This document shows positions 1 to 24,813 of a DNA stretch of 24,813 nucleotides, in pieces. A program made the translations under genes and the position numbers. How positions within the stretch are numbered: position 1 is the stretch's first letter; every line of letters begins with the position of its first letter. The notes under the pieces were generated by a model. That model did not search any database and had not been told where the DNA came from. It saw only the letters and a program-made list of their open reading frames with translations. This stretch comes from Lysobacterales bacterium (GTDB lineage: Bacteria > Pseudomonadota > Gammaproteobacteria > Xanthomonadales > SZUA-36), in NCBI GenBank assembly GCA_041306925.1, contig JBFZEL010000399.1, forward strand, positions 1 to 24,813. Reading direction: 5' to 3'.

Positions 1-2577
1 CTGCTTCTCTTCCACTTCCAGCACCAGTTCATCGTGTACCTGCATGACCAGCCTCGCCCCCGGTTTCTCAACCTGTAGCCAGTTATCCACCCTGATCATC
101 GCGATCTTGATGATATCGGCCGCCGTACCCTGCATCGGCGCATTGATGGCGGCCCGTTCCGCGCCCTGGCGCCGCATCATGTTGCCGGCATTGATTTCAG
201 GCAAATACAGCCTGCGTCCAAACAGGGTTTCGACATAGCCCTGTTCACGGGCCTGTTCGCGGGTTTGCTCCATGAAAGTCCGGACACCGGGGTAACGGGA
301 AAAGTAGGTATCCATGTATTCCTGTGCCTCGGGGCGGCTGATATCCAGTTGACGGCTGAGACCAAAGGCCGACATGCCGTACATCAGTCCGAAATTGATT
401 GCTTTGGCCGCACGGCGTTGATCGTCAGTGACCTTTTCATAGTCCGCCCCGAACACCTCGCCCGCCGTCGCCCGGTGGACGTCGACACCGTCGTGAAACG
501 CTTTGAGCAGTCCCTTGTCAGCGGAGAGGTGCGCCATGATGCGCAACTCGATCTGCGAGTAATCCGCAGCCAGTATCACGCTGCCCGGCGGTGCGATGAA
601 AGCCGTGCGGATCTTGCGCCCCTGCGGCGTGCGTATGGGAATGTTTTGCAGGTTGGGGTTGGAGGAGGACAACCTGCCGGTTGCAGCGACCGCCTGGTGA
701 TAGGAGGTGTGGACCCGGCCGGTAAAAGGGTTGATCTGCTCCGGCAGTTTGTCGGTGTAGGTCGACTTGAGCTTGGAAATGGTCCTGTTTTCCAGGATCA
801 GTCTCGGCAGTTCGTATTTTTCAGCAAGCTCAGTCAGCACATCTTCGGCCGTGGATGGCTGACCTTTTGGAGTTTTCCGGATGACCGGCAGTTGCAGTTT
901 CTCAAACAGGATTTGCTGCAGTTGCATGGGCGATTCGAGGTTGAACGGCTGACCGGCGACCGCATGCGCCTCCGCCTCCAGTTCCTGCATACGCCTGGCC
1001 AGTTCAAAGCTTTGTTGCCGCAAGTTGTTACCATCGATCAGTACACCGGCCTGCTCCATCCGCGCCAGGACCGGTATCAATGGGATTTCGATCTCAACCA
1101 GCACCCTGGCCAGCGCGGGATCGGCCTGTAATTTCGGCCAAAGGTGGCGATGCAGACGCAGGGTGATGTCAGCGTCTTCGGCCGCATAGAAACCGGCGTC
1201 CTCGATCGACACCTGGCTGAACGAAATCTGCCTGGCCCCCTTGCCGGCGATATCCTCGTAATGGGTGGTCTTGTAACCGAGATATTTGAGCGCCAGTGAA
1301 TCCATGTCGTGACGGCTGCCGGTGCTGTTGAGGACATAGGACTCCAGCATCGTGTCATAGGCGACACCCCGCACCGCCAGGCCATAACGCGACAGGACGT
1401 TCATGTCGTACTTGATGTGCTGACCCACCTTTTTCAGCGAATCACGCTCCAGCAGCGGTCTGAGAGCCTCCAGCACGGTGGCGCGGTCGAGTTGCGCGGG
1501 CACACCCGGGTAATCGTGGCCTACCGGGACATAGATCGCTTCAAATTCGTTGACGGCGAAACTCAAACCCACCAGTTCGGCCTGCATCGGGTCCAGGCTG
1601 GTGGTCTCGGTATCGAATGCGATCAGCCCGGCCTGTTGCAGTTTCTCCAGCCACTTTTTGAAAGTCGCCATGTCCATGACCGTGGTGTAGTCCGGTTCTG
1701 TCCTCGATACCTGCGGAGTTTTGTCTGATTCCATCTCCCGCAGCCAGCTGTTGAACTCGTTGTGCTGCAGAAACGCGCGCAGGGCCGCTTCATCAACGGC
1801 ATCGCGCTTGAGCTGTTTGCAATCCAGACCCAGGTCCAGGTCGACGCGGATGGTCGCCAGCTTGCGCGAAAGCGGCAGGGTTGCCAGCGCCGCACGCAGG
1901 TACTCACCAATTTTCCCTTGCACCTCCGGAGCATTGGCCATCACGCCTTCAAGATCATGCCAGTCATTCAGCCACTTGGCGGCGGTTTTCGGACCACACT
2001 TCTCCACCCCCGGAATGTTATCGGTCTTGTCACCGGTCAGGGCCAGGAAGTCCACGATCTGGGTGGGTGTCACACCAAACTTTTCTACCACGCCAGCGGC
2101 GTCCATGTGCGTGTCGGTCATCGTATTGACCAGTGATACGTGGTCATTGACCAACTGCGCCATATCCTTGTCGCCGGTGGAGATCACGCAGTCCATGTTG
2201 CTCGCGGCGGCCTGTTTCGCCAGCGTACCGATAACATCGTCAGCTTCGACACCCGGGACCTGGATCAGCGGCAAGCCCAGCAGACGGACTATGGTGTGAA
2301 TCGATTCCACCTGCTGACTGAGTTCGCGTGGCATCGGCGGGCGGTTGGCCTTGTATTGTGCGTACATCTCGTGACGGAACGTCGGGCCCCTGGCATCAAA
2401 AACCACGGCGATATTTTCCGGCCCGGCATCGTTCAGCAGGCGGCGCAGCATGTTCGCAACTCCCAGCAGCGCACCTGTCGGCTCACCCGCCGAATTGGTC
2501 AGGTTGGGTAATGCATGGAAGGCCCGGTAGAGATAGGATGAACCATCGACCAGGTAGAGAATATTTTTAGCGCTCAT
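1..2577 (-). CDS. polA: DNA polymerase I (3' end runs off the window; 859 codons visible)
   Basis: Manual translation from the ATG at 2577 gives MSAKNILYLVDGSSYLYRAFHALP (5'-3' exonuclease), KANRPPMP, GVEADDVIGT and TGDKD. The proofreading motifs AFDTETT, GQHIKYD and YAAEDAD are present, as are polymerase motifs ADYSQIELR, AKAINFGLMYG and QVHDELV. It has no stop inside the window, so it is absent from the ORF track. Confidence 0.98.
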   Translation of the reverse strand, partial: MSAKNILYLVDGSSYLYRAFHALPNLTNSAGEPTGALLGVANMLRRLLNDAGPENIAVVFDARGPTFRHEMYAQYKANRPPMPRELSQQVESIHTIVRLLGLPLIQVPGVEADDVIGTLAKQAAASNMDCVISTGDKDMAQLVNDHVSLVNTMTDTHMDAAGVVEKFGVTPTQIVDFLALTGDKTDNIPGVEKCGPKTAAKWLNDWHDLEGVMANAPEVQGKIGEYLRAALATLPLSRKLATIRVDLDLGLDCKQLKRDAVDEAALRAFLQHNEFNSWLREMESDKTPQVSRTEPDYTTVMDMATFKKWLEKLQQAGLIAFDTETTSLDPMQAELVGLSFAVNEFEAIYVPVGHDYPGVPAQLDRATVLEALRPLLERDSLKKVGQHIKYDMNVLSRYGLAVRGVAYDTMLESYVLNSTGSRHDMDSLALKYLGYKTTHYEDIAGKGARQISFSQVSIEDAGFYAAEDADITLRLHRHLWPKLQADPALARVLVEIEIPLIPVLARMEQAGVLIDGNNLRQQSFELARRMQELEAEAHAVAGQPFNLESPMQLQQILFEKLQLPVIRKTPKGQPSTAEDVLTELAEKYELPRLILENRTISKLKSTYTDKLPEQINPFTGRVHTSYHQAVAATGRLSSSNPNLQNIPIRTPQGRKIRTAFIAPPGSVILAADYSQIELRIMAHLSADKGLLKAFHDGVDVHRATAGEVFGADYEKVTDDQRRAAKAINFGLMYGMSAFGLSRQLDISRPEAQEYMDTYFSRYPGVRTFMEQTREQAREQGYVETLFGRRLYLPEINAGNMMRRQGAERAAINAPMQGTAADIIKIAMIRVDNWLQVEKPGARLVMQVHDELVLEVEEKQ

Positions 2578-2679
2578 GCAACAATACGTCCAGATTCAGC
2601 GTTTAGGGTCTGTTATGCTGAGAGTATATAAGAACGGGTTTACCAACATGATCACTTTGCCGTTGCTGGAGCTAAGCCA

Positions 2680-3036
2680 ATGAAATTCAGATGGGTAAGC
2701 CTGTTGACTGCCGGTGCACTGACTTGCGGACTTGCGCTGGCACAACAGGAGACCGAACAGGGCACGGACCCCGCCGCACCACCGCCCATCCCGCCGATTC
2801 CACCCAAGGTGAAAGGTGAGGAAATCGAACCCAGCGTGGTGATCACCGAGCGTGAAGGTGAAAGGGTCGAAGAATATTTCCAGAACGGCCGTGTCTACAT
2901 GGTGAAGATCACCCCCTTGAAGGGACCCCCTTATTATTACCTCGATGAGGACGGCGACGGTGAACTTGAGCTGCGCGAATCCGACCGCAAGCTGAACCCG
3001 GTGCAACCGATCTACTGGAAAGTCAAAGAATGGTAG
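2680..3036 (+). CDS. DUF2782 family exported protein
   Basis: Signal peptide, Pro-rich linker, then VEEYFQNGRVYMVKITPLKGPPYYYLDEDGDG and a C-terminal W-rich tail typical of DUF2782. GGAG lies upstream of the ATG. Adjacency to polA is common for this family. Confidence 0.85.
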   Translation: MKFRWVSLLTAGALTCGLALAQQETEQGTDPAAPPPIPPIPPKVKGEEIEPSVVITEREGERVEEYFQNGRVYMVKITPLKGPPYYYLDEDGDGELELRESDRKLNPVQPIYWKVKEW

Positions 3037-3563
3037 AAACTCCTGCGGCAGCGGCACCGGCAAACTTCTCCGCCTTGCGCAATTTCATTGCGATGTGCGG
3101 CAAAGCCGTCTCCTGGCTGACCCTCGTGATGGTGTTGCTGACCTTCGTCGTCGTGATACTTCGCTATGGCTTCAACCTGGGCTGGATCTGGCTGCAGGAA
3201 ATCCTGACCTATCTTCACGTGCTGGTGTTCTGTGTCGTTGCAGCATGGACACTGCAACAGGACGGACATGTGCGCGTGGATATCTTTTATGCCCGTATGA
3301 CGAAAAAAAACAAGGCCTGGGTAGACCTGCTGGGAAGCCTGATGCTGCTCGTGCCGCTGTGCGTTTTTACCCTCGTCATTGCCTGGCCCTATGTCGCCTA
3401 TTCCTGGAAGTTGCTGGAGTCCTCGCGGGAAGCGGGTGGTTTACCGCTGGTATTCCTGCTCAAGTCACTGATCATGGTGATGCCCGCGCTGTTGCTCGGC
3501 CAGGCCGTTGTCAACATCAACGATGCCTGGAGAACCTTGCGATACACAGGGCCAGCGGCTTGA
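3030..3563 (+). CDS. TRAP transporter small permease subunit (DctQ family)
   Basis: Four hydrophobic segments with VVILRY..F, WLQE, GHVRVDIFY and SREAGGLP motifs. The start overlaps the DUF2782 stop (ATGGTAG); an alternative ATG lies at 3093. Confidence 0.88.
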   Translation: MVETPAAAAPANFSALRNFIAMCGKAVSWLTLVMVLLTFVVVILRYGFNLGWIWLQEILTYLHVLVFCVVAAWTLQQDGHVRVDIFYARMTKKNKAWVDLLGSLMLLVPLCVFTLVIAWPYVAYSWKLLESSREAGGLPLVFLLKSLIMVMPALLLGQAVVNINDAWRTLRYTGPAA

Positions 3564-3576
3564 TTTCCCGCATGAT

Positions 3577-3733
3577 CCAGGGAAACCCTGATTGATACGG
3601 AGATTCTGCGCTACCAGGATGGTCCACCATTTTCAGTGACTGCAAATCATTGCAAGTGACGTAAAACAAAAAATGTCGTTTCTGTTTTGTCTGCCCTGAT
3701 CAGGCAGCGACGAATTAGTCAGGGTTTGCCTGG
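3577..3733. repeat. 157-bp intergenic element bounded by 20-bp imperfect inverted repeats
   Basis: Left end CCAGGGAAACCCTGATTGAT (3577-3596) versus reverse complement of the right end (3714-3733), CCAGGCAAACCCTGACTAAT: 17/20 identical. The identity of the element is unknown. Confidence 0.7.
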
Positions 3734-3738
3734 CTTGC

Positions 3739-4107
3739 CTATTTTTTATCTTTGAGCCTGCTGGCGAGATCTGCGAACGGGTTAAAGGTGGCGGCTTTTT
3801 CCTGTTCCGCAGGGGCCATATCCCCGTAGACGGCGTCGATAAGGCGGGAATGTTCATTATCGTGGCAATAAACGCAGAGCAATTCCCAGTTACTGCCATC
3901 CTCCGGATTATTGTCGTGGTCGTGGTCACGGTGGTGAACGGTCAACTCCTGCAGGTTGTCCCTGTCGAATTCGCGCGCGCAGCGGCCACAAATCCAGGGG
4001 TACAGCCTGAGCGCCCTGGCCCGGTAGCCCTGCTCGCGTTCGCCGGAAGCGCGCCGGGCATCGGCGACGATTCGATCCAGTTTGTCCGGTGATTTTTCCT
4101 TTTTCAT
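3739..4107 (-). CDS. yajD: HNH nuclease, YajD family
   Basis: GYRARALRLYPWICGRCAREF..LTVHHRDHDHDNNP.DGSNWELLCVYCHDNEH: CxxC...HH...N...CxxCH zinc-binding HNH pattern characteristic of YajD. Confidence 0.88.
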   Translation of the reverse strand: MKKEKSPDKLDRIVADARRASGEREQGYRARALRLYPWICGRCAREFDRDNLQELTVHHRDHDHDNNPEDGSNWELLCVYCHDNEHSRLIDAVYGDMAPAEQEKAATFNPFADLASRLKDKK

Positions 4108-4116
4108 AAAGACCTG

Positions 4117-5975
<1,859 letters not shown>

Positions 5976-6584
5976 TTAACTCTCTTTGTCTGCATACTCA
6001 TACCAGTCACTGAGCTTATCCACCAGTTCATCAAGCCCGGTCTTAGCGGTCGCGGAAAAGACCTGCGCACTGGCAATAGCCGGCAAACCGCTGCGCACCT
6101 TGAGCAACGCCGACTGCGCCGGTCCGCGTTTAAGCTTGTCCGCCTTGCTCAGCAGGATGTGACAAGATACCCCGGCGGCCTCGCACCAGGCCAGCATTTG
6201 CTGGTCGAACTCCTTCATCGGATGACGGATGTCCATGACCAGCACGACACCGCGCAAACACTTGCGTGTCTGAAAATAACGCGCCATGACGTTGCGCCAG
6301 TGTTCCCTGAGCTTGAGCGGAACCTTGGCGAAACCGTACCCCGGCAAATCGGCAATGCGGCGCTTTTCGTCCAGTTCGAAAATAACAATCTGCTGTGTAC
6401 GGCCCGGGGTCTTACTGGTGCGTGCCAATGACTTCTGATCCGTCAACGTATTGATTGCACTTGATTTTCCGGAATTTGACCGGCCGGCAATCGCAACTTC
6501 GATGCCTTCATCCTTTGGCAATTGTTTCAGTTCATGGGCGTTGAGCACGTAGCTCGCGACGCGGAAGGGGTTCACTTTCTTCAT
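5976..6584 (-). CDS. engB: Ribosome biogenesis GTPase YihA/EngB (YsxC)
   Basis: G1 GRSNSGKSS, G2 SKTPGRT, G3 DLPGYG, G4 variant SKADK, G5 FSA. Confidence 0.96.
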   Translation of the reverse strand: MKKVNPFRVASYVLNAHELKQLPKDEGIEVAIAGRSNSGKSSAINTLTDQKSLARTSKTPGRTQQIVIFELDEKRRIADLPGYGFAKVPLKLREHWRNVMARYFQTRKCLRGVVLVMDIRHPMKEFDQQMLAWCEAAGVSCHILLSKADKLKRGPAQSALLKVRSGLPAIASAQVFSATAKTGLDELVDKLSDWYEYADKES

Positions 6585-6693
6585 TGTCTGTTTCTCATGT
6601 TTTTAGATCTTATCGCTGGAACGACAGGGACTAAAACGGGATAATAACCGCCCATTTCGAGCATTGTACGCAAACATTCCTGGAGAGTACGAA

Positions 6694-7320
6694 ATGAAGC
6701 AATTATTGCAATTCGCTATTGGCCTGTCGCTGCTGGTATCTTTGCCGGCGCTTGCAACAGGTGACGCGAATGCCGGGCAGGCCAAAGCAGCAGTATGCGC
6801 AGCATGCCATGGTGCAGACGGTAACAGCGTTGTTCCGAACTGGCCAAAATTGGCGGGGCAGCACGCCGACTATCTGCAGCGCCAGCTCGGCTTGATCAAG
6901 GGCGGTGACCGGGCGGTCCCGGAAATGGCCGGCATTGCCACCAGCCTGACCGATCAGGACATGGCTGACCTCGCGGCTTATTTTTCCAGTCAGACTGCCA
7001 GTCCTGGCTTGACCGATGAAGCCCTGCGCCAGGGTGGCGAACTGCTGTACAGGGGTGGCAATGCCGCGACCGATGTTCCCGCCTGCATGGCCTGCCATGG
7101 GCCCGCAGGTGAAGGCAACCCGCTTTCCGGCTATCCCCAGCTTGCCGGACAGCACAGCGTCTATACTGAAAAAATGCTGAACGGCTTCCGCGCCGGCACG
7201 ACCTGGGGCGCCGACGATTCCAGCAGCAATATCATGACCGATGTGGCGCATCGGCTGACCGATGCGGAAATCAAGGCGGTGGCCAGTTATATCCAGGGTT
7301 TGTACAGGGTGGAAGAATAG
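6694..7320 (+). CDS. Diheme cytochrome c4
   Basis: Signal peptide, two heme motifs (CAACH, CMACH), each followed by P.LAGQH, and distal Met ligands. GGAGAG lies 6 nt before the ATG at 6694 (the ORF track starts earlier, at 6664). Confidence 0.93.
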   Translation: MKQLLQFAIGLSLLVSLPALATGDANAGQAKAAVCAACHGADGNSVVPNWPKLAGQHADYLQRQLGLIKGGDRAVPEMAGIATSLTDQDMADLAAYFSSQTASPGLTDEALRQGGELLYRGGNAATDVPACMACHGPAGEGNPLSGYPQLAGQHSVYTEKMLNGFRAGTTWGADDSSSNIMTDVAHRLTDAEIKAVASYIQGLYRVEE

Positions 7321-7397
7321 ACCCGGACCAGCGGGCGGAACAATGGACACCGGCTGTGGTCAGTCAATCACAAGTTTAATACGTGGAGATGGTTACA

Positions 7398-8048
7398 ATG
7401 ATACAAAGAATGTTGCTTGCGTTGAGCCTGCTGCTTGGTGCCCAGTTGAGCATGGCGCAGGACGAGCCATACAAGGAAGGCGTGCATTATTACAAAATAG
7501 ACCAGGCATCGACAGCAGCCGGTTCAGGCAAGGTCGAAGTCACCGGACTCTTCAGCTACGCCTGTTCCCATTGCAATACCTTTGAACCCTACCTGGACCG
7601 CTGGAACGAGAAAAAACCTGACAACGTCATATTTGACCGTATCGGGGTTGTGTTTGGCCGCAAGGATTGGGAAATGCTGGCCCGCGCCTATATCACCGCG
7701 GAGATGATGGGCATTGCGGACAAGAGCCATGCCGCCATGATGGACGCCATCTGGAAGCAGGGAAAGCAATTTCGAAGCCTTGAAGACCTGGCGGATTTCT
7801 ACTCGGGATTGGGCGTTGAAAGAGCGACCTTCATCGCGAATTACCAATCGTTCGCTGCCGACAGTCAGCTGCGTAAGAGCCAGCACGATGTGCAGCTTTT
7901 CGGCATCACCGGCACACCCAGCCTGGTCGTCAACCGTAAATACAGGGTTGCGAGCAATAAGGACGTGAAGGATTTTGACGCCATGCTGAAAGTAGTGGAC
8001 TTCCTGGTAGCCAAGGAGTCCTCGGCGCAGGACATCTCTGCCCGCTAA
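7398..8048 (+). CDS. dsbA: Thiol:disulfide interchange protein DsbA
   Basis: Signal peptide, YKEGVHY, FSYACSHC (CxxC) and GITGTPSLVVN (cis-Pro loop). The engB/c4/dsbA neighbourhood is a known conserved one. GGAGA precedes the ATG at 7398. Confidence 0.9.
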   Translation: MIQRMLLALSLLLGAQLSMAQDEPYKEGVHYYKIDQASTAAGSGKVEVTGLFSYACSHCNTFEPYLDRWNEKKPDNVIFDRIGVVFGRKDWEMLARAYITAEMMGIADKSHAAMMDAIWKQGKQFRSLEDLADFYSGLGVERATFIANYQSFAADSQLRKSQHDVQLFGITGTPSLVVNRKYRVASNKDVKDFDAMLKVVDFLVAKESSAQDISAR

Positions 8049-8075
8049 GCGGGAACACTATCCGATCCCCAATGC

Positions 8076-8097
8076 GGTTCCCGCCCCGGCGGGAACC
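8076..8097 (+). terminator. Probable intrinsic terminator hairpin after dsbA
   Basis: GGTTCCCGC-CCCG-GCGGGAACC, a 9-bp perfect stem followed by ATCTTTATT (imperfect U tract). Confidence 0.5.
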
Positions 8098-8177
8098 ATC
8101 TTTATTGCCATCCTTTTTGCGTCATCCGGCAACCGTCCGCCGATTGGGCCGTCCGCTGTTGCAAGCCATTTTTACAG

Positions 8178-8205
8178 TTGACTCGTCGGCCCATTGGGGT
8201 ATTCT
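8178..8205 (+). promoter_or_regulatory. Putative sigma70 promoter for ntrX-trkA
   Basis: TTGACT (8178-8183), 16-nt spacer, TATTCT (8200-8205), about 30 nt upstream of the ATG at 8236. Confidence 0.45.
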
Positions 8206-8235
8206 GTTGCTTCCTTACCACATCAGTATGCAACT

Positions 8236-9621
8236 ATGTCTCTTGCCCAAGTTCTGGTCGTTGATGACGAGCCCGACATTCGCCAGCTCGTTCAGGAAAT
8301 TCTTGAAGATGAGGGTTATTCAGTACAGGTTGCGAAAGATGGGGAAAATGCCCGTCTGATCTATGCGCGGCAGAAGCCGGACCTGGTTCTGCTGGATATC
8401 TGGATGCCGGATATCGATGGTATTTCACTCCTCAAGGAGTGGTCTTCTACCGGCAGCCTCGAAGCCCGGGTGGTGATCATGTCAGGTCACGGCACGCTCG
8501 AAACCGCCGTCGAAGCCACCCGGCTGGGGGCTTTCGACTTTGTCCAGAAACCACTGTCGCTGGCCAAGCTGCTGGCAACGGTGCGCAAAGCGCTGGAATC
8601 GAGACCACACGCCAGGGCGCCGGAGTCAGCCGGACACCGGGCACAGCTGCTGGAACCGCTCGGCAACAGCCCGGTCATGCAACTGCTGCGTAACAGTGCA
8701 AAACAGGCCGCCAACAATGCGTCACCCGTTATGATCACCGGGGAGAGTGGCAGCGGCCGCGAAACGCTGGCCCGGTACATCCACCACCTGTCGTCCTCCG
8801 GTGGTGCAATGCTGACGCTGGACCACAGCCAGGCAAGCGGCGAAAGCGCCCGCAGTTACCTGTTTGGCTCCGTAGCGAACGGTCAGAATGTCGAGGGCCT
8901 ACTGGATAATGCAGCCGGCGGAGTACTGTTCATACCGAAGTTGCAGAGATTGCCCCTGAACACCCTCGAACTGCTCAGCAACGCAATCGAAGCAAAAGGC
9001 TATACACCCGAGGGTGGCACCGGTCTGAAGCCATTGGGGTTTCGGGTCATTTGCAGCGCCAGCGACAACCTGGAACAACTGGTCAAGGATAAGCGTCTGC
9101 CCGGCCCCTTGTACTTCCACCTTAATGTGCTGCCGTTAAAAGTTCCCGCCCTGCGTGAGCGGCCGGAGGATATTCCTGAACTCATCAGGTATTTTTCCGA
9201 TTGGTTTTCCAACCATGAAAACCTGCCGTACCGTTCTTTTTCAGTGTCCGTGCAGAACCGGATGCGCAACCACAGCTGGCCAGGCAATGTCCGCGAGTTG
9301 CGCAACCTGGTTCAGCGGTTGTTGGTGCTCGGTCGGGAGGGGGAGGTTTCGGCGCAGGAAGTTGATGAGGCCCTGAGCCAGAGCGCCGCCAGCATGGACA
9401 ACGCGGCCGGCGGTCACGAGGTGCTATATGACGCCGGTCTGTTTGACCTGCCACTGCGCGAAGCCCGTGAACAATTTGAACGCGACTACCTGACCTACCA
9501 GTTGAAAAAGGCCGGCGGCAGCGTCGGCAAACTTGCCGACTCGGTGGGCATGGAAAGAACCCATCTGTACCGTAAGCTCAGGTCTCTTGGTATTGATCCG
9601 AAATTGGTAAACAACCCATGA
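8236..9621 (+). CDS. ntrX: NtrX-like response regulator (REC-degenerate AAA+-Fis HTH)
   Basis: REC VLVVDDEPDIR...LLDIWMP...MSGHG...KP and C-terminal LPLREAREQFER...GMERTHLYRKL. It lies directly upstream of trkA, as in known ntrY-ntrX-trkA clusters. Start chosen at MSLAQ. Confidence 0.8.
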   Translation: MSLAQVLVVDDEPDIRQLVQEILEDEGYSVQVAKDGENARLIYARQKPDLVLLDIWMPDIDGISLLKEWSSTGSLEARVVIMSGHGTLETAVEATRLGAFDFVQKPLSLAKLLATVRKALESRPHARAPESAGHRAQLLEPLGNSPVMQLLRNSAKQAANNASPVMITGESGSGRETLARYIHHLSSSGGAMLTLDHSQASGESARSYLFGSVANGQNVEGLLDNAAGGVLFIPKLQRLPLNTLELLSNAIEAKGYTPEGGTGLKPLGFRVICSASDNLEQLVKDKRLPGPLYFHLNVLPLKVPALRERPEDIPELIRYFSDWFSNHENLPYRSFSVSVQNRMRNHSWPGNVRELRNLVQRLLVLGREGEVSAQEVDEALSQSAASMDNAAGGHEVLYDAGLFDLPLREAREQFERDYLTYQLKKAGGSVGKLADSVGMERTHLYRKLRSLGIDPKLVNNP

Positions 9622-10994
9622 AAATAGTTATTCTCGGCGCCGGCCAGGTTGGTTCCACGGTGGCAAGCGCGCTGGTGCATGAAGACAATGACATCTCCAT
9701 CGTTGACAAGGACGAGCGGCGACTCAAGGAACTCCAGGATCAATTGGATATCCGCAGCGTGCTGGGGCACGCTTCCCATCCAAAGGTGATGGAACGGGCC
9801 GGTATCGAGGATGCGGACCTGGTCATCGCGTTGACCAGCTCGGATGAAGTCAACATGGTCGCCTGCCAGATTGCCTATACGCTGTACAACGTCCCGACCC
9901 GCATTGCGCGTGTGCGCGCAAACGCCTACACCGACCGAACTGAATTGTTTCATCGGGAACATTCACCTGTAGATGTTTTGATCAGCCCCGAATTACTGTT
10001 GACGCAATATATCGCCAGCCTGATTGAGTACCCGGGTACGCTGCAGGTCATGGATTTCGCAGACGGCAAGGCGCAACTTGTAGCCACCCAGGCGGAAACC
10101 GGCGGCTTGCTGATAGGACAGAAGCTTTACACGCTGGCACAACACATGCACGGCCGTTCAGAAGCGCGCCTGGCAGCCATTTACCGCAGTGGCAAATTGA
10201 TTTTGCCGGAGGGCAGCACCGTCATCGAGGAAAACGATATCGTCTTTTTCCTCGCCGCAACACGCAACATCCCTGCGGTGATGAAGGAGCTCAGACCCAT
10301 CGACCGCCCGATCCGGCGTGTCATCCTGGCTGGTGGCGGTAATATCGGTAAAAACCTCGCAAAGAAGCTGGAGCGTGACCATCACGTCAAAATTATTGAA
10401 CGCAACCCGGTCAGGGCCGAAGCGATCGCCGAGGAATTGTCCAAGACCATCGTGTTGGTCGGGGACTGCACCGATGCCAGCCTGTTGCGGGAAGAATCGG
10501 TGGAAAACACCGACGTTTACTGTGTACTGACCAATGACGACGCGGCCAATATCCTGTCCGCATTGCAGGCCAAGCGCATGGGGGCGAAGAAGGTCATTGC
10601 CATTATCAACCGGCCATCCTATGTCGACCTGCTGGAGTCCGGCACGATTGATATCGCCGTCTCACCGCAGCAGATCACCATTGGCTCGCTGCTCGCGCAC
10701 ATTCGCCGCGGCAGTATCGTGCGTGTGCATTCGCTCCGGGGCGGCGCCGCCGAGGCAATCGAAGCGATCGCACTGGGTGACCGGCGCAGGTCCAGGGTCG
10801 TCGGACGCTCCGTTGAAGAACTGGACCTGCCCGAGGGTACCACCATCGTCGGTATCGTAAGACGCGAGGACGTTATTATCGCCCACCACGACACCCTGAT
10901 AGAGGAGCACGACCACGTGCTCCTTTTTGTACCTGACAAGAAGCAAATCCATGCCGTGGAACGGTTATTCCAGGTAAGCGCGACCTTCATATGA
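9618..10994 (+). CDS. trkA: Trk system potassium uptake regulatory subunit TrkA
   Basis: MKIVILGAGQVG, a second RCK motif GGGNIG, AEAIEAIA and 458 aa length. ATGA overlap with ntrX. Confidence 0.96.
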   Translation: MKIVILGAGQVGSTVASALVHEDNDISIVDKDERRLKELQDQLDIRSVLGHASHPKVMERAGIEDADLVIALTSSDEVNMVACQIAYTLYNVPTRIARVRANAYTDRTELFHREHSPVDVLISPELLLTQYIASLIEYPGTLQVMDFADGKAQLVATQAETGGLLIGQKLYTLAQHMHGRSEARLAAIYRSGKLILPEGSTVIEENDIVFFLAATRNIPAVMKELRPIDRPIRRVILAGGGNIGKNLAKKLERDHHVKIIERNPVRAEAIAEELSKTIVLVGDCTDASLLREESVENTDVYCVLTNDDAANILSALQAKRMGAKKVIAIINRPSYVDLLESGTIDIAVSPQQITIGSLLAHIRRGSIVRVHSLRGGAAEAIEAIALGDRRRSRVVGRSVEELDLPEGTTIVGIVRREDVIIAHHDTLIEEHDHVLLFVPDKKQIHAVERLFQVSATFI

Positions 10995-11118
10995 GGCGCC
11001 AACGAGGCACAAGCGAACCGCAACCGTCCAGCGAATCCCGGGATTTCTGATCGGCGGCGCCAGCCCGTGCTGCCACCCGCGTTTGACCATTGCTATCTAA
11101 ACAACATGACTGCCAGAA

Positions 11119-11147
11119 CCACCGGGGCGCGTAGCGCGTCCCGGTGG
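11119..11147. terminator. GC-rich hairpin between convergent trkA and the small acidic gene
   Basis: CCACCGGGGCGCG-TAG-CGCGTCCCGGTGG, a 13-bp stem with one G-U pair on the + strand. No strong U tract on either side. Confidence 0.4.
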
Positions 11148-11177
11148 CATCAGAGAATTGAAACTAACGGCTCAAGC

Positions 11178-11441
11178 CTACCAATCTTTGCCAAAATCAA
11201 GTTCGTCGGTGTCTTCAAGCTCGGAATACAGATCCTTTAGTTCTTTTCTTCGCTCAATCTTGCGCCGGGTGCTAAAACGATAATCAGATTCGTCTGGATC
11301 TTCCCAGTCGGCGCTGTAAAAATCCTTTGACAAGTGCTTGACGTTGTCCAGATCATCGTCCAGTTCATCTTCAAAGTCGTCGAAGTCATCAAAAGAATCC
11401 GAATCAAAATCCGTGTCCTTCGGTCCGCGTTTACTCGCCAT
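11178..11441 (-). CDS. Small highly acidic protein with a C-terminal RRKIERRKEL helix (PA3496-like, tentative)
   Basis: 87 aa with 23 Asp + 9 Glu. GGAG lies 8 nt before the ATG and a near-consensus sigma70 promoter lies upstream, supporting a real gene. Confidence 0.8.
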   Translation of the reverse strand: MASKRGPKDTDFDSDSFDDFDDFEDELDDDLDNVKHLSKDFYSADWEDPDESDYRFSTRRKIERRKELKDLYSELEDTDELDFGKDW

Positions 11442-11481
11442 TTTTACTTCTCCAATCTGAGGTAAAAGATCCTCGACTCGA

Positions 11482-11510
11482 ATTAAAAATCCTTTTTATC
11501 TTTATGTCAA
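11482..11510 (-). promoter_or_regulatory. Near-consensus sigma70 promoter of the small acidic gene
   Basis: On the minus strand: TTGACA (11510-11505), 17-nt spacer, TTTAAT (11487-11482). Confidence 0.75.
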
Positions 11511-11514
11511 GATT
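11497..11514. promoter_or_regulatory. Putative MarR (PecS/MftR-type) operator 1, covering the -35 of the small acidic gene
   Basis: TATCTTTATGTCAAGATT is an imperfect 18-bp palindrome, 15/18 identical to the reverse complement of operator 2. Confidence 0.7.
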
Positions 11515-11661
11515 AATGCTGCGAAATAGTCATTCGTATTTATCCAGGCCGAACTTCTTCAGAAAGCACGGCCCGCCAGGTAGTCAGCGGCGCAATCATG
11601 CATGCCTGTCACGCCATACTGGACAGTCACATCGGCCGCCAGGAACGGCCCAATTCACTAT

Positions 11662-11679
11662 TACCTTGACATGAAGATA
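11662..11679. promoter_or_regulatory. Putative MarR operator 2, upstream of marR
   Basis: TACCTTGACATGAAGATA is symmetric at 12 positions (TAnCTTnAnnTnAAGnTA). Confidence 0.75.
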
Positions 11680-11680
11680 T

Positions 11681-11721
11681 TTAACGTATTTGGGAAAAAG
11701 GTTATACTCCACGTCATGATA
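11681..11721 (+). promoter_or_regulatory. Putative marR promoter plus weaker operator 3 over the start codon
   Basis: TTAACG (11681-11686), 16-nt spacer, TATACT (11703-11708). ATACTCCACGTCATGATA (11704-11721) matches 8/12 operator positions. Confidence 0.5.
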
Positions 11722-12207
11722 AAAGACATCATCGATGACCTTCAGAACGAATGGAACGTGCAGCGACCCGACCTCAACACCGAACCGATGGGAGTGGTAC
11801 TGCGTATCCAGACACTGGCAAAGATCCTGGGGAATCAGACCGCAGCGACATTGCAGGAATTTGATTTGCATTGGTGGCAATACGATGTCCTGTCGACGCT
11901 CAGACGCCAGGGTAAGCCCTTTATCATGGCCGCCACCGAATTGGCCACAGCCAACATGCTCACATCCGGCGCAATGACCAATCGGATTGACCACCTGGAA
12001 GAGGACAAGCTGGTGCGCCGGATCAAGGACCACAACGACGGGCGCCGGGTGCTGGTGCAACTGACCAACAAGGGGCTCAACCTGGTTGAACAAGCGACCG
12101 AAGCGCGGTTCGAAACGGCGACGTGTGCGCTCGAAAGCCTGAGCGCCCCCCAGAGAGAATCGCTCAACAGTCTGTTACGCCTGGTACTGACTGCCCAGAC
12201 AAGCTGA
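11716..12207 (+). CDS. MarR family regulator, urate-responsive (UrtR: HucR/PecS/MftR/TamR-like) subfamily
   Basis: N-terminal D..D.L...W...RPDL extension, YDVLSTLRR, SGAMTNRID and D..DGR winged-helix motifs. W13, D57, R64 and R90 keep the D+7/D+33 spacing of HucR D73/R80/R106. The start at 11716 is preferred over the ORF-track 11602. Confidence 0.88.
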   Translation: MIKDIIDDLQNEWNVQRPDLNTEPMGVVLRIQTLAKILGNQTAATLQEFDLHWWQYDVLSTLRRQGKPFIMAATELATANMLTSGAMTNRIDHLEEDKLVRRIKDHNDGRRVLVQLTNKGLNLVEQATEARFETATCALESLSAPQRESLNSLLRLVLTAQTS

Positions 12208-12225
12208 ATCATCCAGGCTGTGCGC

Positions 12226-12248
12226 GTTAAACCTGGGGTTAAACCTGG
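12226..12248. repeat. Tandem 11-bp direct repeat (12-bp period) between convergent marR and pyk
   Basis: GTTAAACCTGG-G-GTTAAACCTGG. Confidence 0.6.
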
Positions 12249-12269
12249 CTGTCAGAGAAAAACTGCGCG

Positions 12270-14159
12270 TCAGCTACGGGGAGTTTTCCTGTGAAAGTCC
12301 GAGGCCACGCGCAATTTCCGCATGATGGAACGTTTCTTGCGGTGATGTCCCTGCATACGCCTGAGGATACCGTCCAGCATTTTCACCGCTTCGATGACGT
12401 GGTCACCCTTGTTCAGCATCACGGCCTCCGCTTCCTGCGCCATGGCCGCATCCGTGATTTCGGCTCGCGATGCATGACCCTGCTTGGTCAGACCCTCCAG
12501 TACCTGGGTCGCCCAGACCACGGGCACGTGCGCCGACTCGCAAACCCACAGGATTTCCTCCTGGACCTCGGATAGACGTTCAAAACCGCATTCCACGGCC
12601 AGGTCACCGCGTGCGATCATGACACCGCAAGCCGGAAATTTCAGGGCCTCAAGCAGGATGGCGGGCAGGTTGGCAAACCCCCGCTTGGTCTCGATTTTCA
12701 GGATCACGCCCATGTCCAGACGGTCAAGTTTTTGCAGGTGCTGGTATAAGGCGCGGACGTCATCGGGATCATTGGTAAATGACAGGCCAACCATGTCGGC
12801 GTGGCGCACTGCGAACTCGAGATCCTGCAGGTCCTTGATGCTGAGGGCGGCCAGTTTCAGCTTGGTGTCAGGCAGATTGACGCCCCTGTTACCCTCCAGC
12901 TTTTCCACCGTTTTCCGGGTATGGGTGATACGAACCTGCAATTGGTCCGCGCTGCGCTTCTCGATGATGCCGCCAATACGGCCATCGTCAAAAAATATCG
13001 GTTCACCGAGGCGGGCATCACGATAGACCTCGGGGATCGCCAGCGTAACCCTGCCTGGATTGAGCAATTCACCATTGCCGTCGTGGAATGCCGTTTTGCC
13101 GGGTTCGACCTTGGCCGAGATGAATAATGTATCGCCTTTGCGGATCAGGCAGACGCTGTCCTCCGGCGCCATGCCCGTGATTTCGGTTTCCGCGGCAGGG
13201 ATGCCTTTTTGTTCCGGCCTCATCAGGACGGTGCCATTGGCCACGTAAACGGTCTTTTTGCATTCAGCCCAGCAACCGTCTTCGCGCACCTCCCTGATAC
13301 GCCAACTTTTCCTCAATCCGCGAACATCGAGAACGCCGATTTTAGTGCCCACTTTCAAGCCTTCCAACCAGCCCCGGTCGAGGGCGAAAGTCGCTTCTGC
13401 CGCCGGCATCTCGGAAAAAGCCGTTTTGGCCGGGGTCAACCAGATCCGCGCCGGGCGCAGGAGTATGCCATCGGCCGCGCGCAATGGGCTGATCTTGAGG
13501 ACTGCCCGCTTGGTCTCCATCGGACCAAGCCGCAGTTTCGGGCCAGCGAGGTCCATGAGAATCCGGCAGGACCGGCCGGTCGACTGTTCGGCATTTCGCA
13601 GGGTATCGATCATCCTCGACCAGATTTCAGGGTAATCATGCGCGCAATTGATACGCATGCAATTCATACCGCCTTTGAGGAGCTCATGTACCATCAGGTA
13701 ATCGTCTGCGGCTTCGACCGGCATGGTCACGATGATGTGTGCCCTGCGGTTCCCCGAAAGATCACCGAACAGCGCGAGGGTGTTGCGTTCCAGGCAATCG
13801 GCGCCTGCATCGAAGGCTCTGCTGATTGCCGGAAAATCGGCGGCTTTTGCCTGACCGCTTAGCAGGTAAAGGTTGTGGATGACCGCATTGATGGTCGCCA
13901 TGACATGCGGTTCCGCCCTGCCAAGCGAAGACAGGCCCAGGCGTGCCAGCCTGTCTTGAAGTGGTTTGAGGTTTTCGCGCCGCAGGGCAAGGTAATGCAG
14001 CAGGTTTTCCGCACTTGGCAATCGCAGAGGTGGCAATCCCTGCAATGACTTCCGGTTTTGCTCCGCGCGCTTCCCAATCATCAGGCGCAGGGCTTCCATC
14101 TGCCTGATCAAGTCGTTGACGGTCCTGGGTTGTGATAACTGTTTCGAGGCAGATGTCAT
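12270..14159 (-). CDS. pyk: Pyruvate kinase, long atypical (Pyk2-type) form
   Basis: MRINCAH, DLAGPKLR, DDG, GVNLP, KIET, MIARGDLAVE, WATQVLE and VMLNKG motifs. About 130-aa N-terminal extension and no C-terminal allosteric domain. GGGAG lies 9 nt upstream. Confidence 0.92.
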   Translation of the reverse strand: MTSASKQLSQPRTVNDLIRQMEALRLMIGKRAEQNRKSLQGLPPLRLPSAENLLHYLALRRENLKPLQDRLARLGLSSLGRAEPHVMATINAVIHNLYLLSGQAKAADFPAISRAFDAGADCLERNTLALFGDLSGNRRAHIIVTMPVEAADDYLMVHELLKGGMNCMRINCAHDYPEIWSRMIDTLRNAEQSTGRSCRILMDLAGPKLRLGPMETKRAVLKISPLRAADGILLRPARIWLTPAKTAFSEMPAAEATFALDRGWLEGLKVGTKIGVLDVRGLRKSWRIREVREDGCWAECKKTVYVANGTVLMRPEQKGIPAAETEITGMAPEDSVCLIRKGDTLFISAKVEPGKTAFHDGNGELLNPGRVTLAIPEVYRDARLGEPIFFDDGRIGGIIEKRSADQLQVRITHTRKTVEKLEGNRGVNLPDTKLKLAALSIKDLQDLEFAVRHADMVGLSFTNDPDDVRALYQHLQKLDRLDMGVILKIETKRGFANLPAILLEALKFPACGVMIARGDLAVECGFERLSEVQEEILWVCESAHVPVVWATQVLEGLTKQGHASRAEITDAAMAQEAEAVMLNKGDHVIEAVKMLDGILRRMQGHHRKKRSIMRKLRVASDFHRKTPRS

Positions 14160-14179
14160 GTCGTTAAGCTCCCTGCATC

Positions 14180-14221
14180 ACTTTAATCCCGGGGATGCCA
14201 AAGCCATTTGACCCAAATCAA
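14180..14221 (-). promoter_or_regulatory. Putative class II FNR/ANR-dependent promoter of pyk
   Basis: TTGAC-CCAA-ATCAA (14208-14221) matches TTGAT-N4-ATCAA at 9/10. Minus-strand -10 TAAAGT (14185-14180) puts the box centre at -41.5. Confidence 0.65.
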
Positions 14222-14222
14222 T

Positions 14223-14263
14223 CCTGACTTCAATTGATCGCCGCAGAAACCAGTGAAGTCAGG
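14223..14263. terminator. Inverted repeat downstream of the acyltransferase gene (possible terminator insulating the pyk promoter)
   Basis: CCTGACTTCA (14223-14232) and TGAAGTCAGG (14254-14263) are perfect 10-bp arms around a long loop. Confidence 0.4.
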
Positions 14264-14282
14264 TCCCAAAACGGCCAGGGTT

Positions 14283-15164
14283 TTAATTTTTGTAGAACGA
14301 TTTTTCGCCTTCCGGCCGATTTCTGAAGCGCTTGTAGGCCCACAGGTACTGCTCTGTATCCACTTCGATACAGCGCTCTATGCAGCGATTGACCTCTGTC
14401 AGCGCTTCGCGCATGTCTTCATTGTAAAGCGCTGGGCCGGCTTTGAACAGGTGTGCACGGTAGCGCCCCCCCTTGCGCCTCTCGCAGACCGCAAATACGA
14501 CCGGCGCGCCGGTGCGCTGGGCCATACGCGGCAACAACACACCGGTCAGGGCCTCGATGCCAAAAAACGGTGCGAACTGGCCGCTGCCTCCGGTTGGCTC
14601 CTGGTCGGGCAGCAGCGCGACAAAATAACCGTCCTTGAGCAACTGGTACATGCGTTTGATACCCTTGCCGGTTGCGGGGACCATTTCAGCGCCGGCGCGG
14701 GCGCGTTTCTGTAACAGCATGGCATCGACGTCGGGGTGCTTGCTCGGTTTGTAGAGCACGGCTGCCTTGCCCTTGCTGTGCAGAAACAGGTTCAGCATCT
14801 CCCAGGAACCATAATGGGGCGCGGCCACGATCAGGCCGTTGCCCGCCTTGACGAGTTCCTCGACCTGCTCCATACCCTGCACTTCATCGAACAGCGGGTA
14901 AAGGCGTTCCAGCGGCCAGTTCCACAACATGCCGGCTTCAAAGATGCCTTTGACATAGTGCGTCATGGCGGCCCGGCCGATCTGCTTGCGCCGTTCTGCT
15001 TCCATCTGCGGATACACTGCTCTGAGGTTCAGACGCGTGACACGCCGCATTCGCGGTACCGTATACCAGACAATTGCGGCCAGCGGCGGGGCAAGATATT
15101 CGGCCGCGCGTGGCGTGACCCAGCTCAAAACACGCATCACAGCCCGAATTGCAAGTAATTTCAT
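14283..15164 (-). CDS. Lipid A biosynthesis acyltransferase (LpxL/HtrB family)
   Basis: N-terminal membrane anchor, HYGSWE (HX4E), LLPDQ, APFFG and C-terminal EQYLWAYKRFR. Confidence 0.88.
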   Translation of the reverse strand: MKLLAIRAVMRVLSWVTPRAAEYLAPPLAAIVWYTVPRMRRVTRLNLRAVYPQMEAERRKQIGRAAMTHYVKGIFEAGMLWNWPLERLYPLFDEVQGMEQVEELVKAGNGLIVAAPHYGSWEMLNLFLHSKGKAAVLYKPSKHPDVDAMLLQKRARAGAEMVPATGKGIKRMYQLLKDGYFVALLPDQEPTGGSGQFAPFFGIEALTGVLLPRMAQRTGAPVVFAVCERRKGGRYRAHLFKAGPALYNEDMREALTEVNRCIERCIEVDTEQYLWAYKRFRNRPEGEKSFYKN

Positions 15165-15239
15165 CGGTGTTCGCTCATATAGCGGTATCAGTCAATGCTA
15201 CCATTAGTCCGGCGGGCATTTTCAGGACAGGATGGTTAA

Positions 15240-15704
15240 ATGATTGCATTATTGCAAAGGGTAGCGGAAGCCAGTGTCGTTGTTAATGGAAATTCTCCGC
15301 AGGCGAGGGTCACCGGTGCCATCGGCCGTGGCATCCTCGCATTCATCGCGGTTGAAAAAGGCGATACCGAAAGCCAGTCCGACAGGCTCCTGCAACGCAT
15401 ACTCAACTACCGGATATTTGATGACGAGGACGGCCGCATGAACCTGAACCTGCGGCAGGCAGATGGCCAGTTGCTGCTGGTTTCGCAGTTTACACTGGCG
15501 GCCAACACCAATACCGGCAACCGCCCCAGCTTCACCCAGGCCGCCGAACCTGCGGATGGCAGGCGACTGTTTGATTACCTGCTCGAAGCTGCACGGCGTG
15601 AACTTGTCGATGTCCCCACCGGCGAGTTCGGAGCCAGTATGCAGGTCAGCCTTGTCAATGACGGTCCGGTAACCTTCAGCCTGCGGGTGCCGCCGCCTGT
15701 TTAA
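15240..15704 (+). CDS. dtd: D-aminoacyl-tRNA deacylase
   Basis: [39 protein letters not shown] and NDGPVT (Gly-cisPro). Confidence 0.96.
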
Positions 15705-15719
15705 CTCGCCTGTTTAACT
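15694..15719. repeat. Perfect 13-bp tandem duplication spanning the dtd and ntrC stop codons
   Basis: CGCCTGTTTAACT occurs at 15694-15706 and again at 15707-15719. Confidence 0.85.
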
Positions 15720-17129
15720 GCGTTTTGAACTGCCCGTTCCGCGGTCTTCAAATTCATTCAGCTTGCGGGTCAGCGTATTGCGGCCCAGACCCAGTAAGCG
15801 TGCGGCTTCGACGCGTTTGCCACCGGTATATTCAAGTGCGCAATCGAATAGGACCTTTTCAAATTCGCTACGAACCGTGGACATCAGATCGGCCTGTCCG
15901 TTGAACAGGGCCCTGCGGGTCCAAATCTGCAGCGCTTCCGACCAGGAGTCACTGGATGCGCGCGCGGCGTCCCTATCCAGCAATCCGGCGGGCAGGTCGA
16001 TGGGCAGAATCTGCTCACCGGGCGCCATGACACACAATTGCCGGCAGAGGTTCTGCAACTGGCGGACATTACCCGGCCAGGCTTTCTGTTGCAGCGCCCG
16101 GATGGTTTCAGGCATCAGGTGCTTCTGTTCGAGCCCCATTTCAGCCGCCGTCTGGCGCAGAAAATGCCGCGCCAGCAACGGGATGTCTTCGGTGCGTTCG
16201 CGCAGGGGCGGCAACTCGATCGTGATCACATTCAGACGGTGATAAAGGTCTTCACGGAAACTGCCATCGGCAATTTTCTTCTGCAGGTCCTGGTGGGTTG
16301 CGGTCAGCACCCGTACATCCGCCCGCAGCAGATCGCGGCCACCGACGCGGTAATAATCACCTTCGGCCAGAACCCTGAGCAGGCGCGTTTGCAGTGAAAG
16401 GGGCATATCCCCGATCTCGTCCAGGAAGAGCGTACCGCCGGCAGCTTCCTCGAAACGCCCGGAACGCCTTGCGTGGGCACCGGTAAACGCGCCTTTCTCA
16501 TGACCGAAAAGTTCTGATTCCAGTAATTCGGTCGGGATGGCTGCCGTATTGATGGCCACGAAAGGCCCCTTGGAGCGCGGGCTGTGCTGGTGCAGCGCCC
16601 TGGCGACCACTTCCTTGCCGCTGCCGGTCTCGCCGGTCAGCAATACGCTGATGGTCGAACGTGACAAACGGCCGATGGTCCGGAACACTTCCTGCATGGC
16701 CACCGACTCGCCGAGCATCGGGTTGCCCGGCGCGGTTTCCCTGACGATGGGAGCCGCCGAGGGCACGGCGCAAGCACGTGCAACCACTGCGAGCACCTTG
16801 TCGAGGTCAAACGGTTTCGAGAGGTAATCGAATACACCCGACTGGAAGGCGGTGACCGCCTGGTCCAGGTCGGAGAACGCCGTCATGGCGATCACCGGAA
16901 CTTCCAATTGACGCTTCTGCAGGGCCGCTAAAACGCTCAGGCCATCGGCGTCCGGTAAACGGATATCGGTAATGATTACGGCCGGTTTGGACCCATCGAG
17001 CGCGCTGGTAACGGCTGCCACGCTGCCGAAACTTTCCGTCACGTAGCCGGCACGGTTCAGCGCCCGTGTCAACACGAAGCGGATGGCTTCGTCGTCATCG
17101 ACAACCCAGACCAGCACCGGCTCAGTCAT
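15714..17129 (-). CDS. ntrC: Nitrogen regulation response regulator NtrC
   Basis: REC domain, [42 protein letters not shown] and Fis [12 protein letters not shown]. The start at MTEPV (17129) overlaps the ntrB stop. Confidence 0.95.
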
Positions 17130-18120
17130 GGGTCCGCTGCAACGGCAATCTGAGAGTGAAGCGGCTGCCGGGCTCAAGCGGCGCATAGGTCAACAGCCCC
17201 TTGTGGGCAGCCGCAATCTGCTGCGCCAGCGCCAGGCCCAGGCCGGTGCCGTTCCGCCGGCCGGTGACCAGCGGCATAAACAGTAAGCTGCGCAGGGATG
17301 CAGGCACACCGCGGCCATTGTCCATGATATCCAGGCGCACGACCCGGCTCATGCCGGGTTGCAGCAACGTAATGTCGTAATCGATGCGGCTGCGGATTTC
17401 AATTTCGCTCGCGCCCGCCTGGAAAGCGTTTCTCAGCAGGTTCAGAAAAACCTGCCGCAGCGCCGATGCGTCCGCCAGGATAGGCGGAATACTGGGATCG
17501 TAATTTTGAATGATCCTGACACTTTCGGCGGATTCCATCCGTATCAACTCCGTGGTTTCATGCAGCACGAAATGGATATCGACCGGTTTGCAATCGAGTT
17601 CGGATTGTCCGAACCGCGCCAGCAGTTCGTCAATGCGGTCCACTTCACGCATGATCAGCTCGGCCAGCGTACCGAGTTCCCGATCCGCCAACTCCGCGGC
17701 CAGCATCTGCGCGGCTCCGCGTATACCGCCGAGCGGATTGCGGATCTCGTGCCCGAGGTTGCGTCTTAGCAGGTCCATCATCCCGGTCTGAACCTCGCGC
17801 TGCTGCAGCTTGTTTTGTTGCTGTTGCCATTTGAGGTCATATACCTCCAGCAGCATGCCCTGCCCCGGGAGCGGTTGAATGGTGCAGTCTAATAAGCCGC
17901 CGGCCAGCCTGCATTCGCTCAGGTGACGGCCACGTTGCTCCCTGGCCGTTGCTGAAACCGCCTCCGACAATTCAGCCGGTATGCCGTCGATATCCCTGAG
18001 ATGCCAGCCGTGCACGCGTTCCCTGCCGGTTGTAAGACAGTGCTCGGCGGCCGAGTTCATGTCCCGCACACAGCCGCGCTCATCCAGTTCGATTACTGCG
18101 GTTGCGAGGGAATCAAGCAT
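17122..18120 (-). CDS. ntrB: Nitrogen regulation sensor kinase NtrB
   Basis: N-terminal PAS-like region, HEIRNPL H-box, N-box NLLRNA, DNGRG and GTGLGL. Located between glnA and ntrC. Confidence 0.9.
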   Translation of the reverse strand: MLDSLATAVIELDERGCVRDMNSAAEHCLTTGRERVHGWHLRDIDGIPAELSEAVSATAREQRGRHLSECRLAGGLLDCTIQPLPGQGMLLEVYDLKWQQQQNKLQQREVQTGMMDLLRRNLGHEIRNPLGGIRGAAQMLAAELADRELGTLAELIMREVDRIDELLARFGQSELDCKPVDIHFVLHETTELIRMESAESVRIIQNYDPSIPPILADASALRQVFLNLLRNAFQAGASEIEIRSRIDYDITLLQPGMSRVVRLDIMDNGRGVPASLRSLLFMPLVTGRRNGTGLGLALAQQIAAAHKGLLTYAPLEPGSRFTLRLPLQRTHD

Positions 18121-18138
18121 TGCATGAGCGGCAGCATG

Positions 18139-18753
18139 TCAGCCGTCGTTATTGGGGTTGACCACGGGCGGGGCGTTGTTCAGGGCACGGTTATAAAGAC
18201 CGGGTTGCTGGACAAAAAAGGTGACCGGTGCCGCATTGGCAATGACCCGGTTTTTCGCGTCCCGCAACTCCGCCGTCAGGACGTGCTCACCGCGGTCCAG
18301 GTCGGCCATCACGACCATCTGCTGGGTGGTGGATGAATGTTTTTTGCCATCCAGGAATATGGTCACCTGCATCCCGTCCTGCAGTGCATATTGCGTATTC
18401 CAGGTAACGGGTATGGGACCATCGGGCCGCCAGACCGACTGCTCCTGCTGCGGCGAAACGATTGCGAAATCCTGGTAGTTTTTACGCAGGTACGAGAGCG
18501 ACATTTCCTTGCTATCTTCAGCGTCACTGCCCTCTTTTGCGGCTGCGGGCGCCGTTTCGTAGGTCGGCGCTTCGATCACGCTGATCGGTCGCAGTTCGAT
18601 CGGAGGGGAACCGTCCGCCGGTGGCCGGTCGGTGTAGGTCACATTGCCGTCCTTATCGACAATTTTGTACACCTGCGCCATCAGTGGCGTGGCCGAGACC
18701 AATAAAAATGCCAGGGTGATCAGCGGGATTTTATTCAGAATTGCAATGTTCAT
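18139..18753 (-). CDS. DUF4124 domain exported protein with a C-terminal Ig-like region
   Basis: Signal peptide then VYKIVDKDGNVTYTDRP (DUF4124 signature), and C-terminal LDRGEHVLTAEL. This gene type is commonly found between glnA and ntrB. Confidence 0.85.
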   Translation of the reverse strand: MNIAILNKIPLITLAFLLVSATPLMAQVYKIVDKDGNVTYTDRPPADGSPPIELRPISVIEAPTYETAPAAAKEGSDAEDSKEMSLSYLRKNYQDFAIVSPQQEQSVWRPDGPIPVTWNTQYALQDGMQVTIFLDGKKHSSTTQQMVVMADLDRGEHVLTAELRDAKNRVIANAAPVTFFVQQPGLYNRALNNAPPVVNPNNDG

Positions 18754-18783
18754 CGACAGACTCCAGTTACATGCCGGACAGCA

Positions 18784-18805
18784 ACGCCCCGCATTCCCGG
18801 GGCGT
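18784..18805 (-). terminator. Hairpin downstream of glnA (possible leaky terminator or mRNA stabiliser)
   Basis: ACGCCCCG-CATTCC-CGGGGCGT, an 8-bp stem with a weak U tract. Confidence 0.4.
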
Positions 18806-18842
18806 GCCGATTTCCGTGGAACTGCCGGCTGACAGCTCCTCT

Positions 18843-20252
18843 TTATATAGAATAATACATGTCAAACTCAACCGGATGGGTCGACATGCGGAAACGCGTG
18901 ACCTCCTCCATCTTGAGTTCGATATACGCATCAATCAGGTCATCATCAAAAACACCGCCGGCTTTCAGGAAACCCCTGTCAGCGTCCAGTGCTGCGAGCG
19001 CCTGGTCCAGGCTGGAGCAAACTGTCGGGATGTTTTTGACTTCCTCACGCGGCAGATCGTAGAGATCCTTGTCCATCGCGGGACCCGGATCGATCTTGTT
19101 GGCGATACCGTCAAGACCAGCCATCAGGTAAGCGGCAAACATAAGGTAAGCATTACTCGCCGGATCACCGAAACGCACCTCGATACGGCGCCCCTTCGGG
19201 TTGGCGACGTGTGGAATCCGGCATGAAGCTGAGCGGTTACGCGCCGAGTAGGCCAGCATGACCGGCGCTTCGAAGCCGGGAACCAGGCGCTTGTAGCTAT
19301 TGGTGGTCGGGTTGGCAAATGCATTCAAGGCCTTGGCGTGTTTGAAAATACCGCCAATGTAATGCAACGCAGTGGTCGACAGGCCGCCGTACTCTTCGCC
19401 GGCAAACAGATTTTTACCGTCCTTGGCGAGCGACATGTGCACATGCATACCGGAGCCGTTGTCACCCACCAGTGGTTTGGGCATGAAGGTAGCGGTGCGG
19501 CCGGATTCATTGGCGACGTTGTGGGTCGCATATTTGAACAGCAGCACCTCATCCGCCTTGCGGGTCAGGGTATTGAATTTCGTACCGATTTCACACTGGC
19601 CGGCAGTGCCCACCTCATGGTGGTGAACTTCAACCGCAATGCCCATCTTTTCCAGGACTTCACAAATTGTGGCGCGCAGGTCATGCAGGCTATCGACGGG
19701 CGGAACCGGGAAATACCCACCCTTGACACGCGGGCGGTGGCCAAGGTTGCCCTCTTCATAGTCAGCACCGGTGTTCCAGGCGCCTTCTTCCGAGTCAATT
19801 TTGAAGAACGTCGAATGCATGTCCGTGCCAAAACTGACCGAATCGAAAACAAAAAACTCGGGTTCCGGTCCGAAATACGCAACATCGGCGATGCCGGTGG
19901 TCTTCATATAGGCTTCGGCACGTTTTGCCAGCGAACGCGGACAGCGGTTATAGCCTTCCATCGTATCCGGCTCAAGCACATCGCAACGCAGGACCAGGGT
20001 AGGATGCTCCATGAATGGGTCAATGATGGCAGTCGACACGTCCGGCATCAACACCATGTCTGATTCATTGATGCCTTTCCAACCCTTGATGGAAGAGCCA
20101 TCGAACATTTTGCCTTCCTCAAAAAAATCTTCATCGGCCATGCTGACCGGAATGGTGACGTGCTGCTCTTTGCCGGTGGTGTCACAAAACCGTAAATCGA
20201 CGAATGCGACGCCTTCATCGATGATCATTCTCTGTACTTTTTCTCTGCTCAT
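18843..20252 (-). CDS. glnA: Glutamine synthetase type I
   Basis: [48 protein letters not shown] and adenylylation site DLYDLP. 469 aa from the ATG at 20252, with AGGA upstream. Confidence 0.98.
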
Positions 20253-20308
20253 AACGTTGTTCCTATGCTTTTGCCTTGATGGGTGTCCAAAACGGGTCGA
20301 AACATATA

Positions 20309-20324
20309 TGCAGAAGTCATGCCA
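20309..20324 (-). promoter_or_regulatory. Sigma54 (-24/-12) promoter of glnA
   Basis: Minus strand TGGCATGACTTCTGCA has GG-N10-GC spacing. Confidence 0.8.
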
Positions 20325-20476
20325 TGCAAAAAAGAAACGCATCTGCCCATTACTAACAAAAAATAAATCACTTCTTAGAGGCGTTTTAACCCGAACATTT
20401 GACTGCGCGTTGATGGTATTTGTGACATATCATGAAACACCCGGGCATATTGGCACATTCGGTGTCGCCCCATTAT

Positions 20477-20513
20477 TGCACTATATTGACTACGTTCGCA
20501 CTATTATGGTGCG
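20477..20513. promoter_or_regulatory. NtrC enhancer sites upstream of glnA
   Basis: CGCACTATTATGGTGCG (20497-20513) is a full GCAC-N7-GTGC site. TGCACTATATTGACTAC (20477-20493) is a partial site 20 bp away. Confidence 0.75.
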
Positions 20514-20563
20514 TTGATTTTTTAAAAAGCGATCCAAAACAGGGCCACGCCCGGCAGCAGGCG

Positions 20564-21661
20564 TCATTGCGTGTAACTGATCCGGTAGATCACACCGGCA
20601 AGGTCATCGGACACCAGCAATGCGCCATCCGGCATGACCATGACGTCATTGGGGCGTCCCCACACTTCCTGGCCCTGCAGCCAACCGGCTGCGAAGACCT
20701 TATTGTCCACTACCCTGCCGTCAGGCTGTACCTCCAGGACCAGGATCCGGTAACCGATTTTTTCCGTCCGGTTCCATGACCCGTGCTGGGTGATAAACAA
20801 GCGGTTTTTGTATTCGGCAGGGAACATGTCACCCGTATAGAAAGCCAGCCCGAGCGGAGCGCCGTGCGGGTCGAGTTTCGCCACCGGCGGTGTGTAATCA
20901 GCACAATCCCTGCCCTTGCCAAACTCCTCGTCCGGCAGGTCACCCTGGTGGCAGTAAGGGAAACCGAAATGCATACCCTGGCGTGGCGCGTGGTTCAGCT
21001 CATCCGCGGGCAGGTCATCGCCGAGCATGTCGCGGCCATTGTCGGTGAACCACAACTGGCCGTTTTGGGGGTGAAAGGCGAGACCGACGCTGTTACGCAC
21101 GCCGCTGGCGTAAACCTCCATGCCGCTGCCGTCAGGGTTCATCCGGCGTATCTCGCCAAAACCTGCCTCATCGCAGATATTGCAAGGGACGCCGACGGGA
21201 ATATAGAGCTTACCATCCGGGCCGAACCGCAGGTACTTCCAGCCGTGGTGCGTCTTGTCGGGCAAGACACCGGTTACCACCACCGGTGCCGGCGGATGAT
21301 CCAGCAGGGCTTCGATATTGTCGTAACGTAAAATTCGTTCTACCGCACCGACGTACAGGGAACCGTCGCGGAATTCGATGCCGGAAGGCATGTTAAGGCC
21401 CTTGTCAATCAGCCGTACGGTCTCCGCGCGCTGGTCGCCATCCGCGTCGGTCAGCGCCCAGACCTTGCCCTCACTCCGGCTGCCGGCAAATATCGTCCCG
21501 CCGTCTGCGCGTGCCATCTGCCGCGCGTTGTCAACGTCCTGCGCATAGATTTCGATCTGAAAGCCGGGCGGTAATTCAATCTTGTCCAGCGGCAGTTCCG
21601 CGAGGGTGCTTTCAACCAGTACAAAGCCGAAAAATAAACACAGGTATCTGAATTTTTTCAT
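20564..21661 (-). CDS. PQQ-dependent sugar/sorbosone dehydrogenase family beta-propeller protein
   Basis: Signal peptide, LPPGFQIEIYA, HHGWKYLRFGPDGKLY..G.PCNIC, GVRNSVG, WFTDNGRD, HGSWNR and GRPNDV..MPDGALLVSDD. Confidence 0.85.
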   Translation of the reverse strand: MKKFRYLCLFFGFVLVESTLAELPLDKIELPPGFQIEIYAQDVDNARQMARADGGTIFAGSRSEGKVWALTDADGDQRAETVRLIDKGLNMPSGIEFRDGSLYVGAVERILRYDNIEALLDHPPAPVVVTGVLPDKTHHGWKYLRFGPDGKLYIPVGVPCNICDEAGFGEIRRMNPDGSGMEVYASGVRNSVGLAFHPQNGQLWFTDNGRDMLGDDLPADELNHAPRQGMHFGFPYCHQGDLPDEEFGKGRDCADYTPPVAKLDPHGAPLGLAFYTGDMFPAEYKNRLFITQHGSWNRTEKIGYRILVLEVQPDGRVVDNKVFAAGWLQGQEVWGRPNDVMVMPDGALLVSDDLAGVIYRISYTQ

Positions 21662-21878
21662 GGCTGCTATGGTAACAGCAGACGCAAATTACGGCACCTG
21701 TCGTGTGCTGGCCAGAACCATTCAAGCCGGCTGCGCATGGGTATCGTGTTCCACCTGGACAAATGACCCGGGGCGCAAAGCGGCGGCACACCCCTGACGG
21801 GTTTCCAAAGGGTTAAGGCAATCGTTTCCAACATCCCATAAAATGCAGGCTGTCGCTGAACCAAGCATGGAGTCGGAT

Positions 21879-24431
21879 GTGCGCTTTAATACAATAATCC
21901 CGGGTATCCTGATCGGCTTTTTTGCAATTTCCACGGCACTCGGAAAACCCTCCGCCGAATACCTGCCTGCAGACGCCGACCTCGACACCTCGGTGCCGTC
22001 GCCGGAGTCCCAGCTGGGTTGGGAACCCGGCGACTGGCGGATTCAGCACCCTGCCCTGGTGTGTTACCTGTACACGCTGGCCGAAAAATCTGACCGCGTC
22101 AGCATCAAGGTCACCGGTTATACCTACGAACAGAAACCGCTGTTGCAACTGGTCATCACATCAAAGGAAAACCAGGCCAATCTCGAGACACTGCGCCAGG
22201 CGCACCTCAAGGGCGCCGACAAGGGCGATGCCGATGCGCCACTGGTCGTATGGCTGGGTTACAGCGTGCATGGTGATGAAGCCAGCGGCGCCAACGCGGC
22301 GCCCATCGTCGCCTGGTACCTCGCGGCATCACGCTCCGAATATGTCAGGAACCTGCTGAAAAATACCATTGTCATCCTCGACCCCAGCCTGAACCCGGAT
22401 GGTCTCGACCGCTTCGCCGCGTGGTCCAACGCCAACCACAGCGCCAATCCCTCTGGCGACCGCAATAACCGTGTCAACCACCAGGACTGGCCGGGTGGCA
22501 GGACCAACCACTATTTGTTCGATCTGAACCGCGACTGGCTGACTCTGGTACACCCGGAATCACGGGCGCGTATCACCGAGTATTACCGCTGGCTGCCGCA
22601 CGTGCTCACCGATCATCATGAAACCTGGCACGATGGTTTTTTCTTCCAGCCAGGCGCGCCCACCAGGCAACACCCGCTGACCACCGCCGAAAACCTCGAA
22701 ATGACACGTGCGCTGGCCGCTTACCACGCGGATAGTTTCGACAGTGCCGGAGAGATGTATTTCTCTGAAGACGACTACGATGACTTTTTCTATGGCAAGG
22801 GTTCAACCTACCCGGACATCGCCGGCAGCATTGGCATCCTGTTTGAACAACCCCGCGTAAATGGGGCCGTTTTCGACCGCGATTCCGGACCGCTGGAGTT
22901 TAGCGAGGCCATCCACAATCACGTACGGACATCGCTCTCCACGCTCAGGGGCGCACATGAACTGCGTGACAAGCTCAAGCGTTACCAGGATGGATTTTTC
23001 CAGACCATGCGGCAAAGGGCCGGCAAGGCGGATTTCCAGGCATGGGTCATCGGCGACGGTGGCGACAGCGCAAAAGGGTTGGAACTGATGGACCTGTTCA
23101 ATTCCCACCAGGTCGAGTTCCACACACTGGCGTCCGATGTGAACACGGAAGGACAGGCGTTCAAGTCCGGGCATGCCTGGGTGATCCCGGTCAAACAGCG
23201 GCAGTTTGGCGTGGCGCAGGCCATGCTGGAGACACGCACACAGTTCGACGACAAGGTCTTTTACGACATTTCCACCTGGAATCTGCCGCTGGCTTACAAC
23301 CTGCCATTTGCAAAACTTGCACGACTGCCCGCGACCACGCAAAACACTCCCGCACCCGTCGCCAACACGCTCGATGCCAACGCCGTCGCCTGGATCATTG
23401 CATGGCGGCAGATGAATGCTCCCGGTGTGCTGCAGGATTTGCTCGACGCCGGCGCTTTGGTACGCGCGGCCACCAAACCGTTCAGCATCAGTAACGCTTC
23501 CGGACTGATGTCCTTTGCCGCCGGTAGCCTGGTGGTTCAATCGGGTCTGCAGGACAAGGCTAAATCGGCCGCCATTTTTGACATACTCAAAAACGCCGGT
23601 GTGAGCGTCCATTCATTCCATACCCAGTTGACCACCAGCGGACCCGGCCTTGGCACCAGCCATTTCAGGAAGGTACAAGTGGTTAAACCGTTGCTCGTGG
23701 TCGGCCAGGGCACACGCGCCTACGATGCCGGCGAGGTCTGGTTCCAGCTTGACCAGCGCCTGGGCGTGGCCCCGGTCCTGGCTGATATTGCGCGTCTGAG
23801 CGCGATCGATCTGAACGACTATACCCACCTGTTGATGGTGGAAGGCAAATACACCGAAATCGGCAAGAAACTGCAGCAGGGCATCGCCGCGTGGGTCCTT
23901 AACGGCGGCATACTCGTGACCCTGCAGGGCGCCGCCACCTGGGCCGAGTCACTGTGTTTCGAGTCCGATGGTTGCGCAGAAAGCACGGCTGGCACGGGTG
24001 ACCAGAAAAATTCGAAAGCGCCCGCCCAACCGATGGCCTATGGAAATTTCGAGGGACAGGAAGCTGAACGCACCATCGCCGGCGCCATCGTCATGACCAA
24101 CGTCGACAACACCCACCCCATTGCATTCGGATATGACAGTGAGTTACCGATTTTCCGCAAAGACAGCACCTTGTTGAAAGCGAGCGAAAATCCGTTCGCA
24201 ACCCCGCTGCACTACACGGAAAAACCCTTGCTAAGCGGTTATATCGGCGAACAACGTCTGGCCGAGATGAGCGGTCAACCCGCCGTCATCGCCGAACGCC
24301 ACGGCAAGGGCCTGTTGGTACGTTTTGCCAACAACCCCATGTTCCGGGGTTACTGGCGCGGCACCGAGCGCTTGTGGGTGAATTCGCTGTATTTCGGACC
24401 CCTGGTCGGAACGACGGAACTGCCAGAATAA
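21879..24431 (+). CDS. Secreted M14 family zinc carboxypeptidase with a C-terminal glutamine amidotransferase-like region
   Basis: SVHGDE (HxxE), NPDG, GRTNH..FDLNRDW, DHHE and ILFEQ motifs. The GTG start at 21879 has GGAG 6 nt upstream (the ORF track starts at 21843). Confidence 0.85.
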   Translation: MRFNTIIPGILIGFFAISTALGKPSAEYLPADADLDTSVPSPESQLGWEPGDWRIQHPALVCYLYTLAEKSDRVSIKVTGYTYEQKPLLQLVITSKENQANLETLRQAHLKGADKGDADAPLVVWLGYSVHGDEASGANAAPIVAWYLAASRSEYVRNLLKNTIVILDPSLNPDGLDRFAAWSNANHSANPSGDRNNRVNHQDWPGGRTNHYLFDLNRDWLTLVHPESRARITEYYRWLPHVLTDHHETWHDGFFFQPGAPTRQHPLTTAENLEMTRALAAYHADSFDSAGEMYFSEDDYDDFFYGKGSTYPDIAGSIGILFEQPRVNGAVFDRDSGPLEFSEAIHNHVRTSLSTLRGAHELRDKLKRYQDGFFQTMRQRAGKADFQAWVIGDGGDSAKGLELMDLFNSHQVEFHTLASDVNTEGQAFKSGHAWVIPVKQRQFGVAQAMLETRTQFDDKVFYDISTWNLPLAYNLPFAKLARLPATTQNTPAPVANTLDANAVAWIIAWRQMNAPGVLQDLLDAGALVRAATKPFSISNASGLMSFAAGSLVVQSGLQDKAKSAAIFDILKNAGVSVHSFHTQLTTSGPGLGTSHFRKVQVVKPLLVVGQGTRAYDAGEVWFQLDQRLGVAPVLADIARLSAIDLNDYTHLLMVEGKYTEIGKKLQQGIAAWVLNGGILVTLQGAATWAESLCFESDGCAESTAGTGDQKNSKAPAQPMAYGNFEGQEAERTIAGAIVMTNVDNTHPIAFGYDSELPIFRKDSTLLKASENPFATPLHYTEKPLLSGYIGEQRLAEMSGQPAVIAERHGKGLLVRFANNPMFRGYWRGTERLWVNSLYFGPLVGTTELPE

Positions 24432-24575
24432 GCAGCAAAATCAGGCAGCGGGGCAGCGGGGCCCGGCGCAGTGTTCAATCCAGGCCCCACCCGGGGAATT
24501 CGATCGTCACACCCTGCGCCCTGTCAGGGCAGGCCAGCCAGCAGCGACCTTGGGTCTTTATGTTTGCCTTGCCTG

Positions 24576-24813
24576 CTACCTGGGTTCCCGTCGGCGACCG
24601 CGGATAAAAAATTTACCAACAATTTCTTCCCCCGACTCGATCTTCAGCTTGATCTGACGCAGCCAGCGCCGGGCCCACGCGAACTCCACCGCCAGGATTG
24701 AAAGACCGACCGGAATCACAACGACCGCAGGCCCGGGCAGCACGATGAAAGCAACGCCCAACAACAAGACCGATGAGCCCAAAATCAGAATGATGGCCCT
24801 GCGAGCCTGTTTG
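24576..24813 (-). CDS. PGPGW-domain small membrane protein (5' end outside the window)
   Basis: The open frame continues to the window edge: KQARRAIILILGSSVLLLGVAFIVLPGPAVVVIPVGLSILAVEFAWARRWL. Confidence 0.8.
   Translation of the reverse strand, partial: KQARRAIILILGSSVLLLGVAFIVLPGPAVVVIPVGLSILAVEFAWARRWLRQIKLKIESGEEIVGKFFIRGRRREPR

Follow-up and report, generated by a model that had tools for sequence, protein, structure and literature searches.

The window analysed here is a stretch of 24,813 nucleotides in which a gene for a small acidic protein of 87 amino acids (11178-11441, minus strand) lies divergent to marR (11716-12207, plus strand), which encodes a 163-amino-acid regulator with a Pfam MarR match that sorts with the UrtR/PecS-like branch of the family. 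The intergenic region holds two candidate operators, operator 1 (op1, TATCTTTATGTCAAGATT, 11497-11514) and operator 2 (op2, TACCTTGACATGAAGATA, 11662-11679), separated by a variable spacer (11515-11661) that is unalignable among relatives; no conserved feature, structured RNA or small gene and no Rfam match was found in the spacer. Downstream of the acidic gene, a GC-rich inverted repeat read from the sequence, CCACCGGGGCGCG-TAG-CGCGTCCCGGTGG (11119-11147), may serve as a transcription stop; it has no T-tract, and a terminator scan found nothing there. Alignment of relatives showed that protein conservation sets in at 11716, supporting this ATG as the start of marR. Longer versions starting at ATG 11602 or 11671 were rejected since conservation begins only at 11716, and the codon at 11671 also falls within op2 and is missing in relatives.

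Sequence comparison with solved structures placed 8ylh (7e-30) and 8ylf (1e-23) nearest to the window regulator, with a weaker match to HucR (2fbk, 4e-10). The first two are members of the structure series deposited with PMC11602129 (PecS, MftR, HucR), and PecS and MftR are the solved structures closest to the window protein. UrtR proteins are distinguished by an extra N-terminal helix, alpha0, with a ligand-contacting Trp (PecS W24, MftR W11, HucR W20), together with a ligand-binding Asp/Arg pair in alpha2 (PecS D68, R75) and DNA contacts made by a major-groove core element, T/S-S-G-T, and three invariant Arg (PecS R101, R113, R121). Counting from ATG 11716, the window protein has W13, D57, R64, TSGA (83-86), R90, R102, R110 and R131, including all four residues (W13, D57, R64 and R90) on which the initial annotation had based its assignment to a urate-type signature family. 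W13 aligns to the Trp of both 8ylh and 8ylf, D57 and R64 keep the 7-residue spacing of PecS D68 and R75, and these three residues are invariant in 49 orthologues, as are the three DNA-binding Arg (R90, R102, R110). The core element matches T/S-S-G-T at three of four positions, with Ala as the fourth residue in 49/49 orthologues. By these alignments and structure matches, the window regulator is a member of the UrtR (PecS/MftR/HucR) branch, as had been claimed.

The two palindromes lie 165 bp apart, start to start, and the reverse complement of op1 is identical to op2 at 15 of 18 positions, which bears out the coordinates and inverted identity first reported for them; a repeat search also found the pair as a 15-nt inverted repeat with 93% complementarity. 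Each site is an imperfect palindrome with half-sites matched at 6 of 9 positions, and the outer parts, TA(T/C)CTT...AAGAT(A/T), are nearly perfect in both. When the pattern proposed in the initial annotation, TAnCTTnAnnTnAAGnTA, was searched with up to two mismatches, the only matches in 24.8 kb were op1 and op2 (0.15 expected), and two matches arose in 2 of 100 shuffled sequences. The 18-bp operator form that the initial annotation gave for the HucR/PecS/MftR family is correct according to PMC11602129, which places the UrtR consensus TxxCTx8AGxxA in promoters of target and regulator genes; op2 fits this consensus at 6/6 positions and op1 at 5/6 here and 6/6 in most relatives. The family operator consensus, TATCTTGATGTCAAGATA, is identical at 16 of 18 positions to PecO1, the crystallised PecS operator (TACCTTGAAGTCAAGATA). 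We propose TATCTTGA(T/C)(A/G)TCAAGATA as the 18-bp PecO-type binding consensus; the loose UrtR consensus is uninformative as a regulon probe, with four matches in the window against 2.7 expected. A weaker third palindrome had been proposed at 11704-11721, and the sequence is indeed present, but it fits only 4/6 consensus positions and its palindrome is unconserved in relatives, so we rejected it as an operator. The bases that relatives do conserve there are the marR -10 and start codon.

Op1 is nearly invariant in relatives, about 55 nt upstream of the ATG of the acidic gene, and in close relatives the operators stand as conserved islands within a spacer that otherwise cannot be aligned. The intergenic region measures 232-407 bp in the clade of the window; in most of the more distant clades (~27) it is 100-122 bp, and relatives there have one shared operator in a spacer of ~108 bp. 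Both palindromes of the "twin operators" of the initial annotation are present, but the two-site layout is specific to one clade, and this distribution indicates that it arose within that lineage when a single ancestral operator, shared by the two genes, was split. Spacing between op1 and op2 ranges from 123 to 298 bp in the two-site clade, so the sites are not phased, and looping between phased twin operators was rejected on account of this range, which has no helical periodicity, and of the single site in distant relatives. Across 321 kb of related loci we found 105 operator sites, all but 15 of them immediately before marR or the acidic gene, and 11 of the remaining 15 precede another gene or ORF.

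On its own strand, the acidic gene is preceded by TTGACA (11510-11505), a 17-nt spacer and a predicted -10, TTTAAT (11487-11482), a promoter that matches consensus at 11 of 12 positions. Op1 contains this -35 (11505-11510) and spans about -39 to -22, in agreement with the earlier description of an operator sitting on the TTGACA of a near-consensus promoter. The -10 position is conserved in relatives as TTTAAT, TTCAAT, TAAAAG, TAAATT or TATATT; in the clade of the window the key A expected at its second position is absent, which is why a consensus scanner missed the promoter. With its centre at about -30.5 relative to the predicted transcript start and over a perfect -35, op1 has, as far as geometry can tell, the layout of a repressor site and not that of an activator site. 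The predicted acidic-gene mRNA has at its 5' end a stem-loop, GAGG-N8-CCUC (11459-11474, minus strand, from RNA folding), followed by a Shine-Dalgarno sequence, GGAGAAG (11447-11453, minus strand), 5 nt before the ATG. A hairpin occurs in 63 of 64 related 5' UTRs with at least seven different stem sequences (such as UGAGG/CCUCA, GAAGGCA/UGCCUUC, AGGUCU/AGACCU and GGGCCU/AGGCCU), and GGAGA is kept at the Shine-Dalgarno position in ~70 relatives.

For marR, a scanner match predicted a promoter at 11680-11708 (plus strand) with TTTAAC (or TTAACG), a 16-17 nt spacer and TATACT, with op2 abutting its -35 and covering about -54 to -37 relative to the marR start. This -10 ends 7 nt upstream of the ATG, and all relatives have TATAMT or TATGAT there, so the marR mRNA is probably leaderless; no Shine-Dalgarno sequence precedes marR in the window or in relatives. 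The TTGACA within op2 was rejected as the marR -35, since relatives have disrupted versions of it and there is no acceptable -10 at a distance of 15-18 nt.

The 87-amino-acid protein contains 32 D+E and 14 K+R residues (pI 4.1) and has a C-terminal Trp. Its acidic N-terminal two thirds are predicted with low confidence, and its single conserved basic helix reads S/T-x-R-R-K-I-E-R-R...LYS, with R59, R60, E63 and R64 invariant in the family alignment. The AF2 model has a mean pLDDT of 63 and a pTM of 0.26, and its best-scoring block, residues 61-70 (pLDDT 88), lies inside a predicted helix spanning 58-82; we take the protein to be a cytoplasmic polyanion, disordered over most of its length and with a single basic helix that is conserved. 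Profile searches of Pfam, PHROGs and NCBIfam with the window protein gave no matches, and against NF046101 (PA3496_fam), a 54-position model with a curated cut-off of 22 bits, it had no match at E<=1. Yet 13 of 20 representatives of the acidic family match NF046101, three of them above the cut-off (P0006, 34.6 bits; P0012, 27.5; P0013, 23.8) and ten more at 10-22 bits; these three are full-length homologues, and P0006 is 44% identical to the window protein. The initial annotation had described an uncharacterised acidic microprotein; through these homologues it is not wholly an orphan: it is a divergent relative of PA3496_fam. The papers searched on PA3496, or on a small acidic protein in envelope integrity, held expression tables only.

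The regulator adjoins the acidic gene in ~71 of 91 related loci; among 88 loci the pair is divergent in 65 and tandem in 6, and the flanking genes vary. In one more tandem pair, a perfect operator lies 55 nt upstream of the ATG. The pairing of the regulator with a small acidic gene through an operator on the -35, which the initial annotation had proposed to check, is strongly conserved in relatives. Annotated neighbour classes that recur are TrkH, TrkA, CorA, MgtE, RimK, PK, MFS, SOD and Zn_protease, with no EamA among them, and just five related loci have an MFS gene after marR or the acidic gene. Among the window ORFs that were scanned or had precomputed Pfam matches, no uricase, PecM/EamA, MFS or methyltransferase gene adjoins the pair, which agrees with the earlier remark that the usual partner is absent. 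Every homologue belongs to an uncultured organism and bears a hypothetical annotation. The clade is spread widely among uncultured gammaproteobacteria, most of them living in sediment.

Together, these features suggest a model that we consider likely, in which the regulator binds PecO-type palindromes, represses the acidic gene and is released by a ligand. A homodimer of this UrtR/PecS-branch MarR would bind the 18-bp sites, and a dimer on op1 would mask the -35 of a strong sigma70-type promoter together with part of its spacer, excluding RNA polymerase from the acidic-protein gene. Repression itself, as claimed in the initial annotation, we infer from geometry and family precedent. Op2, next to the -35 of the regulator's own promoter, would provide autoregulation, the sign of which is uncertain because the site lies upstream of that -35, where activation is possible. 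If PecS and MftR are a guide, the pocket at the dimer interface (W13' of the N-terminal helix, D57, R64) would take up a small ligand, and the TSGA element with which the recognition helix begins would then unwind, releasing the DNA. The freed promoter would give a burst of acidic protein, the mRNA having a stem-loop at its 5' end and a strong Shine-Dalgarno sequence.

Since TTGACA is common to operator and promoter, promoter function alone accounts for some of the conservation seen in op1, and both palindromes could in principle be promoter architecture only, a -35 with AT-rich surroundings whose UrtR likeness is due to chance while the MarR regulates something else. TTGACA does occur inside both sites, the copy in op1 is a plausible -35, and loose matches to the UrtR consensus are not rare in the window. 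We nevertheless regard this explanation as very improbable, because the 11 operator positions outside the -35 track the regulator: at least 10 of them are kept in 66 of 70 loci with an adjacent MarR, whereas MarR-less, MgtE-adjacent lineages (L063, L075, L076, L081) retain TTGACA, the -10, the hairpin and the Shine-Dalgarno sequence and just 4-5 of the 11. The initial annotation had expected a chance resemblance driven by TTGACA to leave relatives that keep the promoter but not the CTT/AAGAT flanks; relatives with a linked MarR keep the flanks, and their loss is tied to absence of the regulator, so that objection to the operators fails. The op2 flanks also persist in relatives where the central TTGACA is broken (TTCACA, TTGATA), the consensus agrees with the crystallised PecS operator at 16 of 18 positions, and almost every site in related loci stands before marR, the acidic gene or some other gene or ORF nearby. 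Activation, or dual regulation, is another way to use the same sites, with the protein activating its own promoter from op2 or being needed for expression of the acidic gene. PecS-type proteins are described as global regulators with both positive and negative effects, and the centre of op2, near -45 from the predicted marR start, is a typical activator position. We judge this unlikely all the same, as op1 is centred near -30 over a perfect -35, activator-dependent promoters usually have a poor one, and characterised UrtRs repress from such sites until a ligand releases them.

The acidic protein might instead be the partner of the regulator and not an effector in its own right, a polyanionic DNA mimic or anti-repressor acting on the winged helix to sharpen or reset the switch. 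Such a role would explain why the two genes travel together as the sole constant unit across changing neighbourhoods, and it would suit a strongly acidic, mostly disordered protein. It is, however, distinctly unlikely: the acidic gene persists in some lineages that have neither an adjacent regulator nor the operator, which implies a role independent of the regulator, and no structural or sequence likeness to known DNA mimics was found, PA3496_fam being the only family returned by Pfam, PHROGs and NCBIfam. Least credible, to the point of being nearly dismissed, is that the 87-codon ORF is untranslated, what is conserved being a non-coding RNA or an extended regulatory region. The low-complexity sequence and the missing Pfam/NCBIfam match of the window protein would fit, but dN/dS is 0.07-0.24 over 73 distinct orthologous coding sequences (70-94 aa) in which start, stop and Shine-Dalgarno sequence are conserved, length changes come in whole codons, and the invariant residues cluster in one helix. 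No Rfam family matched at its gathering score, and we took a lone sub-threshold hit to mir-83 (E 0.042) as chance. From dN/dS and the family alignment, the ORF is a real gene.

The inducing signal cannot simply be carried over from the UrtR family. PecS H142 in alpha5, which bonds to the urate C6 carbonyl, is one of four residues called absolutely conserved for urate binding in UrtRs (PMC11602129). The corresponding position is His in PecS, MftR and HucR and Arg131 in 49/49 orthologues here, and the counterpart of PecS R43 is Gln32 in the window protein. With the top of the pocket rebuilt in this way, the ligand need not be urate, judging from these substitutions. The "urate-type" label of the initial annotation is not supported as regards the ligand, and the purine-metabolite or oxidative-stress signal suggested there remains a guess.

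UrtRs have been investigated for the way they sense urate from the host and, in response, turn on efflux pumps, uricase, virulence and secondary metabolism. In this clade, whose constant proposed target is a tiny acidic protein, the DNA-recognition apparatus and operator are almost unchanged and an "absolutely conserved" ligand residue is replaced, which, if our reading holds, would make it a natural test of how pocket residues set ligand specificity in UrtRs, and would also offer a tightly repressed, strong and compact promoter-operator pair. As a more speculative and rather unlikely extension, the sensor with its rebuilt pocket may have a single conserved output, a disordered polyanionic microprotein acting on cation balance (K+/Mg2+ transport or buffering) or on the ribosome, accompanied in some lineages by a very basic ORF of 42-46 aa under operator control. 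Such an action would explain why the pair recurs next to TrkH/TrkA, CorA, MgtE and RimK/RimB genes and, if true, would be the first function for the PA3496 protein family. The conservation of the pair in many uncultured gammaproteobacteria gives a first regulatory handle on this uncharacterised PA3496-like small-protein family, and an inducing signal with a clean regulatory link would be an experimental way into it.

NF046101, the PA3496 family putative envelope integrity protein, spans the acidic-family core LSxDFYSTDW...ARRKIERRxELKxLYSQLDDWD, and the acidic family differs from it in having a longer acidic N-terminal part. MftR-MftP of Burkholderia and HucR-uricase of Deinococcus share the UrtR fold family (8ylf and 2fbk) and the TxxCTx8AGxxA consensus with the window pair and, by analogy, ligand-released repression of a divergent gene; they differ in that the window pair has no adjoining MFS pump or uricase and its pocket His is replaced. 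PecS-PecM of Dickeya, Pectobacterium, Agrobacterium, Vibrio and Klebsiella, provides the closest solved relative of the regulator by sequence (8ylh), the same N-terminal Trp helix, Asp/Arg pair and three DNA-binding Arg, a nearly identical 18-bp palindrome (PecO1 against TATCTTGATGTCAAGATA here), and a divergent gene pair with operators shared or duplicated. In contrast to PecS, the window regulator has TSGA in place of T/S-S-G-T, Arg131 for H142 and Gln32 for R43. Where a strict PecS orthologue has a divergent pecM, encoding an EamA-type efflux pump, the divergent partner here is the gene for an 87-amino-acid cytoplasmic acidic protein, in 65 loci.

Two 18-bp sites were read from the sequence between the gene for an 87-aa acidic protein (the acidic gene; 11178-11441, minus strand) and the divergent marR (11716-12207, plus strand): op1, TATCTTTATGTCAAGATT, at 11497-11514 and op2, TACCTTGACATGAAGATA, at 11662-11679. 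Their coordinates and inverted identity of 15/18 positions, as first reported, were confirmed on the sequence, and a repeat search returned op1/op2 as a 15-nt inverted repeat with 93% complementarity. When the 24.8-kb window was scanned with the degenerate pattern of the initial annotation, op1 and op2 were the only matches with two or fewer mismatches (0.15 expected; two matches reached in 2 of 100 shuffles). The suggested similarity to 18-bp palindromes bound by UrtRs, the urate-responsive MarR subfamily that includes PecS, MftR and HucR, was verified in a structural study giving the operator consensus TxxCTxxxxxxxxAGxxA and a crystallised PecS operator with the core TACCTTGAAGTCAAGATA (PMC11602129). 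Against this consensus, op2 scores 6/6, op1 scores 5/6 (the mismatch being its terminal T), and the third site at 11704-11721 scores 4/6.

Protein conservation among relatives begins at ATG 11716, so the MarR start was placed there, giving a 163-aa protein in which W13, D57, R64 and R90 are present as previously listed. An upstream in-frame ATG at 11671 was rejected as the start, being inside op2 and missing from relatives. A search of all PDB sequences gave 8ylh (7e-30) and 8ylf (1e-23) as best matches, followed by several HucR entries at ~1e-10. The first two come from the 2024 study of UrtR proteins, whose hallmarks are an additional N-terminal helix bearing a ligand-contacting Trp, an Asp/Arg pair in helix 2, a His in helix 5, a T/S-S-G-T element inserted into the major groove and three invariant DNA-binding arginines (PMC11602129). 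Aligning 49 distinct orthologues from related loci with three solved proteins showed that the Trp, Asp and Arg and the DNA arginines R90, R102 and R110 are invariant and that the core element is TSGA, but the helix-5 His position is Arg131 in 49/49 orthologues. In addition, Gln32 of the window MarR occupies the position of PecS R43, which also bonds urate (PMC11602129). Judged by this alignment, the DNA-reading part of MarR is of the UrtR type and the top of the ligand pocket is rebuilt throughout the clade. Family membership therefore does not reveal the inducer, and the "urate-type" label is not supported as regards the ligand.

Scanning genomes with MarR identified homologues of 78-93% identity in three MAGs (labelled Lysobacterales or Gammaproteobacteria), all of which keep the divergent acidic gene. 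In the three-MAG alignment, op1 and op2 form identity islands in an otherwise unalignable spacer of 239-407 bp. An exhaustive HMMER search of 1.84 billion representatives returned only 20 acidic-protein-related clusters (50% identity), all 71-94 aa long, and a metagenome scan with the family alignment returned 80 loci. A MarR orthologue (58-100% identical) is divergent from the acidic gene in 65/88 loci and in tandem upstream of it in 6/88, and most of the remaining loci are on contigs too short for judging MarR adjacency. The genes around the pair differ between lineages, indicating that marR and the acidic gene are a conserved unit. Homologues of both proteins are all metagenome- or MAG-derived and are annotated as hypothetical proteins or MarR-family regulators. 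In locus L008, which comes from a MAG, the acidic gene (3333-3594) and marR (4001-4490) each align in two frames; since operators and promoters are intact, these apparent frameshifts more likely reflect assembly error than decay.

A competing explanation is that op1 resembles an operator by chance, in which case, as the initial annotation proposed, relatives should keep the promoter and lose the CTT/AAGAT flanks around TTGACA. On the acidic-gene strand, the loci read share the order TATCTTGACATNAAGATA, 17-nt spacer, AT-rich hexamer, stem-loop, GGAGA and ATG, with TATCTTGACATNAAGATA ending ~55 nt before the ATG. Relatives showed the opposite pattern to that expected from chance, with the flanks kept where MarR is adjacent: of the 11 operator positions outside the TTGACA core, 10 or more are conserved in 66/70 MarR-linked loci. 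The op2 flanks persist even in relatives with a broken TTGACA (TTCACA, TTGATA). Conversely, in four loci of one lineage (L063, L075, L076, L081), where the acidic gene adjoins an MgtE gene and no MarR gene was found within 0.9-2.6 kb of it, the flanks match at only 4-5/11 positions, although TTGACA, -10, hairpin and Shine-Dalgarno all persist. Such a pattern is to be expected with flanks that serve the regulator and a TTGACA core that serves RNA polymerase. The 321 kb of locus DNA contain 105 operator sites (two or fewer mismatches), of which 90 immediately precede the acidic gene or marR and 15 lie elsewhere. The regulatory link between MarR and the acidic gene is supported as well as sequence comparison allows.

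The twin operators could also be read as a looping device. The window's clade has two operators, in spacers of 232-407 bp, but the distance between them ranges over 123-298 bp without helical periodicity, and looping was rejected on this basis. In most of the more distant relatives, the intergenic region is only ~100-122 bp long and contains one operator, which holds the acidic-gene -35 and abuts the marR -35 on the other strand, and each operator in the window's clade retains this ancestral geometry toward its own gene. The "twin operators" are therefore a split of one shared site, a layout that describes the window's clade but not most of the more distant relatives.

op1 spans ~-39 to -22 of the predicted acidic-gene promoter, a placement that is that of a repressor, not an activator. 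The promoter had been called near-consensus; its -35 is perfect, but its -10 (TTTAAT) has no A in second position, and a consensus scanner left the promoter uncalled. UrtRs repress without ligand, and ligand releases them via unwinding of the core element (PMC11602129). By analogy, the most likely mechanism would be repression of the acidic gene that a ligand relieves, combined with marR autoregulation; op2 lies at ~-54 to -37 from the predicted marR start, from where activation is also possible. A gap of 7 nt separates the marR -10 (TATACT, 11703-11708, plus strand; TATAAT or TATGAT in all relatives) from the ATG, and no Shine-Dalgarno precedes marR in the window or relatives; a leaderless marR mRNA is therefore probable. 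The predicted acidic-gene mRNA begins with a stem-loop (11459-11474, minus strand) found at the same place in loci L006-L088. Of 64 related UTRs, 63 have this stem-loop, and their stems come in at least seven sequence versions, a pattern resembling compensatory change; the structure may stabilise the mRNA or control translation. A promoter-like TTGACA-18-GATCAT antisense within the acidic gene (11327-11356, plus strand; 10/12 to consensus) is probably a chance match.

The acidic gene has a dN/dS of 0.07-0.24 against ten orthologues, and its product is under purifying selection. The family has a median pI of 4.5 (73 sequences), with R59, R60, E63 and R64 invariant and M1, D19, I62 and R65 nearly so; the window protein carries the motif STRRKIERR and ends in Trp. 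AlphaFold2 with the family alignment gave a mean pLDDT of 63, highest in residues 61-70 (block mean 88) inside a predicted helix at 58-82. The description of an uncharacterised acidic microprotein holds in that the window protein has no match in Pfam, NCBIfam or PHROGs, but NCBIfam NF046101 ("PA3496 family putative envelope integrity protein"; cut-off 22 bits) matches 13/20 family representatives, three above cut-off (34.6, 27.5 and 23.8 bits). Since these matches span the whole conserved core, the window protein is, by profile comparison, a divergent relative of the PA3496 family. For one homologue above the cut-off, P0013, the gene lies downstream of a MarR gene (76% identity), and a perfect operator is located 55 nt ahead of the start codon. 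PA3496 appeared in the searchable literature in expression tables only.

Recurrent neighbours on the acidic-gene side encode TrkH or TrkA (14 loci), CorA (8), MgtE (6) and Fe/Mn superoxide dismutase (4), and those on the marR side RimK (8) and a RimB-like protease, PF05618 (4); examples are at L013 3277-4737, L065 3280-4392, L081 615-1976, L028 423-1334, L019 1769-2278 and L082 2209-2943. Most TrkH/TrkA, CorA and MgtE genes are convergent with the acidic gene. The occurrence of three unrelated K+ or Mg2+ transporter families next to a polyanionic protein is a suggestive but weak lead, and the recurrent neighbours may point to a role in cation balance or at the ribosome. In the window, 11005-11097 (plus strand), directly after trkA, is a remnant of roughly the first 31 trkH codons (52% identical to the TrkH N-terminus of L013, E 1e-4); in relatives, a complete trkH (486 aa) separates trkA from the acidic gene, so this lineage has lost trkH through a ~1.4-kb deletion. 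Convergent with marR is a pyruvate kinase gene (12270-14159, minus strand) encoding 629 aa, well above the usual ~470-480 aa of bacterial pyruvate kinases.

Additional ORFs also carry operators. A very basic 42-46-aa ORF starting MP(F/P/A)(K/R/H)RKI occurs in seven loci (L078 712-852, plus strand; L080, L086, L057, L051, L054, L085), before marR in tandem loci or convergent and downstream of the acidic gene, with its own operator-promoter copy ~50 nt upstream. Pfam and NCBIfam gave no match for it, and the window lacks this ORF. In L027, the locus whose additional ORF was examined, a perfect operator, TATCTTGACATAAAGATA, precedes a ~180-aa ORF without a family match (2078-2671, minus strand) that is inserted between the acidic gene and marR; an extra operator site is found at the same distance in L017, L020 and L038.

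The observation that began this analysis is real. As the initial annotation stated, no MFS gene adjoins the pair in the window. In five loci an MFS transporter gene lies on either side of the pair (L015 204-1439, minus strand; L027, L023, L077, L079), following marR or the acidic gene and on the same strand in L015 and L077, the two compared; these loci recall the MftR-MftP arrangement. The acidic-gene operator consensus across relatives, TATCTTGATGTCAAGATA, shares 16/18 positions with PecO1, the crystallised PecS operator. The UrtR branch, its operator form and its ligand-released repression, here assumed by analogy, are already known, and what appears new is that a regulator of this branch has a changed pocket residue and, as its conserved target, the acidic gene.
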